DNA of 64,000 bases from Mobula hypostoma. Taxonomy: Eukaryota. The notes beneath the pieces were generated by a model. The model did not search any database. It was not told the origin of the DNA and was given only the letters and a program-made list of their open reading frames with translations. How positions within the stretch are numbered: position 1 is the stretch's first letter; every line of letters starts with the position of its first letter. Shown in pieces: positions 1-64,000 of the stretch. Location: assembly GCF_963921235.1 (NCBI RefSeq), contig NC_086107.1, positions 116,996,001 to 117,060,000 on the forward strand, written 5' to 3'. The translations under genes and the position numbers were made by a program.

Positions 1-1903
1 TCGTCATCCAGGTCATTTATAAAAATCACAAAGAGTAGGGGTCCCAGAACAGATCCCTGAGGCACACCACTGGTCACTGGCCTCCATGCAGAATATGACC
101 CATCTACAACCACTCTTTGTCTTCTGTGGGCAAGCCAGTTCTGGATCCACAAAGCAATATCCCCTTGGATCTCATGCCTCCTTACTTTCTCAATAAGCCT
201 TGCATGGGGTACCTTATCAAATGCCTTGCTAAAATCCATATACACTGCATCTACAACCCTAACCTTCATCAGTGTTTAGTCACATCCTTAAAAAATTCAA
301 TCAGACTCGTAAGGCACGACCTGCCCTTGACAAAGCCAGGCTGACTATTCCTAATCATATTATGTCTCTCCAAATGCTCATAAATCCTGCCTCTCAGGAT
401 CTTCTCCATCAACTTACCAATCACTGAAATAAGACTCACTGGTCTATAATTTCCTGGGCTATCCCTACTCCCTTTCTTATATAAGGGAACAACATCTACA
501 ACCCTCCAATCCTTTGGAACCTCTCCCATCCTCACTGATGATGCAAAGATCATTGCCAGAGGCTCAGCAATCTCCTCCCTCGTCTCCCACAGTAGCCTGG
601 GGTATATCCCACCCAGTCCCAGTGACTTATCCAACTTGATGCTCTCCAAAAGCTCCAGGACATCCTCTACCTTAATATCTACATGCTCAAGCTCTTCAGT
701 CTACTGCAAGTCATCCCTACAATTGCCAAGATCCTTTTCCGTAGTGGATACTGAAGCAAAGTATGCATTAAGTACCTCTGCTATCTCCTCCGGTTCCATA
801 CACACTTTTCCACTGTCACACTTGATTGGTCCTATTCTCTCATCTCTTATCCTTTTGCTCTTTACATACTTGTAGAATGCCTTGGGATTTTCCTTAATCC
901 TGTCCGCCAAGGCCTTCTCATGGCCCCTTTTGGCTCTCCTAATTTCATTCTTAATCTCCTTCCTGCTAGCCTTATAATCTTCTAGATCTCTATCATTACC
1001 TAGTTTTTTGAACCTTTTGTAAGCTCTTCTTTTCTTCTTCACTAGATTTACAACAGCCTCTGTACACCACGGTTCCTGTACCCTACCATCCTTTCCCTGT
1101 CTCATTGTATGTACGCAGAACCTCACAAGATTATCCCCTGAACATTTGCCACATTTCTTCCGTACATTTCCCTGAGAACATCTGTTTCCAATTTATGCTT
1201 CCAAGTTCCTTCCTGATAGCCTCACATTTTTCCTTACTCCAATTAAACATTTCCCTAACTTGTCTGTTCCTTTCCCTCTCCAATGCTACGGTAAAGGAGA
1301 TAGAATTGTGATCACTATCTCCAAAATGCTCTCCCACTGAGAGACCTGACACCTGACCAGGTTCATTTCCCAATACCAGATCAAGTAGGCTTATCTACAT
1401 ATGGTGTCAAGAAACCTTCCCAAACACACCTAACAAACTCCACCCCATCTATATCCCTCACTCTAGGGAGATGCCAATCAATATTTGGGAAATTAAAATC
1501 TCTCACCCTGTTATTATTATTCCTTTCCAGAATCTGATCAACAGTGCCATGCCCCCACCTCTTTTGCCTCCTTCCCTGTCCTTTCTGAAACATCTAAAAC
1601 TTGGCACTTGAAGTAGCCATTCCTGTCCCTGCAGAATCCAAGTCCCTGTAATGCCACAACATCATAGCTCCAGGTGCTGATCCACTCTCTAAGCTCATCC
1701 GCTTTATTCATAATACTCCTCATATTAAAATAGGCACATCTCAAACCATCAGTCCGAGTGCCTACCTTCTCTATCACCTGCCTATCCTCCCTTTCGCACT
1801 GTCTCCAAGCTTTCTATATTTGTGAGCCAACCTCCCTTCCCTCTGTCACTTCAGTTCAGTTCCCACCCCCAGCAATTCTAGTTTAAACTCTCCCCAATAG
1901 CCT
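1..1903 (-). mobile_element. CR1-clade LINE fragment (end of ORF1, ORF2 endonuclease, linker and N-terminal RT), decayed, internally deleted, runs off the window edge
   Basis: Minus-strand ORF pieces in order: 1538-1777 (CAYFNMRSIMNKADEL, endonuclease start), 1381-1593 (DFNFPNIDW), 1131-1373 (GDSDHNSI), 701-1126 (IKENPKAFYKY) and 269-649 (PGNYRPVSLISVIGKLMEKIL...GFVKGRSCLT). All are typical CR1 ORF2 motifs, split by frameshifts. Confidence 0.92.
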
Positions 1904-2817
1904 TTGGAAGTTACAAAACATAACAATAGGAATTACTGATATGACCCACCTGTGTTTCCCTTGTACATGGGGAGAGGGAGAAGAGTCAGATGGGGTGGGA
2001 GATGGTTAGGGGAACACAGGCATGACTTCTGGATTCAGAGGGAAGAGGGAAGATTTGACAGTTCGGAGACATTGAGAGGACTCTGTTGTGTATCCTGAGT
2101 ACAGTTGGGTGAGTGTGATGGTTAGAGGTGGAAGTTAGTAATGGGTCTAAATTCTGCATGATGTGTATCTGTGGCAGAGTCAGAGAGCGCAGGAAAGTGC
2201 CAAGAGTCGCGGTTACACTATAAGGAGAGGGAGAGTTTGAATTCAGGGTGAGGGGCAGGGGTTTGTCAGAGTCAGGTGAGAGGTGATGGAGAGTCAGCAT
2301 CTAGATGAGGGAGAGTGAGGTGGGGTGTGGGAGATCATGGTCAGGATGGAAGAGGGGCAGTCAGATTCAGGATCGGGTGACGGGGAAGCAGTATGGGTTT
2401 GGGGTGTGTGCGAAAGAAGAATATTTAGGATGGGGGGACAGGGCTTCATGAGTCAGGTGAGGGAGAGTCAGCATCTAGATGTCTAGATGAGGGGGAATGA
2501 GGGGGAGTTGAAGTTGGGTCATGGTTGTTACAGAGAGGGAGAGAAAAAGTGGGGTTCAGAGAGAGATTGAGTGCAGAGACAGAGAGAGAGAAATGTGAAA
2601 TAAATGCAAGAAGAACAAATGATTGAGTAATGAGGGCGAGGCGAGGGATGAAAGATCAACATGGAGGGGAGAGCAGTCTTGGGGGACTCACCTCACATCG
2701 AACTGCAGTGTCTGGACTCAGACTCTGGAACTCCCTTTAAGGTCCCCTCTTTGCTCCTGCTCATGATTATGCCTCTACCTTTGTACCCTCACTCTGTACC
2801 TCAATTATGTTCTCTAA

Positions 2818-2955
2818 TTTATTTATTTATTGAGATACAATACGGAATAAATCCTTCTGGCCCTTTGAGCCGTGCCACCCTGTAAATCCTCATTTAACCC
2901 TAGCTAACCACAAGACAATTTACAATGACCTATTAACTGACTAACCTGTCAGTCC
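2818..2955 (-). mobile_element. 3' fragment of a SINE/LINE-tail repeat
   Basis: A (TTTA)n tail is followed by 'ccttctggcccttt...tttaaccctagctaaccacaagacaatttacaatgacctattaac'. This resembles SINE 3' ends that share a CR1-type tail; recognised by resemblance only. Confidence 0.45.
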
Positions 2956-3073
2956 TGAATGCAATGAATCCTAAAGCATCTCTTTCGGTCCACCCCTGAC
3001 ACTCTCTCTGACCCAGACATTCTCTCTCTCAAGTTCAAAACTCTCTTTCTAAGGATTCCCAGCAACCCATCTG

Positions 3074-3102
<29 letters not shown>
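3074..3102. repeat. (CT)n microsatellite
   Basis: Uninterrupted CT dinucleotide run. Confidence 0.95.
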
Positions 3103-3105
<3 letters not shown>

Positions 3106-3160
3106 TTCTAACACTGATTCTCTCGAACTCTCTCATTTGCTCTGTCTAACACACATACAG

Positions 3161-3451
3161 TGTTGGCGCGTGGCCAAGTGGTTAAGGCGTCGGTCTAGTG
3201 ATCTGAAGGTCACTAGTTCAAGCCTGAGGCAGCATGTTGTGTCCTTGAGCAAGGCACTTAACCACACATTGCTCTGCGACAACACCGGTGCCAAGCTGTA
3301 TCGGCCCTAGTGCCCTTCCCTTGGACGATATTGGTGGCGTGGAGAGGGGAGACTTGCAGCATGGTCAACTGCCAGTCTTCCATACAACCTTGCTCAGGCC
3401 TATGCCCTGGAAACCTTCCAAGGCGCAACTCCATGGTCTCACGAGACTAAC
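3161..3451 (+). mobile_element. tRNA-derived SINE with a CORE-like central domain (5' part; its last ~10 nt lie at 6805-6814)
   Basis: Pol III A-box-like TGGCCAAGTGGTT (3171-3183) and B-box-like GTTCAAGCC (3216-3224), followed by GTGTCCTTGAGCAAGGCACTTAACC, which resembles the CORE-SINE consensus. The element is flanked by AACACACA at 3148 and 6818. Confidence 0.75.
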
Positions 3452-3914
3452 TACTACTACTACTACGTCGACTCAGGCCTAGGGTGCTGGCGTAGGGAAC
3501 AATGACGGACTCTCCACTTCTCCCTCTCCCTCATCAGTGTGTTCAGTTCATCTACATTAGCCGTGCCACTGTCTTCTAGGAGCATGTTGACTATAGTCTT
3601 GGGATGGTGCCCAAGGTTCATCCTCCCGTGCTTGGGCTCCCATATGATGACTAGACTGGCAGGTAGCTCAGGGTGGCATAGACAGTGCCCCACTAGTTAC
3701 AGTCTTCTCGCCTCGATTTTAATGGAGAGCATCGGTAGGTTGTTATAGAGCTCAACATTCGTCATGTGCTGTTGCCAACTCACATCAAGAGCCATCTGGA
3801 CCATTCATGTACAGCAACCATCTAGAGACTTTCACATCGTCTTGGTGAGTGTCCACGTTTCGCATCCGTATGTGAGAATGGACTCTATGACTGCAATGAA
3901 AATCCTCTTTTTAA
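3452..3914 (-). mobile_element. RTE-clade LINE, 3' (non-inverted) segment with a (GTA)n tail
   Basis: The minus strand reads KKRIFIAVIESILTYGCETWTLT and then GHCLCHPELPASLVIIWEPKHGR...REREKWRV, the RTE-type C-terminus. The stop codon runs directly into the (TAG)n tail at 3452-3466. Confidence 0.85.
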
Positions 3915-6792
3915 TAAGAATCTCTTTGCCACCTGTGACCAACTGAAGGAAGAGGAACTAGCTGAGAGGATTAGAGAGATAGAAACTGCTAATGAAGACA
4001 TGCAGCATGGAGAAGCATGGCACCCAGTCAATGAGATCAGTAGACAGAAGAAGTCCCCATTAGGTCAAATAAGTGGTAAAACAGTAGAGGACCGTATCCT
4101 GACATGGTTTACCCACTTCAAGAAACTGCTGGGAAGCCCTCCAATGATCACAGAAGAAGAAGAGGACATACCCATGATACTAACGCAAGTTGACATTGAT
4201 GACAGCCCATTCGCCATTGAGGAACTGAAGAAGGACAAATATGCACTCAAACAGGGCAGGAGTGCTTGACCAGATGGGATAGAAACATAGAAAATAAGTG
4301 CAGGAGTAGGCCATTCGGCCCTTCGAGCCTGCACCGCCATTTATTATGATCATGGCTGATCATCCAACTCAGAACCCCGCCCCAGCCTTCCCTCCATACC
4401 CCCTGACCCCCGTAGCCACAAGGGCCATATCTAACTCCCTCTTAAATATAGCCAATGAACTGGCCTCAACAGTTTCCTGTGGCAGAGAATTCCACAGATT
4501 CACCACTCTCTGTGTGAAGAAGTTTTTCCTAATCTCGGTCCTAAAAGGCTTCCCCTCTATCCTCAAACTGTGACCCCTCGTTCTGGACTTCCCCAACATT
4601 GGGAACAATCTTCCTGCATCTAGCCTGTCCAATCCCTTTAGGATCTTATACGTTTCAATCAGATCCCCCCTCAATCTTCTAAATTCCAACGAGTACAAGC
4701 CCAATTCATCCAGTCTTTCTTCATATGAAAGTCCTGCCATCCCAGGAAACAATCTGGTGAACCTTCTTTGTACTCCCTCTATGGCAAAGATGTCTTTCCT
4801 CAGATTAGGGGACCAAAACTGCACACAATACTCCAGGTGTGGTCTCACCAAGGCCTTGTACAACTGCAGTAGTACGTCCCTGCTCCTGTACTCGAATCCT
4901 CTCGCTATAAATGCCAGCATACCATTCGCCTTTTTCACCGCCTGCTGTACCTGCATGCCCACTTTCAATGACTGGTGTATAATAACACCCAGGTCTCATT
5001 GCACCTCCCCTTTTCCTAATCGGCCACCATTCAGATAATAATCTGTTTTCCTATTTTTGCCACCGAAGTGGATAACTTCACATTTATCCACATTAAATTG
5101 CATCTGCCATGAATTTGCCCACTCACCCAATCTATCCAAGTCACCCTGCATCCTCTTAGCATCCTCCTCACTGCTAACATTGCCACCCAGCTTCGTGTCA
5201 TCCGCAAACTTGGAGATGCTGCATTTAATTCCCTCATCCAAGTCATTTAATATATATTGTAAACAACTGGGGTCCCAGCACTGAGCCTTGCAGTACCCCA
5301 CTAGTCACTGCCTGCCATTCTGAACAGGTCCCGTTTATTCCCACTCTTTGCTTCCTGTCTGCTAACCAATTCTCCACCCACACCAATACCTTACCCTCAA
5401 TACCGTGTGCTTTAAGTTTGCACACTAATCTCCTGTGTGGGACCTTGTCAAAAGCCTTTTGAAAATCCAAATATACCACATCCACTGGTTCTCCCCTATC
5501 CACTCTACTAGTTACATCCTCAAAAAATTCTATGAGATTCGTCAGACATGATTTTCCTTTCACAAATCCATGCTGACTTTGTCCGATCATTTCACCGCTT
5601 TCCAAATGTGCTGTTATCACATCCTTGATAACTGACTCCAGCAGTTTCCCCACCACCGACGTTAGGCTAACCGGTCTATAATTCCCCGGTTTCTCTCTCC
5701 CTCCTTTTTTAAAAAGTGGGGTTACATTAGCCTTAAAAAGTGGGGTTACATTAACCTTAAAAAGTGGGGTTACATTAGCCCAGATACCACCAGATGTCCT
5801 GAAGAACTGCGACCTGGACAACATCTTGCTGGACATATGTAATACGGCATTGATGAAAGGCGACAAACCAGAACAGTGGTCACTCTCAAACATTATCCCA
5901 GTCCCCAAGTCTGGATCCCTCACAAAGACAGATAACTACCGCGGTATCAGCTTGACCTGCATCTTAGCAAAGTTATACAGTCGGATGATCTTAAATAGGA
6001 TTCGCACCACCATTGACCCTAAGCTAAGATTCAATCAGAATGGTTTTCGGCAGAAGCACTCAACAGTAATGCAAATACTTGCTCTCCGTAGGATCATCGA
6101 GGAAGTCAAGAAGAACAACCTACCAGCCGTGCTTACTCACATCGATTTTCGCAAAGCTTTTGACTCCATTCACCGAGGTAAAATGCTGAAGATCCTGAAA
6201 GCTTACGGAGTGCCAGACCATCTACTGAGAGCAATAGAGTCCAGCTATACCAAAACCATGACGAAAGTTGTATCACCAGACGGAGAAACAGCAGTGTTCG
6301 AGCTCCTAGCTGGTGTGCTGCAAGGAGACACTCTGGCACCCTACATCTTTATAATCGTCCTTGATTACGCTCTGTGACAAGCTACCAAAGATCATGACAA
6401 GCTTGGTTTTACCATAAAACCAGGGCAAAACCAAAAGGGTCAGACCGGTTATGCTCACAGATCTCGATTTTGCAGATGACATAGTCCTGCTCTTTGAGCA
6501 GGTGGAGGAAGCACAGCCCCTACTGACAAAAGTGGAAATAGAATTCAATAAAGCTGGACTTCACCTACACACTAAAAAGACAGAGTGCATGGTGTTTAAT
6601 TGCGTCGAAGGTACTCTCAAGACCGTAGAGAATGATACCATTAAGAAAGTCTTTGATTACAAGTACCTCGGGTCAAGAATGATGAGTTCGGAGAAGGACA
6701 TAAAGATACGGAAGGCGCTGGCGTGGAGGGCTATGAATGACATGAAGGAAATCTGGAAGTTGAACCTGACAAGAGGGCTTAAAAAGAGGATT
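3915..6792 (+). mobile_element. RTE-clade LINE, inverted upstream segment (linker and reverse transcriptase), interrupted by a CR1 at 4281-5780
   Basis: ORF 4000-4269 ends GRSA*PDGI and resumes at 5783 with IPPDVLKNCDLD. ORF 5826-6377 contains NYRGISL, QNGFR, IDFRKAFDSIHR and GVLQGDTLAP. ORF 6451-6816 contains DLDFADD (catalytic motif, 6469-6480) and YKYLGS. Stops and frameshifts are present. Confidence 0.9.
4281..5780 (-). mobile_element. Relatively young, 5'-truncated CR1 LINE (RT domain and 3' UTR) nested in the RTE
   Basis: Motifs [58 protein letters not shown] and FFTQRVVNLWNSLP. The tail 'agaaacatagaaa' lies at 4281, and GATA is duplicated at 4278-4281 and 5783-5786. Confidence 0.95.
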
Positions 6793-7107
6793 CACGAGAC
6801 TAACGGATGCTTATAAAAACACACACACACACACCTCTCTCCTCACTGACTCTCTCGTATCTGGACTCCACCTCTACCTTTGTGCGTTAGTTCTTGCACC
6901 ACACTGTCACAGACAAACACTGCCCTGTTGATAAGAAAAGGTTACAAAAGACCATGAGACATCAGAGCACAATTAGAGCATTCAGTCCATGTCATTTGTT
7001 CCATCATCTGATTGTCTGATTTATTATCCCTCTCAATTTCATTCTCATTTGCCGTATCATTTGACACCCTTTACTAATCAAGAACCTATCACCCCCCACT
7101 CTCTTTC

Positions 7108-7880
7108 AAAGTGTCTGCAAACACACCTGCCAGTTGTTTCATGCAAAACCTGAGTACCCACCCTGGGATGCTGTCCGGTCCCGCAGCCTTGCGGCTGTCC
7201 ACTCCCTGGAAACACCTGTGTACTTCAGCCTCAGAGATGACCAAGGTGCCGGTCACTTCAGCGGCTCTCCTCGCGGGCTCAGCGTTGGCAACATTGAACT
7301 GAGCATAAAAATGATTCAGCTCATCTGGGAGAGGCAGCAATGTTGGAAATACCACTGTGTTTAGCTTTGAAGTCTGTGATGATGTGCAGACCTACCATAA
7401 GCTGTGCATGTTGTTGGTGGAGAGTTGTGCCTGGATCTTGTTCCTGTATTGTCGTTTCACTGTCTTGATGACTTTGCTTAGATTGTAGCTGCATTTCTTG
7501 AGTTCTTGTTGGTTACCGGCAGCGTAAGCTCTGTCTCACGTGGTTAGTGCAGCACGCGCGGAACTGTTGATCCAGGGTTTCTGGATTGGATAGATCCTGA
7601 CCAATTTTTGGGGGACATTGTCCTCGATGCACTTCTGGATAAAGCTCCTGACCCCTTCTGTGAACTCAGAGACATCCTTATCACAAAAGACATTCCACAG
7701 GATGTCATCAATGCAGTCCTGTAGCATGGAGATCAATTGGTCGGACCAACAGTGGATGGTTTTAACTATGGCCACCTCTTGTTTCACCATCTGCCTGTAA
7801 ATGGGCAGAAACAAGATGGAGGGGTGATCTGACTTCCCAAACGGCGGACAGAGGAGCACTTTGTAAGAGTTGCGGAAAAT
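7108..7880 (-). mobile_element. Rex1/Babar-like LINE fragment (end of endonuclease and linker up to the start of RT)
   Basis: Motifs PPFGKSDHPSILFLP, YPIQKPWINS, LPDELNHFYAQF and RKAAGPDSIPGWVLRFCMKQLAGVF resemble fish Rex1-type elements. Confidence 0.8.
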
Positions 7881-7965
7881 ATGGTGCAGACAGCCCAGCG
7901 CATCTGTAGATGTGAACTTCCTATTATTCAGGACATATACAGAGACAGGTGCGTGAAAGGGCCAA

Positions 7966-8263
7966 AGGATCATTGGGGACCTGAGTCACCCCAACCACAA
8001 ACTGTTCCAGCTGCTACCATCCAGGAAATAGTACCGCAGCATTAAAGCCAAGACCAAAAGGCTCCAGGATAGCTTCTTCCACCAGGCCATCAGACTGATT
8101 AATTCATGCTGATATAATTGTATTTTTATGCTATATTGACCGTCCTGTTGTACATACTATTTATTACAAATTACTATCAATTGCACATTGCACATTTGGA
8201 CAGAGACGTAACAAAGATTTTTACTCATGTATGTGAAGGACGTAAGAAATAAAGTCAATTCAG
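7966..8263 (+). mobile_element. Rex1/Babar-like LINE 3' end (ORF C-terminus and 3' UTR)
   Basis: Translates as SHPNHKLFQLLPSRK*YRSIKAKTKRLQDSFFHQAIRLIN, a Rex1-type C-terminus. An AT-rich UTR follows, ending AATAAAGTCAATTCA. Confidence 0.75.
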
Positions 8264-8920
8264 TTATGTTAATTCAGATATGTTCTAAATATAGACAATG
8301 ATGGACTGCATTGATATTTGTGGCAATGAATTCCACAGATTCACCAGCCTGTGGCTAAGGGAATTGCTCGCTATATTCACAGTTTGTGCCCTCTAGTCTT
8401 CGACTCCCCCACTTTTGGTAGCCACTCAATATCCACTCATTCGAGACCTCTCAGGACTCAAAAGATTTTAATGAGATTCCACCACTCCCATAACCCAACA
8501 CCTCTCAGCCCCATCACTCAACCCTTTGTACTCCAGCAAGTATGGGCCCAGAGCCATCAAACACCCCTCATACATTCACCCTTTCATTCTTGGAATCATT
8601 CTCATGAAAATTCTCTTGACCCTATCCAATGCCAGCAGATTATTTCTTAAATAATTTCTAAAACTTTTCATAATACTCCAAATGTTGTATGAGTTGTGTC
8701 TGATAAATCTGCAGCATTACATCCATGTTTTTATATTTTAGTCCTCTCTTAATTAATCTAATTTTGCAATTGGCTTCCTTACTATGACTCAACCAGCAAG
8801 TTAACCTTTGGGAAACCTGCACTAGTCCTCCCCAGTCCATTTGGACCTTTGATTTCTGAATTTGCTCCACTTAGAAAATAGTTTCCACCTTTATTCCTAC
8901 TACCAAAGTGTATGAGCATA

Positions 8921-10085
8921 CAATGTTGTGCCAACCATGTAACCTACTCCAGAAACTGCCTTGAATTTCCCTACCACAGAGCCCTCCATTTTTCTAAGCT
9001 CCATGTACCTATCAAAGAGTTTCTTAAAAGATCCTATTGTATCTGCCTCTACCACTGTTGTTAGCAGCACATTTCATGCACCCACCACTCTCTGCGTGGA
9101 AAGCTTACCTCTGCCATCCCCCTTGTACCTACTTCCAAGCACCTTAAAACTATGCTGCATCACGTTAACCATTTCAGCCCTGGGAAAAAGCCTTGGGCTA
9201 TCCACATGTTCATTGTCTCTCATCATCTTATACACCTCTATCGGGTCACCTCTCATCCTCTCTCACTGCACGGAGAAAAGGCCAAGTATACTCAACCTAT
9301 TCTCATAAGCATGCTCTCCAATCCAGGCAACATCCTTGTAAATCTCCTCTGCACTCTCTCTATAGTATCCACATCCTTCCTGTAGTGAGGTGACCAGAAC
9401 TGAACACAGTACTCCAAGTGATGTCTAACTAAAATCTTATGGAGCTGTAACATTCCCTCACAGCTCTGGAACTCAGTCCCATTGTTGATGAAGGCCAACA
9501 CACCATTCGTCTTCTTAACAACACCGTCAACCTACGCAGAAGCTTTGTGTGTCCTATGGACACGGACACCAAGATCTCGCTGATCCTCCACACTGCCAAG
9601 AGTCTTACCATTAATACAGTATTATATTCTGTCTTGAAATTTGACCTACCGAAATGAACCACTTCACACTTATCTGGGTTGAACTCCATCTGCCACTTCT
9701 CAACCCAATTCTTCATCCTATTGATGTCACGCTGTAAACTTTGACAACCCTCCAGACTATCCACAACACCGCCAACTTTTGTGTCATCAGCAGTCTTACT
9801 AACCCACCTTTCTGCTTCCTCATCCAGGTCATTTATAAAAATCACAAAGAGGAGGGGTCCCAGAACAGGGCCCTGCAGAACACCACTGGTCACCGTCCTC
9901 CATGCAGAATACGAACCATCTAAACCACCCTTTGTCTTCTGTGGTCAAGCCAATTCTGGTTCCACAAAGCAAGGTCTCCTTGGATTCTATGCCTCATTAT
10001 TTTCTGATTGAGCCTCACATGGGAAACCTTATCAAATGCCTTACTGAAATCCATATACACTACATCCACTGCACTACCTTATCAA
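8921..10085 (-). mobile_element. 5'-truncated CR1 LINE (RT C-terminal half and 3' UTR)
   Basis: Motifs [45 protein letters not shown] and HLEYCVQFWSPHYRKD. Closely similar to 1-270 and 12912-13458. Confidence 0.92.
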
Positions 10086-10277
10086 TACTGCTACTTATTT
10101 CTATTTGCAATAGCACAATTTGTTGTCTTCTGCACTCTGGTTGATCTTTCATTGATCCTCTTATAATTACTATCATAAGATTTGCTGATCATGTCTGCAG
10201 GAAAGTGAATCTCAGGACATGGTGACAGTATGTGGTGACATATATGTACTCTGATAATGCAATTTCTTTTGAATTTA
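10086..10277 (+). mobile_element. Probable LINE 3' UTR fragment
   Basis: AT-rich segment ending 'atgtactctgataatgcaatttcttttgaattt', lying between two CR1 pieces. The family was not determined. Confidence 0.4.
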
Positions 10278-10689
10278 ATTCCAACAGATTTGACAGGCAA
10301 GATTTGCCCTCACGGAAACCACGTGAACTTCGGCCTATTTTATCATGTGTCTCCAAGTACCCCATAACCTCGTAGACTATAATGACATTGTGAAAAGCTG
10401 ACATCTTGCCAGCTACTGATGTCAGGCTAACTATCTTATAATTTCCTGCCTTTTGGTCCTTCCCCTCTTCTGAAGTGGGTGACATTTGGAATTTTCCAGT
10501 CCTCCGGAACCATTTCAGAATCCAGTAATTCTTGTAAAATCACAACTAATGCATCTACAATCTCTTCAGCCATCTCTTTGATAAAAGTGGGGTGGAGTCC
10601 ATCCGGTCCCCTCTCTCTCTCAACACTCAATTCCCTCTTGAACTTCATCTTTCCATCCCCTCCTCTGCCTCTCTATCTCCGTCTTTGAA

Positions 10690-10856
10690 ATGATGCAGAG
10701 TTGGTTTCAACATTTAAGAGAAATTTGGATAGAAACATGGATGGGAGGTGTATGGAGAGCTGTGGTCCAGGTGTAGGTCAATGGGACTAGGCAAATTAAT
10801 ATTTTGGCACAGAGTAGATGGGTTGAAGAGCCTCTTTCTGTGCTGTGGTACTCTTC
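10690..10856 (+). mobile_element. Short CR1 3' end
   Basis: 'catttaagagaaatttggatagaaacatggat...gatgggttgaagagcctctttctgtgctgt' is the CR1 ORF2 end and 3' stem-loop region. Confidence 0.75.
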
Positions 10857-11190
10857 AACTACGAAGTTGGGAGTGATGCCTTGATAAGCCAGACATTTCC
10901 CCTCACTCAGAGGCCCCAAGTCCTCAAGCCTCTTTTCTGGGAACAGAGGAGGGAAAAGGAGTGTGAGAAGGAGGCTGGACTGCAAAGAAATTGGTAGGAG
11001 AGTGAGGGAAGGATAGAGAGAAACAGAGGGAAGGAATGGAGAGTGATATAAAGTGAGAAGGACAGAGAAAGAAACAGACAGCAAAGATGATGATAGAGAG
11101 CTAAAGAGGAGAAGTAAAGAGAGGCACGCACAGAGCAAATGACCAAAGAGAAACAACACAGATGGAAGGTGCGGAAGTTAGTATGTGTGT

Positions 11191-11995
11191 GTCCCCAGGG
11201 CCTGATGGAGTATACCCCAGGTTATTGAGAGAGGCAAGAGAAGAGATTAACCAATATCTTTGTATCCTCTCTAGCCACATGCGAGTTCCCAGTTCCCAGA
11301 GGACTGGTGGATAGCTAAAGTTGTTCCATCATTCAAGAAGGGAGCAAGGGATAATCCTGGAAAGGGTAGACTGGTGAGTCTCAAGTCTGTGATATAGTGA
11401 AGTTTGAAGAAGAGACAGTACACCGTTAAGGACAAGATCTTTAACAGTGTTAAAGAGCAGAGGGATCTTGGGGTCCAAGTTCATAGCTCCTTGAAAGTGG
11501 CTCCACAGATTGATAGTGCGGTTAAGAAGGCATAGAGTCATAGAGAAGTACAGCACAGAAAGAGACCCTTCAGCCCATCTGGTCTATGTCAAAAACTGTT
11601 TTGCAGCAGAGACTGAAGAAGAGAACTGATAGAACTTTATAAGATTATGAGAGGCATAGATAGAATAGACAGACAGCATCTTTTTCCTAGGGTTGAAATA
11701 CATATTATTAGGGATAATGCATTTAAAGTGAAAGGGAATAATCGTGAGGCAAGTTTGTTTTTTTAAAAAAAACACAGGTTGAGTGGTGAGTGCCTGGAAT
11801 GCACTGCCTAGGTACTGGTAGAGAGACGAGAAAATTTCAAGGGAGACAGATAGCCACATGAATGTGAGGGAAATGGAAGGATATGGACATTTTGTAAGCA
11901 AAAATGATTAGTGTATTTCACTATTTAATTACTAATTTAATTGGTTTGGCACAACATGTGGGCTGAAGGGTCTGTTCCTGAGCTATACTGTTCTA
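11191..11995 (+). mobile_element. Heavily deleted CR1 fragments
   Basis: Remnants encoding GPDGVYPRLLREARE, EDWWIAKVVP and RDLGVQVH, plus a CR1 3' end 'gggctgaagggtctgttcctgagctatactgttcta'. Confidence 0.7.
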
Positions 11996-12911
11996 ATCAC
12001 AACCCTCAACCATCAAATGCTCCTTATATGTCCACCCTTTCACTCCTGGGATCATTCTTGTGAATTTCACTTAACCCAAACAAATGCCACGACATTCTTT
12101 CTGAGATTAATGGGCTTAAAGCTGCCTCAATACTTCAGATACAGTTTCACTGATGCTTAACGTTACATTTCTCCCTTTCTCTCCCCCTCACTCTAACCCT
12201 GATTGCCTCTGAAATATTGACACACTACAGACCCTACTCTGCCTCGGTGTGTGAAGTATTGACATAGTTAAGCACTGCACTGATGATATGGAGAGTGTAA
12301 ACAGTCCTTGATGTCCACAGACAACTTCTGAAACAGTGAGAGAAAGATTCCTGAAGATTCCCAAATGAGCCCTCCAGCCTTTGCAGTGGGAATTCCAATC
12401 CTCTGTCCTGGGAGCAGGGTGATAGGAGTGTGTGAGTGAGGGGGGAGGGAGCAGTTCCAAAGAAAGGGGCTGAAATTGGTGAGAGCATGAGAGAAACAAG
12501 GAGAAAGAGGGAGGTGGAGAGTTATACCCCTGTCTAATCTGTAATCACTCTCCCCCCCCTGTGTGTGCGCTCCTCACTCTCCTTTGCTGTCTCTCTCTCT
12601 TTACAGTAATTCTCTCAAGATCTCTTTCTTCCTCTCTGACTTACCTGGACTGTCTCAGACTCAATTCCCTGTTGAACCTCATCTCCCATGACACACTCCA
12701 ACCCCTACTTCGCCTCTCTATCTCTACAATGTTGCACCACACTACCACAGATAAACATTGCTTTGGTGATAAACAGAGGGTAAATGGTGTCTTCTTTGTG
12801 TCCAGTCAGCTTCTAAAACAGTATCAGCTGAGAGAAAGATTCTCAGACGATCCTAGACCTCCTCCCTTCCACAGAGTATTCGAATTATTTGTCCTTGGAA
12901 TAGGGAAGAAT

Positions 12912-13458
12912 GAGAAACATAGAAATTTACAGCACATTACAGGCCCTTTGGACCACAATGTTGTGCCAACCAAGTAACATACTCCAGAAACTGCCTAGAA
13001 TTCCTTACCGCATAGCCCTCTATTTTTCTAAGCTCCATGTACCTATCTAAGAATCTCTTAAAAGACCCTATTGTATCCACCTCCACCACCATCACTGGCA
13101 GTGCATTCCACGCACCCACCACTCTTGCGTGCGAAACCTACCTCTGACATCCCCTCTGTACCTACTTCCAAGCACCTTAAAACTATGCCCCCTTGTATTA
13201 ACCATTTCAGCTCTGGCTATCCACACGATCAATGCCTCTTATCATCTTATATACCTCTATCAGATCACCTCTCATCCTCCATTGCTTCAAGGAGAAAAGG
13301 CCAAGTTCATTCAACCTATTCTCATAAGGCATGCTCTCCAATCCAGGCAACATCCTTGTACATCTCGTCTGCACTCTCTCTATATAGTATCCACATCCTT
13401 CCTGTAGTGAGATGACCAGAATTGAACGTAGTACTCTGTGGGATCTAACTAAGATCTA
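12912..13458 (-). mobile_element. 5'-truncated CR1 3' end
   Basis: Tail 'gagaaacatagaaa' and ORF remnant VGAWNALP...FKRFLDRYM. Near-copy of 8921-9430. Confidence 0.9.
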
Positions 13459-13981
13459 AGGAGAGTTGAATGAGGGGTGAAAGAGTAGGGCATGTGTGGG
13501 AACCAGAAATCATGACAGCAGGAGAGAAAGAGAGTATGACAACGAGGAAGCAAGTGGGCAGACGGGAGAGTCAGGCCAAAAGTGAAAGCTAAACAGGAAG
13601 AAAGAAGAGAAACAAGAGAGAAGAGAGAAGTGGAGCGGAATTCAAGAAAGGGAGGAGTGGGGGAATTAGAAAGACTAAAAGGAAGAGTGACAGATAGAAA
13701 AGGAGAGGAAGCAGTCAGATTAAGAAAGCAAGCGAAGGAGGTACAAAGAATGAGTGAAACACTCCTCTCTGACCCTTATGTTCTTTCCCTAACACCAACA
13801 ATGTCTCATTTTCATTCTTTCTCTTCACCCCGTTTGTCAACTGACTCTTGAACCCCGACACACCACAACCTCCTACTCTGCCTCGCTACAAGAGAACAAA
13901 GAGGCAGACACAGAGAGACAGAGAAAAATAAAGTGGAGCACTAAACCACCACAGATAAACATTGCACTGGTGATATGGATA

Positions 13982-15609
13982 CAGTGGATGCAAAAGTTTT
14001 GGCACCCCTGGTCAAAATCTCTGTTACTGTGAATAGCTAAGCGAGTAGAAGATGAACTGATCTCCAAAAGTCATAAAGTTAAAGATGAAACATTCTTTTC
14101 AACATTTTAAGCAAGATTAATGTACAGTATTATTTTTGTTTTGTACAATTTTAGAGTGGAAAAAAAGGAAAGGAGCACTATGCAAAAGTTTGGGCACCCC
14201 AAGAGATTTGAGCTCTCAGATAACTTTTACCAAGGTCTCAGACCTTAATTAGCTTGTTAGGGCTATGACTTGTTCATAATCGTTATTAGGAAAGGCCAGG
14301 TGATGCAAATTTCAAAACTTTATAAATATCCTGACTCCTCAAACCTTGTCCCAACCATCAGCAGCCATGGGCTCCTCTAAGCAGCTGCCTAGCACTCTGA
14401 AAATTAAAATAAATGATGCTCACAAAGCAGGCGAAGGCTATAAGAAGATAACAAAGCATTTTCAGGTAGTCGTTTCCTCAGTTCATAATGTAATTAAGAA
14501 ATGGCAGTTAACAGGAATGGTGGAAGTCAGGTTGAGGTCTGGAAGACCAAGAAAACTTTCTGAGAGAACTGATCATAGGATTGCTAGTAAGGCAAGTCAA
14601 AACCTCTGTTTGATTGCAAAAGACTTTCAGGAAGATTTAGCAGGCTCTGGAGTGGTGGTGCACTGTTCTACTGTGCAGCGACACCTGCACAAATATGACC
14701 TTCATGGAAGAGTCATCAGAAGAAAACCATTCCAGCATCCTCACCACAAAATTCAGCATCAGAAGTTTGCAAAGGAACATCTAAAAAAGCCTGATGCATT
14801 TTGGAAACAAGTCCTGTGGACTGATGAAGTTAAAATAGAACTTTTTGGCTGCAATGAACAAAGGTATGTTCGGAGAAAAAAGGGTGCAGAATTTCATGAA
14901 GAGAACACCTCTCCAACTGTTAATCACGGGGGCAGATCAATCATGTTTTGGGATTGTGTTGCAGCCAGTGGCACGGAGAACATTTCACTGGGAGAGGGAA
15001 GAATGAATTCAATTAAATACCAGCAAATTCTGGAAGCAAACATCACACTGTCTGTAAAAAAGCTGAAGATGAAAAGAGGATGGTTTCTACAACAGGATAA
15101 TGACCTTAAACACACCTCAAAATCCACAATGGATTATCTCAAGAGGCACAAGCTGAAGGTTTTGTCATGGCCCTCACAATCCCCTGACCTAAACATCATA
15201 GGAAATCTGTGGATAGACCTCAAAAGAGCAGTGCATGCAAGATGGCCAAAGAATCTCACAGAACTAGAAGCCTTTTGCAAGGAAGAATGGGTGAAAATCC
15301 CCCAAACAAGAATTGAAAGACTCTTAGCTGGCTGCAGAAAGTGTTTACAAGCTGTGATACTTGCCAAAGGGGATGTTACTAAGTACTGATCATGCAGGGT
15401 GCCCAAACTTTTGCTTCAGGCCCTTTCCCTTTTTTGTTATTTTGAAACTGTAAAAGATGGAAATAAAAAAGTAATTTTGCTTAAAATATTAAAGATATGT
15501 GTCATCTTTAACTTTATGCCTTTTGTAAATCAGGTCATCTTTTACTCGCTTAGCTATTCACAGTAACAGAGATTTTGACCAGGTGTGCCCAAACTTTTGC
15601 ATGCCATTG
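13982..15609 (+). mobile_element. Full-length Tc1-family DNA transposon (1628 bp) with long IR/DR-type terminal inverted repeats and a TA target-site duplication
   Basis: TA at 13980-13981 and 15610-15611. The left end CAGTGGATGCAAAAGTTTTGGCACCCCTGGTCAAAATCTCTGTTACTGTGAATAGCTAAGCGAGTA is the near-perfect reverse complement of the right end. Inner direct repeats lie at 14181-14200 and 15396-15414. Confidence 0.97.
14367..15389 (+). CDS. Tc1 transposase, 340 aa, open reading frame but third catalytic residue E->G (probably inactive)
   Basis: ATG at 14367 (GCCATGG context), N-terminal HTH region with GRPRK, WTDEVK, QQDND and SPDLNIIGNLW. There are 34 residues between the second D and the G encoded by GGA at 15201-15203. 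Confidence 0.9.
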   Translation: MGSSKQLPSTLKIKINDAHKAGEGYKKITKHFQVVVSSVHNVIKKWQLTGMVEVRLRSGRPRKLSERTDHRIASKASQNLCLIAKDFQEDLAGSGVVVHCSTVQRHLHKYDLHGRVIRRKPFQHPHHKIQHQKFAKEHLKKPDAFWKQVLWTDEVKIELFGCNEQRYVRRKKGAEFHEENTSPTVNHGGRSIMFWDCVAASGTENISLGEGRMNSIKYQQILEANITLSVKKLKMKRGWFLQQDNDLKHTSKSTMDYLKRHKLKVLSWPSQSPDLNIIGNLWIDLKRAVHARWPKNLTELEAFCKEEWVKIPQTRIERLLAGCRKCLQAVILAKGDVTKY

Positions 15610-17516
15610 TATGTAAAGGTCCAGGATAAACTTCTGAGGCTGTTTTGCCTGAGGGAAATATTCTCAGAAGAGTCCAGATCTAATCCTTAACATTGGGAAT
15701 TGCAATCCTCTGTCCTGGAAGTAAATGTGTGGGGCATGCAAGTGAAGGGAGAGTGAGAGAGAAAGAGGAAAAATTAGAGGTATATCTCTGTCTAAACCAG
15801 AATCTCTCTTGTCTGTTTCTAACCCCAAATCTCGACTCTCTCTCACCTCTCTTTCACTAGCCCTGATTTGTTCTCTTTATCCCTGACACTCTCTAGCTCC
15901 TCCTCTGATTCCCCCCAATCATAATTCCCTCCATTCTATCTCTATCTATGAAGTGTTGCACATTGCAGCTTAAATAAACACTGTCCCAGTGATAAGAGGG
16001 CAAAGGCCTTCTCTTCGCTGTGTCCACTGTCAATGATCGAGGCAGTGGCGACTGTGGGATTGATTCCAGGTTCAGTCAGATGGTCCTCCTCCCACAGAGA
16101 GCAATCAAGATTTCAATGCCCCTATTTCGGGAGAAGGATGTTGGGGGGGGGGTGCGGGGTGTGGTGGAGGGGTTAGGAAGAAAGGAGTTAGAATGAGGCT
16201 GAAATTGAGTGAGGTAGGATAGAGGAAGAGAAGCGAGGGTTCGTGGGTTCCAGGTATGCTGGGAAGGGAAGTGGAAAGTAGAAAGTGGAAGAAAGGTGGG
16301 GGTGGGGGCGGTGTGGGTGGAAATAGTGAGAAAGAGAAGGGTGAAAGAGAGAGATATAGTCCGAAAGAAGTAGGTCAGATAGGAGAAAGAATGCTGACAG
16401 AAAACAAAGAGAAGGAAATGGTCACATGCGGTGAACACAGAAACCCACTTTACATCCGACCACTGATTCCTGCCTTGTGTCCTGTAGCCTGGCTGTGTTC
16501 TCTAATCCCACTTCTCCTGCGGCCTCTAACCCTCTGATGTGGAATATAGCTGGGTCTAACACGGACACTCTCTCACTCAATCTCTCCCTCTCCGCCGCCC
16601 CCCCCCGCACCCTAGCCTCTCTGTAACGTTGCTTTTCTTTTCATTGCCTAACAATAACCATGACGCGGGGATGGGGGAAGGGCCGAAGAGGATTGCAGAG
16701 ACACTCTGTACACCGAACTCACTTCGAAAACACTCTTCGCCTTCAAAGTTCAAAGTCCATTAATTATCAAAGTTAAACCTCGCTCTGTACCCTCACCATG
16801 TCCTCCAATTCCAGCTGTTCTCTGGTTTCTAATCATCTAACCTGGAACATACCTCTCTGTCCAACACGGACTGTCTACTGCTTTCACCCCATCTCTTCCC
16901 CTCTCTAAAACAGATTCGCTTGAAAGCTCTCTTCCGTGCTCTGACTAAACCCCTCTATCGTCCTAAACATGAATATCTGCATCCCTGTCACCACGACTCA
17001 CCGAATAGCTCTCTACTCGCGATACGCTCTCGAACCTCTCTACCGTTACACTCTCCAAGCACAACTCTCCGTCGGTGAAGTGTTGCGCCACATTACCATA
17101 GATAAACACTGCTCTGATGATTAGGAGAGTGTCTGCTCTGCGAATAAATAAGTCCCAGAGGAGCCCGGATCTCCTCTCCGGAACTGCAATCCACTGAGCC
17201 AGGGAGAGGAGAGTAGGGGAGTGTGAGTGAGGGTTCAGAGAGTAGCGCAAGAATAAGGGCCAGAGAGGGAGAGAATGTAGGGCGGAAAGTGGGAGACTGC
17301 GAGAATGGCGGCAAAAGAGGAGAAAAACGGGGAGAGAATGTGAAAATTAGGGGTGAGAGGAGTTAAAGAAATTGAATGGGACTGGGCGAGAGAGCGATAA
17401 CGGAGTGGGACAGATTGAGCTAATCTCATTGGGTGAGCAGGCCTGTGAAAGACACAGTGATGGAAAATGGGGGAAGCGAATTTGGAAGGGCGGGAGAGGA
17501 GAGTGAACGGGTCATA

Positions 17517-17575
17517 ACTCACCTCGCACTGCACGAAAGGCTCCCGATTTCGGCAGTGTAAGCTCTCTTTATACC
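17517..17575 (-). promoter_or_regulatory. Candidate TATA box, short first exon and 5' splice donor
   Basis: Minus-strand TATAAAG (17573-17567), then GAG|GTGAGT (GT at 17522-17521), in a stretch visibly richer in CpG than its surroundings. No transcript evidence is available. Confidence 0.35.
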
Positions 17576-17950
17576 CGACTCACAACCCTCCCACTAACTC
17601 CTCCTACTCGTGCTGACCCGTGACAGCAGGCTCAAATTTCTCTTCTGACACGCCCTAAAACCTGAAACATACATCACCCCGCCCTATGAACGATTCTCGT
17701 TCTCTCTTGCTAACGCAAACTCTCTCCATCTTACACCCGTCCTTTACCCCTCTAGTCTCACTCTTTCTGTTTTCCCCCACCCCAGTCGTTCCTTTCTCTA
17801 TCTGTCGGGGGGCGGGGAGAAGACACGGAACTGATGCCTTTGTGTTACAGAAACATGAAAGAAAAGCTGGCCAAAGTTGGTGAAAACGGGACACTAGCGA
17901 GGATAACAATAGAGCAGCAGAAATGCCTGGAGTTTCTTCGAGTAACTTAA

Positions 17951-18650
17951 AGGTACAGGATCGGTTCATCCCAAAGAAGCATTCCAATGGGAGAATGAGG
18001 CAACCTTAGATGTCAAGGGAAGTCAAATGCAGCATGAAACCAATAGAGAAAGCATACAATAGATAGAAAAGAGGGGAGCCAGCGGATTTGGAAAGTTTAG
18101 CACACAACAGCATGCAACTAAGAAGTCATGAAGTCAGTTTGCCAAAGAGGATACTAATGTTTATTTTTCAGATAGATACGGAGTAAGAGAGGCAAGTGTA
18201 GATATTGGACTGCTAGAATATGATGCTACAGTAGGAGTAACATCCACAAAATTATGGAGAAACTCAGAAGGTCAGGGAGCATCTATGGACATTTCAGTTT
18301 GAGACCTTCCAACAGGCCGAAAAGAGGAAATTATAGGCCAGTTACCCTGACTTCAGTGATTGGTGAGATGTTAGAGTCCATTATTCGGGATAATGTTTCA
18401 GAGTATTTGTAGCAATATGTTAAAATAGGTCAAAGTCAACATAGTTTCCTTAAGAGGACATCTTTCCCCAAAAAAAGATAGTTTTTTTAAAGGACATAAT
18501 AGGCAGGATAGACAATGGACAGTCAGTGGGTGTTATTTGCTTTTGACAAGGTTCTGAATACAAGGCTCCTAAAAAGATAAAATCCCATGGCATTACAGGA
18601 AAGATAATAACACAAACAAAAGATTGATTGACTAGTTAGGAGGGGCTATC
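17951..18650 (+). mobile_element. Very decayed CR1 ORF2 fragments
   Basis: 'ggaaattataggccagttaccctgacttcagtgattggtgagatgttagagtccattatt' (GNYRPVTLTSVIGEMLESII) and other RT-region remnants. Confidence 0.7.
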
Positions 18651-18832
18651 TCCCATGGCTAGACTTTTCTTCTAGCTCAACCCAGGGTCATTTAGAGACC
18701 CCGGCCTTGGAACCACACCTTTGTTACCTTTTCTTTAAATCATTCGCGTTTCTTGGCTCTTATTTGTTCAGGGAGTAGATCGATTAAATTATATTCTGCA
18801 AATTTCAATGATATACTAACAGATAAATACAC

Positions 18833-19910
18833 ATGGCTAAGGACAAAGTAAAATTCATTTCTTTTAATGTCAATGGGCTGTTGAATCCAGTCAAACACAG
18901 TAAAATTCTATCAAAAATGAAAAAAAGAACAAACCCATGTAGTATATTTACAGGAATCTCACTTAAGTGATAATGAGCATGGAAAATTAAGGAGAATGGG
19001 CTTCACTAATTTGTTTTTCTCCTCGTATAAATCAGGACATAGAAGAGGAGTTGCTATTCTCATCTCAAGCAAGCTAAATTTTGAAAAAAAGTATTCAAAA
19101 TGGGAGATAAGTAGGGCAGATATATTCTGGTAAGGGAGAATATAGATGGAAATCCAATTACTCTATTGAATATATATGCACCCCCAAGAAGTGATATTAG
19201 TTTCCTCCAGAAAATTACTAATATTATGGTAATGGAAACAGAAGGTCTCTTGATATATGTGGGGGAGATTTAAATTTACAATTACAACCAAAGTTAGACT
19301 CTTCCAATAGAAAAAACTTAAGAAACAAAGTCCTTACTAAAAGTTAACACTCTTTTTGAGGATTTTGGTTGAATTGATATATGGAGGGACTTTTTCCCCG
19401 GCTGAAGGGATTACACTCATTATTCTGCCCTGCCCCATTCTGTATATACAAGAATAGACTATTTCATAACATTTGGAAAAGATAGAGACAAAATAATCAA
19501 CTGTGGAATTGGGACAATAGATGTAAGTGGCCATGCACCAATATATTTATATGTTGATTTTGACCTATAACTAAAAAATAATATTTGGAAACTAAATTCA
19601 AGTCTACTCAATGATCCCTATTTTAAGGAACAAATTAAAAAAGAAATTGGTCTCTACTTAGAATTCAATGATAATGAATTTCATCTCCCATTCTATGGAA
19701 TACTCTGAAGGCTGTCTTAAGAGGGAAAATTATAGTGATATCTTCATATAAGAAAAAAAAATAAGGAATAAAATATCAGAGGAATTACAAAATAAGCTGA
19801 AGGAACTAGAAAAAACACAAATTGAGTTTGGCACAGGATACACTAGAGGAAATTTAAAAAATTAGAAATGAAATTAATAGTTTGGCTATACAAGAAATTT
19901 TTAAAAGGAA
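18833..19910 (+). mobile_element. L1/Tx1-clade LINE ORF2 endonuclease region, frameshifted and 3'-truncated
   Basis: From ATG 18833 it reads MAKDKVKFISFNVNGLLNPVK, followed by YLQESHL, RRGVAILI, LLNIYAP, GGDLN, TRIDYF, SGHAP and WKLNSSLLND. Strongly A-rich sense strand. Confidence 0.88.
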
Positions 19911-19912
19911 TA

Positions 19913-20174
19913 ATAGACAATAGACAATAGACAACAGGTGCAGGATCAGGCTATTCAGCCCTTCAAGCTAGCACCACCATTCACTGTGATCATGGCTGAT
20001 TATCCACAATCAGTACCCTTTTCCTGCCTTCTCCCCATATCCCTTCAATCTGCTATCTTTAAGAGCTCAATCTAACTCTTTCTTGAAAGAATCCAGAGAA
20101 TTGGCCTCCACTGACATCTGAGGCAGAGCCACAACCATCTGTGTGAAAAAGTTTTTCCTCAACTCCGTTCTAAA
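19913..20174 (-). mobile_element. CR1 3' end abutting the satellite
   Basis: Tail (ATAGACA)n, then 'caggtgcaggatcaggctattcagcccttc...gatcatggctgat', homologous to 4297-4545. Confidence 0.88.
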
Positions 20175-20175
20175 T

Positions 20176-22094
20176 TGGAGATTCAGGACACAAGCTTCAG
20201 GGCAGGAGGTTCAAAGCATGAGTTTCAGGGCAGCAGATTCAGGGCAGGCGATTCAGGGCAGGAGTTTCAGGGCAGGAGACTCAGCGCAGGGGATTCAGGG
20301 CAGGAGTTTTGGGGCAGGAGTTTTAGGGCAGGTGTTTCAGTGGAGGAGTTTCATGGCAGGAGTTTCAAGGTAGGAGATTTAGGGCAGAAGTTGCAGGGCA
20401 GAAGTGTCAGGGCAATTGTTTCAGGGCAAGAGTTTCAGAGAAAGAGTGTCAGGGCAGGATATTCAGGGCATGAGGTTCAGGGCAGTAGTTTCAGGGGAGG
20501 AGTTTCAGGACAGGACTTTCAGGGCGGGAGATTCAGGGCAGGAGTTTCAGGGTAGGAGATTCAGGAAAGGAGATTCAGGGCAGGAGTTTGAAGGCAGGAG
20601 ATTCAAGGCAGGAGTTTCAGGGCTGGAGACTCAGCTCATGAGATTCAGGGCAGGAGTTTCAGGGCAGGGGTTTCTGGGCAGGAGATTCCATGCTGTAGTT
20701 TCAGGACATGAGTTTCAGGGCGAGAGTTTCAGAACAGGACTATCAGGGCAAGAGATTCAGGGCAAGAGATTCAGGGCAGGAGTTTCAAGGCAGCAGATTC
20801 AGTGTAGGAGTTTCAGACCATGAGATTCAGGGCAGGGGTTTCAGGGTTGAAGTTTCAGTGCATGAGTTTCAGGGCAGGAGATTTAGGGTGGGAGATTAAG
20901 GGCAGGAATTTCAGGGCAGGAGACTCAGGGCAGGAAATTCAAGGTCAGGAGTATTAGGGCAGGAGCTTCAGGGCAGGTGTTTCAAATGATGAGTTTCAGG
21001 ACAGGAGATTCAGGGGAGTCGTTTCATAGCAGGAGAGTCAGGGCAGGAGTTTCAGGGCAGGTGGTTCAAGTAGGAATTTCAGGGCATGAGATTCAGGGCA
21101 GGAGTTTCAGGGCAGGAGTTTCAATGTAAGAGTGTCAGGGCAGCAGATTCAGGGCAGGAGATTCAAGGCAGGAATTTTAGGGCAGGAATTTCAGGGCAGG
21201 AGACTCAGGGCAGGAGATTCATGTCAGGAATTTCAGGGCAAAGGTTTCGGGGCCAGAATTCAGGGCAGGAGATTCAGGGTAGGAGTTTCATGGCAGGTGT
21301 TTCAGGGCAGGAGATTCCGTTCTGTAGTTTCAGGGCATGAGATTCAGGGCGGGACTTTCAGTACAGGAGTTTCAGAGCAGGAGATTCAGGGCAGGAGATT
21401 CACGGCAGGAGTTTCAGGGCAGGGGTATCAAGGCAGGAGTATCAGGGCAGCAGTTTCATAGCAGGAGAGTCAGGAGGGGTGGAGTTTCAGGGCATGAGTT
21501 TCAGGGCAGGAGATTCAGGGTAGGAAATTCAGGGCAGGAATTTCAGAGCACGATACTCAAGGCATGAGATTCAGAGCAGGAGTTTCAGGGTAGGCGTTTC
21601 AGGGCAGGTGTTGCAGTAGATGAATTTCAGGGCAGGAGATTCAGGGCAGAATTTCAGGACAGGAGTTTCAGAGCAGGGGATGCAGGGCAGGAGATTCAGG
21701 GCAGGAGATTCAGGGCAGGAGTTTTAAGGCAGGAATTACAGAGCAGGAGATTCAGTGCCGGAGGTTCACAGCAGGAGATTCAGGGCCTGAGATTCATGAC
21801 AGGAGATTCAGGGCAGGAGATCACTGCAGGACTTTCAGGGTAGGAGATTCAAGGCAGAAGTATCAGGGCAGGCGTCTCATAGTAGGAGAGTCAGGGCAGG
21901 AGTTTTAGGGCACGAGTTTCAGGGGAAGAGATTCAGGGCTGGAATTTTAGGCCATTAGATTCAGCGCAGGAGTGTCAGAGTTGGACTTTCAGGGCAGGAG
22001 ATTTAGGACAGGAGTTTCATAGCAGGAATTTGAGAGCAGGAGATTCGGTGCCCAAGGTTCAGAGCAGGAGATTCATGGCCGGAGCGTCAGAGCA
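20176..22094 (+). repeat. Diverged 14-bp satellite block, G-rich orientation (GGGCAGGAG(A/T)TTCA)
   Basis: Roughly 135 degenerate copies of the reverse complement of the main array monomer, with many private substitutions and indels. Confidence 0.95.
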
Positions 22095-25000
22095 CAACTC
22101 TTGCCCTGAATCTCATGCCCTGTATCTCCTGCCCTGAAACTCATGCCCTGAATCTCCTGCCCTGAATCTCCTGCCCTGAAACTCATGCCCTGAATCTCAT
22201 GCCCTGAATCTCATGCCCTGAATCTCATGCCCTGAAACTACTGCCCTGAATCTCAAGCCCTGAAACTACTGCCCTGAATCTCATGCCCTGAAACTCCTGC
22301 CCTGAAACTCATGCCCTGAATCTCATGCCCTGAATCTCCTGCCCTGAAACTCATGCCCTGAATCTCATGCCCCGAAACTCCTGCCCTGAATCTCCTGCCC
22401 TGAAACTCCTGCCCTGAATCTCCTGCCCTGAAACTCATGCCCTGAATCTCATGCCCTGAATCTCATGCCCTGAATCTCATGCCCTGAAACTACTGCCCTG
22501 AATCTCATGCCCTGAAACTCCTGCCCTGAATCTCATGCCCTGAAACTCCTGCCCTGAATCTCATGCCCTGAAACTCATGCCCTGAATCTCATGCCCTGAA
22601 ATTCCTGCCCTGAAACTCCTGCCCTGAAACTCAAGCCCTGAATCTCATGCCCTGAATCTCCTGCCCTGAATCTCCTGCCCTGAATCTCATGCCCTGAAAC
22701 TCATGCCCTGAATCTCATGCCCTGAAACTCCTGCCCTGAATCTCCTGCCCTGAAACTCATGCCCTGAATCTCATGCCCTGAAACTCCTGCCCTGAATCTC
22801 CTGCCCTGAAACACATGCCCTGAATCTCATGCCCTGAAACTCCTGCACTGAATCTCCTGCCCTGAATCTCATGCCCTGAATCTCATGCCCTGAATCTCCT
22901 GCCCTGAAACTCATGCCCTGAATCTCATGCCCTGAAACTCCTGCCCTGAATCTCCTGCCCTGAATCTCATGCCCTGAATCTCCTGCCCTGAAACTCATGC
23001 CCTGAATCTCATGCCCTGAAACTCCTGCCCTGAATCTCCTGCCCTGAAACTCATGCCCTGAATCTCATGCCCTGAAACTCCTGCCCTGAAACTCATGCCC
23101 TGAATCTCATGCCCTGAATCTCCTGCCCTGAAACTCATGCCCTGAAACTCCTGCCCTGAATCTCATGCCCTGAATCTCATGCCCTGAATCTCATGCCCTG
23201 AAACTCCTGCCCTGAATCTCATGCCCTGAAACTCCTGCCCTGAATCTCATGCCCTGAAACTCATGCCCTGAATCTCCTGCCCTGAATCTCATGCCCTGAA
23301 TCTCATGCCCTGAATCTCATGCCCTGAAACTCATGCCCTGAATCTCATGCCCTGAAACTCCTGCCCTGAATCTCATGCCCTGAAACTCATGCCCTGAATC
23401 TCATGCCCTGAAACTCATGCCCTGAATCTCCTGCCCTGAAACTCCTGCCCTGAATCTCATGCCCTGAAACTCATGCCCTGAATCTCCTGCCCTGAAACTC
23501 CTGCCCTGAAACTCATGCCCTGAAACTCATGCCCTGAATCTCATGCCCTGAAACTCATGCCCTGAATCTCCTGCCCTGAAACTCCTGCCCTGAATCTCAT
23601 GCCCTGAATCTCCTGCCCTGAAACTCCTGCCCTGAAACTCCTGCCCTGAAACTACTGCCCTGAATCTCATGCCCTGAAACTCATGCCCTGAATCTCATGC
23701 CCTGAATCTCATGCCCTGAATCTCATGCCCTGAATCTCCTGCCCTGAATCTCATGCCCTGAAACTACTGCCCTGAATCTCATGCCCTGAAACTCATGCCC
23801 TGAATCTCCTGCCCTGAAACTCATGCCCTGAATCTCCTGCCCTGAAACTCATGCCCTGAATCTCATGCCCTGAAACTCCTGCCCTGAAACTCCTGCCCTG
23901 AAACTCATGCCCTGAATCTCATGCCCTGAAACTCATGCCCTGAATCTCATGCCCTGAATCTCATGCCCTGAATCTCATGCCCTGAATCTCCTGCCCTGAA
24001 TCTCATGCCCTGAAACTACTGCCCTGAATCTCATGCCCTGAAACTCCTGTCCTGAATCTCCTGCCCTGAAACTCATGCCCTGAATCTCATGCCCTGAATC
24101 TCCTGCCCTGAAACTCTTGCCCTGAATCTCATGTCCTGTATCTCCTGCCCTGAAACTCATGCCCTGAAACTCCTGCCCTGAATCTCATGCCCTGAAACTC
24201 CTGCCTTGAATCTCATGCCTTGAAACTAATGCGTTGAATCTGCGGACCTGAAACTCATGCCATGAATCTCCTGCCCTGAAACTCATGCCCTGAATCTCCT
24301 GCCCTGAAACTCCTGCCCTGAAACTCCAGCCCTGAAACTCATGCCCTGAATCTCCTGCCCTGAAACTCATGCCCTGAATCTCATGCCCTGAAACTCCTGC
24401 ACTGAATCTCCTGCCCTGAATCACATGCCCTGAAAGTCCTGCACTGAATCTCATGCCCTGAATCACATGCCCTGAAACTCCTGCACTGAATCTCCTGCCC
24501 TGAATCTCCTGCCCTGAATCTCCTGCTCTGAAACTCATGCCCTGAATCTCATGCCCTGAAATTCCTGCCCTGAATCTCCTGCCCTGAAACCACAGCCCTG
24601 AATCTCATGCCCTGAAACTCCTGTCCTGAATCTCCTGCCCTGAATCACATGCCCTGAATCTCATGCCCTGAAACTCCTGCCCTGAATCTCAAGCCCTGAA
24701 ACTACTGCCCTGAATCTCATGCCCTGAAACTCCTGCCCTGAATCTCATGCCCTGAAACTCCTGTCCTGAAACTCCTGCCCTGAATCTCATGCCCTGAATT
24801 TCATGCCCTGAAACTCCCTCCCTGTTCCTCAAGCCCTGAATCTCATGCTCTGAATCTCATGTCCTGAAACTCCTGCACTGAATCTCCTGCCCTGAATCTC
24901 ATGCCCTGAAACTCCTGCTATGAAACTCATGCCCTGAATCTCATGTCCTGAATCTCCTGCCCTGAATCTCAAGCCCTGAAAATACTGCCCTGAATCTCAT

Positions 25001-28000
25001 GCCCTGAAACTCATGCCCTGAATCTCATGCCCTGAAACTCCTGCACTGAATCTCCTGCCCTGAATCTCATGCCCTGAATCTCATGCCCTGAAACTCCTGC
25101 CCTGAATCTCAAGCCCTGAAACTACTGCCCTGAATCTCATGCCCTGAAACTCCTGCCCTGAATCTCATGCCCTGAAACTCCTGTCCTGAAACTCCTGCCC
25201 TGAATCTCAAGCCCTGAATCTCATGCCCTGAAACTCCTGCCCTGAATCTCAAGCCCTGAAACTACTGCCCTGAATCTCATGCCCTGAAACTCATGCCCTG
25301 AATCTCATGCCCTGAAACTCCTGCCCTGAATCTCCTGCCCTGAATCTCATGCCCTGAAACTACTGCCCTGAATCTCATGCCTTGAAACTCCTGCTATGAA
25401 ACTGATGCCCTGAATCTCATGTCCTGAATCTCCTGCCTTGAATCTCAAGCCCTGAAAATACTGCCCTGAATCTCATGCCCTGAAACTCATGCACTGAATC
25501 TCATGCCCTGAAACTCCTGCACTGAATCTCCTGCCCTGAATCTCATGCCCTGAATCTCATGCCCTGAAACTCCTGCCCTGAATCTCAAGCCCTGAAACTA
25601 CTGCCCTGAATCTCATGCCCTGTAACTCCTGCCCTGAATCTCAAGCCCTGAAACTACTGCCTTGAATCTCATGCCTTGAAACTCCTGCTCTGAAACTCAT
25701 GCCCTGAAACCACAGTCCTGAATCTCATGCCCTGAAACTCCTGCCCTGAATCTCATGTCCTGAAACTACTGTCTTGAATCCCCTGCCCTGAATCTCATGC
25801 CCTGAAACTGCTGCCTTGAATCTCATGCCCTGAAACAACTGCTCTGAATCTCAAGCCCAGAAACTACTGCCTTGAATCTCATGCCTTGAAACTCCTGCTC
25901 TGAAAGACCTTCCCTGAAAATCATGCTCTGAATAACCTGCCCTGAAACTCATGCCCTGAATCTCATGCCCTGAATCTCCAGTCCTGAATCTCCTGCCCTG
26001 AATTTCATGCCCTTGATCTCATGCCCTGAATCTCATGCCCTGAAACTCATGCCCTGAATCTCATGCCCTGAAGCTCCTGCCCTGAATCTAATGCCTTGAA
26101 ACTAATGCCCTGAATCTCATACCCTGAAACTCATGCCCTGTATCTCCTGCTCTGAAACTCATGCCCTGAAACTCCTGCCCTGAAACTCATGCCTTGAAAC
26201 TCATGCCCCGAATCTCATGCCCTGAATCTCCTGCCCTGAAACTCATGCCCTGAATCTCATGCCCTGAAACTCCTGCCCTGAATCTCATGCCCTGAAACTC
26301 CTGCGCTGAATCTGCGGACCTGAAACTCATGCCATGAATCTCCTGCCCTGAAACTCATGCCCTGAATCTCCTGCCCTGAAACTCCGGTCCTGAATCTCCT
26401 GCCCTGAAACTCATGCCCTGAATCTCATGCCCTGAATCTACTGCCCTGAAACTCTTGCCCTTAAACTCTTGCCCTGAATCTCATGTCCTGTATCTCCTGC
26501 CCTGAAACTCATGCCCTGAATCTCCTGCCCTGAATCTCATGCCCTGAAACTCCTGCCCTGAATCTCATGCCCTGAAACTCATGCCCTGAATCTCATGCCC
26601 TGAAACTCATGCCCTGAATCTCCTGCCCTGAAACTCATGCCCTGAATCTCCTGCCCTGAAATTTCGGACCTGAAACGCCAGCCTTGAAACTAAAGCCCTG
26701 AATCTCCTGCCCTGAAACTCATGCCCTGAATCTCATGCCCTGAAACTCCTGCACTGAATCTCCTGCCCTGAATCACATGCCCTGAAAGTCCTGCACTGAA
26801 TCTCATGCCCTGAATCTCATGCCCTGAAACTCCTGCCCTGAATCTCCTGCCCTGAATCTCCTGCCCTGAAACTCATGCCCTGAATCTCATGCCCTGAAAC
26901 TCCTGCCCTGAATCTCCTGCCCTGAAACCACAGCCCTGAATCTCATGCCCTGAAACTCCTGCCCTGAATCTCATGCCCTGAATCTCATGCCCTGAATCTC
27001 CTGCCCTGAATCTCATGCCCTGAAACTCCTGCCCTGAATCTCATGCCCTGAAACTCCTGCCCTGAATCTCCTGCCCTGAAACTCATGCCCTGAATCTCAT
27101 GCCCTGAATCTCCTGCCCTGAAACTCATGCCCTGAATCTCATGCCCTGAATCTCCTGCCCTGAATCTCATGCCCTGAAACTCCTGCCCTGAATCTCATGC
27201 CCTGAAACTCCTGCCCTGAATCTCATGCCCTGAAACTCATGCCCTGAATCTCCTGCCCTGAAACTCATGCCCTGAATCTCCTGCCCTGAAACTCATGCCC
27301 TGAATCTCATGCCCTGAAACTCCTGCCCTGAAACTCCTGCCCTGAAACTCATGCCCTGAATCTCCTGCCCTGAAACTCATGCCCTGAATCTCATGCCCTG
27401 AAACTCCTGCCCTGAATCTCCTGCCCTGAATCTCATGCCCTGAAACTCCTGCCCTGAATCTCATGCCCTGAATCTCATGCCCTGAAACTCCTGCCCTGAA
27501 TCTCCTGCCCTGAATCTCATGCCCTGAATCTCCTGCCCTGAAACTCATGCCCTGAATCTCATGCCCTGAAACTCCTGCCCTGAATCTCCTGCCCTGAAAC
27601 CACAGCCCTGAATCTCATGCCCTGAAACTCCTGTCCTGAATCTCCTGCCCTGAATCACATGCCCTGAATCTCATGCCCTGAAACTCCTGCCCTGAATCTC
27701 AAGCCCTGAAACTACTGCCCTGAATCTCATGCCCTGAAACTCCTGCCCTGAATCTCATGCCCTGAAACTCCTGTCCTGAAACTGCTGCCCTGAATCTCAA
27801 GCCCTGAATCTCATGCCCTGAAACTCCCTCCCTGTTTCTCAAGCCCTGAATCTCATGCTCTGAATCTCATGCCCTGAAACTACTGCCCTGAATCTCATGC
27901 CTTGAAACTCCTGCTATGAAACTCATGCCCTGAATCTCATGTCCTGAATCTCCTGCCCTGAATCTCAAGCCCTGAAAATACTGCCCTGAATCTCATGCCC

Positions 28001-31000
28001 TGAAACTCATGCACTGAATCTCATTCCCTGAAACTCCTGCACTGAATCTCCTGCCCTGAATCTCATGCCCTGAATCTCATGCCCTGAAACTCCTGCCCTG
28101 AATCTCAAGCCCTGAAACTACTGCCCTGAATCTCATGCCCTGAAACCTCTGCCCTGAATCTCATGCCCTGAAACTCCTGTTCTGAAACTCCTGCCCTGAA
28201 TCTCAAGCCCTGAATCTCATGCCCTGAAACTCCCTCCCTGTTCCTCAAGCCCTGAATCTCATGCTCTGAATCTCATGCCCTGAAACTCCTGCACTGAATC
28301 TCCTGCCCTGAATCTCATGCACTGAAACTACTGCCCTGAATCTCATGCCTTGAAACTCCTGCTATGAAACTGATGCCCTGAATCTCATGTCCTGAATCTC
28401 CTGCCTTGAATCTCAAGCCCTGAAAATACTGCCCTGAATCTCATGCCCTGAAACTCATGCACTGAATCTCATTCCCTGAAACTCCTGCACTGAATCTCCT
28501 GCCCTGAATCTCATGCCCTGAATCTCATGCCCTGAAACTCCTGCCCTGAATCTCAAGCCCTGAAACTACTGCCCTGAATCTCATGCCCTGTAACTCCTGC
28601 CCTGAATCTCAAGCCCTGAAACTACTGCCTTGAATCTCATGCCTTGAAACTCCTGCTCTGAAACTCATGCCCTGAAACCACAGTCCTGAATCTCATGCCC
28701 TGAAACTCCTGCCCTGAATCTCATGTCCTGAAACTACTGTCCTGAATCCCCTGCCCTGAATCTCATGCCCTGAAACTGCTGCCCTGAATCTCATGCCCTG
28801 AAACTACTGCTCTGAATCTCAAGCCCAGAAACTACTGCCTTGAATCTCATGCCTTGAAACTCCTGCTCTGAAAGACCTTCCCTGAAAATCATGCCCTGAA
28901 TCTCATGCCCTGAAACTCATGCCCTGAATCTCATGCCCTGAATCTCCTGCCCTGAATCTCCTGCCCTGAATCTCATGCCCTGAATCTCATGCCCTGAATC
29001 TCATGCCCTGAAACTCATGCCCTGAATCTCATGCCCTGAAACTCCTGCCCTGAATCTCATGCCCTGAAACTCATGCCCTGAATCTCATGCCCTGAAACTC
29101 ATGCCCTGAATCTCCTGCCCTGAAACTCATGCCCTGAAACTCCTGCCCTGAAACTCATGCCCTGAAACTCATGCCCCGAATCTCATGCCCTGAATCTCCT
29201 GCCCTGAAACTCATGCCCTGAATCTCATGCCCTGAAACTCCTGCCCTGAATCTCATGCCCTGAAACTCCTGCCCTGAATCTCATGCCCTGAAACTCATGC
29301 CCTGAATCTCCTGCCCTGAAACTCATGCCCTGAATCTCATGCCCTGAAACTCCTGCCCTGAATCTCCTGCCCTGAAACTCATGCCCTGAATCTCATGCCC
29401 TGAATCTCCTGCCCTGAATCTCCTGCCCTGAAACTCCTGCCCTGAATCTCATGCCCTGAATCTCCTGCCCTGAAACTCATGCCCTGAATCTCCTGCCCTG
29501 AATCTCATGCCCTGAAACTCCTGCCCTGAATCTCATGCCCTGAAACTCATGCCCTGAATCTCATGCCCTGAAACTCATGCCCTGAATCTCCTGCCCTGAA
29601 ACTCATGCCCTGAATCTCATGCCCTGAAACTCCTGCCCTGAAACTCCTGCCCTGAAACTCAAGCCCTGAATCTCATGCCCTGAAAATCCTGCCCTGAATC
29701 TCAAGCCCTGAAACTCCTGCCCTGAATCCCCTGCCCTGAATCTCATGCCCTGAAACTCCTGCCCTGAATCTCATGCCCTGAATCTCATGCCCTGAAACTC
29801 CTGCCCTGAATCTCCTGCCCTGAATCTCCTGCCCTGAAACTCATGCCCTGAATCTCATGCCCTGAATCTCATGCCCTGAAACTCATGCCCTGAATCTCAT
29901 GCCCTGAAACTCCTGCCCTGAATCTCCTGCCCTGAATCTCATGCCCTGAATCTCATGCCCTGAAACTCCTGCCCTGAATCTCAAGCCCTGAAACTACTGC
30001 CCTGAATCTCATGCCCTGAAACTCCTGCCCTGAATCTCATGCCCTGAAACTACTGCCCTGAATCTCATGCCCTGAAACTCCTGCCCTGAAACTCATGCCC
30101 TGAAACCACAGTCCTGAATCTCATGCCCTGAAACTCCTGCCCTGAATCTCAAGCCCTGAAACTACTGCCCTGAATCCCCTGCCCTGAATCTCATGCCCTG
30201 AAACTGCTGCCTTGAATCTCATGCCCTGAAACTACTGCTCTGAATCTCAAGCCCTGAAACTACTGCCTTGAATCTCATGCCTTGAAACTCCTGCTCTGAA
30301 AGACCTGCCCTGAAAATCATGCCCTGAATCTCCTGCCCTGAAACTCATGCCCTGAATCTCATGCCCTGAAACTCATGCCCTGAATCTCATGCCCTGAAAC
30401 TCATGCCCTGAATCTCATGCCCTGAAACTCCTGCCCTGAAACTCCTGCCCTGAATCTCATGCCCTGAAACTCCTGCCCTGAAACTCATGCCCTGAATCTC
30501 ATGCCCTGAAACTCCTGCCCTGAATCTCCTGGCCTGAAACCTCATCCCTGAATCTCATGTCCTGAAACTCCTGTCCTGAATCTCCTGCCCTGAATCTCAT
30601 GCCCTGAATCTCATGCCCTGAAACTCCTGCCCTGAATCTCATGCCCTGAAACTCCTGTCCTGAATCTGCTGCCCTGAATCTCATGCCCTGAATCTCATGC
30701 CCTGAAACTCCTGCCCTGAATCTCATGCCCTGAAACTCCTGCCCTGAATCTCATGCCCTGAATCTCATGCCCTGAAACTCATGCCCTGAATCTCATGCCC
30801 TGAAACTCCTGCCCTGAATCTCCTGCCCTGAATCTCATGCCCTGAATCTCATGCCCTGAAACTCCTGCCCTGAATCTCAAGCCCTGAAACTACTGCCCTG
30901 AATCTCATGCCCTGAAAATCCTGCCCTGAATCTCAAGCCCTGAAACTACTGCCCTGAATCTCATGCCTTGAAACTCCTGCCCTGAAACTCATGCCCTGAA

Positions 31001-34000
31001 ACCACAGCCCTGAATCTCATGCCCTGAAACTCCTGCCCTGAATCTCATGCCCTGAAACTACTGCCCTGAATCTCCTGCCCTGAATCTCATGCCCTGAAAC
31101 TCCTGCCCTGAATCTCATGCCCTGAAACTACTGCTCTGAATCTCAAGCCCTGAGACTACAGCCCTGAATCTCATGCCTTGAAACTCCTGCTCTGAAAGAC
31201 CTTCCCTGAAAATCATGCTCTGAATAACCTGCCCTGAAACTCATGCCCTGAATCTCATGCCCTGAATCTCCAGCCCTGAAACTCATGCCCTGAATCTCAT
31301 GCCCTGAAACTCATGCCCTGAATCTCATACCTTGAAACTCCTGTCCAGAAACTCCTGCCCTGAATCTCATGCCCTGAAACTCCTGCTCTGAAACTCATGC
31401 CTTGAATCTCATGCCCTGAAACTCCTGCACTGAATCTCCTGCCCTGAAACCACAGCGCTGAATCTCATGCCCTGAAACTCCTGTCCTGAATCTCCTGTCC
31501 TGAATCACATGCCCTGAATCTCATGCCCTGAACCTCCTGCCCTGAATCTCATGCGCTGAAATTCCTGTCCTGAAACTCCTGCCTTGATTCTCAAGCCCTG
31601 AATCTCATGCCCTGAAACTCCTGCCCTGTTCTTCAAGCCCTGAATCTCATGCTCTGAATCTCATGCCCTGAATCTCATGCCCTGAAGCTCCTGCCCTGAA
31701 ACTACTGCCCTGAATCTCATGCCTTGAAACTCCTGCTATGAAACTCATGCCCTGAATCTCATGTCCTGAATCCCCTGCCCTGAAACTCATGCCCTGAATC
31801 CCATGCCCTGAAACTGCTGCCCTGAATCTCATGCCTTGAAACTCCTGCTATGAAACTCATGCCCTGAATCTCATGTCCTGAATCTCCTGCCCTGAATCTC
31901 AAGCCCTGAATCTCATGCCCTGAATCTCATGCCCTGAATCTCCTGCCCTGAAACTCCTGCTCTGAAACTCCTGCCCTGAATCTCCTGCCCTGAAACTCAT
32001 GCCCTGAATCTCATGCCCTGAAATTCATGCCCTGAATCTCCTGCCCTGAAACTCCTGCCCTGAAACTCATGCCCTGAAACTCATGCCCTGAATCTCATGC
32101 CCTGAAACTCCTGCCCTGAATCTCATGCCCTGAATCTCATGCCCTGAATCTCATGCCCTGAAACTCATGCCCTGAATCTCATACCTTGAAACTCCTGTCC
32201 TGAAACTCATGCCCTGAATCTCATGCCCTGAAACTCCTGTCCTGAATCTCCTGCCCTGAAACTCCTGCTCTGAAACTCATGCCCTGAATCTCATGCCCTG
32301 AAACTCATGCCCTGAATCTCATGCCCTGAAACTCCTGCCCTGAATCTCCTGCCCTGAATCTCCTGCCCTGAATCTCATGCCCTGAATCTCCTGCCCTGAA
32401 ACTCATGCCCTGAATCTCATGCCCTGAAACTCCTGCCCTGAATCTCCTGCCCTGAAACTCATGCCCTGAATCTCATGCCCTGAAACTCCTGTCCTGAATC
32501 TCCTGCCCTGAATCTCATGCCCTGAATCTCATGCCCTGAATCTCAAGCCCTGAAACTACTGCCCTGAATCTCATGCCCTGAAACTCATGCCCTGAATCTC
32601 ATGCCCTGAAACTCCTGTCCTGAAACTCCTGCCCTGAATCTCAAGCCCTGAATCTCATGCCCTGAAACTCCCTCCCTGTTCCTCAAGCCCTGAATCTCAT
32701 GCTCTGAATCTCATGCCCTGAAACTCCTGCACTGAATCTCCTGCCCTGAATCTCATGCCCTGAAACTACTGCCCTGAATCTCATGCCTTGAAACTCCTGC
32801 TATGAAACTCATGCCCTGAATCTCATGTCCTGAATCTCCTGCCCTGAATCTCAAGCCCTGAAAATACTGCCCTGAATCTCATGCCCTGAAACTCATGCCC
32901 TGAATCTCATGCCCTGAAACTCCTGCCCTGAATCTCCTGCCCTGAATCTCATGCCCTGAATCTCATGCCCTGAAACTCCTGCCCTGAATCTCAAGCCCTG
33001 AAACTACTGCCCTGAATCTCATGCCCTGAAACTCCTGCCCTGAATCTCATGCCCTGAAACTCCTGTCCTGAAACTGCTGCCCTGAATCTCAAGCCCTAAA
33101 TCTCATGCCCTGAATCTCATGCCCTGAAACTCCTGCCCTGTTCCTCAAGCCCTGAATCTCATGCTCTGAATCTCATGACCTGAAACTCCTGCCCTGAATC
33201 TCCTGCCCTGAATCTCATGCCCTGAAACTCCTGCCCTGAATCTCATGCCTTGAAACTCCTGCTATGAAACTCATGCCCTGAATCTCATGTCCTGAATCTC
33301 CTGCCCTGAATCTCAAGCCCTGAAAATACTTCCCTGAATCTCATGCCCTGAAACTCATGCCCTGATTCTCATGCCCTGAATCTCCTGCACTGAATCTCCT
33401 GCCCTGAATCTCATGCCCTGAATCTCATGCCCTGAAACTCCTGCCCTGAATCTCAAGCCCTGAAACTACTGCCCTGTATCTCATGCCCTGTAACTCCCGC
33501 CCTGAATCTCAAGCCCTGAAACTACTGCCCTGAATCTCATGCCCTGAAACTCCTGCCCTGAAACTCTCATGCCCTGAAACCACAAGCCCTGAATCTCATG
33601 ACCTGAAAATCCTGCCCTGAATCTCAAGCCCTGAAACTACTGCCCTGAATCCCCTGCCCTGAATCTCATGCCCTGAAACTGCTGCCTTGAATCTCATGCC
33701 CTGAAACTACTGCTCTGAATCTCAATCCCAGAAACTACTGCCCTGAATCTCATGCCTTGAAACTCCTGCTCTGAAAGACCTGCCCTGAAAATCATGCCCT
33801 GAATCTCATGCCCTGAAACTCATGCCCTGAATCTCATGCCCTGAATCTCCTGCCCTGAATCTCCTGCCCTGAATCTCATGCCCTGAATCTCATGCCCTGA
33901 ATCTCATGCCCTGAAACTCATGCCCTGAATCTCATGCCCTGAATCTCCTGCCCTGAATCTCATGCCCTGAAACTCATGCCCTGAATCTCATGCCCTGAAA

Positions 34001-37000
34001 CTCATGCCCTGAATCTCCTGCCCTGAAACTCATGCCCTGAATCTCCTGCCCTGAAACTCATGCCCTGAAACTCATGCCCTGAATCTCATGCCCTGAATCT
34101 CCTGCCCTGAAACTCATGCCCTGAATCTCATGCCCTGAAACTCCTGCCCTGAATCTCATGCCCTGAAACTCATGCCCTGAATCTCATGCCCTGAAACTCA
34201 TGCCCTGAATCTCCTGCCCTGAAACTCATGCCCTGAATCTCATGCCCTGAAACTCCTGTCCTGAATCTCCTGCCCTGAAACTCATGCCCTGAATCTCATG
34301 CCCTGAATCTCATGCCCTGAAACTCTTGCCCTTAAACTCTTGCCCTGAATCTCATGTCCTGTATCTCCTGCCCTGAAACTCATGCCCTGAATCTCCTGCC
34401 CTGAATCTCATGCCCTGAAACTCCTGCCCTGAATCTCATGCCCTGAAACTCATGCCCTGAATCTCATGCCCTGAAACTCATGCCCTGAATCTCCTGCCCT
34501 GAAACTCATGCCCTGAATCTCATGCCCTGAAACTCCTGCCCTGAAACTCCTGCCCTGAAACTCATGCCCTGAATCTCCTGCCCTGAAACTCATGCCCTGA
34601 ATCTCATGCCCTGAAACTCCTGCCCTGAATCTCCTGCCCTGAATCTCATGCCCTGAAACTCCTGCCCTGAATCTCATGCCCTGAATCTCCTGCCCTGAAA
34701 CTCATGCCCTGAATCTCATGCCCTGAAACTCCTGCCCTGAATCTCCTGCCCTGAAACCACATGCCCTGAATCTCATGCCCTGAAACTCCTGTCCTGAATC
34801 TCCTGCCCTGAATCACATGCCCTGAATCTCATGCCCTGAAACTCCTGCCCTGAATCTCAAGCCCTGAAACTACTGCCCTGAATCTCATGCCCTGAAACTC
34901 CTGCCCTGAATCTCATGCCCTGAAACTCCTGTCCTGAAACTGCTGCCCTGAATCTCAAGCCCTGAATCTCATGCCCTGAATCTCATGCCCTGAAACTCCT
35001 GCCCTGTTCCTCAAGCCCTGAATCTCATGCTCTGAATCTCATGACCTGAAACTCCTGCACTGAATCTCCTGCCCTGAATCTCATGCCCTGAAACTCCTGC
35101 CCTGAATCTCATGCCCTGAAACTCATGCCCTGAAACTCATGCCCTGAATCTCATGCCCTGAAACTCCTGTCCTGAAACTCCTGCCCTGAATCTCATGCCC
35201 TGAAACTCCTGCCCTGAAACTCATGCCCTGAATCTCATGCCCTGAAACTCCTGCCCTGAATCTCATGCCCTGAAACCACTGCCCTGAATCTCATGCCCTG
35301 AAACTCCTGCCCTGAATCTCCTGCCCTGAATCTCATGCCCTGAATCTCATGCCCTGAAACTCCTGCCCTGAATCTCATGCCCTGAAACTCCTGTCCTGAA
35401 ACTCCTGCCCTGAATCTCATGCCCTGAATCTCATGCCCTGAAACTCCTGCCCTGAATCTCATGCCCTGAAACTCATGCCCTGAATCTCATGCCCTGAATC
35501 TCATGCCCTGAAACTCATGCCCTGAATCTCATGCCCTGAAACTCCTGCCCTGAATCTCCTGCCCTGAATCTCATGCCCTGAATCTCATGCCCTGAAACTC
35601 CTGCCCTGAATCTCAAGCCCTGAAACTACTGCCCTGAATCTCATGCCCTGAAACTCCTGCCCTGAATCTCAAGCCCTGAAACTACTGCCCTGAATCTCAT
35701 GCCCTGAAACTCCTGCCCTGAATCTCATGCCCTGAAACTACTGCCCTGAATCTCATGCCCTGAAACTCCTGCCCTGAATCTCATGCCCTGAAACTACTGC
35801 CCTGAATCTCATGCCCTGAATCTCATGCCCTGAAACTCCTGCCCTGAATCTCATGCCCTGAAACTACTGCTCTGAATCTCAAGCCCTGAAACTACTGCCT
35901 TGAATCTCATGCCTTGAAACTCCTGCTCTGAAAGACCTTCCCTGAAAATCATGCTCTGAATCTCCTGCCCTGAAACTCATGCCCTGAATATCATGCCCTG
36001 AATCTCCTGCCCTGAAACTCATGCCCTGAATCTCATGCCCTGAAACTCATGCCCTGAATCTCCTGCCCTGAAACTCCTGCCCTGAAAATCCTGCCCTGAA
36101 TCTCATGCCCTGAAACTCCTGCCCTGAAACTCATGCCCTGAATCTCATGCCCTGAAACTCCTGCCCTGAATCTCCTGCCCTGAAACCACATCCCTGAATC
36201 TCATGCCCTGAAACTCCTGTCCTGAATCTCAAGCCCTGAATCTACTGCCCTGAATCTCATGCGCTGAAACTCCTGCCCTGAATCTCATGCCCTGAAATTC
36301 CTGTCCTGAAACTCCTGCCTTGATTCTCAAGCCCTGAATCTCATGCCCTGAAACTCCTGCCCTGTTCCTCAAGCCCTGAATCTCATGCTCTGAATCTCAT
36401 GCCCTGAATCTCATGCCCTGAATCTCATGCCCTGAAACTACTGCCCTGAATCTCATGCCTTGAAACTCCTGCTATGAAACTCATGCCCTGAATCTCATGT
36501 CCTGAATCCCCTGCCCTGAAACTCATGCCCTGAATCCCATGCCCTGAAACTGCTGCCCTGAATCTCATGCCTTGAAACTCCTGCTATGAAACTCATGCCC
36601 TGAATCTCATGTCCTGAATCTCCTGCCCTGAATCTCAAGCCCTGAATCTCATGCCCTGAATCTCATGCCCTGAATCTCCTGCCCTGAAACTCCTGCCCTG
36701 AAACTCCTGCCCTGAATCTCCTGCCCTGAAACTCATGCCCTGAATCTCATGCCCTGAAATTCATGCCCTGAATCTCCTGCCCTGAAACTCCTGCCCTGAA
36801 TCTCATGCCCTGAAACTCATGCCCTGAATCTCATGCCCTGAATCTCCTGCCCTGAAACTCATGCCCTGAATCTCATGCCCTGAATCTCATGCCCTGAAAC
36901 TCATGCCCTGAATCTCATGCCCTGAAACTCCTGTCCTGAAACTCATGCCCTGAATCTCATGCCCTGAAACTCCTGCCCTGAATCTCCTGCCCTGAAACTC

Positions 37001-40000
37001 CTGCCCTGAATCTCATGCCCTGAAACTCCTGCCCTGAATCTCATGCCCTGAAACTCCTGCCCTGAATCTCCTGCCCTGAAACTCATGCCCTGAATCTCAT
37101 GCCCTGAAACTCCTGCCCTGAAACTCATGCCCTGAATCTCATGCCCTGAATCTCCTGCCCTGAATCTCATGCCCTGAAACTCCTGCCCTGAATCTCATGC
37201 CCTGAAACTCCTGCCCTGAATCTCATGCCCTGAAACTCCTGCCCTGAATCTCCTGCCCTGAAACTCATGCCCTGAATCTCCTGCCCTGAAACTCATGCCC
37301 TGAATCTCATGCCCTGAAACTCCTGCCCTGAAACTCCTGCCCTGAAACTCATGCCCTGAATCTCATGCCCTGAAACTCATGCCCTGAATCTCATGCCCTG
37401 AAACTCCTGCCCTGAATCTCCTGCCCTGAATCTCATGCCCTGAAACTCCTGCCCTGAATCTCATGCCCTGAATCTCATGCCCTGAAACTCCTGCCCTGAA
37501 TCTCCTGCCCTGAATCTCCTGCCCTGAATCTCCTGCCCTGAAACTCATGCCCTGAATCTCATGCCCTGAAACTCCTGCCCTGAATCTCCTGCCCTGAAAC
37601 CACAGCCCTGAATCTCATGCCCTGAAACTCCTGTCCTGAATCTCCTGCCCTGAATCACATGCCCTGAATCTCATGCCCTGAAACTCCTGCCCTGAATCTC
37701 AAGCCCTGAAACTACTGCCCTGAATCTCATGCCCTGAAACTCCTGCCCTGAATCTCATGCCCTGAAACTCCTGTCCTGAAACTCCTGCCCTGAATCTCAA
37801 GCCCTGAATCTCATGCCCTGAAACTCCCTCCCTGTTCCTCAAGCCCTGAATCTCATGCACTGAATCTCATGCCCTGAATCTCATGCCCTGAAATCCCTGC
37901 TATGAAACTCATGCCCTGAATCTCATGTCCTGAATCTCCTGCCCTGAATCTCAAGCCCTGAAAATACTGCCCTGAATCTCATGCCCTGAAACTCATGCCC
38001 TGAATCTCATGCCCTGAAACTCCTGCACTGAATCTCCTGCCCTGAATCTCATGCCCTGAATCTCATGCCCTGAAACTCCTGCCCTGAATCTCAAGCCCTG
38101 AAACTACTGCCCTGAATCTCATGCCCTGAAACTCCTGCCCTGAATCTCATGCCCTGAAACTCCTGTCCTGAAACTCCTGCCCTGAATCTCAAATCTCATG
38201 CCCTGAATCTCATGCCCTGAAACTCCTGCCCTGTTCCTCAAGCCCTGAATCTCATGCTCTGAATCTCATGACCTGAAACTCCTGCACTGAATCTCCTGCC
38301 CTGAATCTCATGCCCTGAAACTCCTGCCCTGAATCTCATGCCTTGAAACTCCTGCTATGAAACTCATGCCCTGAATCTCATGTCCTGAATCTCCTGCCCT
38401 GAATCTCAAGCCCTGAAAATACTTCCCTGAATCTCATGCCCTGAAACTCATGCCCTGATTCTCATGCCCTGAATCTCCTGCACTGAATCTCAAGCCCTGA
38501 ATCTCATGCCCTGAATCTCATGCCCTGAAACTCCTGCCCTGAATCTCAAGCCCTGAAACTACTGCCCTGTATCTCATGCCCTGTAACTCCTGCCCTGAAT
38601 CTCAAGCCCTGAAACTACTGCCCTGAATCTCATGCCCTGAAACTCCTGCCCTGAAACTCATGCCCTGAAACTCATGTCCTGAATCTCATGCCCTGAAACT
38701 CCTGCCCTGAATCTCATGCCCTGAAACTACTGCCCTGAATCCCCTGCCCTGAATCTCATGCCCTGAAACTGCTGCCCTGAATCTCATGCCCTGAAACTCC
38801 TGCCCTGAATCTCAAGCCCTGAAACTACTGCCTTGAATCTCATGCCTTGAAACTCCTGCTCTGAAAGACCTGCCCTGAAAATCATGCCCTGAATCTCATG
38901 CCCTGAAACTCATGCCCTGAATCTCATGCCCTGAATCTCCTGCCCTGAATCTCCTGCCCTGAATCTCATGCCCTGAATCTCATGCCCTGAATCTCATGCC
39001 CTGAAACTCATGCCCTGAATCTCATGCCCTGAATCTCCTGCCCTGAATCTCATGCCCTGAAACTCATGCCCTGAATCTCATGCCCTGAAACTCATGCCCT
39101 GAATCTCCTGCCCTGAAACTCATGCCCTGAAACTCCTGCCCTGAAACTCATGCCCTGAAACTCATGCCCTGAATCTCATGCCCTGAATCTCCTGCCCTGA
39201 AACTCATGCCCTGAATCTCATGCCCTGAAACTCCTGCCCTGAATCTCATGCCCTGAAACTCCTGCCCTGAATCTCATGCCCTGAAACTCATGCCCTGAAT
39301 CTCCTGCCCTGAAACTCATGCCCTGAATCTCATGCCCTGAAACTCCTGCCCTGAATCTCCTGCCCTGAAACTCATGCCCTGAATCTCATGCCCTGAATCT
39401 CCTGCCCTGAATCTCATGCCCTGAAACTCCTGCCCTGAATCTCATGCCCTGAATCTCCTGCCCTGAATCTCATGCCCTGAATCTCATGCCCTGAATCTCA
39501 TGCCCTGAAACTCCTGCCCTGAATCTCATGCCCTGAAACTCATGCCCTGAATCTCATGCCCTGAAACTCATGCCCTGAATCTCCTGCCCTCAATCTCATG
39601 CCCTGAATCTCAAGCCCTGAAACTCCTGCCCTGAAACTCCTGGTCTGAAACTGATGCCCTGAATCTCCTGCCCTGAAACTCATGCCCTGAATCTCATGCC
39701 CTGAAACTCCTGCCCTGAATCTCCTGCCCTGAATCTCATGCCCTGAAACTCCTGCCCTGAATCTCATGCCCTGAATCTCATGCCCTGAAACTCCTGCCCT
39801 GAATCTCATGCCCTGAATCTCCTGCCCTGAAACTCATGCCCTGAATCTCATGCCCTGAATCTCATGCCCTGAAACTCATGCCCTGAATCTCATGCCCTGA
39901 AACTCCTGCCCTGAATCTCCTGCCCTGAATCTCATGCCCTGAATCTCATGCCCTGAAACTCCTGCCCTGAATCTCAAGCCCTGAAACTACTGCCCTGAAT

Positions 40001-43000
40001 CTCATGCCCTGAAACTCCTGCCCTGAATCTCATGCCCTGAAACTACTGCCCTGAATCTCATGCCCTGAAACTCCTGCCCTGAAACTCATGCCCTGAAACC
40101 ACTGCCCTGAATCTCATGCCCTGAAACTCCTGCCCTGAATCTCATGCCCTGAAACTCCTGCCCTGAATCTCCTGCCCTGAATCTCATACCCTGAATCTCA
40201 TGCCCTGAATCTCATGCCCTGAAACTACTGCCCTGAATCTCAAGCCCTGAAACTACTGCCCTGAATCTCATGCCCTGAAACTCCTGCCCTGAAAGACCTG
40301 CCCTGAAAATCATGCCCTGAATCTCCTGCCCTGAAACTCATGCCCTGAATCTCCTGCCCTGAAACTCATGCCCTGAATCTCATGCCCTGAAACTCATGCC
40401 CTGAATCTCATGCCCTGAAACTCCTGTCCTGAAACTCCTGCCCTGAATCTCATGCCCTGAAACTCCTGCCCTGAAACTCATGCCCTGAATCTCATGCGCT
40501 GAAACTCCTGCCCTGAATCTCATGCCCTGAAACCACAGCCCTGAATCTCATGCCCTGAAACTCCTGTCCTGAATCTCCTGCCCTGAATCTCATGCCCTGA
40601 ATCTCATGCCCTGAAACTCCTGCCCTGAATCTCATGCCCTGAAACTCCTGTCCTGAAACTCCTGCCCTGAATCTCAAGCCCTGAATCTCATGCCCTGAAA
40701 CTCCTGCCCTGAATCTCATGCCCTGAAACTCCTGCCCTGAATCTCATGCCCTGAATCTCATGCCCTGAAACTCATGCCCTGAATCTCATGCCCTGAAACT
40801 CCTGCCCTGAATCTCCTGCCCTGAATCTCATGCCCTGAATCTCATGCCCTGAAACTCCTGCCCTGAATCTCAAGCCCTGAAACTACTGCCCTGAATCTCA
40901 TGCCCTGAAACTCCTGCCCTGAATCTCATGCCCTGAAACTACTGCCCTGAATCTCATGCCCTGAAACTCCTGCCCTGAAACTCATGCCCTGAAACCACTG
41001 CCCTGAATCTCATGCCCTGAAACTCATGCCCTGAATCTCATGCCCTGAAACTCCTGCCCTGAATCTCCTGCCCTGAATCTCATGCCCTGAAACTCCTGCC
41101 CTGAATCTCATGCCCTGAAACTCCTGCCCTGAATCTCAAGCCCTGAAACTACTGCCCTGAATCTCATGCCCTGAAACTCCTGCCCTGAAAGACCTGCCCT
41201 GAAAATCATGCCCTGAATCTCCTGCCCTGAAACTCATGCCCTGAATCTCATGCCCTGAATCTCCTGCCCTGAAACTCATGCCCTGAATCTCATGCCCTGA
41301 AACTCATGCCCTGAATCTCATGCCCTGAAACTCCTGTCCTGAAACTCCTGCCCTGAATCTCATGCCTTGAAACTCCTGCTCTGAAACTCATGCCCTGAAT
41401 CTCATGCCCTGAAACTCCTGCCCTGAATCTCCTGCCCTGAAACCACAGCCCTGAATCTCATGCCCTGAAACTCCTGCCCTGAATCTCCTGCCCTGAATCT
41501 CATGCCCTGAATCTCATGCCCTGAAACTCCTGCCCTGAATCTCATGCCCTGAAATTCCTGTCCTGAAACTCCTGCCTTGATTCTCAAGCCCTGAATCTCA
41601 TGCCCTGAAACTCCTGCCCTGTTCCTCAAGCCCTGAATCTCATGCTCTGAATCTCATGCCCTGAATCTCATGCCCTGAATCTCCTGCCCTGAAACTACTG
41701 CCCTGAATCTCATGCCTTGAAACTCCTGCTATGAAACTCATGCCCTGAATCTCATGTCCTGAATCTCCTGCCCTGAAACTCATGCCCTGAATCTCATGCC
41801 CTGAAACTGCTGCCCTGAATCTCATGCCTTGAAACTCCTGCTATGAAACTCATGTCCTGAATCTCATGTCCTGAATCTCCTGCCCTGAATCTCAAGCCCT
41901 GAATCTCATGCCCTGAATCTCATGCCCTGAATCTCCTGCCCTGAAACTCCTGCACTGAAACTCCTGCCCTGATTCTCCTGCCCTGAAACTCATGCCCTGA
42001 ATCTCATGCCCTGAAATTCATGCCCTGAATCTCCTGCCCTGAAACTCCTGCCCTGAAACTCATGCCCTGAAACTCATGCCCTGAATCTCATGCCCTGAAT
42101 CTCCTGCCCTGAATCTCATGCCCTGAATCTCATGCCCTGAATCTCATGCCCTGAAACTCATGCCCTGAATCTCATGCCCTGAAACTCCTGCCCTGAAACT
42201 CATGCCCTGAATCTCATGCCCTGAAACTCCTGCCCTGAATCTCCTGCCCTGAAACTCCTGCCCTGAAACTCATGCCCTGAATCTCATGCCCTGAAACTCA
42301 TGCCCTGAATCTCATGCCCTGAAACTCCTGCACTGAATCTCCTGCCCTGAATCTCATGCCCTGAAAGTCCTGCACTGAATCTCATGCCCTGAATCTCATG
42401 CCCTGAAACTCCTGCACTGAATCTCCTGCCCTGAATCTCCTGCCCTGAATCTCCTGCCCTGAATCTCCTGCCCTGAAACTCATGCCCTGAATCTCATGCC
42501 CTGAAACTCCTGCCCTGAATCTCCTGCCCTGAAACCACAGCCCTGAATCTCATGCCCTGAAACTCCTGTCCTGAATCTCCTGCCCTGAATCTCATGCCCT
42601 GAATCTCATGCCCTGAATCTCAAGCCCTGAAACTACTGCCCTGAATCTCATGCCCTGAAACTCCTGCCCTGAATCTCATGCCCTGAAACTCCTGTTCTGA
42701 AACTCCTGCCCTGAATCTCAAGCCCTGAAACTCATGCCCTGAAACTCCCTCCCTGTTCCTCAAGCCCTGAATCTCATGCTCTGAATCTCATGCCCTGAAA
42801 CTCCTGCACTGAATCTCCTGCCCTGAATCTCATGCCCTGAAACTACTGCCCTGAATCTCATGCCTTGAAACTCCTGCTATGAAACTGATGCCCTGAATCT
42901 CATGTCCTGAATCTCCTGCCTTGAATCTCAAGCCCTGAAAATACTGCCCTGAATCTCATGCCCTGAAACTCATGCCCTGAATCTCATGCCCTGAAACTCC

Positions 43001-46000
43001 TGCCCTGAATCTCCTGCCCTGAATCTCATGCCCTGAATCTCATGCCCTGAAACTCCTGCCCTGAATCTCAAGCCCTGAAACTACTGCCCTGAATCTCATG
43101 CCCTGAAACTCCTGCCCTGAATCTCATGCCCTGAAACTCCTGTTCTGAAACTCCTGCCCTGAATCTCAAGCCCTGAATCTCATGCCCTGAAACTCCTGCC
43201 CTGTTCCTCAAGCCCTGAATCTCATGCTCTGAATCTCATGCCCTGAAACTCCTGCCCTGAATCTCCTGCCCTGAATCTCATGCCCTGAAACTACTGCCCT
43301 GAATCTCATGCCTTGAAACTCCTGCTATGAAACTCATGCCCTGAATCTCATGTCCTGAATCTCCTGCCCTGAATCTCAAGCCCTGAAAATACTGCCCTGA
43401 ATCTCATGCCCTGAAACTCATGCCCTGAATCTCATGCCCTGAAACTCCTGCACTGAATCTCCTGCCCTGAATCTCATGCCCTGAATCTCATGCCCTGAAA
43501 CTCCTGCCCTGAATCTCAAGCCCTGAAACTACTGCCCTGAATCTCATGCCCTGTAACTCCTGCCCTGAATCTCAAGCCCTGAAACTACTGCCCTGAATCT
43601 CATGCCCTGAAACTCCTGCCCTGAAACTCCTGCCCTGAAACTCAAGCCCTGAATCTCATGACCTGAAAATCCTGCCCTGAATCTCAAGCCCTGAAACTAC
43701 TGCCCTGAATCCCCTGCCCTGAATCTCATGCCCTGAAACTGCTCCCTTGAATCTCATGCCCTGAAACTACTGCCCTGAATCTCAAGCCCTGAAACTACTG
43801 CCCTGAATCTCATGCCTTGAAACTCCTGCCCTGAAAGACCTGCCCTGAAAATCATGCCCTGAATCTCCTGCCCTGAAACTCATGCCCTGAATCTCATGCC
43901 CTGAATCTCCTGCCCTGAAACTCCTGCCCTGAATCTCATGCCCTGAATCTCATGCCCTGAATCTCATGCCCTGAAACTCATGCCCTGAATCTCATGCCCT
44001 GAAACTCCTGCCCTGAATCTCATGCCCTGAAACTCATGCCCTGAATCTCATGCCCTGAAACTCATGCCCTGAATCTCCTGCCCTGAAACTCATGCCCTGA
44101 AACTCCTGCCCTGAAACTCATGCCTTGAAACTCATGCCCCGAATCTCATGCCCTGAATCTCCTGCCGTGAAACTCATGCCCTGAATCTCATGCCCTGAAA
44201 CTCCTGCCCTGAATCTCATGCCCTGAAACTCATGCCCTGAATCTCATGCCCTGAAACTCATGCCCTGAATCTCCTGCCCTGAAACTCATGCCCTGAATCT
44301 CATGCCCTGAAACTCCTGTCCTGAATCTCCTGCCCTGAAACTCATGCCCTGAATCTCATGCCCTGAATCTCCTGCCCTGAAACTCCTGCCCTGAAACTCA
44401 TGCCCTGAATCTCATGCCCTGAATCTCCTGCCCTGAATCTCATGCCCTGAATCTCCTGCCCTGAATCTCATGCCCTGAAACTCCTGCCCTGAATCTCATG
44501 CCCTGAAACTCCTGCCCTGAATCTCATGCCCTGAAACTCATGCCCTGAATCTCCTGCCCTCAATCTCATGCCCTGAATCTCAAGCCCTGAAACTCCTGCC
44601 CTGAAACTCCTGCCCTGAAACTCATGCCCTGAATCTCCTGCCCTGAAACTCATGCCCTGAATCTCATGCCCTGAAACTCCTGCCCTGAATCTCCTGCCCT
44701 GAATCTCATGCCCTGAAACTCCTGCCCTGAATCTCATGCCCTGAATCTCCTGCCCTGAAACTCATGCCCTGAATCTCATGCCCTGAAACTCCTGCCCTGA
44801 ATCTCCTGCCCTGAAACCACATGCCCTGAATCTCATGCCCTGAAACTCCTGTCCTGAATCTCCTGCCCTGAATCACATGCCCTGAATCTCATGCCCTGAA
44901 ACTCCTGCCCTGAATCTCAAGCCCTGAAACTACTGCCCTGAATCTCATGCCCTGAAACTCCTGCCCTGAATCTCATGCCCTGAAACTCCTGTCCTGAAAC
45001 TCCTGCCCTGAATCTCATGCCCTGAATTTCATGCCCTGAAACTCCCTCCCTGTTCCTCAAGCCCTGAATCTCATGCTCTGAATCTCATGTCCTGAAACTC
45101 CTGCACTGAATCTCCTGCCCTGAATCTCATGCCCTGAAACTCCTGCCCTGAATCTCATGCCCTGAAACTCCTGCCCTGAATCTCCTGCCCTGAATCTCAT
45201 GCCCTGAAACTACTGCCCTGAATCTCATGCCCTGAAACTCCTGCCCTGAAACTCATGCCCTGAATCTCATGTCCTGAATCTCCTGCTTTGAATCTCATGC
45301 CCTGAAACTGCTGCCTTGAATCTCATGCCCTGAAACTACTGCTCTGAATCTCAAGCCCTGAAACTACTGCCCTGAATCTCATGCCCTGAAACTCCTGCTC
45401 TGAAAGACCTGCCCTGAAAATCATGCCCTGAATCTCCTGCCCTGAAACTCATGCCCTGAATCTCATGCCCTGAATCTCCAGCCCTGAAACTCATGCCCTG
45501 AATCTCATGCCTTGAAACTCCTGTCCAGAAACTCCTGCCCTGAATCTCATGCCCTGAAACTCCTGCTCTGAAACTCATGCCCTGAATCTCATGCCCTGAA
45601 ACTCCTGCACTGAATCTTCTGCCCTGAAACCACAGCGCTGAATCTCATGCCCTGAAACTCCTGTCCTGAATCACATGCCCTGAATCTCATGCCCTGAAAC
45701 TCCTGCCCTGAATCTCATGCCCTGAAATTCCTGTCCTGAAACTCCTGCCTTGATTCTCAAGCCCTGAATCTCATGCCCTGAAACTCCTGCCCTGTTCCTC
45801 AAGCCCTGAATCTCATGCTCTGAATCTCATGCCCTGAATCTCATGCCCTGAATCTCATGCCCTGAAACTCCTGCCCTGAATCTCATGCCCTGAAACTCCT
45901 GCTATGAAACTCATGCCCTGAATCTCATGTCCTGAATCCCCTGCCCTGAAACTCATGCCCTGAATCCCATGCCCTGAAACTGCTGCCCTGAATCTCATGC

Positions 46001-49000
46001 CTTGAAACTCCTGCTATGAAACTCATGCCCTGAATCTCATGTCCTGAATCTCCTGCCCTGAATCTCAAGCCCTGAATCTCATGCCCTGAATCTCATGCCC
46101 TGAATCTCCTGCCCTGAAACTCCTGCTCTGAAACTCCTGCCCTGATTCTCCTGCCCTGAAACTCATGCCCTGAATCTCATGCCCTGAAATTCATGCCCTG
46201 AATCTCCTGCTCTGAAACTCCTGCCCTGAAACTCATGCCCTGAAACTCATGCCCTGAATCTCATGCCATGAAACTCATGCCCTGAATCTCATGCCCTGAA
46301 ACTCATGCCCTGAATCTCATACCCTGAAACTCCTGTCCTGAAACTCATGCCCTGAATCTCATGCCCTGAAACTCCTGTCCTGAATCTCCTGCCCTGAAAC
46401 TCCTGCTCTGAAACTCATGCCCTGAATCTCATGCCCTGAAATTCCTGCCCTGAATCTCATGCCCTGAAACTCATGCCCTGAATCTCATGCCCTGAAACTC
46501 CTGCCCTGAATCTCATGCCCTGAAACTACTGCCCTGAATCTCATGCCCTGAAACTCCTGCCCTGAAACTCCTGCCCTGAATCTCATGCCCTGAATCTCCT
46601 GCCCTGAAACTCATGCCCTGAATCTCATGCCCTGAATCTCCTGTCCTGAATCTCCTGCCCTGAATCTCATGCCCTGAATCTCATGCCCTGAATCTCATGC
46701 CCTGAAACTCATGCCCTGAATCTCATGCCCTGAAACTCCTGCCCTGAATCTCATGCCCTGAAACTCCTGCCCTGAATCTCATGCCCTGAAACTCATGCCC
46801 TGAATCTCCTGCCCTGAATCTCATGCCCTGAAACTCCTGCCCTGAATCTCATGCCCTGAAACTCATGCCCTGAATCTCATGCCCTGAATCTCCTGCCCTG
46901 AAACTCATGCCCTGAATCTCATGCCCTGAAACTCCTGCCCTGAATCTCATGCCCTGAAACTCATGCCCTGAATCTCATGCCCTGAAACTCATGCCCTGAA
47001 TCTCCTGCCCTGAAACTCATGCCCTGAATCTCATGCCCTGAAACTCCTGTCCTGAATCTCCTGCCCTGAAACTCATGCCCTGAATCTCATGCCCTGAAAC
47101 TCCTGCCCTGAAACTCATGCCCTGAAACTCCTGCCCTGAATCTCATGCCCTGAATCTCCTGCCCTGAATCTCATGCCCTGAATCTCCTGCCCTGAATCTC
47201 ATGCCCTGAAACTCCTGCCCTGAATCTCATGCCCTGAAACTCCTGCCCTGAATCTCATGCCCTGAAACTCCTGCCCTGAAACTCATGCCCTGAATCTCAT
47301 GCCCTGAATCTCCTGCCCTGAATCTCATGCCCTGAAACCACAGCCCTGAATCTCATGCCCTGAAACTCCTGTCCTGAATCTCCTGCCCTGAATCACATGC
47401 CCTGAATCTTCTGCCCTGAAACTCCTGCCCTGAATCTTAAGCCCTGAAACTACTGCCCTGAATCTCATGCCCTGAAACTCCTGCCCTGAATCTCATGCCC
47501 TGAAACTCCTGTCCTGAAACTGCTGCCCTGAATCTCAAGCCCTGAATCTCATGCCCTGAAACTCCCTCCCTGTTCCTCAAGCCCTGAATCTCATGCTCTG
47601 AATCTCATGCCCTGAAACTCCTGCACTGAATCTCCTGCCCTGAATCTCATGCCCTGAAACTCCTGCACTGAATCTCCTGCCCTGAATCTCATGCCTTGAA
47701 ACTCCTGCTATGAAACTCATGCCCTGAATCTCATGTCCTGAATCTCCTGCCCTGAATCTCAAGCCCTGAAAATACTGCCCTGAATCTCATGCCCTGAAAC
47801 TCATGCCCTGAATCTCATGCCCTGAAACTCCTGCCCTGAATCTCCTGCCCTGAATCTCATGCCCTGAATCTCATGCCCTGAAACTCCTGCCCTGAATCTC
47901 AAGCCCTGAAACTACTGCCCTGAATCTCATGCCCTGAAACTCCTGCCCTGAATCTCATGCCCTGAAACTCCTGTCCTGAATCTCCTGCCCTGAATCTCAT
48001 GCCCTGAAACTCATGCCCTGAAACTCCTGCCCTGAATCTCAAGCCCTGAATCTCATGCTCTGAATCTCATGCCCTGAAACTCCTGCACTGAATCTCCTGC
48101 CCTGAATCTCATGCCCTGAAACTACTGCCCTGAATCTCATGCCCTGAAACTCCTGCTATGAAACTCATGCCCTGAATCTCATGTCCTGAATCTCCTGCCC
48201 TGAATCTCAAGCCCTGAAAATACTGCCCTGAATCTCATGCCCTGAAACTCATGCCCTGAATCTCATGCCCTGAAACTCCTGCCCTGAATCTCCTGCCCTG
48301 AATCTCATGCCCTGAATCTCATGCCCTGAAACTCCTGCCCTGAATCTCAAGCCCTGAAACTACTGCCCTGAATCTCATGCCCTGAAACTCCTGCCCTGAA
48401 TCTCATGCCCTGAAACTACTGCCCTGAATCTCATGCCCTGAAACTCCTGCCCTGAAACTCATGCCCTGAAACTCCTGCCCTGAATCTCATGCCCTGAAAC
48501 TCATGCCCTGAATCTCATGCCCTGAAACTCCTGCCCTGAATCTCATGCCCTGAAACTACTGCCCTGAATCTCATGCCCTGAAACTCCTGCCCTGAATCTC
48601 CTGCCCTGAATCTCATGCCCTGAATCTCCTGCCCTGAAACTCATGCCCTGAATCTCATGCCCTGAATCTCATGCCCTGAATCTCCTGCCCTGAAACTCAT
48701 GCCCTGAATCTCATGCCCTGAAACTCCTGTCCTGAATCTCCTGCCCTGAATCACATGCCCTGAATCTTCTGCCCTGAAACTCCTGCCCTGAATCTTAAGC
48801 CCTGAAACTACTGCCCTGAATCTCATGCCCTGAAACTCCTGCCCTGAATCTCATGCCCTGAAACTCCTGTCCTGAAACTGCTGCCCTGAATCTCAAGCCC
48901 TGAATCTCATGCCCTGAAACTCCTGCCCTGTTCCTCAAGCCCTGAATCTCATGCCCTGAATCTCATGCCCTGAAACTCCTGTCCTGAATCTCCTGCCCTG

Positions 49001-52000
49001 AATCTCAAGCCCTGAAACTCTGCCCTGAATCTCATGCCCTGAAACTCCTGCTATGAAACTCATGCCCTGAATCTCATGTCCTGAATCTCCTGCCCTGAAT
49101 CTCAAGCCCTGAAAATACTGCCCTGAATCTCATGCCCTGAAACTCATGCCCTGAATCTCATGCCCTGAAACTCCTGCACTGAATCTCCTGCCCTGAATCT
49201 CATGCCCTGAATCTCATGCCCTGAAACTCCTGCCCTGAATCTCAAGCCCTGAAACTACTGCCCTGAATCTCATGCCCTGAAACTCCTGCCCTGAATCTCA
49301 TGCCCTGAAACTCCTGTCCTGAAACTGCTGCCCTGAATCTCAAGCCCTGAATCTCATGCCCTGAATCTCATGCCCTGAAACTCCTGCCCTGTTCCTCAAG
49401 CCCTGAATCTCATGCTCTGAATCTCATGCCCTGAAACTCCTGCACTGAATCTCCTGCCCTGAATCTCATGCCCTGAAACTACTGCCCTGAATCTCATGCC
49501 TTGAAACTCCTGCTATGAAACTCATGCCCTGAATCTCATGTCCTGAATCTCCTGCCCTGAATCTCAAGCACTGAAAATACTGCCCTGAATCTCATGCCCT
49601 GAAACTCATGCCCTGAATCTCATGCCCTGAAACTCCTGCACTGAATCTCCTGCCCTGAATCTCATGCCCTGAATCTCATGCCCTGAAACTCCTGCCCTGA
49701 ATCTCAAGCCCTGAAACTACTGCCCTGAATCTCATGCCCTGAAACTCCTGCCCTGAATCTCATGCCCTGAAACTACTGCCCTGAATCTCATGCCCTGAAA
49801 CTCCTGCCCTGAATCTCATGCCCTGAAACCACTGCCCTGAATCTCATGCCCTGAAACTCCTGCCCTGAATCTCATGCCCTGAAACTACTGCCCTGAATCT
49901 CCTGCCCTGAATCTCATGCCCTGAAACTCCTGCCCTGAATCTCATGCCCTGAAACTACTGCCCTGAATCTCAAGCCCTGAAACTACTGCCCTGAATCTCA
50001 TGCCCTGAAACTCCTGCCCTGAAAGACCTGCCCTGAAAATCATGCCCTGAATCTCCTGCCCTGAAACTCATGCCCTGAATCTCATGCCCTGAATCTCCTG
50101 CCCTGAATCTCCTGCCCTGAATCTCATGCCCTGAATCTCATGCCCTGAATCTCATGCCCTGAAACTCCTGCCCTGAATCTCATGCCCTGAAACTCATGCC
50201 CTGAATCTCATGCCCTGAAACTCATGCCCTGAATCTCCTGCCCTGAAACTCCTGCCCTGAATCTCATGCCCTGAAACTCCTGCCCTGAAACTCAAGCCCT
50301 GAATCTCATGCCCTGAATCTCATGCCCTGAAACTCCTGCCCTGTTCCTCAAGCCCTGAATCTCATGCCCTGAATCTCATGACCTGAAACTCCTGCACTGA
50401 ATCTCCTGCCCTGAATCTCATGCCCTGAAACTCCTGCCCTGAATCTCATGCCCTGAAACTCCTGCCCTGAATCTCCTGCCCTGAATCTCATGCCCTGAAA
50501 CTACTGCCCTGAATCTCATGCCCTGAAACTCCTGCCCTGAAACTCATGCCCTGAATCTCATGCCCTGAATCTCCTGCCCTGAATCTCATGCCCTGAAACT
50601 CATGCCCTGAATCTCATGCCCTGAATCTCCTGCCCTGAATCTCAAGCCCTGAAACTACTGCCCTGAATCTCATGCCTTGAAACTCCGGCCCTGAATCTCC
50701 TGCCCTGAAACTCATGCCCTGAATCTCCTGCCCAGAAACTAATGCCCTGAATCTCATGCCCTGAATCTCCAGCCCTGAATCTCATGCCCTGAATCTCCTG
50801 CCCTGAAACTCCTGTCCTGAAACTCCTGCCCTGAATCTCATGCCCTGAAACTCCTGCCCTGAAACTCATGCCCTGAATCTCATGCCCTGAAACTCCTGCC
50901 CTGAATCTCCTGCCCTGAAACCACAGCCCTGAATCTCATGCCCTGAAACTCCTGCCCTGAATCTCATGCCCTGAATCTCATGCCCTGAAACTCCTGCCCT
51001 GAATCTCATGCCCTGAAATTCCTGTCCTGAAACTCCTGCCTTGATTCTCAAGCCCTGAATCTCATGCCCTGAAACTCCTGCCCTGTTCTTCAAGCCCTGA
51101 ATCTCATGCTCTGAATCTCATGCCCTGAATCTCATGCCCTGAATCTCCTGCCCTGAAACTCCTGCCCTGAATCTCATGCCCTGAAACTCCTGCTATGAAA
51201 CTCATGCCCTGAATCTCATGTCCTGAATCTCCTGCCCTGAATCTCATGCCCTGAATCTCATGCCCTGAAACTGCTGCCCTGAATCTCATGCCTTGAAACT
51301 CCTGCTATGAAACTCATGTCCTGAATCTCATGTCCTGAATCTCCTGCCCTGAATCTCAAGCCCTGAATCTCATGCCCTGAATCTCATGCCCTGAATCTCC
51401 TGCCCTGAAACTCCTGCACTGAAACTCCTGCCCTGATTCTCCTGCATTGAAACTCATGCCCAGAATCTCATGCCCTGAAATTCATGCCCTGAATCTCCTG
51501 CCCTGAAACTCCTGCCCTGAAACTCATGCCCTGAATCTCATGCCCTGAATCTCATGCCCTGAATCTCCTGCCCTGAATCTCATGCCCTGAATCTCATGCC
51601 CTGAAACTCATGCCCTGAATCTCATACCTTGAAACTCCTGTCCTGAAACTCATGCCCTGAATCTCATGCCCTGAAACTCCTGTCCTGAATCTCCTGCCCT
51701 GAAACTCCTGCTCTGAAACTCATGCCCTGAATCTCATGCCCTGAAACTCCTGCCCTGAATCTCATGCCCTGAAACTCATGCCCTGAATCTCATGCCCTGA
51801 AACTCCTGCCCTGAATCTCAAGCCCTGAAACTACTGCCCTGAATCTCATGCCCTGAAACTCCTGCCCTGAATCTCCTGCCCTGAATCTCATGCCCTGAAT
51901 CTCCTGCCCTGAAACTCATGCCCTGAATCTCATGCCCTGAAACTCCTGTCCTGAATCTCCTGCCCTGAATCTCATGCCCTGAATCTCATGCCCTGAATCT

Positions 52001-55000
52001 CATGCCCTGAAACTCCTGCCCTGAATCTCATGCCCTGAAACTCCTGCCCTGAATCTCATGCCCTGAAACTCCTGCCCTGAATCTCATGCCCTGAAACTCA
52101 TGCCCTGAATCTCCTGCCCTGAATCTCATGCCCTGAAACTCCTGCCCTGAATCTCATGCCCTGAATCTCATGCCCTGAATCTCATGCCCTGAATCTCCTG
52201 CCCTGAAACTCATGCCCTGAATCTCATGCCCTGAAACTCCTGCCCTGAATCTCATGCCTTGAAACTAACGCGCTGAATCTGCGGACCTGAAACTCAGTTC
52301 ATGAATCTCCTGCCCTGAAACTCATGCCCTGAATCTCATGCCCTGAAACTCCTGCCCTGAATCTCCTGCCCTGAAACTCATGCCCTGAATCTCATGCCCT
52401 GAAACTCCTGCCCTGAATCTCATGCCCTGAAACTCCTGCCCTGAATCTCATGCCCTGAATCTCCTGCCCTGAATCTCATGCCCTGAATCTCCTGCCCTGA
52501 ATCTCATGCCCTGAAACTACTGCCCTGAATCTCATGCCCTGAAACTCCTGCCCTGAATCTCATGCCCTGAAACTCCTGCCCTGAAACTCATGCCCTGAAT
52601 CTCATGCCCTGAATCTCCTGCCCTGAATCTCCTGCCCTGAAACCACAGCCCTGAATCTCATGCCCTGAAACTCCTGTCCTGAATCTCCTGCCCTGAATCA
52701 CATGCCCTGAATCTCATGCCCTGAAACTCCTGCCCTGAATCTCAAGCCCTGAAACTACTGCCCTGAATCTCATGCCCTGAAACTCCTGCCCTGAATCTCA
52801 TGCCCTGAAACTCCTGTCCTGAAACTGCTGCCCTGAATCTCAAGCCCTGAATCTCATGCCCTGAAACTCCCTCCCTGTTCCTCAAGCCCTGAATCTCATG
52901 CTCTGAATCTCATGCCCTGAAACTCCTGCACTGAATCTCCTGCCCTGAATCTCATGCCCTGAAACTACTGCCCTGAATCTCATGCCTTGAAACTCCTGCT
53001 ATGAAACTCATGCCCTGAATCTCATGTCCTGAATCTCCTGCCCTGAATCTCAAGCCCTGAAAATACTGCCCTGAATCTCATGCCCTGAAACTCATGCCCT
53101 GAATCTCATGCCCTGAAACTCCTGCCCTGAATCTCCTGCCCTGAATCTCATGCCCTGAATCTCATGCCCTGATACTCCTGCTCTGAATCTCAAGCACTGA
53201 AACTACTACCTTGAATCTCATGCCTTGAAACTCCTGCCCTGAATCTCATGCCCTGAAACTCCTGTCCTGAAACTGCTGCCCTGAATCTCAAGCCCTGAAT
53301 CTCATGCCCTGAATCTCATGCCTTGAAACTCAAGCCCTGAATCTCATGCCCTGAATCTCATGCCCTGAAACTCCTGCCCTGAATCTCAAGCCCTGAATCT
53401 CATGCCCTGAAACTACTGCCCTGAATCTCATGCCTTGAAACTCCTGCTATGAAACTCATGCCCTGAATCTCATGTCCTGAATCTCCTGCCCTGAATCTCA
53501 AGCCCTGAAAATACTGCCCTGAATCTCATGCCCTGAAACTCATGCCCTGAATCTCATGCCCTGAAACTCCTGCACTGAATCTCCTGCCCTGAATCTCATG
53601 CCCTGAATCTCATGCCCTGAAACTCCTGCCCTGAATCTCAAGCCCTGAAACTACTGCCCTGAATCTCATGCCCTGAAACTCCTGCCCTGAATCTCAAGCC
53701 CTGAAACTACTGCCCTGAATCTCATGCCCTGAAACTCATGCCCTGAATCTCATGCCCTGCCCTGAATCTCATGCCCTGAATCTCCTGCCCTGAATCTCAT
53801 GCCCTGAAACTACTGCCCTGAATCTCCTGCCCTGAATCTCATGCCCTGAAACTGCTGCCCTTGAATCTCATGCCCTGAAACTACTGCCCTGAATCTCAAG
53901 CCCTGAAACTACTGCCCTGAATCTCATGCCTTGAAACTCCTGCTCTGAAACACCTGCCCTGAATCTCATGCCCTGAATCTCATGCCCTGAAACTCATGCC
54001 CTGAATCTCATGCCCTGAATCTCCTGCCCTGAATCTCCTGCCCTGAATCTCATGCCCTGAATCTCATGCCCTGAATCTCATGCCCTGAAACTCATGCCCT
54101 GAATCTCATGCCCTGAAACTCCTGCCCTGAATCTCATGCCCTGAAACTCATGCCCTGAATCTCATGCCCTGAAACTCATGCCCTGAATCTCCTGCCCTGA
54201 AACTCATGCCCTGAAACTCCTGCCCTGAAACTCATGCCCTGAAACTCATGCCCTGAATCTCATGCCCTGAATCTCCTGCCCTGAAACTCATGCCCTGAAT
54301 CTCATGCCCTGAAACTCCTGCCCTGAATCTCATGCCCTGAAACTCCTGCCCTGAATCTCCTGCCCTGAAACTCATGCCCTGAATCTCCTGCCCTGAAACT
54401 CATGCCCTGAATCTCATGCCCTGAAACTCCTGTCCTGAATCTCCTGCCCTGAAACTCATGCCCTGAATCTCATGCCCTGAATCTCCTGCCCTGAAACTCC
54501 TGCCCTGAAACTCCTGCCCTGAATCTCATGCCCTGAATCTCCTGCCCTGAATCTCATGCCCTGAATCTCCTGCCCTGAATCTCATGCCCTGAAACTCCTG
54601 CCCTGAATCTCATGCCCTGAAACTCCTGCCCTGAATCTCATGCCCTGAAACTCCTGCCCTGAATCTCATGCCCTGAAACTCATGCCCTGAATCTCATGCC
54701 CTGAAACTCCTGCCCTGAAACTCCTGCCCTGAAACTCATGCCCTGAATCTCATGCCCTGAATCTCATGCCCTGAATCTCCTGCCCTGAATCTCCTGCCCT
54801 GAAACTCATGCCCTGAATCTCATGCCCTGAAACTCCTGCCCTGAATCTCATGCCCTGAAACTCATGCCCTGAATCTCATGCCCTGAAACTCCTGCCCTGA
54901 ATCTCCTGCCCTGAAACTCATGCCCTGAATCTCATGCCCTGAAACTCCTGCCCTGAATCTCCTGCCCTGAATCTCATGCCCTGAATCTCATGCCCTGAAT

Positions 55001-58000
55001 CTCCTGCCCTGAAACTCATGCCCTGAATCTCATGCCCTGAAACTCCTGCCCTGAATCTCCTGCCCTGAATCTCATGCCCTGAATCTCCTGCCCTGAAACT
55101 CATGCCCTGAATCTCATGCCCTGAAACTCCTGCCCTGAATCTCATGCCCTGAATCTCCTGCCCTGAAACTCATGCCCTGAATCTCATGCCCTGAAACTCA
55201 TGCCCTGAATCTCATGCCCTGAAACTCCTGCCCTGAAACTCCTGCCCTGAATCTCATGCCCTGAAACTCCTGCCCTGAAACTCATGCCCTGAATCTCATG
55301 CCCTGAAACTCCTGCCCTGAATCTCATGCCCTGAAACCACTGCCCTGAATCTCATGCCCTGAAACTCCTGCCCTGAATCTCATGCCCTGAATCTCATGCC
55401 CTGAAACTCATGCCCTGAATCTCATGCCCTGAAACTCCTGCCCTGAAACTCCTGCCCTGAATCTCAAGCCCTGAATCTCATGCCCTGAAACTCCTGCCCT
55501 GAATCTCCTGCCCTGAAACCACAGCCCTGAATCTCATGCCCTGAAACTCCTGCCCTGAATCTCCTGCCCTGAATCTCATGCCCTGAATCTCATGCCCTGA
55601 AACTCCTGCCCTGAATCTCATGCCCTGAAACTCCTGTCCTGAAACTCCTGCCCTGAATCTCAAGCCCTGAATCTCATGCCCTGAAACTCCTGCCCTGTTC
55701 CTCAAGCCCTGAATCTCATGCTCTGAATCTCATGCCCTGAATCTCATGCCCTGAATCTCCTGCCCTGAATCTCATGCCCTGAAACTCCTGCTATGAAACT
55801 CATGCCCTGAATCTCATGTCCTGAATCTCCTGCCCTGAATCTCATGCCCTGAATCTCATGCCCTGAAACTGCTGCCCTGAATCTCATGCCTTGAAACTCC
55901 TGCTATGAAACTCATGCCCTGAATCTCATGCCCTGAATCTCCTGCCCTGAATCTCAAGCCCTGAATCTCATGCCCTGAATCTCATGCCCTGAATCTCCTG
56001 CCCTGAAACTCCTGCACTGAAACTCCTGCCCTGATTCTCCTGCCCTGAAACTCATGCCCTGAATCTCATGCCCTGAAATTCATGCCCTGAATCTCCTGCT
56101 CTGAAACTCCTGCCCTGAAACTCATGCCCTGAAACTCATGCCCTGAATCTCATGCCATGAAACTCATGCCCTGAATCTCATGCCCTGAAACTCCTGTCCT
56201 GAAACTCCTGCCCTGAATCTCATGCCCTGAATCTCATGCCCTGAAACTCCTGCCCTGTTCCTCAAGCCCTGAATCTCATGCTCTGAATCTCATGCCCTGA
56301 AACTCCTGCCCTGAATCTCCTGCCCTGAATCTCATGCCCTGAAACTCCTGCCCTGAATCTCATGCCCTGAAACTCCTGCTATGAAACTCATGCCCTGAAT
56401 CTCATGTCCTGAATCTCCTGCCCTGAATCTCAAGCCCTGAAAATACTGCCCTGAATCTCATGCCCTGAAACTCATGCCCTGAATCTCATGCCCTGAAACT
56501 CCTGCCCTGAATCTCCTGCCCTGAATCTCATGCCCTGAATCTCATGCCCTGAAACTCCTGCCCTGAATCTCAAGCCCTGAAACTACTGCCCTGAATCTCA
56601 TGCCCTGAAACTCCTGCCCTGAATCTCATGCCCTGAAACTACTGCCCTGAATCTCATGCCCTGAAACTCCTGCCCTGAATCTCATGCCCTGAAACCACAG
56701 CCCTGAATCTCATGCCCTGAAACTCCTGCCCTGAATCTCATGCCCTGAAACTCCTGCCCTGAAACTCCTGCCCTGAATCTCATGCCCTGAAACTACTGCC
56801 CTGAATCTCATGCCCTGAAACTACTGCCCTGAATCTCAAGCCCTGAAACTACTGCCCTGAATCTCATGCCCTGAAACTCCTGCCCTGAAACACCTGCCCT
56901 GAATCTCATGCCCTGAATCTCCTGCCCTGAAACTCATGCCCTGAATCTCATGCCCTGAATCTCCTGCCCTGAATCTCATGCCCTGAATCTCATGCCCTGA
57001 ATCTCATGCCCTGAATCTCATGCCCTGAAACTCCTGCCCTGAATCTCATGCCCTGAATCTCATGCCCTGAAACTCCTGCCCTGAATCTCAAGCCCTGAAT
57101 CTCATGCCCTGAATCTCATGCCCTGAAACTCCTGCCCTGAATCTCAAGCCCTGAAACTACTGCCCTGAATCTCATGCCCTGAAACTCCTGCCCTGAATCT
57201 CATGCCCTGAAACCACTGCCCTGAATCTCATGCCCTGAAACTCCTGCCCTGAATCTCATGCCCTGAAACTCCTGCCCTGAATCTCCTGCCCTGAATCTCA
57301 TGCCCTGAAACTCCTGCCCTGAATCTCATGCCCTGAAACTACTGCCCTGAATCTCATGCCCTGAAACTACTGCCCTGAATCTCATGCCCTGAAACTCCTG
57401 CCCTGAAACTCCTGCCCTGAATCTCATGCCCTGAATCTCCTGCCCTGAAACTCATGCCCTGAATCTCATGCCCTGAATCTCCTGCCCTGAATCTCATGCC
57501 CTGAATCTCATGCCCTGAAACTCATGCCCTGAATCTCATGCCCTGAAACTCATGCCCTGAATCTCATGCCCTGAAACTCCTGCCCTGAATCTCATGCCCT
57601 GAAACTCATGCCCTGAATCTCATGCCCTGAAACTCATGCCCTGAATCTCCTGCCCTGAAACTCATGCCCTGAATCTCCTGCCCTGAAACTCATGCCCTGA
57701 ATCTCATGCCCTGAATCTCATGCCCTGAATCTCCTGCCCTGAAACTCATGCCCTGAATCTCATGCCCTGAAACTCCTGCCCTGAATCTCATGCCCTGAAA
57801 CTCTGCCCTGAATCTCATGCCCTGAAACTCATGCCCTGAATCTCCTGCCCTGAAACTCATGCCCTGAATCTCATGCCCTGAAACTCCTGCCCTGAATCTC
57901 ATGCCCTGAAACTCCTGCCCTGAATCTCATGCCCTGAATCTCCTGCCCTGAAACTCCTGCCCTGAAACTCATGCCCTGAATCTCATGCCCTGAATCTCCT

Positions 58001-61000
58001 GCCCTGAATCTCATGCCCTGAATCTCCTGCCCTGAATCTCATGCCCTGAAACTCCTGCCCTGAATCTCATGCCCTGAAACTCCTGCCCTGAATCTCCTGC
58101 CCTGAAACTCATGCCCTGAATCTCATGCCCTGAAACTCATGCCCTGAATCTCATGCCCTGAAACTCCTGCCCTGAAACTCCTGCCCTGAAACTCATGCCC
58201 TGAATCTCATGCCCTGAAACTCATGCCCTGAATCTCATGCCCTGAAACTCCTGCCCTGAATCTCATGCCCTGAATCTCATGCCCTGAAACTCCTGCCCTG
58301 AATCTCATGCCCTGAATCTCCTGCCCTGAAACTCATGCCCTGAATCTCATGCCCTGAAACTCCTGCACTGAATCTCAGCCCGGAAACTCATGCCCTGAAT
58401 CTCATGCCCTGAAACTCCTGTCCTGAATCTCCTGCCCTGAATCACATGCCCTGAATCTTCTGCCCTGAAACTCCTGCCCTGAATCTTAAGCCCTGAAAGT
58501 ACTGCCCTGAATCTCATGCCCTGAAACTCCTGCCCTGAATCTCATGCCCTGAAACTCCTGTCCTGAAACTGCTGCCCTGAATCTCAAGCCCTGAATCTCA
58601 TGCCCTGAATCTCATGCCCTGAAACTCCTGCCCTGTTCCTCAAGCCCTGAATCTCATGCTCTGAATCTCATGACCTGAAACTCCTGCACTGAATCTCCTG
58701 CCCTGAATCTCATGCCCTGAAACTCATGCCCTGAATCTCCTGCTCTGAAACTCCTGTCCTGAATATCCTGCCCTGAATCTCATGCCCTGAAACTACTGCC
58801 CTGAATCTCATGCCCTGAAACTCCTGCCCTGAAACTCATGCCCTGAATCTCATGCCCTGAATCTCCTGCCCTGAATCTCATGCCCTGAAACTCATGCCCT
58901 GAATCTCATGCCCTGAAACTCCTGCCCTGAATCTCAAGCCCTGAAACTACTGCCCTGAATCTCATGCCCTGAAACTCCTGCCCTGAAAGACCTGCCCTGA
59001 AACTCATGCCCTGAATCTCATGCCCTGAAACTCATGCCCTGAATCTCATGCCCTGAATCTCATGCCCTGAAACTCATGCCCTGAATCTCATGCCCTGAAA
59101 CTCCTGCCCTGAAACTCCTGCCCTGAATCTCATGCCCTGAAACTCCTGCCCTGAAACTCATGCCCTGAATCTCATGCCCTGAAACTCCTGCCCTGAATCT
59201 CCTGCCCTGAAACCACAGCCCTGAATCTCATGCCCTGAAACTCCTGCCCTGAATCTCATGCCCTGAATCTCATGCCCTGAAACTCCTGCCCTGAATCTCA
59301 TGCCCTGAAATTCCTGTCCTGAAACTCCTGCCTTGATTCTCAAGCCCTGAATCTCATGCCCTGAAACTCCTGCCCTGTTCCTCAAGCCCTGAATCTCATG
59401 CTCTGAATCTCATGCCCTGAATCTCATGCCCTGAATCTCATGCCCTGAAACTACTGCCCTGAATCTCATGCCTTGAAACTCCTGCTATGAAACTCATGCC
59501 CTGAATCTCATGTCCTGAATCCCCTGCCCTGAATCTCATGCCCTGAATCTCATGCCCTGAAACTGCTGCCCTGAATCTCATGCCTTGAAACTCCTGCTAT
59601 GAAACTCATGTCCTGAATCTCATGTCCTGAATCTCCTGCCCTGAATCTCAAGCCCTGAATCTCATGCCCTGAATCTCATGCCCTGAATCTCCTGCCCTGA
59701 AACTCCTGCACTGAAACTCCTGCCCTGATTCTCCTGCCCTGAAACTCATGCCCTGAATCTCATGCCCTGAAATTCATGCCCTGAATCTCCTGCCCTGAAA
59801 CTCCTGCCCTGAATCTCATGCCCTGAATCTCATGCCCTGAATCTCATGCCCTGAAACTCCTGCCCTGAATCTCATGCCCTGAAACTCATGCCCTGAATCT
59901 CATGCCCTGAAACTCCTGTCCTGAAACTCATGCCCTGAATCTCATGCCCTGAAACTCCTGCCCTGAATCTCCTGCCCTGAAACTCCTGCCCTGAAACTCA
60001 TGCCCTGAATCTCATGCCCTGAAACTCATGCCCTGAATCTCATGCCCTGAAACTCCTGCCCTGAATCTCATGCCCTGAAACTCCTGCCCTGAATCTCATG
60101 CCCTGAAACTCCTGCCCTGAATCTCATGCCCTGAAACTCCTGCCCTGAATCTCCTGCCCTGAATCTCATGCCCTGAATCTCCTGCCCTGAAACTCATGCC
60201 CTGAATCTCATGCCCTGAATCTCCTGCCCTGAATCTCCTGCCCTGAATCTCATGCCCTGAATCTCATGCCCTGAATCTCATGCCCTGAAACTCCTGCCCT
60301 GAATCTCATGCCCTGAAACTCCTGCCCTGAATCTCATGCCCTGAAACTCCTGCCCTGAATCTCATGCCCTGAAACTCATGCCCTGAATCTCATGCCCTGA
60401 AACTCCTGCCCTGAATCTCCTGCCCTGAAACTCATGCCCTGAATCTCATGCCCTGAATCTCATGCCCTGAATCTCCTGCCCTGAAACTCATGCCCTGAAT
60501 CTCATGCCCTGAAACTCCTGCCCTGAATCTCATGCCCTGAATCTCCTGCCCTGAAACTCATGCCCTGAAACTCATGCCCTGAATCTCCTGCCCTGAAACT
60601 CATGCCCTGAATCTCATGCCCTGAAACTCCTGCCCTGAATCTCATGCCCTGAAACTCATGCCCTGAATCTCATGCCCTGAATCTCATGCCCTGAAACTCC
60701 TGCCCTGAAACTCCTGCCCTGAATCTCATGCCCTGAATCTCCTGCCCTGAATCTCATGCCCTGAATCTCCTGCCCTGAATCTCATGCCCTGAAACTCATG
60801 CCCTGAATCTCATGCCCTGAAACTCCTGCCCTGAATCTCATGCCCTGAAACTCCTGCCCTGAAACTCATGCCCTGAATCTCATGCCCTGAAACTCCTGCC
60901 CTGAATCTCCTGCCCTGAAACTCCTGCCCTGAATCTCATGCCCTGAAACTCCTGTCCTGAATCTCCTGCCCTGAATCACATGCCCTGAATCTCATGCCCT

Positions 61001-64000
61001 GAAACTCCTGCCCTGAATCTCAAGCCCTGAAACTACTGCCCTGAATCTCATGCCCTGAAACTCCTGCCCTGAATCTCATGCCCTGAAACTCCTGTCCTGA
61101 AACTGCTGCCCTGAATCTCAAGCCCTGAATCTCATGCCCTGAAACTCCTGCCCTGTTCCTCAAGCCCTGAATCTCATGCCCTGAATCTCATGCCCTGAAA
61201 CTACTGCCCTGAATCTCATGCCCTGAATCTCATGCCCTGAAACTCCTGCCCTGAATCTCATGCCCTGAAACTCCTGCTATGAAACTCATGCCCTGAATCT
61301 CATGTCCTGAATCTCCTGCCCTGAATCTCAAGCCCTGAAAATACTGCCCTGAATCTCATGCCCTGAAACTCATGCACTGAATCTCATGCCCTGAAACTCC
61401 TGTCCTGAATCTCCTGCCCTGAATCTCATGCCCTGAATCTCATGCCCTGAAACTCCTGCCCTGAATCTCAAGCCCTGAAACTACTGCCCTGAATCTCATG
61501 CCCTGAAACTCCTGCCCTGAATCTCATGCCCTGAAACTCCTGTCCTGAAACTCCTGCCCTGAATCTCATGCCCTGAATCTCATGCCCTGAAACTCCTGCC
61601 CTGAATCTCAAGCCCTGAATCTCATGCCCTGAATCTCATGCCCTGAAACTCCTGCCCTGAATCTCCTGCCCTGAATCTCATGCCCTGAAACTCCTGCCCT
61701 GAATCTCATGCCCTGAAACTCCTGCCATGAAACTCATGCCCTGAATCTCATGCCCTGAAACTCCTGCCCTGAATCTCAAGCCCTGAAACTACTGCCCTGA
61801 ATCTCATGCCCTGAAACTCCTGCCCTGAATCTCATGCCCTGAAACTCCTGCACTGAATCTCCTGCCCTGAATCTCATGCCCTGAATCTCATGCCCTGAAA
61901 CTCCTGCCCTGAATCTCATGCCCTGAAACTACTGCCCTGAATCTCATGCCCTGAAACTCCTGCCCTGAATCTCATGCCCTGAAACTACTGCCCTGAATCT
62001 CATGCCCTGAAACTCCTGCCCTGAATCTCATGCCCTGAAACTCATGCCCTGAATCTCATGCCCTGAAACTCCTGCCCTGAATCTCATGCCCTGAAACTAC
62101 TGCCCTGAATCTCATGCCCTGAAACTCCTGCCCTGAATCTCATGCCCTGAAACTCCTGCCCTGAATCTCCTGCCCTGAATCTCATGCCCTGAATCTCCTG
62201 CCCTGAAACTCATGCCCTGAATCTCATGCCCTGAATCTCATGCCCTGAATCTCCTGCCCTGAAACTCATGCCCTGAATCTCATGCCCTGAAACTCCTGTC
62301 CTGAATCTCCTGCCCTGAATCTCATGCCCTGAATCTCATGCCCTGAAACTCCTGCCCTGAATCTCAAGCCCTGAAACTACTGCCCTGAATCTCATGCCCT
62401 GAAACTCCTGCCCTGAATCTCATGCCCTGAAACTCCTGTCCTGAAACTCCTGCCCTGAATCTCATGCCCTGAATCTCATGCCCTGAAACTCCTGCCCTGA
62501 ATCTCCTGCCCTGAATCTCATGCCCTGAATCTCATGCCCTGAAACTCCTGCCCTGAATCTCATGCCCTGAATCTCATGCCCTGAAACTCCTGCCCTGAAT
62601 CTCATGCCTTGAAACTCCTGCTATGAAACTCATGCCCTGAATCTCATGTCCTGAATCTCCTGCCCTGAATCTCAAGCCCTGAAACTACTGCCCTGAATCT
62701 CATGCCCTGAAACTCATGCCCTGAATCTCATGCCCTGAAACTCCTGCACTGAATCTCCTGCCCTGAATCTCATGCCCTGAATCTCATGCCCTGAAACTCC
62801 TGCCCTGAATCTCATGCCCTGAAACTACTGCCCTGAATCTCATGCCCTGAAACTCCTGCCCTGAATCTCATGCCCTGAAACTCCTGCCCTGAAACTCCTG
62901 CCCTGAATCTCATGCCCTGAATCTCATGCCCTGAAACTCCTGCCCTGAATCTCCTGCCCTGAATCTCATGCCCTGAATCTCATGCCCTGAAACTCCTGCC
63001 CTGAATCTCCTGCCCTGAATCTCATGCCCTGAAACTCCTGCCCTGAATCTCATGCCCTGAAACTCCTGCCCTGAATCTCATGCCCTGAATCTCATGCCCT
63101 GAAACTCCTGCCCTGAATCTCAAGCCCTGAAAATACTGCCCTGAATCTCATGCCCTGAAACTCCTGCCCTGAATCTCATGCCCTGAAACTCCTGCCCTGA
63201 ATCTCCTGCCCTGAATCTCATGCCCTGAATCTCATGCCCTGAAACTCCTGCCCTGAATCTCAAGCCCTGAAACTCATGCCCTGAATCTCATGCCCTGAAA
63301 CTCCTGCCCTGAATCTCATGCCCTGAAACTACTGCCCTGAATCTCATGCCCTGAAACTCCTGCCCTGAATCTCATGCCCTGAAACTACTGCCCTGAATCT
63401 CATGCCCTGAAACTCCTGCCCTGAATCTCATGCCCTGAAACTACTGCCCTGAATCTCCTGCCCTGAATCTCATGCCCTGAAACTCATGCCCTGAATCTCA
63501 TGCCCTGAAACTCCTGCCCTGAATCTCAAGCCCTGAAACTACTGCCCTGAATCTCATGCCCTGAAACTCCTGCCCTGAATCTCCTGCCCTGAATCTCATG
63601 CCCTGAATCTCCTGCCCTGAAACTCATGCCCTGAATCTCATGCCCTGAATCTCCTGCCCTGAATCTCCTGCCCTGAATCTCATGCCCTGAATCTCATGCC
63701 CTGAATCTCATGCCCTGAAACTCCTGCCCTGAATCTCATGCCCTGAAACTCCTGCCCTGAATCTCATGCCCTGAAACTCCTGCCCTGAATCTCCTGCCCT
63801 GAAACTCCTGCCCTGAATCTCATGCCCTGAAACTCCTGTCCTGAAACTCCTGCCCTGAATCTCATGCCCTGCCCTGAATCTCATGCCCTGAAACTCCTGC
63901 CCTGTTCCTCAAGCCCTGAATCTCATGCTCTGAATCTCATGACCTGAAACTCCTGCCCTGAATCTCCTGCCCTGAATCTCATGCCCTGAAACTCCTGCCC
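22095..64000 (-). repeat. Homogeneous 14-bp satellite array, + strand consensus GCCCTGAA(T/A)CTC(A/C)T, about 3000 copies, continues past the window end
   Basis: Uninterrupted tandem 14-mers over ~41.9 kb with four dominant variants and recurrent rare variants. No insertions were seen. Confidence 0.99.

Follow-up and report, generated by a model that had tools for sequence, protein, structure and literature searches.

The twin-priming model of 5' inversion is said to go back to Ostertag and Kazazian in 2001. It holds that both ends of the cut target prime reverse transcription on one RNA (PMC2912911, PMC12016303). According to the available excerpts of the literature on L1, inverted inserts are flanked by target-site duplications (TSDs) of 10-20 bp, and overhangs of 10-20 nt have been proposed to be required for inversion (PMC4245944). 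In the human germline the arms overlap in 44 of 106 inversions, with a median of 12 bp; the median TSD is 13, and the median lengths are 751 bp for the inverted and 571 bp for the non-inverted arm (PMC12016303, same limitation). As far as the accessible text goes, inversions in human cells were found only for L1, apart from one Nimb-2_DR insert (PMC4245944). The sequence-only reading of this DNA had described twin priming as a mechanism known mainly from mammalian L1; this holds, with that one published non-L1 case set beside it.

Two other systems are close. RTE insertions carry TSDs of 7-15 bp and a run of T near position -10, and the available part of the paper mentions no 5' inversion (PMC6007223). 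The R2 element can produce snap-back junctions, at which already-made cDNA is copied (PMC11371274, excerpts).

The window, which is the whole stretch of 64,000 nucleotides analysed, contains one LINE insertion, likely of the RTE clade, with its upstream part inverted within a single TSD, and twin priming is most likely the mechanism that produced it. The insertion and its target are composed of the following features.

3160..3451, plus strand: tRNA-headed SINE, the target of the insertion, left part ending in the TSD (Rfam tRNA match, contig depth)
3439..3451, no strand: left copy of the TSD, 13 bp (sequence identity)
3452..3466, minus strand: 3' tail (GTA)5, including the stop codon of the ORF (repeat read directly)
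3467..3914, minus strand: non-inverted 3' arm, the C-terminal ~148 codons of the ORF with 3 stops (tblastn to relatives, e.g. P0006 residues 895-1035)
3901..3914, minus strand: overlap copy 1, start of the non-inverted arm, 14 nt (identity and contig joints)
3915..4277, plus strand: inverted arm, part A, linker between endonuclease and reverse transcriptase (RT), 5'-truncated at 3915 (P0006 residues 444-563)
5783..6791, plus strand: inverted arm, part B, RT to LTRGLKKRI (Pfam RVT_1 and relatives)
6779..6792, plus strand: overlap copy 2, putative second priming site, 14 nt (identity and contig joints)
6792..6804, no strand: right copy of the TSD, 13 bp (identity, and the junction in contigs X1 record 8 and X7 record 32)
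6805..6833, plus strand: presumed rest of the SINE tail, then (CA)n (sequence)

The two-arm structure inside one TSD is real. The exact 13-bp duplication that had been reported around the whole insert is indeed identical in its two copies; it is not extendable on either side and occurs in the window only at these two places. With ±10 nt of slack per end, a 13-mer would recur at the two ends of the element by chance with a probability of about 9e-6. The (TAC)5 at 3452-3466 is (GTA)5 on the other strand, which bears out the placing of the 3' part and its (GTA)n tail on the minus strand. The tail adjoins the left TSD copy with a 2-nt overlap, as the TSD starts with GT on the sense strand, continuing GTA. 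Including the tail, the non-inverted arm measures 463 bp (448 bp without it). Both arms lie within the single TSD. The tail stands at one copy; the inverted arm reaches with its downstream end precisely to the edge of the other copy and with its truncated upstream end to the beginning of the tail-primed arm. The translations ...LTRGLKKRI for the plus part and KKRIFIAVIES for the minus part are as the sequence-only reading gave them, and so are the 14 bp present in both arms: 6779-6792 and 3901-3914 are reverse complements. One T, the last of this overlap, is shared with the right TSD, which begins with it, and 13 nt belong to the element only. In annotations, 5'-inverted copies of this kind show up as two fragments of opposite strand.

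The stretch 3915-6792 had been taken for plus-strand RTE sequence throughout. This is correct for 1,372 bp, which is the length of the inverted arm without its nested insert; the other 1,505 bp (4278-5782) are a minus-strand CR1-type LINE, counted with one copy of its 4-bp duplication. Part B of the inverted arm starts with the right copy of that duplication and has one stop and one frameshift near 6427. The nested element has these features.

4278..4281, no strand: left copy of the 4-bp duplication of the CR1 element (contig joint 4277 to 5783)
4282..5782, minus strand: nested 5'-truncated CR1-type LINE (RT ORF pieces; summed depth about 1e6)
5709..5780, minus strand: 24-mer in three tandem copies at the 5' junction of the CR1 element, two of them extra (repeat; family contigs)

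The clade name was assigned by motifs, not by a tree, and CR1 is presumably the right one. In three of the four runs whose contigs were compared, a joint from 4277 to 5783 with 4 shared letters skips the CR1 element exactly. Family contigs diverge from the window after 5732 in 4/4 runs. The CR1 insertion is later than the RTE copy, and it was rejected as the cause of the inversion, its ends not lying at the breakpoints.

The position of the CR1 ends also bears on a later inversion, in which an ordinary 5'-truncated insertion would have been flipped by break repair, staggered breaks giving the 14-nt inverted duplication. Such an event is expected to leave the identical end layout, and a slight excess of divergence in one arm is no argument against it. 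It would require, however, that one breakpoint match the 5' insertion junction to the base while the TSD stays intact, and the flanks of the segment hold no long inverted repeats. The CR1 ends, too, lie away from the breakpoints. This course of events is quite unlikely.

Whether both arms come from one element was judged from contigs of four runs (three samples), which were compared with 2800-7200 at 85% likeness. Sixteen of the 24 listed runs had been set aside: 12 held under half of the words, and 4 held none or were not indexed. Word shares of 0.26-0.36 equal the share of the CR1 element in the stretch, and runs with such shares were unused, X15 excepted. The comparison covers the 15 of 485 joints and 32 of 319,327 pieces that were listed. 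Among the listed joints, the opposite-strand joints 3900/6792, 3901/6791 and 3914/6778 share 13-14 letters in 4/4 runs from 3 samples. The other copies thus run directly from the plus into the minus arm, so that the intact family has the 14-mer once, whereas the copy here has it twice. The arms are accordingly contiguous at the KKRI point in the family, as had been supposed.

Collinearity and the best match among proteins are in agreement with a single source. The four pieces are collinear in 33/33 relatives of at least 900 aa among the 120 listed. P0006 is the best match for all four pieces, and it is sister to each arm in the two trees, with weak support. Across the relatives, the bit scores of the pieces are uncorrelated (rank correlation). 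Differences to single other copies amount to 84/671 (12.5%) in the minus arm versus 239/2,476 (9.7%) in the plus arm, p about 0.03, counted on the longest pieces only and with two duplicate rows dropped. Stop codons number 3/148 versus 2/453 (p 0.10), and the end branch is 1.32 for the minus and 0.31 for the plus arm. By these measures the minus arm looks slightly more diverged than the plus arm. The 3' end is roughly ten times deeper in the contigs, and for this reason the comparison pool of the minus arm probably includes older copies; the region of the minus arm also evolves faster among the relatives.

The apparent excess of divergence in the minus arm is what two separate RTE fragments placed back to back, from two insertions or from two RNAs, would account for. 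Such an origin is nevertheless very unlikely. One TSD surrounds both arms, the plus arm has no tail, and all pieces have the same nearest relative. Furthermore, the meeting points of the arms agree to within 14 nt on the element, and two independent breakpoints would fall that close at random only about 1% of the time, a figure that does not yet include the condition that one of them lie at a TSD edge.

The right junction, from the inverted arm through the TSD into the flank, is bridged by X1 record 8 (6742-7046, 1 difference in 305) and by X7 record 32 (6723-7175, 8 substitutions and 6 gaps in 447), which carries another organism label. X2 record 24, which extends only 29 letters to the left of this junction, was left out of the bridging contigs. 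X1 may represent the source of the window or its close kin, and X7 is clearly a different genome. The insertion is therefore shared and is no assembly product at its right end. An assembly artefact of a repeat-rich region would fit the fact that no piece among the 32 of 319,327 listed spans the whole stretch and that two of the three junctions, the left and the internal one, do not appear in the listed rows (15 of 485 joints for the joints). It is made highly improbable by the right junction, which is found in single low-depth contigs of two samples, and by the perfect TSD, which is not expected from a misjoin.

The target is a SINE. Its tRNA-like head matches the Rfam tRNA model at 3164-3232 with 18.7 bits and an E of 0.29, under the gathering score of 29, and its summed contig depth of 1e5-1e6 is that of a very high-copy repeat. 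Read on the sense strand of the element, the A5 at 6815-6819 is a T5 run that precedes the TSD by 11-15 nt. In the window, two-thirds of which is satellite, the background for such a run is 13% for at least 3 T and 0.5% for at least 5 T. Neither a second copy of the SINE nor a second copy of the RTE family was found within the window, and the contig rows listed (15 of 485 joints, 32 of 319,327 pieces) include no empty site with a single 13-mer. The viral contigs gave 0 matches to the SINE-end pattern and no match to the RT.

RTE elements have one ORF of ~1,000 aa with an AP endonuclease and an RT, and a short tandem-repeat tail at the stop codon. L1 elements have a poly(A) tail and a C-terminal zinc knuckle. 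In the relatives of the element, a single ORF of about 950-1,090 aa encodes both AP endonuclease and RT; the window copy lacks the 5' part of this ORF. RVT_1 and Exo_endo_phos were both found in 5/5 scanned relatives, in one of them only at E 0.037. A stretch of roughly 500 nt upstream in L003 contains no ORF over 150 aa. A short tandem-repeat tail stands directly at the stop codon in the window copy, L003 and L005, and a CCHC-like motif was found in the last 200 aa of 0/44 long proteins, the cluster members included. The L1 clade was rejected in view of the (GTA)5 tail, which is not poly(A), and of this missing motif. The relative P0110, automatically named 'Craniofacial development protein 2', is presumably RTE-derived. 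The PDB matches, all of them proteins of L1 and R2, are not decisive for the clade. The 13-bp TSD falls within the RTE range, and the T5 at -15 to -11 is near the RTE target signature (PMC6007223, available part). Judged by its architecture alone (ORF, tail and TSD), the element likely belongs to the RTE clade, to which the sequence-only reading had also assigned it.

Protein searches for the same family in the region before 3915 yielded 0 matches and 1 match, the latter at 50% identity. Searches for loci gave 5 relatives with 40-61% protein identity, too distant for a comparison of junction bases. One of these five, the metagenome element L004, has the same layout and belongs to a family that is 86% identical to P0060. 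Its plus arm, residues about 97-580, ends in unrelated sequence; its minus arm precedes the plus arm, starts near residue 620 and runs off the contig, with about 39 codons absent between the two. L004 may be a second inverted copy, from a related family, whose TSD would lie beyond reach and for which a misassembly is possible.

The formation of the insertion by twin priming could have proceeded in the following way. The endonuclease would nick the plus strand after position 3451, near the tail of the SINE. The first cut end would then prime on the (GUA)n tail of the RNA, with 2 nt of complementarity, and copy 463 nt. A second nick, 13 nt away, would free a 3' overhang, which would prime in the same RNA at the KKRI codons with 1-3 nt of complementarity and copy 1,372 nt upstream. 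A stretch of 13-14 nt would thus be copied by both cDNAs, and the two cDNA ends would be joined at 3914/3915. The CR1 element would insert afterwards. The order of the molecular steps cannot be read from the finished insertion. The geometry that had been proposed for a non-L1, non-poly(A) element is nonetheless recovered in the single TSD, the tail, the ends of the arms and the 14-nt meeting point.

One detail of the earlier proposal is weak. A TTCA at the edge of the TSD had been matched to element sequence just past the inversion point. Only TCA lies in the TSD, because the left copy is preceded by C; the match is situated 2 nt past the junction, and in register it shrinks to one T. The 3-nt match at the second priming site would require the loss of two U, and 171/1,347 random positions (13%) do equally well, so that TTCA was rejected as strong evidence.

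The poor complementarity at the second site also speaks for another origin: a single cDNA would have been broken at KKRI with a stagger of 13 nt, either through repair or through the endonuclease of the element itself, and its far piece would have been sealed in backwards before the 5' junction was closed. The element-only part of the doubled stretch and the TSD are both 13 nt long. Overlap and TSD lengths are alike in human L1 too, a likeness left unexplained in the accessible text of PMC12016303, and this origin consequently stays alive. End remodelling, moreover, yields inversions at L1 sites (10.1101/2024.12.14.628481, in part). On the other hand, the 25 nt upstream of the overlap hold no run of at least 3 T on either strand, for which an endonuclease signature at the overlap was rejected, and L1 overlaps are likewise described as lacking an endonuclease motif (PMC12016303, excerpts). 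L004 shows a gap of about 39 codons instead of an overlap, and separate inverted cDNAs on both ends of a break have been captured for L1 (10.1101/2024.12.14.628481, in part). A cut and reversed cDNA is thus unlikely, and twin priming is preferred.

Snap-back synthesis of the kind catalysed by R2 proteins, in which the end of the cDNA folds back and copies itself, puts element sequence in antisense orientation at the 5' junction, as is seen here, and does so in an element that likewise is not L1 (PMC11371274, available part). In R2 it is the already-made cDNA that is copied, whereas the inverted arm at this locus is upstream sequence missing from the tail-primed arm, and the longest word shared outside the overlap is 8-11 nt. 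As the inverted arm is no copy of the tail-primed arm, snap-back can be dismissed with a probability close to nil.

Twin priming at this locus can be compared with the described cases as far as the available portions of those papers allow. Like human 5'-inverted L1 copies, the insertion combines a tail-primed arm with an inverted upstream one inside a single TSD in the range of 10-20 bp, its arms meet within 20 nt with an overlap close to the TSD length, and, as in germline L1, the inverted arm is the longer one. Unlike human L1, it has single-ORF relatives, a (GTA)n tail in place of poly(A) and no C-terminal zinc knuckle, and it differs from human L1 inversions in its minimal priming complementarity and its non-mammal host. 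It resembles the Nimb-2_DR insert in chicken DT40 cells, which is also a 5' inversion of a non-L1 LINE whose TSDs are about 12 bp long (PMC4245944); that insert, however, is one cell-culture event of another clade, whereas a germline copy common to two samples is described here. With the RTE insertions of PMC6007223 it shares the TSD range, a microsatellite-like tail, 1-2 nt of overlap between tail and target, and a T run about one helical turn upstream; the inversion sets it apart from the insertions described in the accessible part of that paper.

Ichiyanagi and Okada (2008) are said to have surveyed RTE junctions and may already report inversions. Their survey lies outside the literature covered, in whose available portions, on twin priming and on RTE, no report of a 5' inversion of an RTE element was found; the excerpts of PMC5389967 and PMC12477816 contain nothing bearing on RTE inversion. 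The locus is probably a case of an established mechanism in a clade for which its documentation is sparse.

In human cells, 5' inversions have so far been treated as nearly L1-specific, with the length of the overhang as what matters (PMC4245944, accessible text). With its TSD of 13 bp, the RTE-type copy agrees with that idea. The present copy suggests that ORF1p and poly(A) may both be dispensable for inversion. It is possible, although this is put forward tentatively, that twin priming is routine for elements of the RTE type, which lack both an ORF1 protein and a poly(A) tail, and that the doubled stretch tracks the TSD length in them as it does in L1. One dead copy alters little; a family-wide survey would make both the overhang requirement and the match between overlap and TSD testable, and, if the generalization is true, this genome would hold enough copies for such a test. 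It would then point to a fixed geometry of the complex of RT and endonuclease, conserved across LINE clades.

An inverted layout like that of the window's RTE copy, a dead, likely RTE-type LINE, is also seen in a related RTE-type element carried by a metagenome contig (L004, positions 1-1645). The two arms of this element are separated in element coordinates by a gap of about 39 codons, and the contig stops short of the element's tail.

The following features lie within the RTE copy or downstream of it:
5709-5780, tandem 24-mer with two surplus copies, at the 5' junction of the nested CR1
14304-15386, uninterrupted Tc1-type transposase frame of 361 codons, with DDE_3, HTH_SB and HTH_Tnp_Tc3_2 domains
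20177-64000, 14-bp satellite, occupying the final 44 kb

Past position 5732, the sequence of the family contigs, which come from public sequencing runs, departs from that of the window in all four runs. The surplus 24-mers at the CR1 junction may be a trace of repeated re-priming as the 5' end was being attached, or of later slippage.

The SINE into which the RTE copy inserted (3160-3451) has a tRNA-like head, and differs from the family contigs by a small deletion near 3224. The initial 1.9 kb of the satellite array is on the opposite strand and is more diverged (72% matches), the strand switching at about 22090.

Among the matches listed (P0001-P0120), the RT of the RTE copy is 66-76% identical to most of its protein relatives, which at this level include many metagenome proteins as well as proteins named from teleosts, oyster and brittle star. 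Horizontal transfer among aquatic animals could lie behind this similarity.
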